DNA from: Candidatus Thorarchaeota archaeon
GTDB taxonomy: Archaea > Asgardarchaeota > Thorarchaeia > Thorarchaeales > Thorarchaeaceae
Length of the DNA: 64,000 bases
Direction of reading: 5' to 3'
NCBI GenBank assembly: GCA_048884785.1
Contig: JBHLQM010000006.1
Coordinates: forward strand, 1,289-65,288
Made by a program: the position numbers and the translations under genes. The notes under the pieces are model-generated. The model was not told the origin of the DNA. It saw only the letters and a program-made list of their open reading frames with translations, and made no database searches. Positions 1 through 64,000 of this stretch are shown here, one piece after another; the stretch's first letter is position 1, and each line of letters opens with the position of its first letter.

Positions 1-81
1 GAGGATTATCTCTCTCATGTAGTATCCATATACAGGAATGAAGGAATTCCCGAATCCGCCATATTTGAGGTCTTTTCTGGG

Positions 82-969
82 ATGAGAACAAGTGCCCTCC
101 TATCAAGCTCCCGGGATCATAGTTCTCCTGATTGCATGGTATTTGGCTCTTCAGCTGTAGTTACAAATATAGAATGCCCTGCGTTTCCTCCTCCAGATGA
201 AACATCCAGATGTGGATCAATCAGTCGTTTTCCCGCTGGACCAACAATCGAAACTGCAACAACCCTTGCTGAGCTAGGTCTGAAAGTGTCTTTTGTATCA
301 TCAATTGGTAATGATCAAGATGGTCGTGATGTGATATCATCATTGATAAAATCAAATGTCGATGTTTCAGATCTATTTATTGAAGATGGGAAATCTACCA
401 ATCAGACAGTCATCATTAATGAGACAAAGACATCTAGAACGATGATAGGTGTTGATTCCAGAACAGCATTGTCTATCACAACACCTATGCGAGTTCCCTG
501 GGAAAAGCTGGAAACCGCAAGATTAGTCTACATCGGGGAAGTATTCATTGAAGTTGCATCGACAATTGCAGGGTATGCAAGGGGCAAGGGAATTCCAATT
601 GTCTATCGATGTTCTATTCCATTTCTAGAAGAAGGTCTTGATACATTAATTCCAGTCATTTCCCAGGTTGATTTCATTCTACTTTCAAATGATGCATGGA
701 AATACCTGCAGGAGAAAGTCGGAAGGAACCCCACCATAAAACTAAGAGAACTCACTGACGCCTCTATTATAGCACGCACTTCATCAAATTCGTATAAAGT
801 ATTCATGAAGAACCAAAAACCATTGACCTTTAGAAGTCAAAATCACCATGGTGACATGACCCGTCTTTTTTCTGCAGGTTTCATCGATGCACTTGTGCAT
901 GGGGAAACTTCTGAGAGGGCCATCAAACGAGGTGTTAATAATGAAGATGAAAGAAGAATGGCTTCTTAG
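82..969 (+). CDS. PfkB/ribokinase-family protein, degenerate
   Basis: N-terminal PfkB pattern (PAGP..ETATTLAELGLKVSFVSSIGNDQDG). The C-terminal DTxGAGD motif is absent (GDMTRLFSAGFI). True start may be the ATG at 136. Confidence 0.65.
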   Translation: MRTSALLSSSRDHSSPDCMVFGSSAVVTNIECPAFPPPDETSRCGSISRFPAGPTIETATTLAELGLKVSFVSSIGNDQDGRDVISSLIKSNVDVSDLFIEDGKSTNQTVIINETKTSRTMIGVDSRTALSITTPMRVPWEKLETARLVYIGEVFIEVASTIAGYARGKGIPIVYRCSIPFLEEGLDTLIPVISQVDFILLSNDAWKYLQEKVGRNPTIKLRELTDASIIARTSSNSYKVFMKNQKPLTFRSQNHHGDMTRLFSAGFIDALVHGETSERAIKRGVNNEDERRMAS

Positions 970-1937
970 TTACTCGATGATGCCAAGATCCAGAAGAAAA
1001 GACCCCCAAGTATCCAAATGAAAAGGCCCGCTCCCAAGACAACCCCCAGACCTGCTCCCATGGTTGAAGAGCCGAAGTTTACATGCATGTTTGTGAAGTT
1101 CTTGAATCCACCAACATATTTTGTCTCATAATCGCAATGAAACTCCTTGTCAGTAACCGCACCACAGATTTCGCATACAAAACGATTCTGAACGACAGCT
1201 CCTATTAGGCTATCAAGGTTGCATCCAATAAAGGCAGTAAGTACAGCCAATGGGAATATGGCAATTAGCTGATTGGTATCGTAAATTGGGACCCAACCCG
1301 GGGCAAAGATTGCGAAAGCGACTGTCATAGCTCCTATGAAAACTCCAGCGAAAATAGCCATGCTCTCACCCAGAAGCGAAACTGCGCCAATTGTACCTCG
1401 AGGAACTTTCCTCCTAAGGTTTGTTATAAGCCGTGGTTTGGATTTGCTGAAAACTCCGACTTCGCTAGCGAGAGTGTCTGCTGATGTTGTTGCGACCGCA
1501 CCTAAAAAGCCGCCAAACATTGCAAATGACCAGAATGGATCAGTTGTTAGTCCTCCTGTTGGTCTTGCGATGTAGATTCCGATAGAGAAAAGCATGGGAA
1601 CTAGACCACTACCAAAGACGTTCTTCCATGATCTCTTCCCCTTGCCTTCTTGAGCCAGATTGACCTTGGCTTTCGCCTTGTACTTGTATTTGGTGGCAAT
1701 TCCGGAACTCATAAAGAAGAATAGCAGAATCGAGAACGCCGCAACTCCTCCAGTATACCAAGTAGTAAATCCAACAACAAATGCGCTGATAAGACCAGAA
1801 ACATCAACAAAGTGGAGCTTGTAGGCTAGCGCTCCAATAATGGCCATTACAATCAGGCCTGAGATAACGGGGTGAAACAGCAACTCCAGCATTCTATCAC
1901 TTCCATATTTATACGAGTTCCACGCAATCCTTGACAT
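966..1937 (-). CDS. DUF92/TMEM19-family integral membrane protein
   Basis: Multiple TM segments; motifs KRSWKNV, ADTLASEVG, GAVSLLGE, DSLIGA and NMHVN; CxxC..HC near the C-terminus. Confidence 0.85.
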   Translation of the reverse strand: MSRIAWNSYKYGSDRMLELLFHPVISGLIVMAIIGALAYKLHFVDVSGLISAFVVGFTTWYTGGVAAFSILLFFFMSSGIATKYKYKAKAKVNLAQEGKGKRSWKNVFGSGLVPMLFSIGIYIARPTGGLTTDPFWSFAMFGGFLGAVATTSADTLASEVGVFSKSKPRLITNLRRKVPRGTIGAVSLLGESMAIFAGVFIGAMTVAFAIFAPGWVPIYDTNQLIAIFPLAVLTAFIGCNLDSLIGAVVQNRFVCEICGAVTDKEFHCDYETKYVGGFKNFTNMHVNFGSSTMGAGLGVVLGAGLFIWILGGLFFWILASSSN

Positions 1938-2164
1938 TCGTCGATTATTCTATGATTATATATCAGGAGTTGTTAGGTCGCTCCAATTACTAAGAAACGC
2001 TCGGACTATCCCTATTATACCTTTGCTATGGACTGTATATTTCGCCGAACTTAACATCGCCTATTTTGATATTTCGACTATCAAAAAGGAGGCTTCTTAA
2101 CCATTCATTTCATAAATGGAGTATTATACAACCATATAGTATTCTTTAGCCAAATAACAGACAT

Positions 2165-5100
2165 TCAGTATACAGTGAACTGCTTTCTGACCTGTTTCAC
2201 AGCTCGATCGGGAAGAATCTGCCCATTCTGTTCTACAAGTGCCTCCAAATAGAATCCTGTGACAACATCGACTGCAGGAGTTGTCCAAGGCACTTCTGCC
2301 TCAAACTCTCCACGGTCACGTTTCTTTAGGGCAGGTAAGCTAACCTCAAAGAGTTTGATAACCTTGCGCCGTGACATTATCCGAAGAAGAATTTTGACAT
2401 TATCAAGAGCAGCAGTTGTTGCACTGCCAATAACAATCAACTTGACGGGAGTTACTCTTGGAACAAGACCAGGAACCTCCACTCCTTCAGTATCTTTAAT
2501 CATAAAACGGAAATTGAAATGTGCATCTTCAACAGCCTTGATTTTAATTCTCTTTGAGCTCCTAGTGGCGCCTCTTGTTGTTGTTGCCTTCGCAGTTAGG
2601 TATGCTGTACTCATTTCAACTGCAAGAGGAATAGAAACACTTACTGCATACATACCTGTTTGCTTGGGTTCGAGGTCAATCTCTTTTTGCCAGATTGATA
2701 CAATTCCCTTCACTGTTTCAAGTTCGGTAATCAGCATGCATGGAAGCTTCTCACTAGAGAGATTGGAAACATGGAGTGTTGAATGAAGGGTTTCATCCGG
2801 CGTTACATACACAGGAACTCCGCTGAATGATATTCTAACGAAATGTGGCTCTTCTACGCCATCCAAACGGATTGTTTCAACTCTGGTATCCACAACTTCC
2901 CCACCATAGATTATTCGTGCCTCAATTTTGACTTCATTTGGAGGGGTTCCTTTTGGTTCTGGAATCGAAATAGGACCGAACGCAATGGATAGGTTTCTAT
3001 TTTGTTTAATCGGTTGATTCAGAGCTGGATATTCACTTCCGTCAGGAAAAGCAAAGACAATTGAAAGGTTTGCCTGATCCCCGGCTTCAGTGTTTCGTCT
3101 AATTCTGAGCCATCCTGATATTTTTCCTCCAATTTCAGAATTCTTTGGAACTCTTAGTGAATCGATGTTTATTCTTATTCCGACATGCTCAAGACGAAAT
3201 CTTGTAGTGTGTGAACTGCTGAGGATTTCATTTCCATCCGCAAGAATAACTGTCAGAAGGCCTGTCCTCTCCGACGTGTTTTCCGAGGGGATTGGTGGGA
3301 CCTTCCATTCAAATTCGACTGGATTCTCTAAAAGCTCTTTCACTGTAAGACTGGCGATTGGATGGCGGCGTCCTGAATCTGCCTTAAACACCACTGCTGC
3401 CGACACATCTTTTGATAGAGATTGACCTTGAGTCTTCAGGAATACCTTCCCTGAAATGATTTCACCGGGCTGGTATATTTCCTTCAGTTCGGCCTCTAAC
3501 CTAATTTTGGGGCCTTTTCTCACAAAGCCAATGTAGAACGGCCTTGAGGTTGTAGAAGATAGCTCCTCACCTTCAGAGTCTGTCAAACTCACCTTTAGAG
3601 AGCATCTTTCCACGCCCTCACTGAAATCATCGGGAACGACAAGTGGCGGAAAATCAGTACTCCTGAATGATATTAAGCCTCCTACCTCAACAGATAATGG
3701 CTGTTCAACCTCTGCCAGTATCTTTTCTCTAGTTGGAGCTATTACACTGACCTTTGCTGCTAGAAATGCATTTTCAGGATAGCTTGTTTCTATCTCTCCT
3801 GAGAATGGTATCTGTGTCGAACCATCAGCAAAAATGGTTGTTGTGGCTGGTCTGATTGAAACTTTCGTCCAAAATGTTTGTATTGTACTGGATAGCTGCA
3901 GCTCCCGACCTGCAATTCCAATAGATGCAAGAATATTGTAGGCTGTTATTCCTTTTTGAGTATCAAATTCAACTTTTTCAATATGAATTTCACCAGCAGC
4001 TATGCTAGGAATTGGGATGAGATTCCTCGTAACAACGTGTCTTTCGGAGTCTTCAATCGCATAAGTAAGAGTCAAATCTTCAATTGACCGTGATAGCGTA
4101 TTTTGAATTGATATGGAGAAATGTGCCATTTGTCCTGCAAACACTCTTACTTTCTCTGTTACAATTGCCGGTTCTATTCCCTTCCACCAGCAGAGCCAAG
4201 TTGGCATATTGGGTGTCCCAACGAGAGGATCGTAGAGCCAGTTTGTACAGCATTCTCGAGTTATTTCACCGAGCTTGCGTAGGAGTACAACGAGATTCAT
4301 ATCCGATTTCGCATAGACATCCAGCTGAAAATCTGCTCCAGTGGTTTTTGGATCGACATATTCGCTACCAAAAATCGAAACAAGAATGGACTGCATGAAT
4401 GGGTTATCAATTACCTTGAGTTCTTCCAGCTCATCTCTCAGCAAATAAAGCATTGATGTGACTGCGTCACCCATGAACCGATTTCTTTTCTTTTCACTAA
4501 TGGTACCATCATCATTGATCTGCATATTGTATGCTTTGATGAAGTGTGATTTAGGATCAATCGACGAAGGCCGAAAAGGTCCCCAGAGACCTGCTTCCAC
4601 CGAAGTTTCTCTATTGCCAGCTAAGCAGTCTGCTCCAACGTCTGGGATTGTTTGTCCAGCTTCTATCATGCGTTTTGCCTTCAAAGCTAAGGTTTGCAGA
4701 AGCAAAGCAATTCCTATGCGCCGAGGCACTGAGAGCTGTGTGTCCGATACTCTCAGTTCTATCGTTCCTATTTTCGTATATGGATACAAATCCACCATGC
4801 GAGCAAAACTGCGATTAACGTGAAGAGAGAATCCTTCCACATCCTTTTTGGAAACGTAAGGTATGAACTCGAATTCATTCGTAGGTCCAAGTTGAGTTGT
4901 ATTCTTTACTAGTCTTATAGACCGCTTGCATTTTGGTGCTCTTGTTTTTCCTTGTTCATCCACCCACACCTCATCAGTTGTCTTTTTGTTTTCAAAAGGA
5001 GAATTTACTGTTAGTGCAATAATATGTGGCAGGAAGTTTCTCACCATATTGTAGACGCCTATCTTCACTTTATCTGGGACATCAGGCCCTAGAAAGTGAT

Positions 5101-5620
5101 GATGTTCACCAAATGACAGATTCTTCAAGTATTCCTGAGCAGGATTTAGACCCGTTGAAATTAATGCGACATTGGTATCTTTTGGCAGAGAGTCATATGA
5201 TACGGCAATTAATGTCTGAACCCACCAAGCCAACTCCTCAAGAGTTGTGCAGGGAGGTGTGGCTATCTCCAAAATCCAGGTGAGACTTGTTACATTCGGG
5301 TCATGTCCTACTAGGGTATATTCCTTAAAATCGCCAGTTGGATCTTGGTAGGTAACGACGACTCTGGATCCTCTTTCACCCTCTTCGGTCTGCGTTGAGT
5401 GATGGTATTTCTTTCTGACTGATGTAATATCTGCATTTTTTATTCTGCGATCAAGGAGGGTTTTTGCGTTTGAAATAAGGCGGTCAAAAATATCAAGGAT
5501 TTCTTCTCCTCTTATCCACGAGCCATCCTTCCTAATCACTTGAAGCTCTACTTCAATTCCATGAGTAAACGGAAGGGGCATCTCATGGGATATTTCACTC
5601 CTCTCAGTCATGCGTTGCAC
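2165..5620 (-). CDS. Glutamate-cysteine ligase (GCS2/YbdK)-like carboxylate-amine ligase fused to multiple beta-sandwich (Ig-like) domains
   Basis: HGIEVELQ, LEIATPP, GEHHH and GTIELRVSDTQ in the first ~470 aa. The remaining ~680 aa are alternating-hydrophobic beta-strand repeats. No signal peptide. Confidence 0.75.
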   Translation of the reverse strand: MQRMTERSEISHEMPLPFTHGIEVELQVIRKDGSWIRGEEILDIFDRLISNAKTLLDRRIKNADITSVRKKYHHSTQTEEGERGSRVVVTYQDPTGDFKEYTLVGHDPNVTSLTWILEIATPPCTTLEELAWWVQTLIAVSYDSLPKDTNVALISTGLNPAQEYLKNLSFGEHHHFLGPDVPDKVKIGVYNMVRNFLPHIIALTVNSPFENKKTTDEVWVDEQGKTRAPKCKRSIRLVKNTTQLGPTNEFEFIPYVSKKDVEGFSLHVNRSFARMVDLYPYTKIGTIELRVSDTQLSVPRRIGIALLLQTLALKAKRMIEAGQTIPDVGADCLAGNRETSVEAGLWGPFRPSSIDPKSHFIKAYNMQINDDGTISEKKRNRFMGDAVTSMLYLLRDELEELKVIDNPFMQSILVSIFGSEYVDPKTTGADFQLDVYAKSDMNLVVLLRKLGEITRECCTNWLYDPLVGTPNMPTWLCWWKGIEPAIVTEKVRVFAGQMAHFSISIQNTLSRSIEDLTLTYAIEDSERHVVTRNLIPIPSIAAGEIHIEKVEFDTQKGITAYNILASIGIAGRELQLSSTIQTFWTKVSIRPATTTIFADGSTQIPFSGEIETSYPENAFLAAKVSVIAPTREKILAEVEQPLSVEVGGLISFRSTDFPPLVVPDDFSEGVERCSLKVSLTDSEGEELSSTTSRPFYIGFVRKGPKIRLEAELKEIYQPGEIISGKVFLKTQGQSLSKDVSAAVVFKADSGRRHPIASLTVKELLENPVEFEWKVPPIPSENTSERTGLLTVILADGNEILSSSHTTRFRLEHVGIRINIDSLRVPKNSEIGGKISGWLRIRRNTEAGDQANLSIVFAFPDGSEYPALNQPIKQNRNLSIAFGPISIPEPKGTPPNEVKIEARIIYGGEVVDTRVETIRLDGVEEPHFVRISFSGVPVYVTPDETLHSTLHVSNLSSEKLPCMLITELETVKGIVSIWQKEIDLEPKQTGMYAVSVSIPLAVEMSTAYLTAKATTTRGATRSSKRIKIKAVEDAHFNFRFMIKDTEGVEVPGLVPRVTPVKLIVIGSATTAALDNVKILLRIMSRRKVIKLFEVSLPALKKRDRGEFEAEVPWTTPAVDVVTGFYLEALVEQNGQILPDRAVKQVRKQFTVY

Positions 5621-6295
5621 CTACAATGATAGCAATGATTCAATGACCCGCCGAAGTGTGTCTGTATTTTCAGAAATCGACTTACTTAGGGTGAGCTCTA
5701 ATACTGATGAATTAGTTCTGTTTTCCAAAGTCTTTACCAATTCGTATGTAAGTGATCCTCCTCCATTTAGGCCATAATCTATGTTTACATTAATGCGATG
5801 CACTTGTAATGCATTAGTAAGTTTCTCTATGACATTCTCCGATTCCAAAAAATACCTCTTTCCGATAATCACCGATCTGGTATTCTCAAGCTGTTTTAGC
5901 ATGAGTTCTTTTTGCAGATTGATTACAAGAACCGGTCCTTCAAAGCGCGCAAGAACCTCCGCAGGAATCATTTTCGCAACTGTCAGGTTTGTCTGTCTAG
6001 AATGAATTGCACCTGGAATTTTGACGAGAGTTGGCTTCTTTACTTCCAGTTTCGATATTGCTTTTCTAAAAGCCTTTGACTCGGCAAGTTCTTCCTCAAG
6101 ACAAAGAACGACTTTTGATTCTCCTGGATCAAGTACTGTTTTGGATTGAAAGTCACGTTTTAGAAGAGCCCGTTCCGTAGGCTCTAGGATTGTGATTATT
6201 CTGTCAACCGTCTCTCTCGTCTGTTTTAGAATCCTACTAGCTCTATGTAATTCCGTTTGCAAGGAGTCTTTCTGTGATATACCCAATTCCTTCAA
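5621..6295 (-). CDS. Hypothetical protein; C-terminal half weakly resembles the N-formylglutamate amidohydrolase fold
   Basis: 224-aa ORF whose stop abuts the start of the ligase ORF; contains NGGGSLT...VLELTLSKSI. Confidence 0.55.
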   Translation of the reverse strand: MKELGISQKDSLQTELHRASRILKQTRETVDRIITILEPTERALLKRDFQSKTVLDPGESKVVLCLEEELAESKAFRKAISKLEVKKPTLVKIPGAIHSRQTNLTVAKMIPAEVLARFEGPVLVINLQKELMLKQLENTRSVIIGKRYFLESENVIEKLTNALQVHRINVNIDYGLNGGGSLTYELVKTLENRTNSSVLELTLSKSISENTDTLRRVIESLLSL

Positions 6296-6377
6296 ACCAA
6301 CCTTTCCCTATGTCCTCAAAATGAACAGGTAGCTGACCGGTTATTACCTTTTGCCAGCCTGGTTTCACAGAATATAA

Positions 6378-6818
6378 TCATTCCTTGGCAACCAGATTAA
6401 ACACACTCTTTACTTTCTCACTGAGCTCTCTCAACCTATACCAAACTGTTTCTCTTCCAGTTCTCTCAGACAGTCTATCAACAAGCATACTATAATCAAA
6501 TTCAATGATATCTCTCATAATTATCATTGCTTCTTCATTGGTGAAATGGGATGCATTGACCCGCCCATCCGTGAATCTGACTGCTAGAGGCTTTAGAGCC
6601 TTCTCAGCTGAGTCCAGTTTGATAAGAGCGGCTCTGTATCGTTCTTTTGGATTTGGCATGGCGTAGCCTCCAATAATAGGAGCCATTCCGGTTCCCACAG
6701 AACTCCTCCCAATTTCGTCCAGCTCATCCATTGCATCCTGAAAAAAGTCGTAGGAATCGGAGAGACATTTCTTTATCGCACGTAGAACACGTGGTCGATC
6801 TGCTTCTTCACTCAACAA
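6378..6818 (-). CDS. Hypothetical alpha-helical protein
   Basis: 146-aa ORF co-oriented between dppF and the ligase genes; protein-like composition. Confidence 0.6.
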   Translation of the reverse strand: MLSEEADRPRVLRAIKKCLSDSYDFFQDAMDELDEIGRSSVGTGMAPIIGGYAMPNPKERYRAALIKLDSAEKALKPLAVRFTDGRVNASHFTNEEAMIIMRDIIEFDYSMLVDRLSERTGRETVWYRLRELSEKVKSVFNLVAKE

Positions 6819-6886
6819 TAACCCCTCTGTGGGTATTTTCGAAAAGAATCGAAATGGGGCGAATTGAAGTTCGCCCGCATTGAGGT

Positions 6887-7969
6887 TTAGTAGCTAGGAG
6901 CGTCACCAAGCTCCCCGGCAAAGTGACATGCGACATAATGACCATTACCCATATCTCTGTCCTCTGGAATTTCCCTAACACAGATCTCCTGAGCATATGG
7001 GCATCTTGGGTGGAACCTGCAGCCAGTGGGAACATTGATCGGACTCGGTGGTTCACCTTTAAGAGATTCCACACGTCTTTTGACAGTCGGATCTCCTGAG
7101 GGCACAGCTGAAATCAACGCTCGAGTATACGGATGCATAGGAGTGAAGGCAACATCATGTGCTGGTCCAATCTCCATAATCTTTCCTAGGTACATGATCC
7201 CAATTCTGTCTGCAATATATGTTGCTACAGCTAGGTCATGTGTAATGAACAGATAGGTAAGACCGAGTTCTTGCCTGAGCTGCAATAGGAGGTTTAGAAT
7301 CTCAGCACGAATTGATACATCTAGCATAGACACAGGTTCATCTGCTACCATAAATTCGGGGTGGAGGATTAGGGCTCGGGCAACTGAAATTCGTTGTCTT
7401 TGTCCACCAGATAGTTCGTGTGGATATCTGTCGATGTAATCCGCAGCAGGTGTAAGAGCCACATTCTCTAATGCTTCAAGAACACGTTCACGACGTTGAC
7501 TTGGAGTAAGTGGAATCTTATGGACTGTCAATGGCTCTTCAACAATACTAGCAATGCTCTGCTTCGGATTCAACGATTCGTAAGGATCTTGAAACGTTAT
7601 TTGCATTCTCTTACGAAGCTCTTTCATTTCATTCCGATCTAGAGTTGAAAGGTCCTGACCGGCATAAACTACCTTCCCGCTAGTTGGCGTTTCTAAGTTT
7701 AGAACGCAACGGCCAGTTGTGGTTTTGCCACAACCAGACTCACCCGCAAGCACAAGGACTTCTCCTTTGTAAATATCAAAAGTGACTCCATCAACTGCTT
7801 TCACAAATAACTCCTGCTTGTAAAGGAGCGAGGAGAGAAAGCCCGTGTTCACTGGAAACCATTTCTGCATTCCAAGTACTTGGATTAGTGGTTCACCTTC
7901 TCGAATATGAGTTGACTGTTCGAGTATTCTTGATTCATCTATTGTCATTTCTTGGGCCTCCTTAATCAA
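6887..7969 (-). CDS. dppF: Oligopeptide/dipeptide ABC transporter ATP-binding subunit (DppF/OppF type)
   Basis: Walker A GESGCGKT, signature LSGGQRQR, Walker B VADEP, C-terminal [12 protein letters not shown] Fe-S motif. Confidence 0.93.
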   Translation of the reverse strand: MIKEAQEMTIDESRILEQSTHIREGEPLIQVLGMQKWFPVNTGFLSSLLYKQELFVKAVDGVTFDIYKGEVLVLAGESGCGKTTTGRCVLNLETPTSGKVVYAGQDLSTLDRNEMKELRKRMQITFQDPYESLNPKQSIASIVEEPLTVHKIPLTPSQRRERVLEALENVALTPAADYIDRYPHELSGGQRQRISVARALILHPEFMVADEPVSMLDVSIRAEILNLLLQLRQELGLTYLFITHDLAVATYIADRIGIMYLGKIMEIGPAHDVAFTPMHPYTRALISAVPSGDPTVKRRVESLKGEPPSPINVPTGCRFHPRCPYAQEICVREIPEDRDMGNGHYVACHFAGELGDAPSY

Positions 7970-8951
7970 GGTCTACAGTGAGTTCTCCTCTCAGGCGTTC
8001 GTGGAAGTGACATGACACGAAACGGCCAGGTTCCACCTCATCAAAAGTTGGCTCTTCCCTCACACATATGTCCTCAGCGTAAGGACATCTTGGATGGAAA
8101 CGACAACCCGTTGGGGGTTCGATAAGATCTGGGGGTGAACCAGGAATTGAGGTCAGTTTCTTCTTCTCAGCTTTGACCATGCTTGGAATTGCACCGACAA
8201 GGCCTGTTGCGTACGGATGTATTGGCTCCTTGAAGACGGATACGACATCAGCTAGCTCGGCAATCCGTCCTGCATACATGATAGCTGTTTTGTCACATGT
8301 TTCTGCAATGACTGACAAATCGTGTGTAATGAGTATGAGTGAAAGACCCAGATCCTTCTGGAGCTTCTGCATGAGCTTCAGAATCTGAGCTTGGATAGTA
8401 ACATCAAGTGCGGTGGTTGGTTCATCAGCAATTACAAGATCTGGATTACATGCCAGAGCCATTGCAATCATCGCACGCTGACGCATGCCACCTGAGAATT
8501 CGTGTGGGTAGTTGTGTATTCGACCAGGGTCCAGACCTACCATCTCAAACAGTTTGGCGCATCGGTCAAGTGCTTCTTCCTCAGTCACGTTCTCGTGCAT
8601 GAGGATAGCCTCTGCGATCTGCTCGCCAATCTCAAAAACGGGGTTGAGAGCGTTCATAGCACCTTGGAAGACTATTGCAACATTCTTCCATCGTATATCA
8701 CGCATTTCCTTGGCTGATTTACGTAGCAAGTCATCGCCCTTGAAGTAGATGTTCCCACCAACAATGTTGGCTGCGGGAGGTAAAAGCTGCATTATAGAAT
8801 ATGCTAATGAGCTCTTGCCACACCCACTTTCTCCTGCAAGGCCAATTGATTCGCCGACATCAAGCTCAAGAGAAACGTTATCGACTGCCTTTACCAATCC
8901 CTTTTGGGTTTGGTAGTACATGCGAACATTTCTGATGTCTAGGAGATTCAT
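7962..8951 (-). CDS. dppD: Oligopeptide/dipeptide ABC transporter ATP-binding subunit (DppD/OppD type)
   Basis: [34 protein letters not shown]. Likely start is the ATG at 8951 (track ORF extends to 8996). Confidence 0.93.
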
Positions 8952-9357
8952 TTCCGTACACTCCGCTGAGCACAAATGAATGGGTTTCATGCACACCCGT
9001 AACGCGCGTTGCTGTCTGTTCAGGTCTTAAATAGGTTTCTGCATAAGCATCCATCTGTTGTGCTCATTCGTAAAGAAAGCATCTCATTCTGTATTAAAAT
9101 GTCTCAGAAGAAGCAAAGATTGAGGCCATCGGCAAGAGTTGGATTTCCTTTTTGCCATGTCTTGTAGACAATATCCAAGTTTTGCTTTACAGATGAAAGA
9201 TTGTAAGTTATGTACGTTGGCACATGCACAAGTTGCTGATTGGCCTTGCTAGCAGTTTCTCAGAGTTCAAATATTCCTATCACATCGGAATCCAAAAAAC
9301 GTTCGCACGGTTCGAAAACAGTAAAAGGAAATCACTTGATTCTAGACATGACCACTT

Positions 9358-9681
9358 ATGTCAATGAAGGTAAGAGCATTTCCAGAAACAAGAAAGGAAC
9401 CTAGAAAGAGGATACTCCTTGTTCCTTTCATCTTGATCTTTGGCGGATTTGGACTTAGCTTGCTCCACGAAACCCTAAGGTTCATTGGATCCATTATCGC
9501 GCTGACAGGTGTGCTCACAGTATTTCTTGTTGGCATGGTATTTGCAGATTTGTGGTCTGCTTCTCGGAGGACAAAGGATATCATCAAAGCACGTGAAGCC
9601 CGCATGAAGGGGGATGAAAAGGAACTCCTCGAAGAACTCCATGAGTCGGATCCATTTGTAGACACACTGGATGAAGAGTAG
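9358..9681 (+). CDS. Small two-TM membrane protein with acidic tail
   Basis: Two hydrophobic segments followed by a charged C-terminus; lies in the divergent gap of the dpp locus. Confidence 0.6.
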   Translation: MSMKVRAFPETRKEPRKRILLVPFILIFGGFGLSLLHETLRFIGSIIALTGVLTVFLVGMVFADLWSASRRTKDIIKAREARMKGDEKELLEELHESDPFVDTLDEE

Positions 9682-9895
9682 ACATCGAAAACATCCTTCA
9701 TTTCATCATCGGCAAAATTTACTAAAAATAATTGCCGATTATCGAAAATAGTGAACCGGTCGATTTTTCGCACTCCTCGCTCTAACAGACACTTTTTTAA
9801 TGGTAAAAAACGAGCGGCTATATCGGAAGAATATGTGAATAGAGAGTGACACGCAAGTTTTCCCGCTGTTACTCCTAGACACGGAGGCCTTTAAT

Positions 9896-11473
9896 TTGTC
9901 AGAGAAAAAGAAAGGCGGATGGAAAGATAGTAACTGGTTTGTTAGTGCCTCTGGATTCTGGAGGGAATATCGGAAGCACAAGATAGGAATTCTCGGAATC
10001 ATTGTTTTGTTTTTCTACATCGGAATGGCATTTGGTGCACCCATATTTGCAACTCATGATCCCTCACCGAATGCCAAAGTTGCACCAAGTTTCCTTGCTC
10101 CAGGGTGGATGTCGTTCTTCGACCCGACTGGTGTAGCGACTGGCGAATTCATGCCTGATGAATTCCTGAATAATGCTGATGAGATATCAATTGAAGAACC
10201 AGTATCTGGACTTCATCAAGATGAGTTCGCTGCAGAGCATTTTGCTGATACTCAAGGCGAAGGTGCCATGAACTTAACGTGGACTCATACACCAGGGTCC
10301 ATGGATTGGCGATTGTATGACCCGTCAGGTCAAATGCCTGATAGTAATAGTTTCATCTACTTTACTCAATCTTTTGAGTGGACATACAATCGACTGCCAA
10401 GTGATGTCAATATGACCCTTGAGTATGCAGTCACTAGAACAGGTGATTTTCAGACTCAAGAAGCTGGTGGTCTGATGTTCAAGATATACATGTGGCTGAT
10501 TGATTCCAGCGGCAACTGGCGTCAAGTATACAGATCATTCCCGCCCTATACTGAGATTTACCAGAATCGAAGGATTGATCTTAACTATTTTGATATCGCT
10601 GAGGCCTGGCGAGGAATGATTGAGGATGAAACAGGCCAACAGGAAGATCCTGATAACATTCTAACTGTTGCCGTTGGTTTGGCCCCGACAAGCAATTTCC
10701 GATCATACCTTGCTACAGAACCCGAGGACGAATACACGGGATCAGTAACCGTCACGTTCAGACGTGTTAGTATGATGGTTTATGGAGATTACTTTGGTGT
10801 CCTAGGCACCACTGACAAGGGCGGAGATGCATGGAGTCAGTTAGTATTTGGCTCCCGTGTATCCCTGACAATCGGTATTCTCGCAACTGGTCTTGCAACA
10901 GCAGTTGGCGTAATTGTTGGTCTAGTTGCAGGCTACTTTGGTGGCAAGACTGATGAAGTTTTGATGAGATTTGTTGACTTCCTCTTGGTTATACCTAGTT
11001 TACCGCTCATGATGGTCTTGGCTGCCTTTCTCGGTCCGACCATTGAGAATATCATCGTTGTCATCTCAATACTTGGGTGGACGGGAACGTCGCGGCTCAT
11101 ACGGTCACAGGTGATGGCTGAGAAGAACAAGGCGTATGTGGAGTCAGCGCGAGCGATTGGTGCTTCAGATACCTACATTATCTTCAGGCATGTACTTCCA
11201 AATGTTACTCCAATTCTCTTTGCAAATATCACGCTGGGTGTAGTCGGAGCAATTCTATCTGAGTCTGGGCTTGCCTTTCTTGGTCTAACTGATCCAAGCG
11301 CTCCAAGCTGGGGCAGAATGCTGGCTGATGCACAGGGGACTGGTGGCTTTAGTGCAGGCGCATGGTGGGTTGTAGTATTCCCGGGCCTAATGATAACAAT
11401 ATTATCTCTGGCCTTTACCTTTGTGGGACATACTCTTGACCAAGTTCTAAATCCACGTCTCCGTGAGAGGTAG
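9896..11473 (+). CDS. dppC: Peptide ABC transporter permease DppC/OppC (paralogue 1) with large extracytoplasmic insertion
   Basis: LGTTDKG.D, GSRVSLTIG, EAA loop AYVESARAIGAS, HVLPN and PSWG. GGAGG SD precedes the TTG start. Confidence 0.92.
   Translation: MSEKKKGGWKDSNWFVSASGFWREYRKHKIGILGIIVLFFYIGMAFGAPIFATHDPSPNAKVAPSFLAPGWMSFFDPTGVATGEFMPDEFLNNADEISIEEPVSGLHQDEFAAEHFADTQGEGAMNLTWTHTPGSMDWRLYDPSGQMPDSNSFIYFTQSFEWTYNRLPSDVNMTLEYAVTRTGDFQTQEAGGLMFKIYMWLIDSSGNWRQVYRSFPPYTEIYQNRRIDLNYFDIAEAWRGMIEDETGQQEDPDNILTVAVGLAPTSNFRSYLATEPEDEYTGSVTVTFRRVSMMVYGDYFGVLGTTDKGGDAWSQLVFGSRVSLTIGILATGLATAVGVIVGLVAGYFGGKTDEVLMRFVDFLLVIPSLPLMMVLAAFLGPTIENIIVVISILGWTGTSRLIRSQVMAEKNKAYVESARAIGASDTYIIFRHVLPNVTPILFANITLGVVGAILSESGLAFLGLTDPSAPSWGRMLADAQGTGGFSAGAWWVVVFPGLMITILSLAFTFVGHTLDQVLNPRLRER
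11003..11169 (+). repeat. 167-bp exact direct repeat, copy 1 (inside dppC1)
   Basis: Identical to 14063..14229 (offset 3060); flanking codons differ at synonymous sites. Confidence 0.9.
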
Positions 11474-11669
11474 TTTCCAAAGTGAATGATGATTCCCAAT
11501 GTGGTATCATCATTCTTCTCCCTTTCTTTTTCATTAGAAATGTCTTTTGGGATTATTCTGTCATAGCTTCTCGATAGTTCGACAGTGACTTCCTTGAGCA
11601 TTATCCTTATTAGGATGTAAATTTCACATTATATTGGCTCACAGTACTTAGGGTCACTAGGTATTGTAA

Positions 11670-12734
11670 TTGGAGAGTCTGACAATGGGACTACGAGAGT
11701 ACGTAATTAGAAGAAGCATCTACATGTTTCTATTAGTTGTTGCAGTAGTCTGCTTCAACTTCTTTCTCTTCAGACTTCCCACACTTGTACTGGGTGTCAG
11801 TCCAGTCGACCTGATGATAAGTGAGGAACTTCGGAGGAACCTCACACGAGATGCGCTTGAGCAGCTCTATTTGAGATTCGGCCTCGTGCCTGATCCAGAC
11901 ATCTTTGACTGGATCTACATGTTCTGGCGCTATGTCGTTAATATGTTCACAGGCAACTTTGGCATATCCTTTGTCAGCCAGAAACCAGTCATGGATGAAA
12001 TCATGGCAAGATTGCCAAACACCCTTCTACTGATGGGTACATCCTCGATCGTATCAATCATCCTTGGTATCTGGACTGGTGTAAAGGTTGCTGCTGACCC
12101 CGGTTCTCGAAAAGATGTAAGTGCTGTTACTGTTGCGCTATTCATCTATGCTCTCCCAATATTTTGGTTGGGAATGATGCTATTGATGATATTCTCATTC
12201 TATCTTCCATCTATGACAGGCGGTTTCATTAATTTTCCACTGGGTGGTACCATTGACTACTCAGTTTGGGTTGCCGCAAAGGCTGATCCGCTTGGCGCAT
12301 TAGTTATAGCTGGAAACATCTTGCATCATCTCATCCTGCCAATGATCGCTCTAGGCGTTGGTGGATATGGTGGCTACTTCCTTTACATGCGAAACAACCT
12401 CATCGATGTCATGACCGAGGACTACATACTTACTGCGCGTGCAAAGGGTCTTGATGAGAACCAAGTTTTGTACAAGCACGGACTGAAGAATGCCATGCTA
12501 CCAATGGTCACAATCATCGCAATGACGTTTGGGTTCTTGATAAATGGAGCAACGCTTACAGAAACCGTCTTCAACTGGTATGGGTTGGGGCGGTATATCT
12601 TTGACAGCTTGTTCATTCTTGACTACCCAGTCGTTCAAGCGATATTCATGATCATAGCAATTACTGCAATTCTAGCAAACTTCGTTGCGGACCTGCTGTA
12701 TGGCGTACTTGATCCACGTATCAAATACGGATAG
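11670..12734 (+). CDS. dppB: Peptide ABC transporter permease DppB/OppB
   Basis: GNFGISF, RLPNT, DYILTARAKGL, TETVFNWYGLG and DPRI. Likely start is the ATG at 11685. Confidence 0.93.
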   Translation: MESLTMGLREYVIRRSIYMFLLVVAVVCFNFFLFRLPTLVLGVSPVDLMISEELRRNLTRDALEQLYLRFGLVPDPDIFDWIYMFWRYVVNMFTGNFGISFVSQKPVMDEIMARLPNTLLLMGTSSIVSIILGIWTGVKVAADPGSRKDVSAVTVALFIYALPIFWLGMMLLMIFSFYLPSMTGGFINFPLGGTIDYSVWVAAKADPLGALVIAGNILHHLILPMIALGVGGYGGYFLYMRNNLIDVMTEDYILTARAKGLDENQVLYKHGLKNAMLPMVTIIAMTFGFLINGATLTETVFNWYGLGRYIFDSLFILDYPVVQAIFMIIAITAILANFVADLLYGVLDPRIKYG

Positions 12735-12753
12735 TCTAGCTTTCCGCATCTAG

Positions 12754-12788
12754 GGATAGCCCCTCGGGGCTTCCTTTTTTCTTCTTTT
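12754..12788 (+). terminator. Hairpin plus T-tract after dppB
   Basis: GGATAGCCCC-TC-GGGGCTTCC followed by TTTTTTCTTCTTTT. Confidence 0.65.
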
Positions 12789-12928
12789 GCAGCATGTTAT
12801 TCCGATTTATCGAAAGGAGTGCACATACCAACTTCATTTTATTTAGAATTAGTATGATAATGCAAAATCAGCAAGGTTGATAAGCCCCTCAAAAATGGGC
12901 CGAACAGCCTTCTGATAGTAACTATCCA

Positions 12929-14533
12929 TTGAAGAACTCAGAGCTAGAGATACAGGTGAATACAGTGACTGAGACTAGGAAAAGCAGCTGGAAGGACAGC
13001 AATTGGTATGTCGGGATATCTGGATTCTGGAGCGAGTACAAGCGTCACAAAATTGGCCTAATTGGAATTGGAGTATTGCTGATGTTTGCTTTAATGGCAA
13101 TTACTGCACCTGCTCTAGCTACGCATGATCCTTCACCAAACAATAAAGTTGCACCGAGTTTCTTGGCTCCTGCTTGGATGAATTTCTTTGATCCAACTGG
13201 TGTTGTAACAGAACAGCGTATTCCTGACCCGAAATTTGGCAGTACTCCAGCTATTGTTATTGCAGGGACTGCTGAGGATTCATTCTCAACGGCTCATGGT
13301 ACTGCGGATAGCTCACTGGGAAAAAGCCATGTCAATTTAACATGGACTCATATTGCTGGAGCGAACCTTAATTTCACCCGAGATCCCAATCGTGAGCTTC
13401 CAGATACTGGCGATTTCATCTATACAATGCAATCATTCGAGTGGCCATATGAACGTCTTCCGAGCGATGTAAATATGACACTTGAGTTCGGTACAACCAG
13501 GACTGGAGATTTTCTTACACAGGAGTATGGTGGCCTGATGTTCAAGGTGTATATCTGGCTTATTGACTCCTCAGGAAATTGGAGACGAGTATATGCATCT
13601 AATCCGCCATATAGCACAATCATTCAAAATCGAAGGATTGATTTGAATTATTTTGATATTTCTGCTGGATGGAGGGGAATGATTTCCACCAATGGGGACC
13701 AAGAAGATCCTGAGGATGTTCTTACCGTTGCAGTGGGTCTAGCTCCGTCCGCTAATTTTGAGGACTTTCTTGGTTCTAGTCCATGGGAAGAATACACTGG
13801 TAGCGTTACAGTGACTATAGCCAAGCTTGAATTGGTAGCATATGGGGACTACTTCGGAGTTCTTGGAACAACAGATAAGGGTGCAGATGCTTGGAGCCAA
13901 CTGGTATACGGGTCTCGCATTTCGCTCACTATTGGAATACTTGCAACAGCATTGTCAACTGTGGTTGGTGTGATTGTGGGAATGACAGCCGGGTACTTCG
14001 GTGGTAAGACTGATGAGATTCTAATGCGAGTTGTTGATTTCTTGCTTGTAATTCCTGGTCTCCCGCTCATGATGGTCTTGGCTGCCTTTCTCGGTCCGAC
14101 CATTGAGAATATCATCGTTGTCATCTCAATACTTGGGTGGACGGGAACGTCGCGGCTCATACGGTCACAGGTGATGGCTGAGAAGAACAAGGCGTATGTG
14201 GAGTCAGCGCGAGCGATTGGTGCTTCAGACACCTATATTATTTATCGGCACATCCTTCCAAATGTAACTCCGATCTTATTTGCAGATATCACGCTTGGAG
14301 TGGTGGGTGCCATTCTATCTGAATCTGGGCTTGCCTTTCTTGGTCTGACCGATCCCAACCAACCTAGTTGGGGTAGAATGCTTGCAGATGCACAGGGAAC
14401 AGGAGGCTTTAGTGCAGGCGCATGGTGGGTTGTGGTATTTCCGGGCCTGATGATTACTATCATATCCCTTGCCTTTACCTTCGTTGGGCATACACTTGAT
14501 CAAGTGTTAAACCCGCGACTACGTGAGAGGTAA
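12929..14533 (+). CDS. dppC: Peptide ABC transporter permease DppC/OppC (paralogue 2) with large extracytoplasmic insertion
   Basis: Paralogue of 9896..11473 with the same permease motifs. Has its own TGATAAG promoter-like element at ~12878. Confidence 0.92.
   Translation: MKNSELEIQVNTVTETRKSSWKDSNWYVGISGFWSEYKRHKIGLIGIGVLLMFALMAITAPALATHDPSPNNKVAPSFLAPAWMNFFDPTGVVTEQRIPDPKFGSTPAIVIAGTAEDSFSTAHGTADSSLGKSHVNLTWTHIAGANLNFTRDPNRELPDTGDFIYTMQSFEWPYERLPSDVNMTLEFGTTRTGDFLTQEYGGLMFKVYIWLIDSSGNWRRVYASNPPYSTIIQNRRIDLNYFDISAGWRGMISTNGDQEDPEDVLTVAVGLAPSANFEDFLGSSPWEEYTGSVTVTIAKLELVAYGDYFGVLGTTDKGADAWSQLVYGSRISLTIGILATALSTVVGVIVGMTAGYFGGKTDEILMRVVDFLLVIPGLPLMMVLAAFLGPTIENIIVVISILGWTGTSRLIRSQVMAEKNKAYVESARAIGASDTYIIYRHILPNVTPILFADITLGVVGAILSESGLAFLGLTDPNQPSWGRMLADAQGTGGFSAGAWWVVVFPGLMITIISLAFTFVGHTLDQVLNPRLRER
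14063..14229 (+). repeat. 167-bp exact direct repeat, copy 2 (inside dppC2)
   Basis: Identical to 11003..11169. Confidence 0.9.
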
Positions 14534-14706
14534 GATTTGATGATGGGTGGCCCCCAATTCACTCCATCTTTCTCGTATTTGAATACCTGTCTTCCTAACT
14601 ATACGCAAAACCGAAAATAGCGAATTTCGGACAACACAAGCCTTTTATTATGTATTAATTGACTGAGTACATCCGATTCGACTCGGAAAAGGAGATAGAG
14701 AGAATA

Positions 14707-16539
14707 ATGGCTAGCAGTCGTGCTAAAAGAGCACTTGCTTTGTCGTTAGTTGCGGCTTTTGCGTTTATGGCAATCTCACCGATTTTTGCCACCGCGCAAA
14801 CAACAATCCCTGGGACCCTAAAGAATGGTCCCTATATTGACAAACTTGTCTTTAGTGTGATTACGCAAGACGACCAGCAAGTCCTCGCTCTACAAGACGA
14901 TGAGATCGACCTCATTGGTGACATGGTCGATCCAAGCTTCCTTCCAGCATTGGAAGAAGCTGAAAATATCGAAGTAGCAAACGTATTGAGAAACGGATAC
15001 GGTTATGTTGTAATCAAAACCGACAAGTATCCATTCAACATCACTAACTTCCGAAGAGCTCTTGCATTCGCTCTTGACAAGGAAGCTATTTCCGACGACG
15101 TCTGGGATGGTCTATCTGAGCCACAGGACAGTGTTGTACCAAAAGTCAACCCAATGTCCATTGAAGGCCAGCTGCCTTACACCTATTATGAGGCAAACAT
15201 TCCACTCGGTCAGCAGCTCCTTGCTGAAGCAGGCTTCGCGAATGTTGACGATGATGATTGGCTTGAGGCACCTGACGGTTCAGACTTTGACGTCCTCGTT
15301 GAGTGTGCACAGTCATCCAACATCGCTATTGAGGTTGGAGCACTTGTAGCTGATGCACTTGTTGCTCTAGGGGTACAGGCGGTATCGCAACCAACTGACT
15401 TCTATGAATACCTCAACAGATTGTACTTCCACGGAGACTTCGACATTGTCTTCCTTGGTGCAAGCTTCACAAACTTCGATGTTGACTGGCTCGCATATGA
15501 GTACTGGTCTGAATATGCTGATGAACCCTACTGGAACTTCCCAAGTTGGAGAAACGCTTCTTATGATGCCTGGCGAGATCAGCTCCTCCATGCTACAGAG
15601 TATGAGGATGTCTATGAGGCAGCTATCAAGATGCAGGAGATTTGGGTGCATGCTTCACCTCAGATCATCTGCTACGAGAATGTGCTTCTATCTGCATATC
15701 GGACAGACAAATTTGATGGATTCATCAACGATGTCAGTGATGGTGTGCCAGGTTGGTGGACAAACTACAAGGTTCACTTGAAGGACGCGCTTGGTGGTCC
15801 ATTTGGTGGTACATTCCGCTGGAGTAATCCACTTGACCTTGACACATTCAACTTCATGGTAAGCTCATCTGCTTACACAATGAATGTTCTTAACCAGCTA
15901 TACGACAGTCTGATACAGCAAGACTCGGAAGGGAATGATGTCTTGTGGCTTGCCGAATCATATGTGGCAGAGACCCATGATGACAATCCAAGTGTGCCTG
16001 ATGGATACACTAGATTCACATTCCAGATGATTCAGAATGCTACCTGGACAGATGGTAGCCCACTCACAGCAGAGGATGTTGCATTCTCATTGAACTACTT
16101 CAGAGATGCAGCAGGTAATCCATACGGTGTTGATCTCACTGAGATGACAGCGGCATACGCACCAACAACGTACACTCTGATTGTTGAGTTCTCAAGTGAA
16201 TCATTCTGGCATCTGCACACTGTTGCATACAAACCAATCATTCCGAAGCACGTGTTCCAGGATATTGGTCTTGATGGATGGAACCTCTGGAATCCCAATC
16301 CTCCAACTGAGGAAATGGTCACCTCTGGTCCATTCACTGTTTCTGACTACGTTGCTGGTGAGTTCACTGAGCTAACCTACAATCCGGACTACTTCTTTGG
16401 TCTTGACAGGACAACTCCAACCACTCCCACAGGTCCAACTACTCCAACCACTGACCTCACAATGGCAATCGTTGCCGGTGCAGTTGGTGCTGCAGTTGTT
16501 ATCTTGGTCGGTGGCTATGTCCTTATGAGACAGAGATAA
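14707..16539 (+). CDS. dppA: Family-5 peptide-binding protein (DppA/OppA), circularly permuted, C-terminally membrane-anchored
   Basis: Signal peptide; GPYIDKLVF, NFRRALAFALDK, WTDGSPLTAEDVAFS and SGPF..YNPDY; Thr/Pro linker, TM helix and basic tail. ATG at 14707 follows GGAG (track start 14659). Confidence 0.9.
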   Translation: MASSRAKRALALSLVAAFAFMAISPIFATAQTTIPGTLKNGPYIDKLVFSVITQDDQQVLALQDDEIDLIGDMVDPSFLPALEEAENIEVANVLRNGYGYVVIKTDKYPFNITNFRRALAFALDKEAISDDVWDGLSEPQDSVVPKVNPMSIEGQLPYTYYEANIPLGQQLLAEAGFANVDDDDWLEAPDGSDFDVLVECAQSSNIAIEVGALVADALVALGVQAVSQPTDFYEYLNRLYFHGDFDIVFLGASFTNFDVDWLAYEYWSEYADEPYWNFPSWRNASYDAWRDQLLHATEYEDVYEAAIKMQEIWVHASPQIICYENVLLSAYRTDKFDGFINDVSDGVPGWWTNYKVHLKDALGGPFGGTFRWSNPLDLDTFNFMVSSSAYTMNVLNQLYDSLIQQDSEGNDVLWLAESYVAETHDDNPSVPDGYTRFTFQMIQNATWTDGSPLTAEDVAFSLNYFRDAAGNPYGVDLTEMTAAYAPTTYTLIVEFSSESFWHLHTVAYKPIIPKHVFQDIGLDGWNLWNPNPPTEEMVTSGPFTVSDYVAGEFTELTYNPDYFFGLDRTTPTTPTGPTTPTTDLTMAIVAGAVGAAVVILVGGYVLMRQR

Positions 16540-16548
16540 ACCAGTTCA

Positions 16549-16581
16549 AGGGGACACTGGTCCCCTCCCCCTTTCTTTTTT
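16549..16581 (+). terminator. Hairpin plus T-tract after dppA
   Basis: AGGGGAC-ACTG-GTCCCCT followed by a pyrimidine/T run. Confidence 0.65.
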
Positions 16582-16669
16582 GATTCCATGCGGAAAGACT
16601 AAGTGGACATAGAATTTAATCTTGCAGCGTACTCTATGCTTTTAACACACAACATATACCTCGAACTAC

Positions 16670-17548
16670 GTGAAGAGCATGGAAATACAACGAAATCAGA
16701 TACTTCTAATAATTCTATCAGGACTTCCTCTCTTTCTGGGTTCAGGCTTTTCTCTTCTTGTCCTTGACTCCTCTGTTATTGGCAATCTCTTAGGAAATGC
16801 GCAGGCATACTCAGTATTCGAGTTGATTATTCAAGCCGTTATATCCACAGCCATGGGCACACTTATTGTTCTAGCTTTATTTTACACTATTCAAAGGCGT
16901 GGCAAGACTGCTAAACGATTGATGATTGCAGTTGTTGTTTCACCCATACTATATTTCGTTTCTATTTTCTTGGGCGAATCGTTCTTGCTTATTCTCTTCA
17001 AAGGATCTGCAAATCTGTTTCAGGGATTCATTTCAATACTGTCTCTAGGAATTGCAATGCTCTCGCTGGCAATGATTTTAATGGATGCATTTCCTCCTAC
17101 ACTCAAGAGCGTATTTGTGGCATTTTATGGTAGCATTTTCGGTATTTTCTTGGGAATCATAATGGTCACATCTACGATGTTTGTGCTGATTATTTCTCTA
17201 ATATTGGAGGATTATTTCCTCACAAGAATGTCTCCAGTAGTTGATGAGGTGGCGATGTCAGGTAGGGTTGGTGAAGATCCATTTGACTACACTCGAATAA
17301 AATCGCAATCTGTTGTTGTTGGTGTGGGGGACTATGTCGCCTTTTCTCTGCTCTCTGCTCATTCAATTGTCTATTTTCCTCTCCATGTTTCGATAATGTC
17401 TATTCTTTTGGCTCTTGCAGGGGTAATTGTCAATGTACTAGTATTGGCTCGAGAAGGAAAAATTCTCCCTGGAATTCCGCTACCTGCATTGCTTGGTATT
17501 TTTCCATGGATAGTACACATTGCATCTTTGGCAATGTTCATTATTTGA
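16670..17548 (+). CDS. Presenilin/signal-peptide-peptidase-like GxGD intramembrane aspartyl protease
   Basis: About 9 TMs; first Asp in LILEDY, GVGD motif, C-terminal LPGIPLPAL. Confidence 0.72.
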   Translation: MKSMEIQRNQILLIILSGLPLFLGSGFSLLVLDSSVIGNLLGNAQAYSVFELIIQAVISTAMGTLIVLALFYTIQRRGKTAKRLMIAVVVSPILYFVSIFLGESFLLILFKGSANLFQGFISILSLGIAMLSLAMILMDAFPPTLKSVFVAFYGSIFGIFLGIIMVTSTMFVLIISLILEDYFLTRMSPVVDEVAMSGRVGEDPFDYTRIKSQSVVVGVGDYVAFSLLSAHSIVYFPLHVSIMSILLALAGVIVNVLVLAREGKILPGIPLPALLGIFPWIVHIASLAMFII

Positions 17549-17612
17549 ATGCGGTCATGCGTCAAGCGGAAGTAAGATATTCAGAATTCAAGGAAGATTG
17601 GAGTGATTCGCC

Positions 17613-18164
17613 ATGATTTCAGACATAAAGACCCAGAACATAATTCTTGTAGCTACACTTCTTGTAGGGCTTGTGAGTGCCGTAGGATTAGCTTCCAGTG
17701 CTTCTTGGTACAGTGGAAGCTACACAATTGTTAGATATCTCGATATCGATTTGGTGGATGTTCGGGTGGCGAATCTCGATCTTGAGAATACAACAGTGAA
17801 TCCCGCATTGTTATTTGATTTTAAGGTTGTAGCTCCATCAGCAGCAGCCGGTGAGGCTGAGTTGTCATATTTTACAATGGTAGTCCATCTGAATGGAGAA
17901 AAAATAGCCTATGCTCCATTTCGGAAATCTGTTCCATTAGATCTTCGAACAATCTATCCTGAATACAATCAAACATACACAATTGGATCCACAATAATAG
18001 AAGATTTGGATAAACAGATTCTCTATGATGCTGCAACCAATGACGAGTGGACATTTAGTCTGACATTATATGTATTCTATGATGTCTTTCAGTCTGTCGG
18101 TGATCAAGTCAGGGTTATAGCGTATAGCTATCAGGGTGCCCCATCCGGCTGGGAAGGGATTTAA
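17613..18164 (+). CDS. Hypothetical membrane-anchored or secreted beta-sandwich protein
   Basis: N-terminal hydrophobic segment, beta-rich body; GGAGTGA SD before the ATG. Confidence 0.65.
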   Translation: MISDIKTQNIILVATLLVGLVSAVGLASSASWYSGSYTIVRYLDIDLVDVRVANLDLENTTVNPALLFDFKVVAPSAAAGEAELSYFTMVVHLNGEKIAYAPFRKSVPLDLRTIYPEYNQTYTIGSTIIEDLDKQILYDAATNDEWTFSLTLYVFYDVFQSVGDQVRVIAYSYQGAPSGWEGI

Positions 18165-19207
18165 TTCGATAATGCATTTTTTAGTTTGGTAATCCTTTCA
18201 ACTGCCACATCATCCACTCCCTCAAGCTTTGCAAGCTCCACAGAAAGCATATCAAGGAGAAATGTATGCGCCATCATTTCCTCAAACCCTGTTGATGCTT
18301 GGTGCCATATATGAATTGGGTTGCAATCATCATCGGTGTAAATCTCGGATGTCGCCCTAAATCGAGCGGCTATTCTTGGATTTTCGGTTATACTCCTTAG
18401 GAAGATAGGTTGTATATTGCTTTGAGAAAACCATCCAATGCTTTCAATCTCATTATGATTAGCCTCTGGAATAAGAGAGGCAAATGATGCAGTTTTCGCA
18501 TTCTCATTGATTTGGCATTTTGCTCGATATGCAACTGCTGCCAGATGTTCTGATGCCATAAAGAGTGGTATTTTTCCCTCTAGTTTATGAGCTAGTTTGA
18601 GAGGTGCGTTTTCATCTGAAACCCATTTTTTCTGCACTAATGCCAGTCTTTTTCCAACTTCAACCAAATCCGTTCTATTAATGCCAACAAGCGTTTCGAT
18701 AAGAGGCAATTCTACTGACAAAATCAAAGGAAGTGCCGCTCTTGGTTGAAATCCCTTTGGCAACGTAATATAGGCATCATCGCTAACCATTTTCGGTAAT
18801 TTCCCCCCTGAAGTGATTGCAAAGGTCTTGCATCCTCTATGCATTGCATCTTCTGCTGCACTAAGAGTTTCCTCGGTATTTCCAGAATAGCTAACAGCTA
18901 TTGTCGTCCAGTTCTCGTTCACATACATGGGAACGGTGTAATCCTTCACAGAAATGATGGGCGTTGACGATTTGGAAACCAATATACACCTTATCATTTC
19001 TCCTGCAATTGATGATCCTCCCATCCCAAGAAGACAAATACCATCAATACCCTCTCTCCTGACCTTTTCAGCATGGTTCAATGACTTTGGTTCTGGCTCA
19101 ATCACCCCTAGCATATTTGGAAAATTCTCCACCATGCTGCGCATATTTTTCTTGTTTATCTTCTCAAAAACCAAATCGAGCACCAGCATAACGGTATGTG
19201 TAAGCAA
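18161..19207 (-). CDS. Bifunctional phosphoglucose/phosphomannose isomerase (SIS domains)
   Basis: GMGGS, SYSGNTEET, TSGG, QPR, ENAK and EANHN. Confidence 0.9.
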   Translation of the reverse strand: MLTHTVMLVLDLVFEKINKKNMRSMVENFPNMLGVIEPEPKSLNHAEKVRREGIDGICLLGMGGSSIAGEMIRCILVSKSSTPIISVKDYTVPMYVNENWTTIAVSYSGNTEETLSAAEDAMHRGCKTFAITSGGKLPKMVSDDAYITLPKGFQPRAALPLILSVELPLIETLVGINRTDLVEVGKRLALVQKKWVSDENAPLKLAHKLEGKIPLFMASEHLAAVAYRAKCQINENAKTASFASLIPEANHNEIESIGWFSQSNIQPIFLRSITENPRIAARFRATSEIYTDDDCNPIHIWHQASTGFEEMMAHTFLLDMLSVELAKLEGVDDVAVERITKLKNALSN

Positions 19208-19347
19208 CTAAAGATGATTTCCGTTTTGTATTCTCTATATCTAAGGGCGAAGCAACTGGAAGATGGCTTAGATTATGGCTTTTCATAATGCAGAAAACTA
19301 ATACGTTGCATATGTTTCTCTTTAACCATCAAACAGATTCTGAGGGA

Positions 19348-19851
19348 ATGATTATGGGCCTAATGAGAAGTGCTGCAGTGAAAGGTATTATCCCGCCAGG
19401 AAATAAGGTAAGCGAACTTCGTAGCAATCTGATGCGTCTAATGACCACAATGGCTCTTGTTATGGAAGAACGCTTTGGCAAGGAAGGACTTGCCGCTGTT
19501 TCAGAGATTTTTGGAAAGCTAGGAGAAGAGGATGCAAAGACTCTCAAAGAGCGATTGGGTCTTGGGGATGGTCTTAAAGATGCTCTTGATGCATGGTTGG
19601 TCATTGGTCATGTTATGGGATCTAAGATGGACACAACATGGATCTCCAATAATCGAGTAGAAACCGATCATCCTTTCTGTCCACAATATGAGGTCTTTAA
19701 GGAAAAGGGAACCCTGTATTGTGAATCCGTCTGTTGGCCTTATGTAGAGGCAGTTGCAGTTGGAGTAGCCAAAGGGGCGAAGATGGAGGTTGTGCGTCCT
19801 GCAAATCAGCAGAATGCCTGTAGAAAAGCGATTCTCTTGACTAGGGATTGA
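19348..19851 (+). CDS. Hypothetical V4R/ATC-hydrolase-like protein with conserved cysteines
   Basis: Pattern ERFGKE...CPQY...YCESVC...ACR. Track start is 19288; probable start is 19348 or 19354. Confidence 0.6.
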   Translation: MIMGLMRSAAVKGIIPPGNKVSELRSNLMRLMTTMALVMEERFGKEGLAAVSEIFGKLGEEDAKTLKERLGLGDGLKDALDAWLVIGHVMGSKMDTTWISNNRVETDHPFCPQYEVFKEKGTLYCESVCWPYVEAVAVGVAKGAKMEVVRPANQQNACRKAILLTRD

Positions 19852-19943
19852 CAAAAGTGAACTATATTGCCTATTCTACTCGTAGGTGTGAGGAAATTCT
19901 TGACACTACCCTTAAGTGCAAGCTATAATCAAAAATGATGTGA

Positions 19944-28133: not shown

Positions 28134-29333
28134 ATGGTACAGCTAAAGAGAATGGTTCTCCCATTCACTGCATTAGTAGGATTGGAGCGACTTAAACTAG
28201 CTCTAATCTTAAACGGAGTTAATCCTCGTATTGGTGGTCTACTAGTTTCAGGTCCAAAAGGCACTGGGAAGACGACACTTGTTAGAGCTTTTGCAGAGCT
28301 GCTACCTGAAATTGAAGTAGTCGAAGGCTGCCGATTTGGATGTAATCCTCGAAATCTGGAAACCCTTTGTGAGGAATGCAACAAGCGCATCGAATCAGGA
28401 GAGAAGCTCCCCATCCTATCTGGAAAAATGAGAGTTGTCAATCTTCCACTTTCAACAACAGAGGATCGATTAATTGGTTCGCTGGATCTTGAGAGAGTGC
28501 TGAAAGATGGAATTCAAGCGCTAAGGCCTGGCATCCTTGCAGAAGCTCACCAGAACATTCTCTATGTTGATGAAGTGAATTTGCTGCCAGATCATCTTGT
28601 AGACGATCTTCTTGATGCTGCAGCAACAAAGGTCAATGTAATTGAACGTGAAGGCATCTCTATTTCACATTCATCAGATTTTGTGTTGATGGGTTCTATG
28701 AATCCCGAGGAAGGTGAATTGCGTCCCCAGCTACTCGATAGATTTCCTCTTCATGTATCAGTTGGGTCCAATTACTCGATAGAGGACAGGATGGAGCTCG
28801 TTCGGCGGAATCTGGATTTTGAGAACTCTCCGTATGAGTTCATGGAAAAATGGGAAAAAGAACAAAGTGATTTGAGGCAGCAAATCATTTCGGCGAGAAT
28901 GCTACTTCCAGAAGTTGAATTATCAGAAACTCAGCTTCGAGCAATAGCTATGGCCACAGATGCTCTTGAAGTGGATGGCGTTCGCCCTGACATAATAATC
29001 AGCAAGGCATCGGTCACACTTGCAGCATTCTTTGGTAGAAAAAGTGTAGAACTTGAAGATATGCAGTTGGCTGCCCAATTGACTATGAGCCACAGAACGC
29101 GTCGTGGAGGACTTTTGGAACCTCCCTCACAGAATGAAATCAATGAATCCATTTCAAAGGCACATGATGTTGCACAAAAACAAGACCGAAGAAAATCTCC
29201 CACTGAAGTAGGCGAAGAATCAGGAGAGAAGACTTCAGGAGAACGAAGAAGTGGCGGTAAATTCGGACGGCAAGGATCCTTTGCAGATATGAGTATGGGT
29301 GAGGAAGGCAAAAAAAAACGCCGACAAGAATAA
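28134..29333 (+). CDS. Mg/Co-chelatase subunit I (ChlI/BchI)-type AAA+ ATPase; N-terminal part of a frameshifted ChlD-like gene
   Basis: PFTALVG, GPKGTGKT, TEDRLIGSLD, LYVDEVN, MNPEEGELRPQLLDRF. Ends just after the A9 run. Confidence 0.9.
   Translation: MVQLKRMVLPFTALVGLERLKLALILNGVNPRIGGLLVSGPKGTGKTTLVRAFAELLPEIEVVEGCRFGCNPRNLETLCEECNKRIESGEKLPILSGKMRVVNLPLSTTEDRLIGSLDLERVLKDGIQALRPGILAEAHQNILYVDEVNLLPDHLVDDLLDAAATKVNVIEREGISISHSSDFVLMGSMNPEEGELRPQLLDRFPLHVSVGSNYSIEDRMELVRRNLDFENSPYEFMEKWEKEQSDLRQQIISARMLLPEVELSETQLRAIAMATDALEVDGVRPDIIISKASVTLAAFFGRKSVELEDMQLAAQLTMSHRTRRGGLLEPPSQNEINESISKAHDVAQKQDRRKSPTEVGEESGEKTSGERRSGGKFGRQGSFADMSMGEEGKKKRRQE
29310..29318 (+). other. A9 slippery site, candidate -1 programmed frameshift
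   Basis: GGC AAA AAA AAA CGC. The -1 frame is open from 29303 (after TGA at 29300) through the vWA ORF; the 0 frame stops at 29331. Confidence 0.7.
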
Positions 29334-29377
29334 GAAATCCACGAGGTGATGCCATTCGTGGTACTATCTGTGCTATC

Positions 29378-30814
29378 ATGATGATGGTAGTCTTTGCCTA
29401 TTTTGCTTGGTTGGCAATCAGTCCAGTGAATGTCTTATTTGGATATCCTCTTGGAGTATATCCACCTTCAATAGAACTCGCAATAATAAACACGATACTG
29501 TATATCCCTCTCATTTACTCGGCTGTGAAGAGATGGCTAAGAACCATGTTGAAGAGACAGAGAGGTCCTGCAGCAGGAATTGACACCGTTGAGCCTGGAT
29601 ACGCCGAACCCGAACCCGGTGATGAATGGGGCCGCGCAACGAGACCATATCGCGCCAGAAGCGAAACAAAGACAACCGGTTCGAAATCTGATCTACGAGA
29701 TGCCGCACTTGCTATTGACTCTGCATTCTTTGTAAAACTACCTGACCTCGAAACTGGAGAGTATCTATTCCAACCGGGCGATTTGAAGGCAAAGGCCATG
29801 ATAAGATCCCGTGTATCTTCCGGCGGATGGAAGAATAAGAGAACAAGTACAAGAGCTGCTGGCTCAGTCAAGGCATCAGAATCTCTTAAGACCGGACGAG
29901 CATCTCGATGGCGTCAGCCTGTAGGAGATGTTTCCTCAATACATTTACCTTCTACAATTATGTCCGCAATTTCAAGAATTGGAAAATTTTCGAAAGGTGA
30001 AATAATTCAGATTAAGAAAGAGGACATTAGGGAGAAGGTCTATACAGGGAGAACGCCCTTGACTATCATCTTGGTTGTTGATGTTAGTCTATCAATGAAA
30101 GGAAGCCTGAAAGCTGTAAGGACTATAATGGACAGGATAGAGAGAGAAACGCGAGGCTCCAAGGACAGGATTGGCATTATTGCTTTCAAAGATACTGGCG
30201 CAATCGAGGTTCAGGCCCCAACAACGAATTGGAACAAGATTTACCGTGCTCTCGGGAGACTTCGTATTTCTGGTCTAACTCCGCTTGCTGAAGGTCTTAT
30301 GAAAGCTCTCGAAGCCATTAAGCGAGAAAGAATGCGAAATCGAGACATTGAGCCATTAGTTATAGTAATCTCAGACTTTGCGCCAAATATTCCATTGGCA
30401 CAATCCGTGGGGCCTGGACATGCACAATACACCCCCATAAAGGATCTTGTAAAAGCATCTCGATTACTTCGAAAGCAGGATGTGAGATTAGCTGCAATAA
30501 GTGTGGATCGTGAACATAGAAAATGGTCTAAGTTCATGAAAAGGCCCTATCATGAAGCATTGGAACTTGCAACTCTCCTTCGGATGAGAAAAGAGGGTTA
30601 TTCTGATATTATCGAAACAATTCTTGGTGTGAACGATTTTCGTCAAAACTTCGGGGCGTTCCTTATCGCACGTACCAGTGGAGGTCACGCGTATCTGGCA
30701 GAGGAGCTGGAGCGGGAAAGGTCAATGATCAACACGATTCTCAATGCCAGTCGGTCAAAGGCACGTATGAGTATTCACCGACTACGAGAATTGGAATCTT
30801 ATCTGGAAACGTAG
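29378..30814 (+). CDS. ChlD-like vWA domain protein with N-terminal transmembrane hairpin
   Basis: MIDAS residues DVSLS, GLTPL and ISD; DIREKV pre-vWA motif; two hydrophobic segments at the N-terminus. Confidence 0.85.
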   Translation: MMMVVFAYFAWLAISPVNVLFGYPLGVYPPSIELAIINTILYIPLIYSAVKRWLRTMLKRQRGPAAGIDTVEPGYAEPEPGDEWGRATRPYRARSETKTTGSKSDLRDAALAIDSAFFVKLPDLETGEYLFQPGDLKAKAMIRSRVSSGGWKNKRTSTRAAGSVKASESLKTGRASRWRQPVGDVSSIHLPSTIMSAISRIGKFSKGEIIQIKKEDIREKVYTGRTPLTIILVVDVSLSMKGSLKAVRTIMDRIERETRGSKDRIGIIAFKDTGAIEVQAPTTNWNKIYRALGRLRISGLTPLAEGLMKALEAIKRERMRNRDIEPLVIVISDFAPNIPLAQSVGPGHAQYTPIKDLVKASRLLRKQDVRLAAISVDREHRKWSKFMKRPYHEALELATLLRMRKEGYSDIIETILGVNDFRQNFGAFLIARTSGGHAYLAEELERERSMINTILNASRSKARMSIHRLRELESYLET

Positions 30815-30998
30815 AATTCTGCCTTCTCGATTACATTATTAGCGACTAACACGTGCAATACATGCGCATCAATCTGAGAAATGCCTTTTGTCATAGTGAG
30901 TGTTGAGAGCCCTATTGGGTCTTCGATGATATCACTTTTCATACACTAGGTACAGGATTGGTGCGCCCTTCTCAATGTCTATCTGAGGATGCTTAAAC

Positions 30999-32009
30999 TT
31001 GAAACCTGGAAAAATCCCTCCTTCCATTCTGGAATCGGTTGTCTTCAAATATCTTGGAAGCAACCATCCAAATCTAATTCTTGGTCCTTCTATTGGGCAA
31101 GATGCATCACTCATCAAGATGGGAGATAGAATTCTGGTTGCCTCAACGGATCCCATTACAGGTTCAATCGAAGATGTTGGTTGGTTGTCTGTTCACATCA
31201 ATGCGAATGACATAGCAACCTTTGGTGTCGAACCTCAGTGGTTTCTAAATTCTATAATGCTCCCTCCTGACTCAGGACCCAGTGAATTAGAGAGGATAAT
31301 GAAGCAAATACAGGAGGCTGCTGCATCATTAAATATTGTTGTGGCAGGGGGTCATACTGAAATTACGGAAGGGATTGAAAATCCAATTATTGCAGGATTC
31401 ATGCTTGGAGAAACAAGAGAGGGCTCCTATGTCACTTCTGCAGGTGCTCAACCTGGAGATGCCATAGTAATGACAAAGACTGCAGCAATTGAAGGTACCG
31501 CGATTTTAGCTGCGGAAGGTTATGATTTTTTGGTGCAAGTGCTTGGAAAAAGTGTAGTTGACCAAGCAAGAGAACTTCGAAAGAATATAAGCGTAGTAAG
31601 AGAAGGTGTTACTGCATTCAAAACAGGATATCTTACTGCAATGCATGACCCGACCGAGGGCGGTATTGCAAATGGTATCCACGAGCTCTGCGATGCAAGC
31701 CATGTAGGCTGTCTCATCTATCCAAACTTGATACCCGTACATTCTGCAACCAAATCGATTTGTGAATCCCTAAAGATTGACCATCTTCAATTAATTAGTA
31801 GCGGCAGTATGCTTCTAACATGCAGAAAGGCGCACTCAAATGAAGTTCTCAAGGCTCTTGCATCTGTGAGTATTCCTGCTGTAGTCATTGGTGAAACACT
31901 TAAAGATCCTCAAGACAGATTAATTGAATCAACGCAAGGGAAGACGGAGCTAGTGCGGCCAGAATCAGATGCACTGTGGACTGCGCTCCATAGATTTACT
32001 CGTTCATGA
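30999..32009 (+). CDS. AIR-synthase family (HypE/PurM/ThiL-like) protein
   Basis: STDPIT, ANDIA, GGHTE and MHDPTEGG. Confidence 0.88.
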   Translation: MKPGKIPPSILESVVFKYLGSNHPNLILGPSIGQDASLIKMGDRILVASTDPITGSIEDVGWLSVHINANDIATFGVEPQWFLNSIMLPPDSGPSELERIMKQIQEAAASLNIVVAGGHTEITEGIENPIIAGFMLGETREGSYVTSAGAQPGDAIVMTKTAAIEGTAILAAEGYDFLVQVLGKSVVDQARELRKNISVVREGVTAFKTGYLTAMHDPTEGGIANGIHELCDASHVGCLIYPNLIPVHSATKSICESLKIDHLQLISSGSMLLTCRKAHSNEVLKALASVSIPAVVIGETLKDPQDRLIESTQGKTELVRPESDALWTALHRFTRS

Positions 32010-32775
32010 AATCCTTCAAAAGTTCCAATTCCTTTGGACCAACTGATTCGATAACAATCGGTGAGAGGGAGATACATCCCTCCTTTAGAACAGCTGCTAC
32101 ATCTTCATCTGCAGAACCAGTTTTTTCAACTCCTTCAAACCAATAGTAATCTCTTCGGTGGGGGTCCACTCGATGAACAACACGATTAATCATTCTGACT
32201 CTCGCAGGTTTGGTTATTTTTAATGGAGTGTATTCTGTGATAGAGCAGGGAAAATTCAGATTCAGGGCATCTATACCTTTGGGTATCCCCTTCTCGAGCG
32301 CCCTTTTAATGATGTTTTCTGAAACTCTGCACTCCACTTCAAACAGGCTTTCTGTTCCATTAGTATCAAACCAATCGTCCGGCCCCGTTTCTTGAGAAAT
32401 CGCGATAGCTGCGTATCCTTTTAGTGTTGCTTCAAATGCAGCACCTACAGTTCCACTTGTGAACATGCTTTGATAGCCAATATTGGCTCCTGAATTAATT
32501 CCTGAAACAAAGAGGTCAATGGTTTCTAGAAAGTGAGCTGCAAGAACTACTGAATCAGCTGGTGTTCCATCGTGCGTTATTAGTCTATACCCTCTTGCTT
32601 TTCCTCGCTCTGTTACTCGAAGTGGGCGATTCAATGTAAGAGACTTGCCTGTTGCACTTCTCTGTCCCTCAGGTACAACCACTGTGAGTTCTGCAAATTC
32701 CGCGATTTTATCGGCAAGTTTTAACATTCCTTGGCTGTAGGGACCATCATCATTTGTGAGGCAGACTTTATGCAA
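31996..32775 (-). CDS. surE: 5'/3'-nucleotidase SurE
   Basis: LTNDDG, GTPAD, SGINSGAN and SGTVGAA. Confidence 0.93.
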   Translation of the reverse strand: MHKVCLTNDDGPYSQGMLKLADKIAEFAELTVVVPEGQRSATGKSLTLNRPLRVTERGKARGYRLITHDGTPADSVVLAAHFLETIDLFVSGINSGANIGYQSMFTSGTVGAAFEATLKGYAAIAISQETGPDDWFDTNGTESLFEVECRVSENIIKRALEKGIPKGIDALNLNFPCSITEYTPLKITKPARVRMINRVVHRVDPHRRDYYWFEGVEKTGSADEDVAAVLKEGCISLSPIVIESVGPKELELLKDFMNE

Positions 32776-32840
32776 TTAATAGCCATCCCTTTGCTTTTTG
32801 GCATTAGGAATTTGATTCATTGATAAGATTGACGATAAGC

Positions 32841-32882
32841 AAAAAGAAAGACGAACCCGGGTGCCCTAGGGCTCCCAGATTC
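32841..32882 (-). terminator. Hairpin plus T-tract after the histone gene
   Basis: Minus strand GGGAGCCC-TA-GGGCACCC followed by CTTTCTTTTT. Confidence 0.55.
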
Positions 32883-32908
32883 TTTTTTGAGGTCTACAAT
32901 TTGAAAAT

Positions 32909-33079
32909 CTACAAGTCATAAGCTTTGAGAGTCTTTCGCTTGTTCTCTCCGCAGCGTTTAACCGCGTGATCGAGCAGCATCTCAATCTTTTTGTCTAGGG
33001 CTCCATAGAAGTCGCCACCGACTTGCACATTTTTCTTCTTCGCGTAGTCTTGAATTGCTTTCTTTACTGTGAAGCTCAT
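32909..33079 (-). CDS. Short archaeal histone-fold protein (truncated alpha3, face-to-face/DUF1931-like type)
   Basis: VKKAIQDY...VGGDFYGALD..IE.LL..AVKR..NKRKTLKAYDL. GGAGG upstream of the ATG at 33079; CTTATAAG TATA at ~33130-33137. Confidence 0.85.
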   Translation of the reverse strand: MSFTVKKAIQDYAKKKNVQVGGDFYGALDKKIEMLLDHAVKRCGENKRKTLKAYDL

Positions 33080-33195
33080 ATATCGACCTTCCTCCATAGC
33101 GAAATGTGTGCTTAGAATACAGCCCCATCCTTATAAGGCTTCTCTGAAGGCCGAATAAATGGCGGTTTAAACCCATTTTAATGGGGGTTGTTCAA

Positions 33196-34290
33196 CTACG
33201 GGAATTTATCACTAAGAATATCAATAATCTTGACAGATGCTCGACCATCGCCATAGGGGCTTGGCCTATTGGTTGTGATTCCATGTTGAATTTTCTTATG
33301 GATATTTCTCTGTATTTCATTGGCATTCACACCTACAACTGTTACATGCCCAGTCTGAACCGCTTCTGGCCTCTCTGTAGAAGTTCTCAAAACGAAAGCA
33401 TGTTTATTGATCGAAGGAGCTGTTACTTCTTCTTGTATCCCTCCAGAGTCAGTAAGAATATACTTGGAATTCATCATGAGTCCCATAAATTCGAGATAAC
33501 CAACAGGATCTATTATCTCGATTATCTTCTCATTTTCCACCTGTTCATAGATTCCAAATTCCTTCATGCGTGCAATTGTTCTGGGATGAGCAGGAAAGAG
33601 TATCTTTTCATCTAATGCGGAAACACCACTGACTATCTCTGCGAGAGTCTTCCGATGGTCGACATTCTCTGCCCTGTGAAGGGTCATTAGTACGAAATCT
33701 TTGATACTGGCATACCTGCTCTGATTATACAGTTCAGCGGCTTTTCTCGATACCCTTTCGATGGCGTCAATTACTGTGTTGCCAGTTACATGGATCTCTC
33801 CCCATACATTTTCACGGCGCAGAATATTCGCTGACTCATTTGTGGGAGCGAATAAGAATGTTGAAACGTGATCAGTCAGTCTTCTATTATGCTCTTCAGG
33901 CATGCTGGTATCATAACTTCTCAAACCTGCTTCGACATGTCCTATTGGAATATTCATTTTTGCGGCTGCTAGCGCTGCTGAAAGAACTGCGTTAGTATCG
34001 CCTTGGACAAGAACCACATCTGGCCGGTATTTCATCAATTCTCTCTCGATACCAAGAAGCGCCTTTGCAGTCTGTTCTGAATGCGTCCCAGAACCGATAT
34101 CCAAATTGATGTCTGGCTGTTTGAGTTCCAAATCGGCAAAAAAGGAGCCGCTCATTTTAACGGAATAATGCTGACCCGTATGTAGAAGATAATGGTCAAT
34201 ATCTCGTTTTTCACACTCTTGAATGATTGGAGCCATTTTGACTATTTCAGGTCGTGTTCCAATCACAAAAAACACTCTCAAGCAGGTCAC
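33196..34290 (-). CDS. wecB: UDP-N-acetylglucosamine 2-epimerase (non-hydrolysing)
   Basis: GTRPE, HTGQH, QGDT, HVEAGLRS, PEEHNR, TDSGGIQEE and PYGDG. Confidence 0.95.
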   Translation of the reverse strand: MTCLRVFFVIGTRPEIVKMAPIIQECEKRDIDHYLLHTGQHYSVKMSGSFFADLELKQPDINLDIGSGTHSEQTAKALLGIERELMKYRPDVVLVQGDTNAVLSAALAAAKMNIPIGHVEAGLRSYDTSMPEEHNRRLTDHVSTFLFAPTNESANILRRENVWGEIHVTGNTVIDAIERVSRKAAELYNQSRYASIKDFVLMTLHRAENVDHRKTLAEIVSGVSALDEKILFPAHPRTIARMKEFGIYEQVENEKIIEIIDPVGYLEFMGLMMNSKYILTDSGGIQEEVTAPSINKHAFVLRTSTERPEAVQTGHVTVVGVNANEIQRNIHKKIQHGITTNRPSPYGDGRASVKIIDILSDKFP

Positions 34291-34391
34291 CCAGCTGTTT
34301 GAGGTTGATTCAATTCATAAGTTTGACGGATAGGGGATGTCGAAAACACCTTTAAGATTCTATGATGCACGTTTAATATCAAACTTTTGGG

Positions 34392-35177
34392 GTGAATCAA
34401 AGAGTGAGGTATGCGTATGGAGTGCTCATTGGATTTCTTTTGTCAGGTATCATTTTCATTGTGGCAGCAGTCATCAAGCTTGCGGGATTTGGTATAACTG
34501 ATCAAAATGCACTATCCACCATATGGAATATCTTCCTAATTTGGGTCTTTGTATCAATTATTCTTGTTTTTGCTCCTGTTGTCATTTCATTCTTTGCTTA
34601 CCGTCCAATCTTCAAAGATATCGTCTTTTTCGAAGCAGGAGGACTCGCATTATTTACGCCATTTTGGTTTGCCATTGCAGCGGAAATATCCGGCGATTCA
34701 ATCATTGATGTGCTTATGAATGGGGTTGATAATGCCATCCCATTCTTTAACGAAACAGGTCAACTTGTAGGAGTACGAATTGGCCCTGTAATGCTGGTTC
34801 CAATACTTCTTCTAATGGTAGTTGTCGGATTGTTTATTCTGCGGCCCTCTTTCATCAGCAGCCTTCATAAAACTGAAGAGCCACCAGAATTGTCAGCCCT
34901 GAAGGAATCTGCTGTTGATCCCATGGAGGCGGAAATGCCGGATATTGCTCCTCCTGTTGCCGATTCGAATAGCATCGATGAACTCAGGAAGATTCTGACT
35001 GAGATATCACTACCAAGCTCAACCATTGAATTGATTATAAACGCGGGATTTGCCACAATAACAGACCTTGTAGCCACCAGTCCGGAGCAATTGGCGTCTT
35101 CAGCCCGGATTGAATCCAAGATAGCCCAGGATATACTTCTAGCCGTGCAGAAACGAGTTTGGTTTGGTGGAATCTAA
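34392..35177 (+). CDS. Multi-TM membrane protein with C-terminal helix-hairpin-helix domain
   Basis: Four TMs followed by TIELIINAGFATITDLVATSPEQLA, similar to the RadA N-terminal HhH domain. Confidence 0.7.
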   Translation: MNQRVRYAYGVLIGFLLSGIIFIVAAVIKLAGFGITDQNALSTIWNIFLIWVFVSIILVFAPVVISFFAYRPIFKDIVFFEAGGLALFTPFWFAIAAEISGDSIIDVLMNGVDNAIPFFNETGQLVGVRIGPVMLVPILLLMVVVGLFILRPSFISSLHKTEEPPELSALKESAVDPMEAEMPDIAPPVADSNSIDELRKILTEISLPSSTIELIINAGFATITDLVATSPEQLASSARIESKIAQDILLAVQKRVWFGGI

Positions 35178-35196
35178 ATCAAACTTGCCGATGCAA

Positions 35197-35940
35197 CTAT
35201 CTGGCTGACATTAATGCATCAAGTGCAATAAGAATCAGGTTTTCAATATTTGGCTTTCCAATGATTTTTGCCTCTTTTTCAATAGGTTCTCCAACTATAA
35301 CGCAAGCCGTTCCAACCCTTACTTGACGCAATTGACCAATAACAAAGAGGACTGCACTCTCCATCTCTGTGGCTATTACTCCGGCTTTTCGATATGCGTT
35401 CCACCTATTCTGCATTGAAACGCTATCAGCGACCAAATCAGGAAATTCACTATAAAATGCATCTTTGCTGTGACCTATCCCAATTCGATAGGAAACACCA
35501 CGCTTCTGGGCTGCCCTTGATAGAAATTCCAAAAGATCCGGATCTGCGATTGCAGGATACTCAATTGGGACATATTGCCTGGAGGTCCCATCGTCCCGAA
35601 CTGACCCTGAAAATATGACGATATCTCCAGCTTTCAGGGTTGTATCTATAGCTCCTGCGGTTCCTACTCTTATGAACGTATGACACCCAACACGAATGAG
35701 CTCTTCAATTGCAATCGCAGCTGAAGGACATCCGATTCCCGTTGAACAAACACCAACAGGGACTCCTTGGTAGGTTCCTCTAAAGCTCCAATATTCCCTT
35801 TTCTTGGCAACTTGCTCCGCATTGTCGAAATAGGATTCTGCGATTATTTTTGAGCGGTCTGGGTCTCCGGGTAATAATACAAGAGGTGGGATCTCGCCAG
35901 GTGCGATGTCGATGTGATATTCTCGTTCTTGTTCAATCAT
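35197..35940 (-). CDS. udp: Uridine phosphorylase
   Basis: LPGDPDR, REY, STGIGCPS, IRVGT and EMES. Confidence 0.9.
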   Translation of the reverse strand: MIEQEREYHIDIAPGEIPPLVLLPGDPDRSKIIAESYFDNAEQVAKKREYWSFRGTYQGVPVGVCSTGIGCPSAAIAIEELIRVGCHTFIRVGTAGAIDTTLKAGDIVIFSGSVRDDGTSRQYVPIEYPAIADPDLLEFLSRAAQKRGVSYRIGIGHSKDAFYSEFPDLVADSVSMQNRWNAYRKAGVIATEMESAVLFVIGQLRQVRVGTACVIVGEPIEKEAKIIGKPNIENLILIALDALMSAR

Positions 35941-36054
35941 CTGAGGACAACCCCGACTCTGCGTTCAATGTTGACTAAAAATGCTTTCGACAGAACGACA
36001 GTTACTCCGACATGCTTAAAAGATACAGTCTGGCCGCGGAATTTAGTGGTACTC

Positions 36055-36279
36055 ATGAGCTCAGAAATCACAGACTTGGAACGAAATATTCTCGCAGTGA
36101 TTATCAAAGATAGCCACCGTGCTTCGGCGATAACTCGAATCCTTTTAAGTCGTCAAATTGACTGCGATCAGAACAAGGTGATTCAGACACTAAATTCATT
36201 GGAAAAGAGGAATCTTGCTGAACGATTCACTGAAAAGACATGGATAGCAAAAGGGAGGGCTGGCGAGCTAATAGAATAG
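36055..36279 (+). CDS. Small winged-helix protein
   Basis: ITDLERNIL...KVIQTLNSLEKRNLAER..W. The ATG at 36055 follows CTTAAAA; the track ORF starts at 35914 and overlaps udp. Confidence 0.65.
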   Translation: MSSEITDLERNILAVIIKDSHRASAITRILLSRQIDCDQNKVIQTLNSLEKRNLAERFTEKTWIAKGRAGELIE

Positions 36280-36318
36280 CTATCTATTGCTTTCCACTAT
36301 GTTGGAGGAGCAATTCAA

Positions 36319-37305
36319 CTAGAGAATCTTTACAAGTTTGTCAACAATATTATACGTTAATTCGGGATTCTTAACTGAGAAGACATGTGTTCGAATAGTA
36401 TTCGATGCCACTATTCGTCCTTCTACCTTAGAAACGAGGTTCTCGAGTAATTCTTCTCCCAGATCCACCAGAGGGAGGACATGTACGACAGCAAGGCCAA
36501 CATCTGCTGCTCCTTGCTTCCTCAATCTGTCTGCAGCCTTAAGGAGGGTACTTCCGCTTTTTGTCAAGTCATCTATTACAATCACATTTCTATCTGTGAC
36601 ATCAAGGTCTCCATGCAGCTCTACGCTGAAGGAATTTGCTCGGCTTTTACCAAAACCCGCACAGTCAAATCGTTCTTGTCCTCCTTCATCAGGTGTTACA
36701 ATTAAGTAGTCATCAAATTCGAATTGATGTGCTGCAAATTTGACCAGATCATGCATAATATCCACGATCTGAAGTTTCTCCTTATCGAGTAAATCTTTCA
36801 TCCAATCAAGGCTCTCTGGCGCATGCGGATTCAGCACCCATATTTTATCACACGCCTCTGCTATTTTGTTCATAGCCCAACGTGCTGAAACTGCCTCTCC
36901 TGTTTTGAAAGCCTTGTCCTGAAGTGCATACGGCTGAAATGTAAGAACAACATCTATTCTACTCGGAGGTTTTACTGGGGTGGCACAGTACACTTTATGT
37001 TCCTTTTCTTCAACAGATACAGGTTTATTCAATAGATCCAGCATTAGAAGTAACTCAATTAATCTGTCCGCTGTAGAGTATGATTCTTGTTCATCAGGAC
37101 CTGACCCCGTACAACTCTGGACAACCACAACTTTGCGACCTGTCAGCCTTGAAATTCGGGGTATCCTAACATAGAGGTCTCCATTAGGGAACATTCTCTT
37201 GCTATCATAATTCGTAGCAGATCTAAAAACGGTGTATCCAAGTTCTTTAAATCGGAGGCCCAGATGCTCTGCTCCACTAGCCAGAATAACCTCATATTCT
37301 TTCAT
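36319..37305 (-). CDS. prs: Ribose-phosphate pyrophosphokinase-like protein (divergent)
   Basis: FPNGDLYVRI, PYALQDKAFKTGE, NPH, PDEGG and IDDLTKSGSTL. Confidence 0.8.
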   Translation of the reverse strand: MKEYEVILASGAEHLGLRFKELGYTVFRSATNYDSKRMFPNGDLYVRIPRISRLTGRKVVVVQSCTGSGPDEQESYSTADRLIELLLMLDLLNKPVSVEEKEHKVYCATPVKPPSRIDVVLTFQPYALQDKAFKTGEAVSARWAMNKIAEACDKIWVLNPHAPESLDWMKDLLDKEKLQIVDIMHDLVKFAAHQFEFDDYLIVTPDEGGQERFDCAGFGKSRANSFSVELHGDLDVTDRNVIVIDDLTKSGSTLLKAADRLRKQGAADVGLAVVHVLPLVDLGEELLENLVSKVEGRIVASNTIRTHVFSVKNPELTYNIVDKLVKIL

Positions 37306-37355
37306 TGCTGTCAGCCAAGCCTTGCGCCTTCTTGCCTCCTTAAGTGGATTTCTTT

Positions 37356-37919
37356 TTAGTCAATATCTGGTTTTCTTTGGCCAACATAACGACTTCCGGC
37401 GCGTTTGTCGTATCCTGTTTCTGCTTTGCTACTAAGCGGGATAAACATAACCTGAACAATTCGCATGCCCGGATACAGCATTACAGGGCTTAAATTCTCA
37501 CAGAAGATTTCCAAGGTCAAGCGTCCGGGTTTATCAACTCCGGTTCCTGGGTTAACAAGTCCTGCAGCATGAACAATAATCCCAAGGCGTGCTATACTTG
37601 ACCTCCCTTCCAGCAGGCCAGCATATTTCTCTGAAACCGAGATGCTTTCCATCGTTTGCCCCAAAATGAACTGACCGGGAAGAATCATGAAGGGTTCCCC
37701 ATTCGTGTCGACTAAATGTGTATCTTTGTCATGTGGAATCGCGGCATGGATATCCACAGGTGGTCCAGGATGGTAAATTCTAAAAACACTATCAAGTCGC
37801 AAATCTACACTACACGGACCAATTGCATTCTGATCCAAAGGGGATATTGAAATCTCATGGTCACGGATTGCTTTTCTAATGTCCGCATCTGATAGCATCA
37901 TCAATATCTCTCCAAGCAT
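37356..37919 (-). CDS. dcd: dCTP deaminase
   Basis: MLSDADI, PCSVDLRL, EGRSSIARLG, LTLE and YVGQ. Confidence 0.92.
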   Translation of the reverse strand: MLGEILMMLSDADIRKAIRDHEISISPLDQNAIGPCSVDLRLDSVFRIYHPGPPVDIHAAIPHDKDTHLVDTNGEPFMILPGQFILGQTMESISVSEKYAGLLEGRSSIARLGIIVHAAGLVNPGTGVDKPGRLTLEIFCENLSPVMLYPGMRIVQVMFIPLSSKAETGYDKRAGSRYVGQRKPDID

Positions 37920-38003
37920 CTGTCATGTCTTTCTTCGCCTTTAATTTATTGTAGGAGATTCTTGCCTGGATTCTGATTCTCAATCGTGATACAATAACCT
38001 ATA

Positions 38004-38765
38004 ATGCGGGCGCGCACATATTTGAGTGCCGCCACAGGTATAGTGCATCAATTGAGCCCAACAGCCAGAGATTTGCTACAGAAGATTGCCCGTGATACAG
38101 GAATCCCCTATCGCGAAATAGCGAAGCGAATTAATGATGCCATGACCAAGGGTGAGGGTTTCATTGAATCTGTACAAGCTCTAGCTAGCGAGCAGGGATT
38201 ATCTCCTGAAGAATACAAGCTGGATTCCACCAAGATTGCCAATGAAATTCGAAAAATTCTCCAAGAGGATTATTCTCAGACGCTAATGATTTCTGCAGTC
38301 CTAGGTCAGTTGCTGGAATCGAAAGGCAATGAGAGATTCCCTCCACCTGCCTTCTTTGCATTCTTAGAGATTCTTTCAGATGTAAGCGATGCACCACGAA
38401 GAGTGGGAGACACGCAACCTCAAGACATCGATGAATCAACAACTAGAGTTATCGAGTTGACTACAACTCTTGTTTCTTTGATCTGTGAATGGGGGGAAGT
38501 GGGAGTTGTAGGTGTGGCAGAAGATTGTCCAGAGAGTCTTAGGGATATCGCTAGAGCGGTATTCAGGAAAACCAAATTACTGCAATCCGGAATGTGGACA
38601 TGCGTATCATGTGGGCGAATCGTTGATGCAAAGGAGACAAGAGCGCTACTCTGTTCTGACTGTGATTCTGGACTATCTGAAAATTCGGGCTCTGATATAG
38701 TGCCTCCCCATGAGCGGGAAAGAAATGGGTACGGACGCAGCACACCCGGAAACGAAATCGATTAA
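38004..38765 (+). CDS. Hypothetical protein with C-terminal Zn ribbon
   Basis: CVSC...CSDC near the C-terminus; helical N-terminus. Confidence 0.65.
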   Translation: MRARTYLSAATGIVHQLSPTARDLLQKIARDTGIPYREIAKRINDAMTKGEGFIESVQALASEQGLSPEEYKLDSTKIANEIRKILQEDYSQTLMISAVLGQLLESKGNERFPPPAFFAFLEILSDVSDAPRRVGDTQPQDIDESTTRVIELTTTLVSLICEWGEVGVVGVAEDCPESLRDIARAVFRKTKLLQSGMWTCVSCGRIVDAKETRALLCSDCDSGLSENSGSDIVPPHERERNGYGRSTPGNEID

Positions 38766-39400
38766 TATCGTTGGAAATCCAGTCCCTTTTCCAAGAGGCT
38801 TAGTGCATCCTCAATTTGCTCGGAATAAATTATGGTGTCGTCAATCTGAATCTTTACTTCGCCCATTTCACGCTCTTCCAGAAAGAGCACAACGGGATCC
38901 AAATTGAGAGTAGGGCCCAAGCTAATAAGAGGGGCTATTAGTCCATCATAAAAATCGCTACGGCCAATGGGTACACCCATTCTCTTAAGCAACCTTTCGC
39001 CTTTATTGCTGAGAACTTGGCCAACGGTTGGCCCTTCATAACTTGATAGCGCAATAACAAATCGCGACGGGACGTTCCCTCTAAGGTAGAAGAGCATATC
39101 AGTCACCCACTCATACTCCTTCACAATGACATCCCCGAAAACAATCATCAAATCTTCAGAAATCATCCCCTGAACAGGAATGACAGGAGGTTTTATGTCA
39201 ACAGGATAACGGTTCCAAGTTGAAAAGCTGGGCGAGTTAAAGACCAAGACCGTTTCAAATGGAATGAGTTCATAGAGGCTCCTGCATATAGATTGTCCAA
39301 TTGGATTCAAACCCAATAGCACAGTATACTCTTCAGTTATCTTTCGTTTCTTGTAAACCTCGAGTATTGGAGAAATCCATTCTTGTTCGAAAGTAGGCAT
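38762..39400 (-). CDS. Proteasome assembly chaperone (PAC2/Pba)-like protein, divergent
   Basis: Pattern LLG..PIG..I..SL...S..F...P...IVFGD...G....DGL.A.L resembles the PAC2 fold. Confidence 0.5.
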   Translation of the reverse strand: MPTFEQEWISPILEVYKKRKITEEYTVLLGLNPIGQSICRSLYELIPFETVLVFNSPSFSTWNRYPVDIKPPVIPVQGMISEDLMIVFGDVIVKEYEWVTDMLFYLRGNVPSRFVIALSSYEGPTVGQVLSNKGERLLKRMGVPIGRSDFYDGLIAPLISLGPTLNLDPVVLFLEEREMGEVKIQIDDTIIYSEQIEDALSLLEKGLDFQRY

Positions 39401-39610
39401 TTGCTTTGCCCTCGTTAAATCACCCTATGTTATGGTGCATGTGAAGTACTTTCTATCTAATAATCCATTGATTAAGGTAGCTTTCAAAGTCTTTCAATAA
39501 GTATCTATTTGTATCACATTTGAGTAGTCTATCCCCATCCGATGTATTTATCTATAAGCCATAACGCGAGGCCTTTCGCCAATCACTAGGACTTTGGTGA
39601 GGTCATTTCA

Positions 39611-40960
39611 TTGGATAGCTACATCGAAAGTGTCTACAACAAAGTGGTGGAAAAAGATCCAGAACAGAAGGTCTTCCACCAAGCTGTGCTGGAGGTTCTC
39701 GAAACCCTTGAACCTGCCATCAAGAAATTTCCAATTTATAAAGAACATGCAATCCTTGAGCGAATAACTGAACCTGAGCGGGTTATTTTATTCAGGGTTC
39801 CATGGGTCGACAAGGATGGCAAGACGCGCGTGAATAGAGGTTTTAGAGTGCAATTCAACTCCGCCATAGGACCCTACAAGGGAGGTCTAAGGTTCCACCC
39901 AACCGTAAACCTTGGCGTGCTGAAGTTCCTTGGATTTGAACAAATATTCAAAAACAGTCTTACCGGACTGCCTATGGGTGGCGGCAAGGGTGGTTCTGAT
40001 TTCGACCCGAAAGGTAAAACAGATCACGAAGTCCGTGACTTCTGCTACAGCTTCATGTTTGAACTCAACAAGCACATTGGTCAATTCACTGATGTACCAG
40101 CCGGGGATATTGGTGTCGGTGGTCGTGAAATTGGATTTCTCTATGGTGCCTATAGGAAAATCACTGACCAACATGGCACATGCGTTCTCACAGGAAAAGG
40201 AGCACGTTGGGGTGGCTCATTAATTCGTCCTGAAGCCACTGGATATGGATGTGTCTATTTTGTTCAAGAAATGCTCAAGACACGAAATGAGAGCATGAAT
40301 GGAAAAATCGCCGTAATTTCGGGATCAGGCAACGTCGCGCAATTTGCTGCAGAGAAGTGCATAGATCTTGGTGCGAAAGTCATTGCTATGAGTGATTCAA
40401 GCGGCTGGATACATGATCCGCAAGGCATCAACAAGGAGAAGCTTGCTTGGCTAATAGATTTGAAGAATGTTCGTAGAGGACGAATCAAAGAGTACGCAGA
40501 TCACTTCAAGGGTGTAACATATTCGGCTTCCAGTAGCCCGTGGGAGTTGAAGTGCGATATCGCCCTTCCAAGCGCTACTCAGAATGAAGTTGATGCAAAC
40601 GAAGCTAAGAATCTTGTCGACAATGGAGTGCTTGCAGTTGGAGAAGGTGCAAACATGCCAACGGTTCCTGAAGGTGTTGAAATATTCCTGAAGAGCAAAA
40701 TCCTCTATGGGCCTGGAAAAGCGGCTAATGCCGGAGGTGTTTCTGTATCCGGTTTAGAGATGGCACAAAATAGCCAGCGCTTCTTCTGGACACGTGAGGA
40801 AGTTGATCAAAAACTTGGTCAGATTATGTTCAACATCCATAAGGCAGCCTATGATACTGCAGAGCTATTTGGCGACAAGGGCAACTACGTCCTTGGTGCA
40901 AATATTGCTGGTTTCTTGAAGGTTGCAGATGCGATGGTTGATCAAGGCTTCTTGATGTAA
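39611..40960 (+). CDS. gdhA: NAD(P)-specific glutamate dehydrogenase
   Basis: GPYKGGLRFH, MGGGKGG, DVPAGDIG, GSGNVA, EGANMP and ANAGGV. Confidence 0.96.
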   Translation: MDSYIESVYNKVVEKDPEQKVFHQAVLEVLETLEPAIKKFPIYKEHAILERITEPERVILFRVPWVDKDGKTRVNRGFRVQFNSAIGPYKGGLRFHPTVNLGVLKFLGFEQIFKNSLTGLPMGGGKGGSDFDPKGKTDHEVRDFCYSFMFELNKHIGQFTDVPAGDIGVGGREIGFLYGAYRKITDQHGTCVLTGKGARWGGSLIRPEATGYGCVYFVQEMLKTRNESMNGKIAVISGSGNVAQFAAEKCIDLGAKVIAMSDSSGWIHDPQGINKEKLAWLIDLKNVRRGRIKEYADHFKGVTYSASSSPWELKCDIALPSATQNEVDANEAKNLVDNGVLAVGEGANMPTVPEGVEIFLKSKILYGPGKAANAGGVSVSGLEMAQNSQRFFWTREEVDQKLGQIMFNIHKAAYDTAELFGDKGNYVLGANIAGFLKVADAMVDQGFLM

Positions 40961-40967
40961 TTCATCT

Positions 40968-41010
40968 AATTGCAGGACCTTTTCTTTGGTTCTGCAGTTG
41001 TTTAATTTTC
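40968..41010. terminator. Hairpin between convergent genes
   Basis: AATTGCAGGACC / GGTTCTGCAGTT stem followed by T-rich sequence. Confidence 0.5.
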
Positions 41011-41023
41011 AAAAATCAATGGA

Positions 41024-41629
41024 CTAGCTTCGGATAATCTCTAGGAGTTCTCCAAGGCGCCTTTTAACGTCGCTCTCCACGGTACTCAATTCAGCAAGGC
41101 TTCTGATTTGATCTACTTGTGCCTTTCTGTAGTCTGCATCACCGATTTCATTTTTTCTTCTCTTGAGTTCCAGAGAATTCATTTCTCTATTGATTTCATT
41201 CCTTCTGTCTGCTACTAGTTCGAACCCCTGCTTCAATGACATCCATTCTATCATCGCATTGCTTTTTTCCTGCTCAATTCTTTCTCTACGATGTTGCTCT
41301 TCCTGCCTTTGCCTGAGCTCTTTGTTCGCTTTTCTAATCTCTTTTTGTATTTCGTAGAGGCGCGCCTCAACATCTCTCTTTACTTGAACAATCTGAGTCG
41401 AAAAAAGCCATTTCTCATGATATTGCTCCATGTGATTCTTGTCATCAATCTCTTTGCTCTCTAGTTTCCTATCTAGCTCATTAAGCTCAGCCTGAACCTC
41501 GGCAAGCTTTTCTTTTACTTCTGAGTATGATTTCCTCAATGCCACCCATTCAACTGAATACTGCGATAGCACTTCCTTAGGATCCAAATAGTATTCGTCA
41601 TCTTTGGGTGCATTCAATCCATGACTCAT
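41024..41629 (-). CDS. Coiled-coil protein with internal duplication, CdvA-like
   Basis: Two repeats about 100 aa apart: EW..L....LD/LE.K..KEI/NEI.D..DV..RL.E. Confidence 0.7.
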   Translation of the reverse strand: MSHGLNAPKDDEYYLDPKEVLSQYSVEWVALRKSYSEVKEKLAEVQAELNELDRKLESKEIDDKNHMEQYHEKWLFSTQIVQVKRDVEARLYEIQKEIRKANKELRQRQEEQHRRERIEQEKSNAMIEWMSLKQGFELVADRRNEINREMNSLELKRRKNEIGDADYRKAQVDQIRSLAELSTVESDVKRRLGELLEIIRS

Positions 41630-41927
41630 TCTGAAACTTCCTGAAGGCGCTAATGTACAAGTATCTATAAATGACTTAAGGATTTGGAGTCATCCTTGAG
41701 AGTCACTCTCACTATGATTCTGAAATATTGGTTAAAAGCCCGTATTTGTTTTCTCCATTACCGCTAGTCAAGAATCATATAGGGGTTTGCTCAACCTATT
41801 ATTCCAATATGATTTATGTCTAAACACTGTATTCCGACATACTGAAAAAACAATTCCGAGTAAATACTATCTGAAACAGTCAAGATTGAGAGATTAGGGA
41901 GCAGCAAGACAGGGATGTGCTACAATT

Positions 41928-42995
41928 ATGAAGATAGAGATAGATTTGATTCCCCCAGAAAATAGAAAGCCAAAACCAAAAGATGTCTTGAACCTGGCTT
42001 TTGGTTCGATGTTCACCGACCACATGTTTATCATGGAATACAAAGATGGTGTCTGGAAGAACCCGCATATTAAACCATACACACCTCTAGCAATTGACCC
42101 AGCTGCTCTTGTGCTTCATTATGGGCAGGGAATATTCGAGGGAATGAAAGCATACCGAAGGGGAGAGAGAATATTTCTCTTTAGACCTGAAAAGAATATG
42201 GAGCGATTGAATGTATCCGCTGCAAGAATGGTGATGCCAGAGATAGATATCGACCTTGTTTTGCATGCCCTTTCAGAGCTTCTAAAAATTGAGAAAGATT
42301 GGATTCCCACTCAAAATGGAACCTCACTCTACATTCGTCCTACTATGATAGCAACAGAAACCAAACTCGGGGTCAAACCGTCATCCGAATATCTCTTCTA
42401 TATTATCCTGAGCCCAGTTGGACCCTACTTCAGGGAAGGATTCTCACCAATTGGAATTTACGTTGCTGATGAGCATGTAAGAGCGGCAAATGGAGGAACT
42501 GGTTCTGCAAAAACCATGGGAAACTATGCAGCTAGTCTCTTGGCAGGAACTCAAGCAAAACAAGCAGGATACTCTCAGGTGCTCTGGCTTGATGCAAAGG
42601 AGAGAAGGTATCTCGAAGAAGTGGGGACTATGAATATTGTTGTTGTCTTTGAGGAGGAGATTGCGACGCCGCCTTTGAGTGGAACTATCCTACCTGGGAT
42701 AACACGAGACTCTGTACTTTTGATATTGAAGGATTGGGGACACATTGTTAGGGAAAGGCAGATTTCTATCGATGAGGTTCTCGAAGGTATCTCTACAGGT
42801 AAAGTGAAGGAGATATTTGGATGCGGGACAGCTGCCATAATTGCTCCAGTGGGTGCTCTGTGCTACCGAAACGCTGAGTATTGCGTTGCAAACGGGGAGA
42901 TTGGATCTCTTACTCAGAAGTTATTCGACTACCTAACTGGGGTTCAATGTGGTGAGGTTGATGACAAATTCCGGTGGGTCTATGAAGTTCTCTAA
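41928..42995 (+). CDS. ilvE: Branched-chain amino acid aminotransferase
   Basis: FTDHM, LHYGQGIFEGMKAY, LYIRP, KTMGNYA (PLP Lys), EEVGTMN, LPGITR and GTAA. Confidence 0.95.
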   Translation: MKIEIDLIPPENRKPKPKDVLNLAFGSMFTDHMFIMEYKDGVWKNPHIKPYTPLAIDPAALVLHYGQGIFEGMKAYRRGERIFLFRPEKNMERLNVSAARMVMPEIDIDLVLHALSELLKIEKDWIPTQNGTSLYIRPTMIATETKLGVKPSSEYLFYIILSPVGPYFREGFSPIGIYVADEHVRAANGGTGSAKTMGNYAASLLAGTQAKQAGYSQVLWLDAKERRYLEEVGTMNIVVVFEEEIATPPLSGTILPGITRDSVLLILKDWGHIVRERQISIDEVLEGISTGKVKEIFGCGTAAIIAPVGALCYRNAEYCVANGEIGSLTQKLFDYLTGVQCGEVDDKFRWVYEVL

Positions 42996-43017
42996 TTCAC
43001 ACTAATTCGCACTAGAG

Positions 43018-43470
43018 CTAATCAATGGAATCTCTTTCTGCATCTGACATTGGTGGGGAATCATCCTCAAGATCATCCCATGCAGGTGGAGGATCAAGAT
43101 ACGCCTCATTCGGAATGGTTTCATCCGTTCTCTCATCCGAGGATTCTTCTGCAGAAGTGTCTTCATATGATGCCTCAAATTCGCTGATTTCTTCCTCAAT
43201 TGAAATGTCTTCTGGAGTTACTAGTTCTTCCTCCTCCTCCTCTTCGTATTCCTCATCTTCAGCAGGAAGTTTCAAAGTCGCCACAAGTTTTCCATGTTCG
43301 ATTTTTTCAAGTAGCAGTCTGAACATTCGTTCTACAACGACACTTCTTCCCTTTGCCTCAAATTCAATGTTGCCGATTTCAAATTCAACCTCTGCATAAT
43401 CGGACTTGTCCTTTTTCCTATCATGCTTATCTGACATTTCTCCGTTCATGGAACTACCCATGTGTGCCAT
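43018..43470 (-). CDS. Hypothetical protein with highly acidic, low-complexity C-terminus
   Basis: Small beta-hairpin/helix core followed by an E/D/P-rich tail. Confidence 0.65.
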   Translation of the reverse strand: MAHMGSSMNGEMSDKHDRKKDKSDYAEVEFEIGNIEFEAKGRSVVVERMFRLLLEKIEHGKLVATLKLPAEDEEYEEEEEEELVTPEDISIEEEISEFEASYEDTSAEESSDERTDETIPNEAYLDPPPAWDDLEDDSPPMSDAERDSID

Positions 43471-43538
43471 AATATGATAACCTAATAAAGGCTACACACA
43501 CTCTCGCCTTTGCTCTAGCTAAAGCTTATAGAGCCGTA

Positions 43539-44075
43539 ATGATTGATAGGAATTCCCAAAAGGTGTTACACGTGCCATTTCAGCTATCTGTTGATTACAC
43601 CAAATGTACGGGTTGTAGAATCTGTGAGCTTGCATGTACGGCAAGAAATGAGGGCCGTTTTCAACCAAGTCTTGCCCGACTCAAGATCGTCAAATATGAT
43701 GATCTCGGACTCGATATACCCAATGTTTGTGGACCCTGTGAACAGGCACCTTGTGTTGATATCTGTCCGGTTTATGCAATTAGAAAAAACCCAATCTCAA
43801 AGATGACCTATCTGGAAGAAGATAGGTGTATTCTCTGTAAATCATGTGTTGGTGTATGTGTAAATGGTGTTATTCTCCTTGATACTGAATCAATGCGAAT
43901 CATCAAGTGTGACCATTGTGGTGGCAAGCCTGAGTGTGCTGAAGTCTGCCCAACAGGGGCAATCCAATACGGTCCCGCTTCAAAATTGACAACCATAGAT
44001 CGCCATGGTAAGCTATCATCCTATCTAGCAGAAATTCGCAGAACCGCAAAAGCTAAGGAACAAGGTGGCACTTGA
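43539..44075 (+). CDS. 4Fe-4S ferredoxin-type electron-transfer subunit (DmsB/CooF-like)
   Basis: Four Cys clusters (CTGCRICELAC, CGPC..PC..CP, CILCKSC..C, CDHC..C..CP); overlaps the AOR start. Confidence 0.92.
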   Translation: MIDRNSQKVLHVPFQLSVDYTKCTGCRICELACTARNEGRFQPSLARLKIVKYDDLGLDIPNVCGPCEQAPCVDICPVYAIRKNPISKMTYLEEDRCILCKSCVGVCVNGVILLDTESMRIIKCDHCGGKPECAEVCPTGAIQYGPASKLTTIDRHGKLSSYLAEIRRTAKAKEQGGT

Positions 44076-45961
44076 TTATGAAACGAGGTGGATATACAAG
44101 GAGAATTCTAAGAGTCCATCTTGATACCAGGTCTTTTCACATCGATCCCCTCCCTTCTGATTGGATACGAGATTATATTGGAGGTGATGGATTTGCAGCT
44201 AGAATACTATACAATGAGGTTCCTGCTAGGGCTGATCCTCTCGGAGTGGAGAATAAACTTCTTGTTGCAACAGGTCCAATTACTGGCACTCTGTGGCCAA
44301 TGAGTGGTAGAACAGTATTCATTTCAAAAGCTGCACAGACCGGTATCTGGGGGGAGAGTCATGTTGGGGGCTTCTTGGGTGCAGAGTTGAAATACGCTGG
44401 ATTTGACATTCTAATTATTGAAGGTCAATCAGAGAAACCTGTCTATATCTTGGTAAATGATTCGGATCTTGAAATTGTAAGTGCTAAGGAAATATGGGGC
44501 ATGAAAACTGATGAGGCCACCTCATATATTAGGAAACGTCACAAAGACCCTGATATCCAGATTGGCGCTATCGGTCCAGCCGGAGAAAATAAGGTTCGTT
44601 TCGCTTCGATAATTGTGAACAATGCTAGAGCGGCTGGTCGCACTGGAATGGGCGCCGTCTTGGGCTCAAAAAATGTAAAGGCTATTGCAATAAGGGGGCA
44701 TGGCGGAATCACTGTATCTGACCATGAGCATTTTGTCGAATTAGCCAAGAAAGCACACATGAGAGTCAGAGAGAATCCTCAAGCTCGCGAAATGGGGAAA
44801 TGGGGTACCTGGATTCTTACGGCAGTAAAGCAGGAAATTGGAGAATTGCCTACGTTCAATCATAGAACCGGCGTGTTCTCGGGATGGGACCGACTTACTG
44901 GAGAGTACATCCGACCTCGATATACAATTAGTGATAGGGCCTGCTTTGGATGCAGCCTTGGTTGCAAGAAAGTGAATTATATACCGCATGGCACCTATGC
45001 CGGTACACTTGAAGAAGGACCGGAATATGAGGGGGTCATGGCATTTGGCAGTCTCCTCGGAATTGATGATTATCCTACAACTCTGAAGGCTAATCAGATA
45101 TGTAATAAATTTGGAATGGATATTATATCCGCAGGAGCGACGATTGCCTTTGCCATGGAGCTCTTTGAGAAGAAGATAATCGATTTATCTGATACTGGAG
45201 GAATTGCTCTTGAATGGGGGGACGGGGAGCAAGCAATTCAACTACTCGAGATGATGGGCAAACGTGAGGGATTCGGTGAAGTCTTGGCCGAAGGAACCAA
45301 GATTGCCGCAGAAAAAATAGGGAAAGGCGCAGAGGAATTTGCCATTCATGTCAAAGGCCTAGAGGTTTCAGGTCAAGATGGGCGAACTCATCGCAGTATA
45401 GGACTATCCCATGCAACTGGAGCACGTGGAGCTGACCATCTGAGGTCTCTCGTTGTTGTTGATCAACTCGGATATGAACAGGTTGCCTCTGAGAGATGGG
45501 GTCGAGACAAGATTCCGGAGATACTCAATCCCTATATTGAGAAATACAAGGCAATTGCAGTTCATGAGAGTGAGAATGCCTACGCAATTCGCGACACCCT
45601 GATTGTGTGTTGGTATTCTGTTTCTTGGCCCCCTATATTCTGGATGAAGGACTTTGCTGAGATGTTGCCTTCTGTAACAGGGGAAAAAGAGCTTGGCAGT
45701 GTTGATAACCTGACTGAGATCGCTGAAAGACAAGTCACTCTCAAGCGTCTCTTTAATGCTCGAGAAGGCATCGATAGAAATGACGACATTCTTCCAAAAC
45801 GATTCACTCAGGAACCTATGCCGGAAGGACCTGGTAAAGGTCAGGTTGTTGATCTGGAACCTATGCTTAATGACTACTATAGACTGAGAGGCTGGGATAA
45901 AGATACAGGACTTCCCACAAAGGATACCATAAAGAAACTGAACCTGGGCTGGACACAATAG
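44072..45961 (+). CDS. aor: Tungsten-type aldehyde:ferredoxin oxidoreductase family enzyme
   Basis: YIGG.G, LKYAGFD, IGPAGE, AGRTGMGAVLGSKNVKA, CFGC..GC, GPEYE, RGADH and YYRLRGW. Confidence 0.92.
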   Translation: MIMKRGGYTRRILRVHLDTRSFHIDPLPSDWIRDYIGGDGFAARILYNEVPARADPLGVENKLLVATGPITGTLWPMSGRTVFISKAAQTGIWGESHVGGFLGAELKYAGFDILIIEGQSEKPVYILVNDSDLEIVSAKEIWGMKTDEATSYIRKRHKDPDIQIGAIGPAGENKVRFASIIVNNARAAGRTGMGAVLGSKNVKAIAIRGHGGITVSDHEHFVELAKKAHMRVRENPQAREMGKWGTWILTAVKQEIGELPTFNHRTGVFSGWDRLTGEYIRPRYTISDRACFGCSLGCKKVNYIPHGTYAGTLEEGPEYEGVMAFGSLLGIDDYPTTLKANQICNKFGMDIISAGATIAFAMELFEKKIIDLSDTGGIALEWGDGEQAIQLLEMMGKREGFGEVLAEGTKIAAEKIGKGAEEFAIHVKGLEVSGQDGRTHRSIGLSHATGARGADHLRSLVVVDQLGYEQVASERWGRDKIPEILNPYIEKYKAIAVHESENAYAIRDTLIVCWYSVSWPPIFWMKDFAEMLPSVTGEKELGSVDNLTEIAERQVTLKRLFNAREGIDRNDDILPKRFTQEPMPEGPGKGQVVDLEPMLNDYYRLRGWDKDTGLPTKDTIKKLNLGWTQ

Positions 45962-45977
45962 AACCAGTTGCCCATGG

Positions 45978-46187
45978 CTACCTCGGAATAGAGATGTAAA
46001 GAATGTCTTCGTAACCGAGTATTCCGAATCCAGATGGATTCTCCAAGCGGATATAACCCTCGAACACCTCGTTTACACGCACGTTCGGTATCTTTGCTAG
46101 AGTGTCTTTTTGCATATAGCGAAGATAAATAGTGAAGACTTGCTGAGTCTGTTTCAATTCCTGGAATATAGCTCGCCAATCGGGCAT
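45978..46187 (-). CDS. Small conserved-looking hypothetical protein, possible Sm/SH3-like barrel
   Basis: GGAGG SD before the ATG; a helix followed by about five beta strands; 69 aa. Confidence 0.65.
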   Translation of the reverse strand: MPDWRAIFQELKQTQQVFTIYLRYMQKDTLAKIPNVRVNEVFEGYIRLENPSGFGILGYEDILYISIPR

Positions 46188-46257
46188 TATTGTTTCCTCC
46201 TGGTCTGAATCCTACCCAGCTGTTGAGCATTTAACAGTTATCTATGATGTAATTTCC

Positions 46258-46746
46258 TTACTTCGGGGTCTCTATTGAATATCTTCTTGGTGTCAATCCG
46301 ATTTGTCTAAACCCATTCTCTACATTCCGAATGGGATTCTTCTCTCCCACATATCGAAGGACGTGAGTTGAACAGGATTCCTGGCAATCAGATGATCCAA
46401 ATCCTCTTGGTCCCCATTGAAAGGGGCCTACATCAGCAAGAGACCTGATTAATATGCATTCCTTCTTTCCATTAGATTCAGCCCAGATTGCCTCCTTGGA
46501 GGAGATTTCATCAGACAGAAGGTGATCAATGTGCCAGTGAATTTTCTTTTTTTTTCTGAAATGACGACGTAATCTATTTTCTAGATTTGTTGAGCCCAAT
46601 CCCTGCGCGGATCCAATATAGATCCAATAGCCAGATGTAAATTCGAAAGCTCTACCGGATTCTAGCAGGATTTTAACATCTCTCCTGAGATGGACGATTA
46701 AGGCATAGACGCCCCTCATTTCAGCATTCACTCCTGCAGGATTCAT
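46258..46746 (-). CDS. DUF123 / Uri-superfamily (GIY-YIG) nuclease
   Basis: GVYAL, YIGSA, RLRRH, HWHID, EC and GFGSSDC..C.TH. Confidence 0.88.
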   Translation of the reverse strand: MNPAGVNAEMRGVYALIVHLRRDVKILLESGRAFEFTSGYWIYIGSAQGLGSTNLENRLRRHFRKKKKIHWHIDHLLSDEISSKEAIWAESNGKKECILIRSLADVGPFQWGPRGFGSSDCQESCSTHVLRYVGEKNPIRNVENGFRQIGLTPRRYSIETPK

Positions 46747-46900
46747 TCCTACCTCTTTTGTATATTAGCAAAGAGCACTGACCTGTTTTCAGGCTTGTTT
46801 CCTTTTCATGTTTCTTTGCGAACACGGCCTGCTATCTTTCTATTGTTGCTCAACAGTCGATATTGTCATAAGTACATTAGAAGATACATCCTATTGAACA

Positions 46901-47848
46901 ATGCACGCTAGTGAAATTGTCCCGGGGGTATACACGGCAAAGGGTAAGTTTGCCGATGAATTTGGCTTCATTTCAAGCTATGTGATAATAGACAATGAAG
47001 CAGCAATTATCATTGATCCCGGAACTGCTGGTGATCCTGGGAAGGAATTGCTTGAATTCATTCGTGAACGGGGTATCAATCCCAAAAGTGATGTCGTCGC
47101 CATCCTATGCACTCATGGCCATCCTGATCATATTGGAGGAGCTGGAATTCTGAAGCGGATAACTGGGGCCCCCATCATGATTCATGAGGCTGATGCAGAA
47201 ATGGTTTCAAATCCCACTCTGTTCATCAAGGAACGGCTCAGTCTTGATTTCGCCGGCAGGATGTCTATGAAGATTGACCGCGGCCCTCTCCGCGTAAATT
47301 ATCATCCAGCTCAAGTTGATAGGAAACTACGAGAAGGTGATACCATATCTGTTGGAAACACTACTCTAGAGGTTCTTCATACAGGTGGACATTCTGCAGG
47401 TCACTGTGCATTCTATGATTCATCTCGTGGAATTCTCTTCAGTGGAGATGAGGTGAACAACTTCCCAAACGACCCGAGAAAATTCTATGTTGACCTAAGT
47501 GGAAGCCTTGCCCTAAGGAGGGCGGGAATCGAAAGACTAGCAAAACTATCTTGCAGTTATCTACTGCCTTCTCATGATGTGCCTCACCTACTGAATGAAG
47601 TCTCTCTTCAATTCAAGGATGCAAGCGATGCAGTACTTCAGTTTCAGGATACCGTATTGAGTCATCTGCAATCTAGAGGCGAGGCTGACTTGGAACAGAT
47701 GGTTTTTGATATTCAACAGGCAAGAAGTATAGCTACTCCCACTGATGCATATGGACTCTTCACTACCACTCTAAAGGTTTGTTTGAGAGATTTGGCAAGC
47801 GCAGGTCTTGCTAGATCAGATGGAAACGACATTTGGCGGCTCGCATAG
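46901..47848 (+). CDS. Metallo-beta-lactamase-fold hydrolase
   Basis: IDPG, THGHPDHIGG, GHSAGH, FSGD and PSH. Confidence 0.9.
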   Translation: MHASEIVPGVYTAKGKFADEFGFISSYVIIDNEAAIIIDPGTAGDPGKELLEFIRERGINPKSDVVAILCTHGHPDHIGGAGILKRITGAPIMIHEADAEMVSNPTLFIKERLSLDFAGRMSMKIDRGPLRVNYHPAQVDRKLREGDTISVGNTTLEVLHTGGHSAGHCAFYDSSRGILFSGDEVNNFPNDPRKFYVDLSGSLALRRAGIERLAKLSCSYLLPSHDVPHLLNEVSLQFKDASDAVLQFQDTVLSHLQSRGEADLEQMVFDIQQARSIATPTDAYGLFTTTLKVCLRDLASAGLARSDGNDIWRLA

Positions 47849-47966
47849 ATAATCACTACATTCAAGCTATATTCAAAAACTTGGTTGCAGACACTTCGCA
47901 ATGTGACGTAATGAGTTCATTCTGAATCCGCGTCTTTCTTGTCAAATCCATGAAGGGACCATCCAA

Positions 47967-50573
47967 ATGTCAAAGGAAAAGAAAAATGTGCAAACCGCCA
48001 GCACCGTTGAAGCCATCAGGATGGCATCAGCTTCAATCTTGGGAACTACTACCAGTCAGGGGTATCCATTAGGGAGCGCAACTGGTTCAGGTTCAAAGAT
48101 GGAAGAGAATTCGGAAGCTGTAGCAATGAATATCGCCCCTCTGATTTTCTCTCTCCGCGATGAAGTTGCTGCGGCAGAAGGACTGAATCTCTTATCACTT
48201 GAGTGGGATCTAGAACGAACTCCTGGACCAGAGATATTACCTGAGCATCTCATTATAACAGGCGGAAAATCTGGTGATGTTTCTTCTCATATATGCGCAT
48301 TAGGTTGGGAGAAAGGTGTTATTGATCCATTCAAAATGGACGAATATATGGGTAGAATCGCCAAGAAAATATCTGATGTGGAAAAGGCTGTTATTGGAAA
48401 TGGAATCGAGTATGAAAGTGATGGTCTTGCCATTCTTCGAAAATTCTCCAATCGATTCAATAGTGTTATTTTTGTTGAGATGCTTGAAAGACAGTTCCAA
48501 GAGACATGGGAATCTCAGAGAATAAAACCTGAAAGCGTTGATATTGAATCAATCATAGAATTCAGGTTTCGAGATGATTTCTCTTCAAATCCCCCTGGTC
48601 CAAAAATACAGCAACGGACATTGATTGATTTCAGATTGCCTGAAGGATCGGAAGAAGAACGTCTTCTTCACTTTCGACATAGAATTCTATCACCCCGCGG
48701 ACTTGCAGCCATTTCATCCCGTATCCCTGACATGGGAAGAGCCATTCTCACTGAATTGAATGAATACGCTTACAGCATTGAGGAGGTAGAAATTGCACAA
48801 TCAACTATTGAAGCTCTTGTGGAATTCTTGGGGAAAGACCAGATTCAGCCAGATGAGCTTAGTGTACTCGCAAGCTCTTCCAAACAATTCGCACAGAAAA
48901 TGTCTGAAGCCGCAAATCTATTTGGCATACTGGTTGATGAACACTCAACATCTGGGCTACGATTGACTCTGGATGGACATCACGAAAGGATTTTGGCGGC
49001 CATTGAACAGAAATCGAATGCTCTTGATGAACTTCAAATTAAATACAGTAAGACACTTTTACACCATCTCAGTGCATCTATAGAACGTGGTTTTCCAACA
49101 TCTGATGAAATTAGGGCTTGGGAGCTTAAATCAACATTCTCATACTTTGTGGCAGTAATAAAACGAGTTCTAAGCTATCTTACTCACGAGCTACAGCAGT
49201 TCCTGCTTTTCAGTTCTGTGAAGCGGGTTCTTCGAGAAACACTTGAAGAGTTCAGGAATGATTCGGATATGGAGCAAATGGATGCAACAGAAAAACTGCT
49301 ATTCCACAAGTTCTATGCTGAATTATACTCGCTTCTCAATGCTATAATCGACCGGAAATCGTCAATTGATTCAGACTCTTCAAACATCAATCACATTGTT
49401 GAATCTATTACCAAAGAGGTGAGTGAAGAATTCAAACGAATTGATGTTTGGGATATAATTGGCTTTTCTGACCTTGCCGAGATTGCGCGTGCTGAGATCG
49501 AATCTTATGAAAACAATATCGAGAGCAAGGTCACGCGTGATTCGCTAACCAATTTATTGCAGCAATATGAGGAGTTTGTTAGCCAAACGCTTCCCGATGT
49601 TGGTGAGAAATTCATTTCTAGAGATTGGTTCAATAGTGCGATTGATGCAGCAACAAAGAATGGGAGTACAGTTTTAGATTTTCTCAGGAGTTCGATTTCC
49701 GAAGAGAGTGAAAAGACAGCTGATTGGAGGGAAGAAGCAATGACTTGGGCTGGGCTTCTAAACGAACGAGTTTCTGATTCAATGCCCGTATCAGAACAGC
49801 TCTTCACTTTCCTCAAGCTTGCATATGAGCGGCTAGGCGAAGGTGCCACTCCAACTGCAGTTTTGGAGCGAATCCGTATCTCTGATCAAAAACTCCATGA
49901 TCAATATGAAAATAATGTCAATACATGGAAGGCACTCTGCAGTGAGATTGACAGGGAGAACGAACCAATCAGGGAGAATAACAAACGACGAGAGATTCTA
50001 CTCACAGAGGCCATCACGAATTGTGAGCACGAAACAAGAGAGTATGAAATCTCGCTTCAAAATTTCCAGAAAAAGATGGAAGAATATAACTCACAACCAA
50101 TTCCCAACGAAATGCCTAGACCAACTGAACCATCAATACCAGAGTCACTGGAATCCCGCAAAGCAAGAATTGACAGTCAATATCCCCTGCAAGCTGAAAG
50201 AGAGTACCCCCCTGAACCAACTCAATCGGAAGAGATGCAAACCTATTCCGTCCTTAGAGAGCTATTAGATAGAAAGCTGGAAAAAATGGAGAGAAGCCAA
50301 GAACGAATGGAACAAGTGTTTACCCTGAAACTCCGTGCACTAAAATCAGAAGGAGCAAAAATCACAGAGGGTATCGCAATAGGACTTAGTACTGAGTTCC
50401 TCGAGTTTCTAATGAATGCGGCAGTTCGAAAACTAGGTCGACTCTTGCCTCGCGCAAAGAGAGTGTTTTTGCGAAGTCCAACAGAAAGTGGAATCGTCTA
50501 TCTAGTTTCATTTGAATTCAAAGGCGATATATTGGTAGTATCTATTGGCAACAATTTGCTGAGGAGGGTCTAG
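47967..50573 (+). CDS. Large hypothetical, mainly alpha-helical protein (868 aa)
   Basis: Long ORF with no recognised motif; coiled-coil and Pro-rich segment near the C-terminus. Confidence 0.75.
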   Translation: MSKEKKNVQTASTVEAIRMASASILGTTTSQGYPLGSATGSGSKMEENSEAVAMNIAPLIFSLRDEVAAAEGLNLLSLEWDLERTPGPEILPEHLIITGGKSGDVSSHICALGWEKGVIDPFKMDEYMGRIAKKISDVEKAVIGNGIEYESDGLAILRKFSNRFNSVIFVEMLERQFQETWESQRIKPESVDIESIIEFRFRDDFSSNPPGPKIQQRTLIDFRLPEGSEEERLLHFRHRILSPRGLAAISSRIPDMGRAILTELNEYAYSIEEVEIAQSTIEALVEFLGKDQIQPDELSVLASSSKQFAQKMSEAANLFGILVDEHSTSGLRLTLDGHHERILAAIEQKSNALDELQIKYSKTLLHHLSASIERGFPTSDEIRAWELKSTFSYFVAVIKRVLSYLTHELQQFLLFSSVKRVLRETLEEFRNDSDMEQMDATEKLLFHKFYAELYSLLNAIIDRKSSIDSDSSNINHIVESITKEVSEEFKRIDVWDIIGFSDLAEIARAEIESYENNIESKVTRDSLTNLLQQYEEFVSQTLPDVGEKFISRDWFNSAIDAATKNGSTVLDFLRSSISEESEKTADWREEAMTWAGLLNERVSDSMPVSEQLFTFLKLAYERLGEGATPTAVLERIRISDQKLHDQYENNVNTWKALCSEIDRENEPIRENNKRREILLTEAITNCEHETREYEISLQNFQKKMEEYNSQPIPNEMPRPTEPSIPESLESRKARIDSQYPLQAEREYPPEPTQSEEMQTYSVLRELLDRKLEKMERSQERMEQVFTLKLRALKSEGAKITEGIAIGLSTEFLEFLMNAAVRKLGRLLPRAKRVFLRSPTESGIVYLVSFEFKGDILVVSIGNNLLRRV

Positions 50574-50575
50574 CA

Positions 50576-53032
50576 ATGTCGAGCTCATGGATACTAAAAA
50601 CAAGGCAGATGAGTGAAGCGGGAAAGGCAACGATTTTGAGCCAAGCTTTGGCCAATCATTTGCGAAGCCCTCGTGATAGAAAACTAGTAACAGGGGAATT
50701 GAAAGAAAAACATTCCCTTGAAGATTTGCTATCCCTATTTGGTGCCTTTTACTTATACAGCTATCAAGGAATTCGGCTACTTCACTTAGATGCTTCACAA
50801 GACCTCTCTATTGAGGAGCGAGAGGCACTCACGAAAAAGGAGCATGGGCTTCTTGAGAATGAAGTTCGAATGATGCTTGGCAATAAGCAGAGAGAGGAAA
50901 TTCATGTCTCAAGAATTTCAAGCGAATTCACTCTTGAAGCATGTTCAACGCTAGAAGGGAGCAAACCAAAGGATTCCGAAACGATGCAAGTTGTTATCGA
51001 TCTCATCAGGAAATATGCAAACATGATTCCAAGCGAGTACTCCCATAATAGCGAAATCGACTTCATTACGGAGATTACTGGCTGGGCTGCAAAATGGAGG
51101 GATGAAATATATGTCAAGGCATCCGGTTTGAAGGAATCTTCATTATCACTTCGAGACGAGCTATTAAAGCCGCATGACGAGGAAGTAGCAGAAATTGCGG
51201 TTCTAAAACGAGGTATTGAGGCCGTAAAAGGGAGTATTTCCCCACCATCCAAACGTGTACTTTCGGAGGGTCTTTCCTCAATTCATTGGAATGGAATTGC
51301 TGAGGCTGTGATTGACCGCTTGTTCTCAAACAAGACCACTCTAAATGCACTCAAACTTGCACATGGCATTCGATTGTCTGCTCTGAATGCACTCGTACAT
51401 CAATTTGATTCTCCAACGACTCTTGAGGATTATGAAACTCTCATTGGTAGAGTTCTAGTTCAAAGCATTTCAGATTCGGGTGCAGATTCCAAAACTATAC
51501 TTGAAGCGATATCGCATTTTGTAGGAATTCCTCTAGATGATGTTTCAGCTTTTCTTCGGGTAAATGGGATACGAGATACTTCTCGGATTGCAGAGGGCCT
51601 GGTTGCGAGTGCATCGGAATCAAGAGCTGAAGAAATAGGTGAAGCAGCACCAGATTCATCATACACACCTGAGCAAATAGAGGAGATGACGCGTTCTCTT
51701 CGGAAACTGGAGAAATTAGAAGATACTTTGGAGAAGCCTGTGAAAGGATTACTTAGGTCGAAAGGACTCCGAGCGTCTGAGCTTGATTCAATCCATCTTG
51801 ATTTTCTGACTAAAGATCGATCAACATTACTTGGGTTTGAGATTCGCGTATTGGAGGAGTTGGAGAGAAAGACTCGTGTTCCAGATCCTGAAGAAGTAAA
51901 ACAGTTGATTCAGCTAAGGACTGAATTCCAAAGTGGCAAACTCACAGGCGCTGAAATTAGTTCGTCAATGGATATGACTAGACAGCTACAAGAAGGAAAA
52001 TCATTCTCAGGTCTCCGGATGGATTTGATTTGGTATTTTACCATAGGAATTCTGAAGAATCTAGTTCGCGTGATCGAAACCTATAATCGTTCCAAGTATG
52101 ATATTCAAAGGTCCAAGGCTTTGCTAAAGAGTATCTACGAGGACTCTGACACTCAGCTTCAATTTCTAAGAGAGGAGATTCTGATTGACCTCCTGTCTAT
52201 GCGGCTGGCTGAAATTAAGATAGTTCATCCTGAGTTGAATGCTTCAAACATATGTGCATGGTATCATGCTCGTCTCACAAATACCGATATTGAATCAGCA
52301 AAGGTTTCTCTTGATACTTCTCCGTCCCCTGTATTCTGGGGCGTGAAGGCTGAATCATTGAATTTGAGAGAACTCTCATTTGATAATTATTCAATAGCAT
52401 TTGACCTTATGCAGAGGTTCCTTGTGGCGCAAAGGTCGGAACGCGACATCAGAATTGAACAGGCGGCAGAGGCGAAAACCACTCGCGAAAAGCAAATAGA
52501 GGATAAAAAGAGCAGTGTGGATGTTTTCAGTTTTATATACACCAAATCCCACACAGTCTTTCGGGCAATTGGCCGAGTTGGAGCAAAGGGTCTAGAGTGG
52601 AATGCAAATGACGATGCTAAATGTGCTAATTTGCTATCTTTCTTCCTGAAGAACAAACGTGGAATCCCTATTTGCGGAGTTTGTGGTGAAAGCTCCGCAG
52701 ATGGAGTGTGCAGTGCTCATGGCAAAGGCAACATGACCAATTCGACTGATGTTGATAACCTCTCTTGGTTTGTTAAGAGGGCAATTAGTGATATTAAAGA
52801 AGGATTAATTGGAGCCAAATCTGAACCTTTAGCTTGGAGTGAAGCGAGGTCGATTGTGCAGCGGGAGCTTGGTATCCTCAGGCGCAGAGGAAAACTAACA
52901 AGTAGGACAAATGTCAACGCTATGCTACCTGGCGAAATCAACTATATTGTAGGTCCAGCGCTAGCAGCAGTAATTGGGAAATACTTCAATGAATCGCTCG
53001 AATATGCCGCGCGTCGAGCTGGAATTGCCTGA
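50576..53032 (+). CDS. Large hypothetical alpha-helical protein (818 aa) with C-terminal CxxC..C..H zinc finger
   Basis: Starts 2 nt after the upstream stop; CGVCGESSADGVCSAH. Confidence 0.75.
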   Translation: MSSSWILKTRQMSEAGKATILSQALANHLRSPRDRKLVTGELKEKHSLEDLLSLFGAFYLYSYQGIRLLHLDASQDLSIEEREALTKKEHGLLENEVRMMLGNKQREEIHVSRISSEFTLEACSTLEGSKPKDSETMQVVIDLIRKYANMIPSEYSHNSEIDFITEITGWAAKWRDEIYVKASGLKESSLSLRDELLKPHDEEVAEIAVLKRGIEAVKGSISPPSKRVLSEGLSSIHWNGIAEAVIDRLFSNKTTLNALKLAHGIRLSALNALVHQFDSPTTLEDYETLIGRVLVQSISDSGADSKTILEAISHFVGIPLDDVSAFLRVNGIRDTSRIAEGLVASASESRAEEIGEAAPDSSYTPEQIEEMTRSLRKLEKLEDTLEKPVKGLLRSKGLRASELDSIHLDFLTKDRSTLLGFEIRVLEELERKTRVPDPEEVKQLIQLRTEFQSGKLTGAEISSSMDMTRQLQEGKSFSGLRMDLIWYFTIGILKNLVRVIETYNRSKYDIQRSKALLKSIYEDSDTQLQFLREEILIDLLSMRLAEIKIVHPELNASNICAWYHARLTNTDIESAKVSLDTSPSPVFWGVKAESLNLRELSFDNYSIAFDLMQRFLVAQRSERDIRIEQAAEAKTTREKQIEDKKSSVDVFSFIYTKSHTVFRAIGRVGAKGLEWNANDDAKCANLLSFFLKNKRGIPICGVCGESSADGVCSAHGKGNMTNSTDVDNLSWFVKRAISDIKEGLIGAKSEPLAWSEARSIVQRELGILRRRGKLTSRTNVNAMLPGEINYIVGPALAAVIGKYFNESLEYAARRAGIA

Positions 53033-53034
53033 TT

Positions 53035-53358
53035 CTAATGCTTATCGAGCGTGCTGTGTACTATCCAATTGAGATAATCCTTGGATCCCCCTTCAATTGG
53101 GATTACAATGAATTCGGGGATTTCATATGGATGGTGAATTTTAAGTTTCTCAAGAAGTTGCTCTTGCAGTTCTTCTTTGGTTTTCATTAGCAAGATGCAT
53201 TCAGGGTCAACTTCTATTTTCCCTTTCCAGTGGTATATGCTTGTAACACTTCGAATAATATTAACACAGGCGCACGCTTTCGACTTGACTAGTTCCATCG
53301 CAATTAGGTCTGCATCTTTCTCTGTGCAAGTACTTATGGCTAGTACAAACTCCGACAT
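53035..53358 (-). CDS. cutA: Divalent-cation tolerance protein CutA
   Basis: ACVNI, SIYHWKGKIE, KT, HPYEIPE and YLNW. Confidence 0.93.
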   Translation of the reverse strand: MSEFVLAISTCTEKDADLIAMELVKSKACACVNIIRSVTSIYHWKGKIEVDPECILLMKTKEELQEQLLEKLKIHHPYEIPEFIVIPIEGGSKDYLNWIVHSTLDKH

Positions 53359-53460
53359 TACAAAAATCTCCTAATCAAAAGAGTACATAGCATCTCAATA
53401 TATGCATCATGCCTTGCTGGGTCGCAGCCTTTATACGGAGGTAGTTTTGTCGATGACTCA

Positions 53461-54867
53461 GTGGCGAGTTTCATGACAAAGCGGTTTGTTCCAAAAGGTG
53501 TAATGCCGGCGTTAGTGACTCCCTTCACTCGGGATGGAGATTTGATTGAAGAGAGTTACAAAGAGATTATCGACTATACTATAGAAAATGGCGCCACCGG
53601 GATTGTACCAGCAGGTACGACTGGTGAGTTTGTTTACATGCGAACTGAAGAGAGGAAGAAGCTTCTTCGGTTGGCGGTGGAGTATTCTGATGGAAGAGTA
53701 CCGGTGGTTGCTGGTACTGGTCAGAATAGCACTCGAGCCACTGTTGCCCTTACAAAATATGCAGCAGATATTGGCTGCAAAGCCGCCCTTGTGATATCTC
53801 CATTCTACCTTCGACCCAGTGACAAGGGATACTATGAACACTACGAAACTGTCGCACGGAAATCAGATCTTCCTATCATTCTTTACAACATTCCTCAATG
53901 CACACTCGGAGTTCTTCAGTCATCAGTAGTGGAGGATTTGGCTGAAATAGACAACATTGTAGGAATTAAGGATAGTAGCGGGAATATTGGCCATACGCTT
54001 GAGCTAATTCAGAAACTCAAAAGCAAAATGCCGGTTTTAATAGGACACGATGAGTGTTTCTTGTCAGCTGTAGCAGCTGGAGCGGAAGCTGCCATCCTGG
54101 CCTCAGGCAATATTATGCCACATATTTGGCTTGAGATAATGAAGAAGGTGAGAAAAGGAAAATTTGAGGAGGCGGCAAAAATGCAGATGTCCGTACAAAC
54201 ACTCTCACGAATAATAACTAGAAATGGAGGAGCTCCGCCAGTTAAAGCTGCCCTGAAAATGATGGGTTTTAACGCCGGAAAATCCAGAATGCCCTTAGAC
54301 TCCGGCGGAACGCTAACAGTTGAATTGAAGGAAGAGATTAGACTAGAGTTGGAGAAACTTGGGCTGATCAAAGAATTGGTTCATCCGGTCATTCAAAAAG
54401 AGATTGATATGCAGAAGGTATTGAAAGAGCAAGGCTATTCGATTGATGGAGGAGTTAAACACTCCTCTGCGTGTGTAGATGGTATCTCAGTAGGAGTTGC
54501 CGTTGGTTCCAAAAAAGGATCTCTAGGGACTGCATTTGTTGGCCTTCTTACAAGTGCGAAGATAGGACAAGAGGCACTAACAATCATTCTTGAACCTAAC
54601 CTTGCTGTAAAACCAAGTAGTATAATGCTACCACTTCAACAAATTCAGTCGATGCGTCAGGCATCGTTATTCTATGGACCTGTTCAGTCCGGAGCTGCCA
54701 AGGCATTTGCAGGCTTCATAGGAGAAGGGAGAATTCCAGAGGAATCACTGAAGGATGAGGTGGCGGTGCTTGCCATTGATGTGGATTTGAATTCTAGAAA
54801 TCGACGTACAGTTACACGCGAAACTGAGGCAGCAGTATCCGCAGCACTTGCACAGATTTGGAGGTGA
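53461..54867 (+). CDS. DapA/NanA-family class I aldolase fused to a degenerate formaldehyde-activating enzyme (Fae) domain
   Basis: ALVTPF, GTTGE, YNIP and GIKDSSG; C-terminal TAF..PNLAVKP..RQA..FYGPVQ..EGRIP resembles Fae. Confidence 0.85.
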   Translation: MASFMTKRFVPKGVMPALVTPFTRDGDLIEESYKEIIDYTIENGATGIVPAGTTGEFVYMRTEERKKLLRLAVEYSDGRVPVVAGTGQNSTRATVALTKYAADIGCKAALVISPFYLRPSDKGYYEHYETVARKSDLPIILYNIPQCTLGVLQSSVVEDLAEIDNIVGIKDSSGNIGHTLELIQKLKSKMPVLIGHDECFLSAVAAGAEAAILASGNIMPHIWLEIMKKVRKGKFEEAAKMQMSVQTLSRIITRNGGAPPVKAALKMMGFNAGKSRMPLDSGGTLTVELKEEIRLELEKLGLIKELVHPVIQKEIDMQKVLKEQGYSIDGGVKHSSACVDGISVGVAVGSKKGSLGTAFVGLLTSAKIGQEALTIILEPNLAVKPSSIMLPLQQIQSMRQASLFYGPVQSGAAKAFAGFIGEGRIPEESLKDEVAVLAIDVDLNSRNRRTVTRETEAAVSAALAQIWR

Positions 54868-54873
54868 AAAGAT

Positions 54874-56349
54874 ATGGTTTCAGCATTCAAATTCAAAGGT
54901 GTATATCCTGCCCTAGTAACTCCATTTAATGAAGAAGGCGTTGACGAGAAGAAGTATCGCGGATTGATAGATTATGTGATTAAATCAGGTGCAACCGGTG
55001 TTGTCCCTTGTGGAACAACAGGTGAATTCACCAGCATGCGTTTTGAAGAGAAAGTCGAAGCAATTAGAATCGCATGTGAAGCTGCTAAAGGACGCGTTCC
55101 AGTGCTTGCTGGAACTGGCGCAGCATACACCGGAGATGTCATTAATCTAACTAGAAAAGCCGCTGAGTTTGGAGCTGTCGCCGCCCTTGTTGTGACACCT
55201 TATTTCCAAAAGCCATCAAACAAGGAGATTTTCGAGCATTTTGCGAAGGTTGCCAATGCCAGTGATATACCGATTTTCGCATATAATATCCCGCAAGTTA
55301 CAGGTGTTCCTTTGCATTGGACTGTGGTAGATGGATTATCAGAGATTGAGGGACTGATCGGACTTAAGGATTCAAGTGGCGATTTAATCAATCTGACGAC
55401 AATCCTGGTTCGCAGACCCGAAACATTCCAAGTCGTTATAGGCCATGATGAAGTGGCTTTGCCAGCACTTGCTTCTGGATGTGATGGGGCAATCCTGGCA
55501 AGTGCAAATATCTTTCCTGATAGGTATATCAAGATGCAAGCAGCCCTTGCGAGTGGAGATCTAAAGCAAGCATTGATAATCCAGAGAAGTATCCAAAAAA
55601 CTGTACGTACTATTGTTAACAGGGGCGGAGGAATGGCTGTTAAGGCTGCCCTTAACATGATGGGTATACCAGTGGGAAAGGCGCGGCCTCCCCTTCTTGA
55701 AGGAGATTCTCTCTCTTACGAGGATATTGATGAGCTTCGGACATGTCTTGAAGATTTGCAGCTAATTCCGAGAGGCTCAGTCACATTCAAGATGGGTGAA
55801 CAATCTATTGTTGCTAGATCATATCCAAAAGCTGTTGGTTTGGTACCTGATGTCGTAGAAGACTTGACATTATTGCACGGAGAATCTCTTTGTGGAGCCG
55901 GACAAGAAGTAGCTCATATAGACCTGGTTATGGGACTTAGGGAAGGACCTTTGAAGGTTTCACTGGAGAATGCAGGTATAATCCGTCAGGGCTACCATAC
56001 TGCAGATGAGGTAAAGGACCTTAAACCCCAAACTATCTTTTCACCTACTGTTACAATTACGCATGATGGGCACAAAAAGATGGTCTATGAAGTAGCTCAA
56101 AAAGCAGTCATTGATGCTGTAACACGGAGTATTACGGACGGAGTGATTCCTGACGAGCTGATTGATGACATAATTATTGCTGTAAATGTTTTTGTGCATC
56201 CTGATGCTGTAAACGCTCGTAGAGTGCACATCAACAATTTTAGAGCAGTACGCCATGCGTTACGCCGAGCGATTGAGGGAAGACAATCCATTCAAGAGAT
56301 TAAGTCATGCAAGGAATCTGCAAGGCATCCATTTGCATATAGTCCCTAG
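54874..56349 (+). CDS. DapA/NanA-family class I aldolase fused to a formaldehyde-activating enzyme (Fae) domain
   Basis: ALVTPF, GTTGE, YNIP and GLKDSSG; C-terminal GESLCGAGQEVAHIDL, VFVHP and ARHPF are Fae hallmarks; GGAGGTGA SD. Confidence 0.88.
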   Translation: MVSAFKFKGVYPALVTPFNEEGVDEKKYRGLIDYVIKSGATGVVPCGTTGEFTSMRFEEKVEAIRIACEAAKGRVPVLAGTGAAYTGDVINLTRKAAEFGAVAALVVTPYFQKPSNKEIFEHFAKVANASDIPIFAYNIPQVTGVPLHWTVVDGLSEIEGLIGLKDSSGDLINLTTILVRRPETFQVVIGHDEVALPALASGCDGAILASANIFPDRYIKMQAALASGDLKQALIIQRSIQKTVRTIVNRGGGMAVKAALNMMGIPVGKARPPLLEGDSLSYEDIDELRTCLEDLQLIPRGSVTFKMGEQSIVARSYPKAVGLVPDVVEDLTLLHGESLCGAGQEVAHIDLVMGLREGPLKVSLENAGIIRQGYHTADEVKDLKPQTIFSPTVTITHDGHKKMVYEVAQKAVIDAVTRSITDGVIPDELIDDIIIAVNVFVHPDAVNARRVHINNFRAVRHALRRAIEGRQSIQEIKSCKESARHPFAYSP

Positions 56350-56550
56350 CTGAAACTCTGGTATTGAACCCGCATCTCCGTAAAACTGCTTTGGCCGTTT
56401 GTTAAGCCAATGAGTTTTGCTGCTGTGCATCATATCATGCATTCCGTAATAATGTAGCACACGTAATTGTGTTGCTCACAGAAAGCCTTTCTAGTTCATT
56501 CTAGGGCATTCTGGAGATGTATACTCTGGACTAGTTCTATATATACTCAA

Positions 56551-56850
56551 GTGACAGAACATTATACAAGTCTAGCATCCCATTCAGGTTGCCGCACACC
56601 ACCGCATCCGTTGGAGATCGAAACATTGGCTGAGACGTGTGAGATTCCCCTTAAGTCGTTGCCTTCGCGTAGTCTTAGGAAGCAGGTTAGGAGCTTTCTT
56701 AGAGGCGAGGATGTATCAGTTAGAGATTCGTCCGGACAACTCTTTACTGTTGATCTGAAGAGGAATACACTTTTTCTGGTACCTGAAGAAGTTCTGAAGT
56801 CCCACAATTTTGACGGGGAACGTGGGCATATTTCCTATTATTCGGCTTAG
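56551..56850 (+). CDS. Hypothetical protein
   Basis: Open frame 56467..56850; start uncertain (GTG at 56551). Confidence 0.45.
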   Translation: MTEHYTSLASHSGCRTPPHPLEIETLAETCEIPLKSLPSRSLRKQVRSFLRGEDVSVRDSSGQLFTVDLKRNTLFLVPEEVLKSHNFDGERGHISYYSA

Positions 56851-57001
56851 GAGAATTCAGGTCTCAGCCTCCCTTCTTATTTTGCATATTTCCGCGTCTT
56901 TGATGATCGATGTCTATGCCATCCTGCACTAGAACAACACATATCAAATCAGGTTAAATTGGATTCCATCTCATCCTCTAGTACTTGGAGATGGTGTCTA
57001 C

Positions 57002-57997
57002 TTGGATAAGCGATTCCTTGTCAAACAAGCAATCCGTCTGATTGGACTCATTATCTTCATAGTAATCATTGCCAATACGGATTTTAGCCATGTGGACCTC
57101 ATTCTGACCTCTTCTGAACAGATCATGCTCATTCTAGCTTTTTTTCTTACCATTCCAATTATGGTACTCAAGGGTCTCCGATGGTTTGTTATATCAAAGA
57201 ATCTTGGCATTCGAATAACACCTGCAGAGGCAACCACAGGTTTATGCATTGCTCAGATGACGAGCTTCACACTTCCTGGTTCATTGGGTGATCTGATTCG
57301 TATCCCATTTCTAAAATGCCGAGGAAACCCAACTGATAGGTCGATTCTGAGTATCTTTCTTGATGCAGTAGCGGCTTCAGTCATCCCCTACTCTGTTGCC
57401 GCAATATCGATACTAGTCCTTTTTGATGTTGATTCGTCCATCCTTGTTTTTCTCTTGTCATCTACTCTTTTTGTTAGCGCCGCTGTGTATGTGGCATATA
57501 AGGTTGTACGGGTTACGATTTGGCCTTGGCTATCACGTGCTAGGATTAGGCGAATTAAATCCACTGGCATTCAGGGTAGGTTCTTTGTTAGTCTCCGCGA
57601 AGCTCTAGGTTTGATTCATGTCAGATCTATTGCACTCAGCATCTTTCTTGCAGCAGGAGCTTGGTATGTCTATACATTGCAGGGTTGGGTTCTCTCATAC
57701 GCACTCGGTATGTCAGTTGATTGGTTCATCATAGCTATGGCATTAACACTTGCTTCTATGTTCTCCACAATTCCAATTTCCATTCAAGGAATTGGTGTTC
57801 GAGAAGGTATTTTGTTGCTTGTTCTTGGCTTCTTTGGTCTTGATACTGGACGTATTGTAGTTTTTTCAATCGTTCTGACTCTCATTTCGCTAACACCATC
57901 CCTCTGGGGTCTCATTAGCTGGCTTCGCGATCCATTTGTTGAAATTAAGTCTGAAGCGGTTGAGGAATCTATCACAAAGCCTCTTGAATATCACTGA
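57002..57997 (+). CDS. Lysylphosphatidylglycerol synthase TM / UPF0104 flippase-like membrane protein
   Basis: LRW, LPGSLGDLIR and IPISIQGIGVREG; about 8 TMs. Confidence 0.85.
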   Translation: MDKRFLVKQAIRLIGLIIFIVIIANTDFSHVDLILTSSEQIMLILAFFLTIPIMVLKGLRWFVISKNLGIRITPAEATTGLCIAQMTSFTLPGSLGDLIRIPFLKCRGNPTDRSILSIFLDAVAASVIPYSVAAISILVLFDVDSSILVFLLSSTLFVSAAVYVAYKVVRVTIWPWLSRARIRRIKSTGIQGRFFVSLREALGLIHVRSIALSIFLAAGAWYVYTLQGWVLSYALGMSVDWFIIAMALTLASMFSTIPISIQGIGVREGILLLVLGFFGLDTGRIVVFSIVLTLISLTPSLWGLISWLRDPFVEIKSEAVEESITKPLEYH

Positions 57998-58035
57998 GAA
58001 TCAAGAAATTTAAACATTGGAAAAGGAATTGGAAA

Positions 58036-58106
58036 GGCAAGTCTCAGCTGCTCACCGGTTCTTCATCGCATCAGCTCCGACAGGGGTAATTGCTTCATCG
58101 ACCGCC
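58036..58106 (-). ncRNA. Box C/D-like guide sRNA, copy A
   Basis: GGCGGUC-GAUGA-15 nt-CGGA-GC loop GC-GAUGA-15 nt-CUGA-GACUUGCC; terminal stem; TGATAAG 28 nt upstream; T-rich downstream. Confidence 0.75.
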
Positions 58107-58158
58107 GAATTAATTGAGATACATCTTCTTATCAGTCTGGTGGCATGATATAAAAAGT

Positions 58159-58230
58159 GGCGAGTCTCAGCCTGCTCTTGGATCTTCATCGCATTTCGCT
58201 CTGACAGGGGTAATTGCTTCATCGACCGCC
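58159..58230 (-). ncRNA. Box C/D-like guide sRNA, copy B
   Basis: GGCGGUC-GAUGA-15 nt-CAGA-GC loop GC-GAUGA-15 nt-CUGA-GACUCGCC; TGATAAG 28 nt upstream; TTTTT downstream. Confidence 0.75.
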
Positions 58231-58294
58231 AAGTAAAGTATGGGATATCCTCTTATCAGTCTGTGGAATGATAATAATTCAACAGGGATGAACC

Positions 58295-59431
58295 ATGCCA
58301 GATGAACATAGATTGCTAAAATTCGCCCAGAATCTCATATCAACGAATTCAGAAAGCCCTCCTGGAAGAGAGAGAGATGTTGCTAATATTATTCGCGATC
58401 ACTTGGAGTCTCATGGTTTATCCTGCATATCCATCGGTCCCACTGAACGGCCAAATCTAATTTTCTCAACAATTGATGGTGAGAAAGGTCCGCTACTTCT
58501 GCATGGTCATATGGACACTGTGCCAGTAGGTGATATTGAGAAATGGAACCATGATCCATTCTCGGCAGAAATCCATAATGGGCTCTTATATGGTCGAGGG
58601 GCATGTGATATGAAGGGACCAGTCGCAGCATTGGCTGAAACAATGATTATGTATTCCGAATCTGGCAATAAGACACCTCTAATGTTGTTGTGCACCTCAG
58701 ATGAGGAGAGCGGCTGTTCAGGGGCTGAACACGTTGCAGCAAGTGGATATCTCAAGGGAGTACGGTATGGAGTTTGTGCTGAACCAACAAATCTTGGTGT
58801 GCTGGTTGGAGAGAAGGGGATGCTGTGGACCAAGATCCGTGCTCGTGGAAAATCTGCTCATGGCTCAAGACCTAGTGAAGGCCTTAATGCAATCAATCTC
58901 TGTGCAAAAGCAATCGACGTGCTATCAGAAATGGACTATCCCTACGAACCTGATGCGTTAATGGGAGAGATGACATTCAATGTCGGGTTGATCGAAGGTG
59001 GAATTAAGATTAATGTGGTCCCTGATTATTGCGAGGCGCAGCTGGATATGAGAACTGTAAAAGGTCAAGATATTCAGCAAGTTTTGGAGGAAATGAAAAA
59101 CCGATTGCACAACCATGGGCTTGCAGAAAAAGTGGAGATTGAATATATCCACGGAAAGGAGGCTGTTCTGACTGATAGGGATGAAGAAATCGTGAGAGTT
59201 GCATTAGATGTAATCGAAACGGTAATTGGTAGGCGCCCTATTCCGAGTGCGGCTACCTATGGTACCGATTGCTCAGTTCTTCAGCCAAAGATTGGGATAA
59301 TAAACGTGATTTGTGGACCTGGGTCTATTGAACAAGCTCATCAGCCAAACGAGTTTATTCGAATTGACCAGTTATTGCAATCTGTCGATGTCTATCTTTC
59401 TATAGCTGAACATTTCAAATCTGAGCCATAA
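58295..59431 (+). CDS. M20 family metallo-hydrolase (ArgE/DapE-like)
   Basis: HGHMDTVP, YGRGACDMKG, DEE, AEPT, SAHGS and QAHQPNE. Confidence 0.92.
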   Translation: MPDEHRLLKFAQNLISTNSESPPGRERDVANIIRDHLESHGLSCISIGPTERPNLIFSTIDGEKGPLLLHGHMDTVPVGDIEKWNHDPFSAEIHNGLLYGRGACDMKGPVAALAETMIMYSESGNKTPLMLLCTSDEESGCSGAEHVAASGYLKGVRYGVCAEPTNLGVLVGEKGMLWTKIRARGKSAHGSRPSEGLNAINLCAKAIDVLSEMDYPYEPDALMGEMTFNVGLIEGGIKINVVPDYCEAQLDMRTVKGQDIQQVLEEMKNRLHNHGLAEKVEIEYIHGKEAVLTDRDEEIVRVALDVIETVIGRRPIPSAATYGTDCSVLQPKIGIINVICGPGSIEQAHQPNEFIRIDQLLQSVDVYLSIAEHFKSEP

Positions 59432-59529
59432 ACAAGGAGAATTCAAAGGAGAGAAAGTTTAAAGTTCACACAGTTTTGTTCATGTTTGCTATATCCTATT
59501 CTCCTCTTCGTTGTCAGGTTGTGTGATTT

Positions 59530-59949
59530 ATGCCTTTAAGAAGATCCAAAGAAAAACCCATCATTAAGAGAATTAACAAGATGCGAAATTTGATTGAAAA
59601 GGATAAGAAGTTTGAAGTCAAGGAAACACTCACTCGGCAGGATATTATATCAGATCTCTTTGAGAGGAAAATGCGAAGCATAGGTATAGAGCCATCAAAA
59701 GATTCCGGATACATACCAACTTCTCAGACCCCACTTGCAAGATATCTCAGACGCTTTGATATTGAAGATGATATCATTGATGCAATCCTTGCCGGACTTG
59801 CTGAAGTAGAAACTGAAAACTCTGTTCGAGAGATCATTGAAGCTGCTGCAGATACTCCAGACCTTGAGCTGGAAGGTGATGAGCTGAAAGAAGCACAAGA
59901 GCTCGCGGTTGAAGAATGGAAAAAGATGAGAAGGATTGCCAATCCATAA
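59530..59949 (+). CDS. Hypothetical helical protein
   Basis: 139-aa ORF with basic N-terminus and acidic C-terminus; co-oriented with alaX. Confidence 0.65.
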   Translation: MPLRRSKEKPIIKRINKMRNLIEKDKKFEVKETLTRQDIISDLFERKMRSIGIEPSKDSGYIPTSQTPLARYLRRFDIEDDIIDAILAGLAEVETENSVREIIEAAADTPDLELEGDELKEAQELAVEEWKKMRRIANP

Positions 59950-59961
59950 CGGTGAAACTAG

Positions 59962-60687
59962 TTGACCGACCTACTATACATGCAGGACAACTACATACAG
60001 GAATTTGATGCCAAGATTATTGAAATGACTGATGAATCCCTCATTCTAAATCAGACCGCATTTTATCCAGAAGGTGGGGGGCAGATAGGTGATATAGGAC
60101 AAATAGAAAGAAACTCAAAAATCCTGACTATTACTGGAACCGCAAAAAGAGAAGGAAAGGTCCATCATTTCTTCGAGGGCAATTCGCCTTTTTCAGTAGG
60201 AGATGTGATTCACGGGAAACTTGACTGGAAACAGAGATATGAATGCATGAGATTCCACACTGCTCAGCATGTTTTGTCTAGATATCTTCAGCTAAACTAT
60301 AATGCGGAAACTGTAGGGAATCACATAGGTTATGGAGAAAGCAGGGCTGACTACTCCCCTTTGGACGCCTTTGATGATGAAATGAAGAATGATGTGCAAA
60401 ACGGAGTCAATGAAATTTTAAAGAGGAATTTGGAGGTGCGGCTCGAATTTATGCCTCGAGAAGAGGCTATTTCTTTTTTGAATAGTAAAGGATACCAAGT
60501 ACGATACCTTGAGATGGTTCCAGAATCCGTGAAAATATTCAGAATTATCAGTGTAGATGACTATGATGCTGCCTCCTGTGCTGGAACCCATGTCAGAAAC
60601 ACCAGTGAGATTGGGGAGATTCGTTTGGGGAAAACCAAGAATGTGGGCTCAGGGAAACGTCGTCTATACTTCTCTTTGTCAATTTAG
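59962..60687 (+). CDS. alaX: Alanyl-tRNA editing protein AlaX-M
   Basis: TAFYPEGGGQ.GD.G, HTAQH and CAGTH Zn ligands. Confidence 0.92.
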   Translation: MTDLLYMQDNYIQEFDAKIIEMTDESLILNQTAFYPEGGGQIGDIGQIERNSKILTITGTAKREGKVHHFFEGNSPFSVGDVIHGKLDWKQRYECMRFHTAQHVLSRYLQLNYNAETVGNHIGYGESRADYSPLDAFDDEMKNDVQNGVNEILKRNLEVRLEFMPREEAISFLNSKGYQVRYLEMVPESVKIFRIISVDDYDAASCAGTHVRNTSEIGEIRLGKTKNVGSGKRRLYFSLSI

Positions 60688-60740
60688 CATTCCAACATCT
60701 TTATCTCATATCATGCAGTTTCAAAAAAAGTGTGAGTTAG

Positions 60741-62039
60741 ATGAAGGCGCTAATTCTTACGGCTGGCTCTGGAAACAGATTGCGTCCGTTGACATCAAAT
60801 AGATCAAAATCCATGTTAATGATTGCAGGGCGCCCTGTACTCGATTATATCCTTGGTAGTCTGAAGGAGAATGGGATTAAAGACGTTGTTGTAGTCGTTG
60901 GTCATGGACGAGAAGAGCTAATTAACCATTTTCAGCATGGTGGTGAACTGGGACTTCAAATTCGCTACGTGGTTCAACATGAACAAAAGGGAGTCGAGCA
61001 CGCAATTCTCACAGCAAAGGAAGAACTCGATGCAGATGAAGAATTCCTACTTGTCAATGGAGATGTATTAGTTGAGTCGGATATGGTGACAAGAACTCTC
61101 TATAACCATCAAAGTATGTCTGCAGACGCCACAATGCTCGTAACTCTGGTTTCAAACCCAGAGCAATTTGGTACAGTAAAAATTGGGAAGAATGGTGCAG
61201 TTGAGCGCCTTGTGGAAAAAGGGGGACCTAGCAGATATGTCAGCAACTATGCAGTTGCAGGGGTTTCAGCATTTTCAACAAGGCTTCTAGATCTGCTAGA
61301 AAAATATGGAACCATGGAACAGACTATTGAAAAAATGATTGAAGAAAAAATGACAGTCACCGCAGTAGTCTGGGAAAAGGAGTGGGCAGAGTTCACGTGG
61401 CCCTGGGATATACTAAAGGCAAATCGACTGGTCGTGGATAATCTTCTGAAAGGAAAAGGTAGTTTCATTGCAGAATCTGCTGACGTACATAATAGTGCTG
61501 TACTTGAAGGTCCGGTATACATAGGAAAAGATGTAGTAGTTCGTCCTGGTGCAACTCTTAGGGGTCCGGTGTATATCGGAAACAATGTCTATGTGGGAAA
61601 TAATGCTCTTATTCGTGACTATGCGAGTCTATGCGATGGTGTTCATATTGGATATGCAGTTGAAGTTAGGAATAGCATGATTTTTGACAAAGTGAATGTT
61701 GGCCGGATGACGTATATTGCAGATTCGATTGTCGGTGCCAATAGCTGCATCGAAGCCGGAGCTCAAATGTGGAATTGGCGTCCGGGCAAGAAACCTCTTT
61801 TCATAGATGACGATGGGGAAAAAGTCCAAATTCCCTTCAGAAAATTTGGAGCGATGATCGGAGACAACGTTGTGCTGGGAGTGAATTCATCGATATATCC
61901 TGCGCGCAGGATTGGAGAAGGTAGTTCAATTGCACCCGGTTGTGTTATCGACCAAGATATTCCTCCATATAGCGAAGTTTCAGTGAAGCAGGTACTTGAA
62001 ATCAGACCTATATCTGAGGAAACAGACCAATGTGAATGA
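60741..62039 (+). CDS. glmU: Bifunctional sugar-1-phosphate nucleotidyltransferase/acetyltransferase (archaeal GlmU-like)
   Basis: LTAGSGNRLRPLT..RSK, NGD, LVEK and PWDIL; C-terminal hexapeptide repeats. Confidence 0.85.
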   Translation: MKALILTAGSGNRLRPLTSNRSKSMLMIAGRPVLDYILGSLKENGIKDVVVVVGHGREELINHFQHGGELGLQIRYVVQHEQKGVEHAILTAKEELDADEEFLLVNGDVLVESDMVTRTLYNHQSMSADATMLVTLVSNPEQFGTVKIGKNGAVERLVEKGGPSRYVSNYAVAGVSAFSTRLLDLLEKYGTMEQTIEKMIEEKMTVTAVVWEKEWAEFTWPWDILKANRLVVDNLLKGKGSFIAESADVHNSAVLEGPVYIGKDVVVRPGATLRGPVYIGNNVYVGNNALIRDYASLCDGVHIGYAVEVRNSMIFDKVNVGRMTYIADSIVGANSCIEAGAQMWNWRPGKKPLFIDDDGEKVQIPFRKFGAMIGDNVVLGVNSSIYPARRIGEGSSIAPGCVIDQDIPPYSEVSVKQVLEIRPISEETDQCE

Positions 62040-62045
62040 GGGCTG

Positions 62046-62711
62046 CTATGCCATTTCAATTGATCCAACGATTGATTCGTTCACTAGTATTTGCATCACG
62101 TTGCCGCGGATGACAAATTTGATGTCATCCACATCTTCATGTCTGTCAATTTCAAGAATCTCACCATTTATAATCACTAGAATTGAATCATCTGTCTTCA
62201 TTATGCTGAAATCATGAACGTCCCCTACTCTTACAGCTTCTTCAGGAATAAGCTCCAATTCTCCCATTAGCTTGTCCAAGTTATGCTTTTCATGAAAAGA
62301 CAACCGATTTCGAATGGAATCATATCCGAGATACCTGTCAGTTCCCTTCTTGAGAAAATGGTCTGTATATTTTCCGCATAAAGCTCGCTCAAGAGCCAAA
62401 TATGTTCCAAGCCCTCGGGCAATAACATCCATATCAGTGTCTTCTTCTCCATGCCGTTTTGTGCCCATGACGACGTGGCTTAACTCGTGTGACAGAAGGC
62501 CAATTAGAGCCGGTTCGGGCCAGCCTCGGACTGAATTGCTGCATTTTATTAAAATTGGTTCTGAATCGGAAATGGCGACCATTGCAAAAGACTTCGTTTT
62601 GGCCCAAACTACGGACACTCTTTTTTGTTGCAGTTCCTGATAAGCGTGTCTTATCAGAACATCTTTGTATTCAGAGAGGGATTTCTGCCGCTGAAGTCTT
62701 GCCTTAATCAT
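62046..62711 (-). CDS. Hypothetical protein with HExxH zinc-metalloprotease motif
   Basis: LSHELSHV followed by EEDTD. Confidence 0.65.
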   Translation of the reverse strand: MIKARLQRQKSLSEYKDVLIRHAYQELQQKRVSVVWAKTKSFAMVAISDSEPILIKCSNSVRGWPEPALIGLLSHELSHVVMGTKRHGEEDTDMDVIARGLGTYLALERALCGKYTDHFLKKGTDRYLGYDSIRNRLSFHEKHNLDKLMGELELIPEEAVRVGDVHDFSIMKTDDSILVIINGEILEIDRHEDVDDIKFVIRGNVMQILVNESIVGSIEMA

Positions 62712-62825
62712 TTATCTCCTCTCAGTTAGGTTGGTGGATGTTTACTAACGTATGCGCATCTTTAAAAGCCAAACCCTCGACCTTCGCGATAACCCGCGGA
62801 ACAAGATTCTAGGAGAGTAATTACT

Positions 62826-63719
62826 ATTAGCCGCAAGAAATGGGGAAAATCAGCTACCAAAACAGAGAAACTAATTCGAGATGCTGCTCCGAAGAAAGAA
62901 ACACTCAACGAGATTGATCAGTATTTAGCAAAAGCAAAGTCTGTTACACCATACGATATCGCAAATAGGTTTAGCGTCAGAATGAGTGTAGCTAGGCGAA
63001 TACTGCGCGAAAAAGAATCTGAAGGAGTTGTTGTCCCCTACATTAAGGAGAGTGGTTTTGTGGTCTACTCAACTCCTGCCGAGATGGCAAAACGTGAAGG
63101 TGGAGCTCCTATAATGGCTGCTGATGTGTTTGAAGAGATTGCTGCTTCTGTTCCAAAGGAATCAATTATTGATGAAGAAATGGAAGCGGCATTAGCCGCT
63201 GCATCTGCTGCCGGAACAGCTATTAAGCCGAGCAAATTGGCATATAAGCGACGAGAACTGGGTGAAAGAAAGGAACGGAAGGATAAATTGCCTGAGGTTG
63301 TAGTCGAACCTCTTCCCGTAGAATCAACTCCAAAATCTCCATTGCCTGAGAGAACTGAGGAAGAGATACCGAGAAAGGAAGAAAAGCCCAAGAAAACCAC
63401 GAAGAAGGTCACTGAAGAGAAGCCAAAGAAGACCACCAAGAAGGCTGTTGAAGAGAAACCTAAGAAGTCAACAAAGAAAGCTGAGGAAGAGACGCCAAAG
63501 AAGACCATCAAGAAGGCTGTTGAAGAGAAACCTAAGAAGTCAACAAAGAAGGCTGCTGAGGAAGAGAAGCCAAAGAAGTCAACAAAGAAGGCTGCTGAAG
63601 AGAAACCTAAGAAGTCAACAAAGAAGGCTGCTGAAGAGAAACCTAAGAAGACCACCAAGAAGGCTGCTGAAGAAACGCCCAAAAAAGAAACTAAGAAGAC
63701 AACGAAGGGAGAAAAATAG
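62826..63719 (+). CDS. rps25e: Ribosomal protein eS25 with long C-terminal KE-rich repeat extension
   Basis: The frame of track ORF 62982..63719 continues upstream as SRKKWGK...KSVTPYDIANRFSVRMSVARRILRE..EGVV..VVY, the eS25 winged helix. Start inferred at ATT 62826 (or 62820) after AGGAG. Confidence 0.82.
   Translation: MSRKKWGKSATKTEKLIRDAAPKKETLNEIDQYLAKAKSVTPYDIANRFSVRMSVARRILREKESEGVVVPYIKESGFVVYSTPAEMAKREGGAPIMAADVFEEIAASVPKESIIDEEMEAALAAASAAGTAIKPSKLAYKRRELGERKERKDKLPEVVVEPLPVESTPKSPLPERTEEEIPRKEEKPKKTTKKVTEEKPKKTTKKAVEEKPKKSTKKAEEETPKKTIKKAVEEKPKKSTKKAAEEEKPKKSTKKAAEEKPKKSTKKAAEEKPKKTTKKAAEETPKKETKKTTKGEK
63378..63704 (+). repeat. Nine tandem ~36-bp coding repeats (EEKPKK[S/T]TKKAA)
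   Basis: GAAGAGAAACCTAAGAAGTCAACAAAGAAGGCTGCT-like units; one unit is 39 bp. Confidence 0.9.
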
Positions 63720-63731
63720 TTTCGAAGTTCT

Positions 63732-63778
63732 CCGTGGTAGTGTCTATAATAGGCATACCACGGTGGTTTCTGTTTTTT
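63732..63778 (+). terminator. Hairpin plus T-tract after rps25e
   Basis: CCGTGGTAGTGTCTA-TAA-TAGGCATACCACGG followed by TGTTTTTT. Confidence 0.6.
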
Positions 63779-63860
63779 ATGAAAAAGAAGAATCTAAGAT
63801 AAAATGATGAAGAAAGGTGCAGCGGCAAAAACCGCACAACAACCTTTCTAAATCGTATCT

Positions 63861-63998
63861 CTATTTTAGAGCTGCAATCTGTCTATCCAAATCCTCTAGC
63901 TGCGAGTCAAGCTCAGCTTCCTTTGTTTTATATTCCTCTTCGGGAATGTATCCTCTCATGTAATCAAATCTAAGATCAGTGAGGGCCGCCTTCAAGCG
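63861..63998 (-). CDS. 3' end of a gene running off the window; SHOCT/CdvA-like coiled-coil C-terminus
   Basis: RLKAALTDLRFDYMRGYIPEEEYKTKEAELDSQLEDLDRQIAALK*; stop TAG at 63863-63861. Confidence 0.65.
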   Translation of the reverse strand, partial: RLKAALTDLRFDYMRGYIPEEEYKTKEAELDSQLEDLDRQIAALK

Positions 63999-64000
63999 AT

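What the first reader, a model, noticed from the sequence alone, without database searches (positions are those of the whole stretch)
28134..30814. Candidate -1 programmed frameshift joining a ChlI-type ATPase to a vWA domain
Seen: the AAA+ frame reads GGC AAA AAA AAA CGC CGA CAA GAA TAA (A9 at 29310-29318). The -1 frame opens just before the run (TGA at 29300) and stays open (KKTPTRIRNPRGDAIRGTICAIMMM...) to 30814, so the two frames overlap for only ~28 nt around the A-run. A hairpin CCACGA/UCGUGG lies at 29339-29361. Established: prokaryotic chlD genes are known to yield both small (I) and medium (D) chelatase subunits through frameshifting at poly-A. Inference: one locus makes a 399-aa and a ~893-aa subunit.
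Basis: partly seen in the sequence, partly recalled or inferred. Interest (0 to 1): 0.72.

Follow-up and report, generated by a model that had tools for sequence, protein, structure and literature searches.

The report
Poly-A slippage site in chlD-like gene
In this Thorarchaeota (Asgard archaeon) genome, a run of nine A's kept across the whole family lets one chelatase-type gene make a short soluble ATPase and, after a one-base slip, a long membrane-anchored ATPase-plus-vWA protein. The device is already published for chlD genes, so this is a new lineage, not a new mechanism.

Summary
A9 lies at 29310-29318. The ChlI-like frame stops at 29331-29333. The -1 frame is open from 29303 to 30814.

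A single A9 is not beyond chance in this window (2 seen, 2.3 expected). The comparative evidence is what decides:
- Among 43 distinct Thorarchaeota junctions, 42 keep a run of 9-11 A's at this spot. Of the 41 with both halves, 38 need a -1 shift.
- In 7 loci the -1 frame is closed until two bases inside the run.
- The 20 codons before the first possible ATG show clear coding periodicity in the -1 frame and hold no start codon.
- Three scattered A10 alleles are in frame, and so are the related genes of other Asgard lineages.

One gene therefore very probably yields a 399-aa ATPase and an 893-aa ATPase-membrane hairpin-vWA protein.

RNA polymerase slippage is at least as likely as ribosomal frameshifting.

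No CobN/ChlH gene was found in any of the 25 family genomes searched, so "chelatase subunit" is doubtful.

The poly-A recoding of chlD genes is published (Antonov 2013, 2020). This scan has already reported it in other genomes, Thorarchaeota among them. I rate it a new member of a known kind, of moderate interest.

The parts
28134..29333 (+). Zero-frame ORF: ChlI-like AAA+ ATPase, 399 aa (P0001). It has Walker A GPKGTGKT, Walker B DEVN, an AAA lid, and a disordered basic tail that ends in the Lys run. The true start may be Met7 (28152), because 28134 overlaps the 5' end of the divergent thrC ORF.
   Evidence: TIGR02442 positions 2-354, E 6.5e-133; BchI-ChlI E 1.6e-112. (ChlI 6l8d, E 3.4e-94).
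29310..29318 (+). A9 slip site (AAA AAA AAA in the zero frame). A -1 ribosomal slip, or one extra A in the transcript, moves reading into the vWA frame.
   Evidence: Conserved as A9 (33), A10 (6) or A11 (3) in 42 of 43 distinct orthologous junctions. The vWA frame is closed until 2 nt inside the run in 7 loci, and in L019 the zero-frame stop lies 2 nt after the run.
29300..29302 (+). TGA that closes the -1 (vWA) frame just upstream of the run.
29331..29333 (+). TAA stop of the zero frame, 12 nt after the run.
   Evidence: A zero-frame stop lies within 13 nt of the run in 36 of the 38 loci that need a -1 shift.
29318..29377 (+). Segment read only in the -1 frame, upstream of any start codon. 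It holds a conserved peptide of the type IRNPRGDPIKGT(I)C.
   Evidence: column entropy at codon positions 1/2/3 is 0.61/0.36/1.45 over 20 codons in 43 sequences. and direct reading: no ATG, GTG or TTG in this frame between the frame opening and the motif.
29339..29361 (+). It is present here but is not a conserved element.
29366..29527 (+). Two hydrophobic helices (a membrane hairpin) flanked by basic residues on both sides, so both the AAA+ and the vWA modules are predicted to be cytoplasmic. The ATG codons at 29378-29386 lie inside helix 1.
   Evidence: sequence. (hydropathy of the in-frame orthologues). (AlphaFold helices 412-438 and 448-477 in the in-frame orthologue P0003). (hydrophobic linker segments in 27 fused hits, about 850-880 aa, those named by a source being Asgard).
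30065..30517 (+). vWA domain with an intact MIDAS (DxSxS ... T ... D).
   Evidence: VWA_2 E 5e-13; TIGR02442 positions 399-617. (MIDAS residues invariant in 36 fused homologues). (BchD vWA 2x31, E 1.3e-4).
30545..30814 (+). C-terminal helical domain of about 90 aa that the ChlD/cobaltochelatase profiles do not cover, followed by the stop codon.
   Evidence: the profile match ends at residue 405 of 503. (confident helices 807-892 in P0003).

Best explanation
28134-30814 is one gene of the ChlI/ChlD (TIGR02442-like) type, read in two ways at the A9 run. Standard reading ends at TAA 29331 and gives a soluble 399-aa ChlI-like AAA+ ATPase. In a fraction of expression events the reading moves back by one base on the run. 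That gives an 893-aa protein with the same AAA+ module, a disordered basic linker, a two-helix membrane hairpin, a vWA/MIDAS domain and a small helical end domain. I think the slip most likely happens in RNA polymerase, which adds one extra A to part of the transcripts. Ribosomal -1 slippage on A_AAA_AAA is nearly as likely, and both may contribute. The short and long forms presumably co-assemble through their identical AAA+ modules into a ring tethered to the membrane, by analogy with the ChlI-ChlD complex. Its client is not a CobN/ChlH-type chelatase subunit. Shown here: the anatomy, the conservation of the run and of the frame break, coding selection on the start-less -1 segment, and in-frame relatives. 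Inferred: that both products are made, the level at which the slip occurs, the assembly and the function.
For: Anatomy. The orthologue is present in 22 of 24 family genomes searched. The AAA+ and vWA halves are offset by -1 in 38 of 41 distinct junctions. A run of 9 or more A's lies at the same place in 42 of 43, through divergence down to 54% protein identity. In 7 loci a TAA closes the vWA frame until 2 nt inside the run, and in L019 the overlap of the two frames is 10 nt, all within the run. The segment before the first ATG shows strong codon periodicity in the -1 frame and has no start codon. In-frame A10 alleles (L021, L055, P0004) are three separate tips of the tree, and the -1 state is ancestral in the family. 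Other Asgard lineages carry the same architecture in one frame. No separate ChlI paralogue exists in this genome or in the two genomes with in-frame alleles. Precedent: poly-A chlD cassettes gave 10% (A7), 40% (A9) and 63% (A11) shifted product in E. coli (PMC3711429). Points that favour RNA polymerase slippage: the run is never shorter than 9 except in one locus; it varies between 9 and 11 and in phase; no downstream structure is conserved; long A/T runs are about five-fold depleted genome-wide; one allele needs +1 (L038).
Against: No transcript or protein data are available, so neither product nor their ratio has been observed. At least one ATG is kept in one of two adjacent codons in all 43 sequences, so some independent initiation of a membrane-vWA protein cannot be excluded. 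L043 has only A7, followed directly by a zero-frame stop; that layout suits ribosomal frameshifting better than polymerase slippage. The in-frame alleles show the fused state is viable, so the split may not be essential. All genomes are metagenome assemblies.
Confidence: 0.85

Rival explanations
1. The shift is purely ribosomal: a classical -1 programmed frameshift on A_AAA_AAA. This differs from the best explanation only in where the slip occurs. The figure given is its share within the recoding explanation.
For: Every variant of the run contains an X_XXY_YYZ heptamer in the zero frame, whatever its phase. L043 keeps only A7, followed at once by TAA, and L014 carries the same A7-TAA in addition to A9. 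-1 frameshifting on an A-rich heptamer is proven in one archaeal gene, fucA1 (PMC8211752).
Against: No conserved downstream stimulator. The two A's beyond the heptamer are also invariant. One allele needs +1. A-runs of this length are classic polymerase slippage sites (Thermus dnaX A9, quoted in PMC3711429).
Confidence: 0.4
2. These are two separate genes. The vWA protein starts on its own at ATG 29378 (or by termination-reinitiation after TAA 29331), and no fusion protein is made.
For: An ATG is present in one of two adjacent codons in all 43 sequences. Gene callers annotate 492-534-aa stand-alone vWA proteins in Thorarchaeota. Shine-Dalgarno-like motifs are not general in this genome, so the lack of one here says little.
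Against: The 20 codons upstream of that ATG are under protein-coding selection in the vWA frame, are more conserved than the codons after it, and have no start codon. The A-run and the exact frame break are conserved. In-frame orthologues and outgroups are fused. The ATG codons lie inside a transmembrane helix, where Met is unremarkable.
Confidence: 0.07
3. The run is a hypermutable DNA tract. The population switches between A9 (split) and A10 (fused) genotypes, and that phase variation, not recoding, supplies the long protein.
For: A10 in-frame alleles occur three times independently, each next to an out-of-frame sister (L055/L054, P0004/L016, L021).
Against: 38 of 41 assemblies carry the out-of-frame state, including A10 and A11 runs that still need -1. 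Phase variation would predict a more even mixture, and no selection to keep the -1 relation as the run length changes.
Confidence: 0.05
4. The break is a sequencing or assembly error in a homopolymer, or a decaying pseudogene.
For: Homopolymers are error-prone, and the window comes from a metagenome assembly (91% complete).
Against: The same break appears in 38 independently assembled genomes from many studies. Both halves are under purifying selection.
Confidence: 0.02

Closest known systems
Frameshifted chlD genes (fs-chlD; the 'magnesium chelatase' fs-gene cluster): Antonov et al. 2013 NAR (PMC3711429); Antonov 2020 Mol Biol Evol 37:2268 (not held, cited through PMC9227772); Kuznetsov et al. 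2022 (PMC9227772)
   Same: The upstream frame is a ChlI-like AAA+ and the downstream -1 frame is a ChlD-like linker plus vWA. A poly-A run of 7-11 sits at the domain boundary. The pair is annotated as two adjacent genes. Fused homologues exist elsewhere. Some carriers lack a large subunit and the chlorophyll/B12 context ('stage 1' of PMC9227772).
   Different: The lineage is Thorarchaeota (Asgard); the published archaeal cases are Methanocaldococcus and Methanococcus. The linker is a two-helix membrane hairpin instead of a soluble linker. There is an extra C-terminal helical domain. No downstream RNA structure is present, whereas the papers describe one as usual. In this clade the split is derived from fused ancestors, whereas PMC9227772 argues that fs-chlD is ancestral.
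ChlI-ChlD / BchI-BchD motor of class I Mg-chelatase (structures 6l8d, 8osf, 1g8p, 2x31)
   Same: The AAA+ module aligns over its full length with ChlI (E 3e-94). The vWA with MIDAS is nearest to BchD. The idea of a short and a long AAA+ subunit forming one complex is the same.
   Different: No ChlH/CobN was found in this genome or in any of the 25 family genomes searched. Both products share one fully intact AAA+ sequence. The long form is membrane-anchored.
Thermus thermophilus dnaX (A9 transcriptional slippage) and E. coli dnaX (A_AAA_AAG -1 frameshift)
   Same: Two forms of an AAA+ protein come from one gene through slippage on an A-run. In Thermus the run has the same length, A9.
   Different: In dnaX the slip shortens the protein, whereas here it lengthens it. 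The E. coli site depends on an upstream Shine-Dalgarno-like element and a downstream hairpin; no hairpin is conserved here, and an upstream element was not tested.
Saccharolobus solfataricus fucA1 (-1 frameshift at A_AAA_AAT; PMC8211752)
   Same: An archaeal cellular gene split into two frames at an A-rich heptamer, with full-length alleles in relatives that differ by one A.
   Different: fucA1 is split in only two strains of one species and has a putative stem-loop. The present site is kept across a whole family of many genera.

Membership tests
fs-chlD recoding cluster (Antonov 2013/2020) | The upstream ORF is a ChlI-type AAA+ ATPase | tested here: met
fs-chlD recoding cluster (Antonov 2013/2020) | The downstream ORF is the ChlD-type C-terminal part (vWA with MIDAS), in another frame and without a conserved start of its own at the frame opening | tested here: met
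   MIDAS residues are invariant.
fs-chlD recoding cluster (Antonov 2013/2020) | A conserved A/T-rich slippery site lies in the short overlap, and orthologues share the same shift direction | tested here: met
   42 of 43 have A9-A11; 38 of 41 need -1.
fs-chlD recoding cluster (Antonov 2013/2020) | Single-frame fused homologues exist | tested here: met
   L021, L055, P0004 and other Asgard and Bathyarchaeia proteins.
fs-chlD recoding cluster (Antonov 2013/2020) | Both products are shown experimentally | not testable with these tools
   Needs a reporter assay, proteomics or cDNA sequencing.
fs-chlD recoding cluster (Antonov 2013/2020) | A downstream stimulatory RNA structure (described as usual, not obligatory) | tested here: not met
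Class I Mg/Co chelatase (ChlIDH / CobNST) | A large porphyrin-binding subunit (ChlH/CobN, PF02514) is encoded in the genome | tested here: not met
   No match in G000 (91% complete) or in any of the 25 family genomes searched (G000 and 24 relatives). It was found beside classical ChlD-like genes that lack the membrane segment in other Asgard families, and the control genomes matched.
Class I Mg/Co chelatase (ChlIDH / CobNST) | The medium subunit is soluble, with a Pro-rich/acidic linker between AAA+ and vWA | tested here: not met
   The linker holds two hydrophobic helices. That ChlD is soluble is established knowledge; I did not test it here.
Class I Mg/Co chelatase (ChlIDH / CobNST) | Metal-chelatase activity | not testable with these tools
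   Needs biochemistry.
MoxR-vWA systems | The AAA+ module belongs to the MoxR family | tested here: not met
   bpMoxR scores 21.6 bits against a cut-off of 27, far below the ChlI-type matches.
dnaX-type -1 frameshift cassette | Slippery heptamer plus downstream hairpin (and an upstream Shine-Dalgarno-like element) | tested here: inconclusive
   The heptamer is present and the hairpin is absent. A purine-rich GA(A/G)GG(C/T) precedes the run but cannot be separated from the coding constraint.
Programmed transcriptional realignment (Thermus dnaX type) | A homopolymer long enough to fill the RNA-DNA hybrid (about 9 nt) | tested here: met
   Run of 9 or more in 42 of 43.
Programmed transcriptional realignment (Thermus dnaX type) | Transcripts vary in the length of the run | not testable with these tools
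   No transcript data are held.

The most novel reading that the evidence does not exclude
The A-run is an ancient recoding site kept across the family in Asgard archaea. It works mainly through slippage of their Pol II-like RNA polymerase and sets the ratio of a soluble to a membrane-tethered AAA+ subunit. The resulting ChlI/ChlD-like ring has nothing to do with tetrapyrrole metalation. Instead it acts at the membrane on another client, for example MoxR/vWA-like maturation or metal loading of a membrane complex.
Probability: 0.3. Interest if true: 0.6.

Novelty: new member of a known kind. Interest (0 to 1): 0.4.

Why it matters
Very few recoding events are documented in cellular archaeal genes. 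The 2021 review (PMC8211752) lists one proven -1 case and mentions the methanogen chelatase genes only as presumed. A site held through the diversification of a whole Asgard family is a clean natural test case for two questions: whether archaeal (Pol II-like) polymerases or archaeal ribosomes slip on A-runs, and how two-subunit stoichiometry is set from one gene.

It also matters for annotation. Thorarchaeota records list the two halves as an 'AAA family ATPase' and a 'VWA domain-containing protein' with a wrong start.

The membrane hairpin and the lack of any CobN/ChlH partner show that a large branch of 'Mg-chelatase ChlI/ChlD' annotations in Asgard archaea probably does something other than chelation.

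In this clade the split state derives from fused ancestors, which does not fit the published proposal that frameshifted chlD is the ancestral form.

Tried and rejected
rejected. Its middle pairs are broken in 37-41 of 43 sequences. RNAalifold predicts no pair at all. The 60 nt after the run fold no better than shuffles in any orthologue (mean z -0.16, none below -2).
- **Chance significance of A9 in the window alone:** not significant. The significance rests on conservation and on the genome-wide depletion of such runs.
- **Shine-Dalgarno test for independent initiation at 29378:** uninformative. Only 19 of 52 crude ORF starts in the window have such a core.
- **Rfam and tRNA scans of the window:** nothing found.
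- **Antonov 2020 paper:** not held. It is cited only through PMC9227772.
- **Pfam PF26791:** listed for many fused homologues but absent from the local Pfam copy, so it stays unidentified.
- **Conserved neighbours as a clue to function:** threonine synthase, an AIR-synthase-like protein and SurE are syntenic within the family only. I judged this to reflect relatedness, not linkage.
- **Positional comparison with the published Methanocaldococcus or Pseudomonas sites:** not done, because I held no DNA for them.
Full report
**1. Observation**

ORF 28134-29333 (399 aa, P0001) ends ...GGC AAA AAA AAA CGC CGA CAA GAA TAA, with A9 at 29310-29318. The -1 frame is closed by TGA at 29300-29302 and is then open from 29303 to the stop at 30812-30814 (P0002, 503 codons). 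The first ATG in that frame is at 29378. The 6-bp hairpin at 29339-29344 / 29356-29361 exists.

A lone A9 is not remarkable in this window: 2 found, 2.26 expected. Genome-wide, however, only 11 A/T runs of 9 or more occur in 3.6 Mb, against about 60 expected from a first-order model. This is the only one that sits between two long ORFs.

**2. What the two frames encode**

- P0001 is a full ChlI-type AAA+ module. It matches TIGR02442 'putative cobaltochelatase' at positions 2-354 (E 6.5e-133) and BchI-ChlI (E 1.6e-112). Its nearest solved structure is ChlI 6l8d (E 3.4e-94).
- P0002 matches the same TIGR02442 profile at positions 399-617 and holds a vWA domain. Its nearest solved chain is the BchD vWA, 2x31.
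- The two frames together therefore cover one ChlD-like profile.
- Between the run and the vWA lie two hydrophobic helices flanked by basic residues. About 90 residues of helical domain follow the vWA.
- An AlphaFold model of a natural in-frame orthologue (P0003, 893 aa) shows these parts in order:
  - a confident AAA+ module (11-359);
  - a disordered stretch (360-412) that contains the Lys run;
  - helices 412-438 and 448-477;
  - disorder;
  - the vWA (644 to about 800);
  - a helical end domain (807-892).

**3. Organism and relatives**

A Snf7 gene in the window, and the titles of the related records, place the window in a Thorarchaeota (Asgard) metagenome-assembled genome: 3.6 Mb, 158 contigs, 91% complete.

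The orthologue was found in 22 of 24 family genomes searched, and 33 further public loci were fetched. After removing identical copies there are 43 distinct junction sequences.

**4. Conservation of the device**

- Run length is A9 in 33, A10 in 6, A11 in 3 and A7 in 1.
- Of the 41 junctions with both halves held, 38 need a -1 shift, 2 are in frame (both A10) and 1 needs +1 (L038, which has a one-base deletion just before the run).
- The phase of the run in the zero frame differs among lineages, but the -1 relation is kept.
- In seven loci (L008, L014, L018, L019, L020, L022, L040) the codon before the run is GGT. A TAA therefore closes the vWA frame until two bases inside the run. In L019 the zero frame also stops two bases after the run, which leaves an overlap of 10 nt, all of it within the run. 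The shift must therefore happen on the run.
- L043 has lost the A9 (it reads AAAAAGAAA) and instead carries A7 followed directly by TAA a few codons downstream. L014 has both.

**5. The start-less segment is translated**

The 20 codons between the run and the first ATG have column entropies of 0.61, 0.36 and 1.45 bits at codon positions 1, 2 and 3 of the vWA frame. That is a stronger coding signature than in the 18 codons after the ATG.

They encode a conserved peptide of the type IRNPRGDPIKGT. No ATG, GTG or TTG lies between the frame opening and this motif in 40 of 41 sequences scanned, and none in the window on direct reading. This is the main argument against independent initiation at 29378. 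Those ATG codons lie inside the first membrane helix.

**6. No RNA stimulator**

- RNAalifold predicts no consensus pair in the 160-nt alignment.
The middle pairs are broken in 37-41 of 43 sequences.
- The 60 nt after the run fold like shuffled sequence in every orthologue (mean z -0.16).

**7. History of the split**

On a tree of the vWA halves rooted with in-frame Asgard relatives, the Thorarchaeota sequences form one clade in which the -1 state is ancestral. The three in-frame alleles (L021, L055, P0004) and the +1 allele are four separate tips, each beside out-of-frame sisters.

Fused hits of about 850-880 aa, those named by a source being Asgard ('Promethearchaeota'), carry the same architecture with hydrophobic linker segments in one frame. 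Bathyarchaeia have fused forms of about 800 aa without membrane segments. In this clade the split is therefore derived.

**8. Mechanism**

The comparative data show that both frames are read and that the transition occurs on the run. They cannot tell whether the ribosome or the RNA polymerase slips.

These points favour the polymerase:
- the minimum run length of 9 (the two A's beyond the heptamer are also invariant);
- growth of the run to 10-11;
- the absence of any stimulator;
- tolerance of in-frame and +1 alleles in genomes that have no separate ChlI gene;
- the genome-wide avoidance of long A/T runs.

These points favour the ribosome:
- the A7-plus-stop layout in L043 and L014;
- the proven A-rich -1 site of fucA1 (PMC8211752).

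In E. coli, chlD cassettes gave 10%, 40% and 63% shifted product for A7, A9 and A11 (PMC3711429), which fits either mechanism. I put the split at roughly 45:40, with both possibly acting.

**9. Function**

No CobN/ChlH gene (PF02514) was found in this genome or in any of the 25 family genomes searched (this genome and 24 relatives). Other Asgard families have it directly beside classical ChlD-like genes that lack the membrane segment, and the control genomes matched.

Walker A and B, the MIDAS and a Cys4 motif are invariant in 36 fused homologues, so the protein is very probably an active ATPase/vWA machine. I infer that a membrane-tethered ring is built from short and long forms and acts on an unknown client. 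'Chelatase' is a label from homology only.

**10. Comparison and novelty**

Poly-A -1 recoding of chlD genes that yields small and medium subunits is published (PMC3711429; Antonov 2020, cited through PMC9227772), including carriers without a large subunit (PMC9227772).

Earlier follow-ups of this scan reached the same reading on other genomes, two of them Thorarchaeota. I consulted them only after my own analysis.

What this lineage adds:
- conservation across a family of Asgard archaea;
- a membrane hairpin in the linker;
- the lack of a stimulatory structure;
- a derived rather than ancestral origin of the split.

Verdict: real and well supported, a new member of a known kind, of moderate interest.

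Noticed in passing
window 28329-28379 (P0001 Cys66, Cys70, Cys79, Cys82): A C-x3-C-x8-C-x2-C motif inside the AAA+ module is invariant in all 36 fused homologues aligned. It may be a zinc or redox site. I did not compare it with classical ChlI.
   Followed up: no
window 28134-28164: The ChlI-like ORF and the divergent threonine synthase ORF (26902-28164, minus strand; NF006050, E 2e-138) overlap by 31 nt at their 5' ends. At least one true start is probably internal, for example Met7 at 28152.
   Followed up: no
L038:2968-3127: One Thorarchaeota allele has a one-base deletion just before the A9, so the vWA frame is +1 rather than -1. It also has an ATG in the vWA frame five codons before the run. 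This may be a real variant or an assembly error.
   Followed up: partly
L043:2968-3127 and L014:2871-3030: The slip site has moved. L043 has lost the A9 and uses A7 followed directly by TAA a few codons downstream. Its sister L014 has both runs.
   Followed up: partly
L021:1501-4179 (minus strand), L055:1819-4512, P0004: There are three independent in-frame A10 alleles (893-898 aa in the two loci, 880 aa for P0004). The two genomes that could be searched (those of L021 and L055) have no separate ChlI gene.
   Followed up: yes
G038:C69, G027:C11, G030:C3, G040:C7 (other Asgard families): Classical ChlD-like genes of 640-720 aa without membrane segments lie next to a CobN gene of about 1240 aa. 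The membrane-hairpin type occurs without CobN.
   Followed up: partly
window 30999-32009: An AIR-synthase-related gene (best matches HypE/ThiL/SelD, all below their cut-offs) lies directly downstream on the same strand in every Thorarchaeota locus fetched. It does not lie beside the fused relatives of other Asgard families.
   Followed up: partly
window 46547-46555 (minus strand): This is the second A9 run of the window, inside ORF 46258-46746. It does not join two long frames.
   Followed up: partly
window 30545-30811: A C-terminal helical domain of about 90 aa follows the vWA. The ChlD/cobaltochelatase profiles do not cover it, and it is confidently folded in the model. Its fold was not searched.
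   Followed up: no

Follow-up and report, generated by a model that had tools for sequence, protein, structure and literature searches.

Methanogens possess Fae-Hps fusion proteins (NF009833) in which a formaldehyde-releasing or -fixing aldolase is joined to a formaldehyde-activating enzyme (Fae) domain, coupling a C–C lyase to methylene-tetrahydromethanopterin (methylene-H4MPT). In dihydrodipicolinate synthase (DHDPS, DapA), Arg138 binds aspartate semialdehyde, a residue that HOGA lacks, as do the proteins described here; HOGA also tolerates losing the trans Tyr (PMC3188589). 4-Hydroxy-2-oxobutanoate (HOB) has been described as non-native, its known aldolase activity being promiscuous and engineered (PMC8879981), and in engineered Escherichia coli PanB cleaves HOB to pyruvate and CH2-THF, according to the account of Bouzon 2017 given in PMC6966089. 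Cleavage of HOB to pyruvate and a captured C1 unit is described so far only in engineered bacteria. Our literature search found no publication on a Fae–dihydrodipicolinate synthase fusion, and on Asgard formaldehyde metabolism and natural HOB pathways it returned reviews and synthetic pathways only.

Here we describe a tandem gene pair of a Thorarchaeota archaeon that apparently takes part in an amino-acid pathway not described before in sediment microbes. In the window, by which we mean the whole 64,000-nucleotide stretch of DNA analysed, ORF A runs on the plus strand from a GTG at 53461 to 54867, and the start consistent with the catalogue entry P0121 (464 aa) is an ATG at 53473. Subunit A (464 aa, 53473..54867) consists of a DapA/NAL-family class I aldolase barrel followed by a C-terminal Fae domain, and subunit B (491 aa, 54874..56349, plus strand) likewise has an aldolase barrel and then a Fae domain. 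The two co-directional genes are 6 nt apart (54868..54873, plus strand), which fits co-translated subunits, and A precedes B at every pair-bearing locus inspected. As the original prediction stated, both ORFs are PF00701+PF08714 fusions with each domain above its gathering cut-off: PF00701 matches with E values of 5.8e-78 in A and 1.7e-71 in B, and PF08714 with 1.5e-22 (80.7 bits) and 5.5e-30 (104.9 bits), respectively, against a cut-off of 27. A and B are 37% identical to each other, and each has more than 100 orthologous clusters at ~65-81% identity, indicating that the tandem fusions are not a product of chance. The suggested survey of the architecture located such fusions in Thorarchaeota, Lokiarchaeia, and further Asgard lineages, as well as in Bathyarchaeia and a part of the Chloroflexota. 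The neighbours of the pair in the window are cutA, two large unknown ORFs, and genes for an M20 deacylase, AlaXM, and a GlmU-like protein; the immediate neighbours gave no pathway clue, and a promoter and terminator scan with a sigma-70 model, which is unsuited to archaea, gave chance-level results.

Both barrels contain the pyruvate site of DHDPS (Thr44/Thr45, Tyr133, and Lys161). The equivalents of Thr-Thr, Tyr133, Lys161, and Tyr107 are intact in A, and B has Lys161 and Tyr133 together with a Phe at the Tyr107 position. The predicted GTTGE, YNIPQCT/YNIPQVT, and KDSSG motifs were all found, and the Arg said to be missing is indeed replaced at the E. coli Arg138 position by Cys in A and Val in B, being absent from 256/256 pair members. 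The catalytic Lys is present in 124/124 A and 109/114 B sequences, a GxDE motif after strand 7 is near-invariant in the pair family, and in Thorarchaeota the aldolase site of A is the one that is never lost. No DapB, Asd, or aspartokinase was found in the host genome (G000, 91% complete), nor DapB in any of 11 other Thorarchaeota genomes, and all eight Lokiarchaeia (8/8) carry a separate Arg-bearing DapA beside dapB in addition to the fusion. The missing Arg138, the missing DapB, Asd, and aspartokinase, and the coexistence with a true DapA in Lokiarchaeia indicate, at the level of sequence and gene content, that A and B are not DHDPS, in line with the original prediction. The database label, which would make them lysine-synthesis DHDPS with an incidental Fae domain, draws on TIGR00674 (dapA) scores of 230.5 for A and 231.9 for B (cut-off 206.15) and on DHDPS being the top PDB match of both proteins, but in view of the three observations above we consider it extremely improbable. 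Annotation pipelines count aldolase–Fae fusions as lysine synthesis, which would inflate the pathways predicted. Equivalog models for NanA, KDG aldolase, KdgD, and HpaI scored A and B below every cut-off.

The Fae homology of the original prediction stands for both subunits at the level of PF08714, but the domain is incomplete in each, and TIGR03126 scores (74.7 for A, 116.6 for B) are below the cut-off of 118.05. The Fae domain of A keeps the EPNL..KP loop and the RQ..GP.Q helix and has lost His22, the VFxH and NN motifs, and the C-terminal RHP arm; that of B keeps GE..EVAHxD (His22), VFVHP, NN, and RHP, but its PNL loop is gone and its GP.Q helix lacks the GP. His22 is found in 41/41 single-copy relatives, 113/114 B, and 0/124 A sequences, the PN loop is present in 124/124 A and deleted in 114/114 B, and the RHP tail is deleted in 124/124 A. 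Only by summing A and B is a complete motif set (His22, PNL loop, GP.Q, and C-terminal HPF arm) obtained; the roles presumed for these residues are those of the 1Y5Y/1Y60 Fae structures. A and B thus hold complementary halves of the Fae motifs and are not two full enzymes, a point that the original prediction missed. Single-copy members all keep full aldolase and full Fae motif sets, and A-types form one clade and B-types another across Thorarchaeota, Baldr, Bathyarchaeia, and Chloroflexota. The complementary losses, together with the presence of both sets in single-copy relatives, make it likely that a heteromer was derived from a single old duplication of a homo-oligomeric aldolase–Fae fusion, and the conservation patterns suggest with high probability that A and B constitute one heteromeric enzyme. 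Its composite Fae site would take His22 and the C-terminal arm from B and the PNL loop from A.

Complex modelling of the A+B pairing alone gave an ipSAE of 0.76 (best of three controls, 0.00), a mark reached by 58/80 solved pairs and 2/110 mismatched pairs. At least 90% of contacts were common to the runs, and partner pLDDT was at least 89. A and B meet in the model through the tight-dimer contact already known from DapA, and the A+B model may pass by its likeness to that dimer.

The gene context of two partner families, c1 and c5, bears on the substrate. Beside c1 or c5 lies one of three alternatives: the aldolase–Fae fusion, a PanB paralogue, or an aminotransferase with homoserine dehydrogenase (HSD). 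Loci of c5 contain the fusion in 29 cases and a PanB-like gene in 14, never both. In 16 Asgard loci the fusion directly follows c1; c1 also shares a locus with a PanB-like gene in 55/80 bacterial loci (adjacent in 51), and immediately precedes aminotransferase and HSD in families without the fusion (fusion 0/28 and 0/21), c1-linked HSD and the fusion being mutually exclusive. Genomes with c1/c5-linked PanB (n=16) have Fae in 0/16 and Mch in 1/16, and the c1–aminotransferase–HSD families have no Fae fusion and no Mch. The expectation that PanB would accompany c1 in fusion-less Asgard was refuted, aminotransferase and HSD being found there instead. Substitution of the fusion by a PanB paralogue or by aminotransferase and HSD, beside the same partners, points to HOB as the metabolite common to all three modules and lends independent support to the substrate originally put forward; on this basis, HOB chemistry of A+B appears quite probable.

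Shrinking PanB residues I202, I212, and V214 admits larger donors (PMC7610986). The c1/c5-linked PanB is an extra paralogue, with two PanB copies in 3/3 such genomes that have PanC, and the PanB tree has too few members to tell whether the linked paralogues arose only once. It has Leu/Leu/Ile at E. coli I202/I212/V214 (LxI in 52/53), and judged by these bulkier residues its donor pocket is narrowed. The DapA family includes hydratase-aldolases, and this, with ketopantoate being the canonical substrate of the PanB family, would suit a pair acting on ketopantoate or 3-methyl-HOB, or as a NahE-type hydratase-aldolase on 2-oxo-3-butenoate. We judge such a substrate unlikely: the host genome has an ordinary PanB with a canonical pocket, the linked paralogues have bulkier pocket residues, and aminotransferase plus HSD fits only an unbranched C4 skeleton. 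Ketopantoate synthesis as the role of the pair was rejected as the best reading, the host having its ordinary PanB and the linked PanB being an additional copy with a bulkier pocket.

In the host genome, c1 is a TIM-barrel gene at C62:13440-14720, unlinked and not adjacent to the pair; the dependence of the fusion family on it was missed by the original prediction. The c1 family comprises more than 8000 clusters. Neither c1 nor c5 had a Pfam/NCBIfam match or a PDB sequence match, and c1 had no atlas match; the atlas gave a U32-like lead for c5. The structure model of c1 is poor (pLDDT 54, best Z 7.1), and that of c5 is good (pLDDT 91), matching generic TIM barrels only, with CutC, U32, and class II aldolase tied at Z 13.5-14.6. 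Homology between c1 and c5 is weak (hhalign probability 9%), and searching metagenomes with one distant c1 as query gave no match. Distant c5 homologues sit in sugar-acid clusters, and the GxDE motif resembles that of sugar-acid aldolases in the DapA family. These observations, the fact that A and B carry the only Fae domains of the host genome, and the absence of confident Fae–Fae contacts among those listed for the complex model are consistent with uncoupled domains, in which the barrel would act on a larger substrate as a 2-keto-3-deoxy-acid aldolase or dehydratase, with the Fae part serving as a formaldehyde scavenger, pterin sensor, or assembly domain. The full double motif sets of every single-copy member argue against uncoupling, as does the finding that a member of a hydroxymethyltransferase family stands in for the fusion next to these partners, which speaks for C1 transfer; we regard uncoupling as decidedly improbable.

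On balance we lean towards a heteromeric A+B enzyme acting catabolically to convert HOB to pyruvate and methylene-pterin. The class I aldolase site, through its Schiff-base Lys, would cleave HOB to pyruvate and formaldehyde, and the composite Fae site would condense the released formaldehyde with H4MPT or a related tetrahydropterin carrier, the net activity being that of a 2-oxoacid hydroxymethyltransferase, a functional analogue of the folate-dependent PanB paralogue. In the cell, the pair would most likely dispose of HOB produced by the unlinked c1 from an amino-acid skeleton, tentatively the keto acid of methionine as a best guess, and pyruvate and the C1 unit would then enter central metabolism. 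The host genome also has a Met/Cys gamma-lyase-family gene, a competing methionine route to the one through c1 and HOB.

If HOB is the substrate, the catabolic direction is probable. The HSD-using c1 families lack Asd (0/15) and aspartokinase (0/4) that would supply HSD biosynthetically, ThrB was found in 0/35 Asgard genomes, and genomes and lineages with their own aspartate-to-threonine genes (Ask/Asd/HSD/ThrC) still keep the fusion; 14 c1 loci hold an amino-acid dehydrogenase, which immediately follows c1 in those inspected, and this supports the same direction. Run anabolically, the same enzyme would combine methylene-pterin with pyruvate to form HOB for transamination to homoserine, serving threonine, methionine, or isoleucine synthesis in organisms that lack the aspartate pathway, with c1 consuming HOB or homoserine. 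A threonine-synthase-like (ThrC-like) gene two genes from c1 in 6 Thorarchaeota loci fits this direction, as do the absence of HSD from Thorarchaeota genomes (0/11), where Asd-like genes are mostly absent too, the mutual exclusion of fusion and c1-linked HSD, an orthologue in the host of the c1-linked aminotransferase (E 2.8e-160), and the use of formaldehyde and pyruvate aldol addition in a synthetic homoserine cycle (PMC8879981). The unsupplied HSD, the missing ThrB, and the retained fusion tell against it, as does one locus in which HSD is followed by a gene that, judged by eye, resembles aldehyde:ferredoxin oxidoreductase, and we hold the anabolic direction to be rather unlikely.

Of the H4MPT-type enzymes proposed for checking, the host genome has Mch, Mtd, and Ftr. 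Among genome sets chosen by fusion presence, whose members are not independent, Mch occurs in 32/32 fusion-bearing and 0/15 fusion-less Asgard. RFA-P synthase was found in 1/15 Thorarchaeota genomes (not in the host or 13/14 others) and Mch was not found in 5/9 Chloroflexota genomes bearing such fusions, suggesting that the carrier may be other than H4MPT.

It is conceivable, though short of probable, that these genes belong to a natural, widespread, undescribed HOB-centred amino-acid pathway in anaerobic sediment archaea and bacteria, in which c1/c5 makes HOB, perhaps by acting on the methionine keto acid with release of methanethiol, and HOB is then processed by any of three unrelated modules, including this split methanopterin-type 2-oxoacid hydroxymethyltransferase. 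If the reading of the pair given above is right, a reaction would be named for an enzyme of most Thorarchaeota, many Lokiarchaeia, other Asgard, Bathyarchaeia, and some Chloroflexota, HOB would be established as a natural metabolite, and peptide fermenters would have a route from amino-acid carbon to the C1 (Wood–Ljungdahl-type) branch. The pair would also provide a dedicated pyruvate–formaldehyde aldolase, where synthetic C1 assimilation now depends on weak promiscuous enzymes, and a clean example of a single active site divided over duplicated genes, and the function of two large unannotated families (c1 and c5) would become directly testable.

Compared with known systems, the pair shares with DHDPS its fold, pyruvate-binding residues, a passed HMM cut-off, and a predicted tight-dimer interface, but differs in lacking Arg138 and a dapB/asd context, in its Fae fusion, and in coexisting with true DapA in Lokiarchaeia. 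The pyruvate-releasing class I aldolase chemistry proposed for it is that of HOGA, KDG aldolase, NanA, and YjhH/YagE, whereas its scores lie below every equivalog cut-off for such DapA-family retro-aldolases. Single-copy relatives align with Fae of Methylobacterium extorquens (PDB 1Y5Y, 1Y60) over the full domain (E 1.7e-38) and keep the His22 motif; in the pair, the motif set is spread over two genes, and the Fae domains are fused to a barrel that dimerises via a two-fold axis, in contrast to the five-chain ring of Fae. The coupling proposed for the pair is that of Fae-Hps, but its aldolase is an N-terminal DapA/NAL class I pyruvate barrel instead of Hps, its functions are divided between two complementary paralogous genes, and NF009833 matches over the Fae part only (69.8 for A and 88.5 for B, cut-off 274). 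PanB (PF02548, no match in A or B) is unrelated in sequence and mechanism, a metal-dependent single domain that uses folate, whereas the pair would combine a Schiff-base aldolase with a separate Fae site and probably a methanopterin-type carrier; yet a PanB paralogue takes the place of the fusion next to c1 and c5, and the net reaction proposed for the pair, like that of PanB, would move a hydroxymethyl group between 2-oxoacid and tetrahydropterin.

The two fusion genes lie on the forward strand in the same direction, A at 53473–54867 (464 aa; an alternative GTG start is possible at 53461) and B at 54874–56349 (491 aa), with a gap of 6 nt. Pfam profile searches confirmed the predicted architecture, PF00701 followed by PF08714 in each, and all the motifs listed in the original prediction were found. 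A and B are 37% identical, have their closest named homologues in Thorarchaeota, and carry the only Fae domains of the genome (3.6 Mb, completeness 91%, contamination 5.4%; the window lies on contig C6). The pair is genuine, conserved, mis-annotated and unstudied. An unfused third DapA-family protein is encoded at C23:24017–24916 (reverse strand; locus L076), with the KdgD subfamily as its best match, below cut-off.

The genes adjoining A and B are uninformative on substrate. Two large ORFs at 47967–50573 (+, 868 aa) and 50576–53032 (+, 818 aa) have no Pfam match, their order upstream of the pair being conserved in 9 of 11 Thorarchaeota loci. An M20 deacylase (58295–59431, +) and a GlmU-like gene (60741–62039, +) lie near the fusion in Thorarchaeota and Hermodarchaeota-type loci (15 and 14 loci), reflecting either old synteny or a functional link. 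A ferredoxin-like subunit and an aldehyde:ferredoxin oxidoreductase, recognized from sequence, lie ~8 kb upstream of the pair (43539–45961, +), and the product of 62982–63719 (+), 245 aa, has a long tail of Lys/Glu-rich repeats (EEKPKK.TKK units), with a composition like that of histone H1.

Databases name both proteins 4-hydroxy-tetrahydrodipicolinate synthase (DHDPS), and both pass the TIGR00674 cut-off. DHDPS requires Arg138 for binding of aspartate semialdehyde (PMC3188589); the predicted lack of this residue was borne out, the position being Cys or Val in A and B and Arg in 0 of 256 aligned pair members. No DapB, Asd or aspartokinase was found in the genome (91% complete), nor DapB in 11 other Thorarchaeota genomes. 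The best control is internal: besides the fusion, all eight Lokiarchaeia tested have a separate DapA that bears the Arg, encoded next to dapB and in most cases also lysA and dapF, which argues that the fusion is not DHDPS. It is thus highly improbable that the database label is correct. In the alignment, the pyruvate Schiff-base residues are kept (catalytic Tyr in all; Lys in 124/124 A and 109/114 B), and their retention without Arg138 identifies the barrel, as judged from sequence, as a pyruvate-type class I aldolase with an acceptor other than aspartate semialdehyde. The trans-acting Tyr107 position is Phe in 113 of 114 B proteins, and five B proteins have lost the Lys. As human HOG aldolase tolerates this Tyr-to-Phe change (PMC3188589), the indispensable aldolase in Thorarchaeota is probably the A barrel. 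In one Thorarchaeota genus (L056:8046–9524, L059:9287–10735), B lacks both the Schiff-base Lys and the Thr-Thr motif, and A is intact.

Counted per genome at E ≤ 1e-40, the fusion was matched in 161 of 301 sampled genomes of the phylum, including 72 of 76 of the window's family, where there are almost always two genes. A one-gene form occurs in several other families of the phylum; two large families, f5 and f22, gave no match at this threshold (0/28 and 0/21). The fusion is also present in Bathyarchaeia and Chloroflexota. In single-gene relatives the Fae motifs are all present, and the alignment to M. extorquens Fae is full-length. In the pairs the motifs are divided: His22 is found in 41/41 singles and 113/114 Thorarchaeota B but 0/124 Thorarchaeota A, 124/124 A proteins have the PN loop, a deletion removing it from 114/114 B, and every A has a deletion of the C-terminal RHP arm. 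Across Thorarchaeota, Baldrarchaeum, Bathyarchaeia and Chloroflexota, A-types form one supported clade and B-types another, consistent with a single duplication, with the caveat that losses in common may also pull rows together.

The Fae active site reportedly lies between adjacent subunits, with His22 acting as acid. Together with the divided motifs, this suggests that A and B would form a heteromer holding one composite Fae site, with motifs contributed by both chains. A model of the A+B complex supports binding (ipSAE 0.76 vs. 0.00 for the best control; shared contacts at least 90%, pLDDT at least 89), at a mark attained by 58 of 80 solved pairs and 2 of 110 mismatched pairs; because the interface corresponds to the well-known tight dimer of DapA, with the B C-terminal arm added, resemblance may account for the pass.

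Evidence on the substrate comes from two unannotated partner families, c1 (~427 aa) and c5 (~315 aa), which look like TIM barrels and match each other weakly. The fusion lies directly 3′ of c1 in 16 loci and of c5 in 11. In the genome studied, c1 lies apart from the pair (C62:13440–14720), and it occurs in 69 of 76 genomes of the family. A second copy, 75% identical, is found on C112 (L075:3–1232; the C62 copy is L074:10441–11721), with a ferritin-like gene and SerRS adjoining each; the presence of two copies is probably due to assembly contamination. Among c5 loci, 29 have the fusion and 14 others a gene of the ketopantoate hydroxymethyltransferase (PanB) family, never both. A PanB-family gene is also present in 6/13 Chloroflexota and 55/80 bacterial c1 loci (51 adjacent), and formate-THF ligase and FolD sometimes occur in PanB-bearing loci. 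In f5 and f22, a class I aminotransferase and homoserine dehydrogenase (HSD) directly follow c1. The companions are thus three alternatives: the fusion, PanB, or aminotransferase plus HSD. Distant c5 homologues precede acetaldehyde dehydrogenase and 4-hydroxy-2-oxovalerate aldolase on a Mycobacterium plasmid (L172:8121–10542), and lie within a sugar-acid cluster in Thermomicrobium (L169:4906–8936) and a biosynthetic cluster containing a kinase, an aminotransferase and a di-iron enzyme on an Enterobacter plasmid (L170:6901–13613).

Where tested, in genomes with PanC, the linked PanB is a second copy. Its residues at E. coli I202, I212 and V214 are Leu, Leu and Ile; shrinking these positions admits larger donors (PMC7610986), so the bulkier pocket may suggest a smaller donor, e.g. 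pyruvate. Sixteen genomes with c1/c5-linked PanB have Fae in 0 and Mch in 1, and Mch is present in 32/32 chosen fusion-bearing Asgard genomes vs. 0/15 of the f5/f22 type without fusion. 4-Hydroxy-2-oxobutanoate (HOB), the keto acid of homoserine, is the only metabolite that could be common to all three modules: a pyruvate aldolase linked to formaldehyde, a PanB with a small pocket, and a transaminase supplying HSD. The original guess of HOB thereby gains independent support from gene context, which is guilt by association, and the counts come from genomes that are related and partly selected by the trait itself. In engineered E. coli, PanB cleaves HOB to pyruvate and methylene-THF (PMC6966089), and HOB aldolase and transaminase steps are known there, HOB being termed non-natural (PMC6966089, PMC8879981). 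We consider HOB chemistry, in either direction, quite probable for A and B.

As to direction, the HSD-using f5/f22 families lack Asd (0/15) and aspartokinase (0/4), the ordinary biosynthetic feed, and their HSD would more simply oxidize homoserine; in one bacterial c1 locus an aldehyde oxidoreductase-like gene, recognized by eye, follows HSD. The homoserine kinase ThrB was found in 0 of 35 Asgard genomes, the fusion is retained in lineages having their own Ask/Asd/HSD/ThrC genes, and an amino-acid dehydrogenase is present in 14 bacterial c1 loci. These observations favor a scheme in which c1/c5 would make HOB, with the fusion, PanB, and aminotransferase plus HSD as three disposal routes. The same enzyme working anabolically is a less probable alternative, a ThrC-like gene lying near c1 in six Thorarchaeota loci and Thorarchaeota being without HSD. 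On balance, an A+B heteromer cleaving HOB catabolically is the best joint explanation, by a modest lean. The recurrent dehydrogenase directly 3′ of c1 (L311:1233–3101) is a 622-aa Glu/Leu/Phe/Val dehydrogenase with CBS domains, whose substrate would indicate the pathway input. On chemistry, our best guess for c1, a tentative one, is methanethiol elimination from the methionine keto acid, then hydration; a gamma-lyase-family gene in the genome could degrade methionine another way. In one Lokiarchaeon, a ThrH-like phosphotransferase, recognized by eye, lies beside HSD and ThrC (L234:4797–7829).

The one-carbon carrier is likely H4MPT: Mch, Mtd and Ftr, whose co-occurrence the original prediction had proposed checking, are all in the genome, which also has Fhs and a FolD-like gene. 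Methanopterin synthesis begins with RFA-P synthase; among this genome and 14 other Thorarchaeota genomes, the enzyme was found in one, vs. 12 of 12 tested genomes of four single-copy families, a hint that Thorarchaeota, which keep Mch, Mtd and Ftr, scavenge methanopterin or use a different carrier. Of nine Chloroflexota genomes with fusion pairs, five show no Mch. Folate, or a carrier that is modified or scavenged, may serve. Hermodarchaeota-type loci have a CitG-family gene facing the fusion (L045:7194–8177), a family associated with methanopterin clusters.

A literature search on the fusion, Asgard formaldehyde metabolism and natural HOB pathways found no publication on an aldolase-Fae fusion. 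A and B are like Fae-Hps in design, yet fail the membership test for it; their proposed net reaction is like that of PanB, but the PanB test also failed, as did those for DHDPS and the named aldolase equivalogs. Neither chain alone is a complete Fae. A and B probably mark an undescribed pathway.
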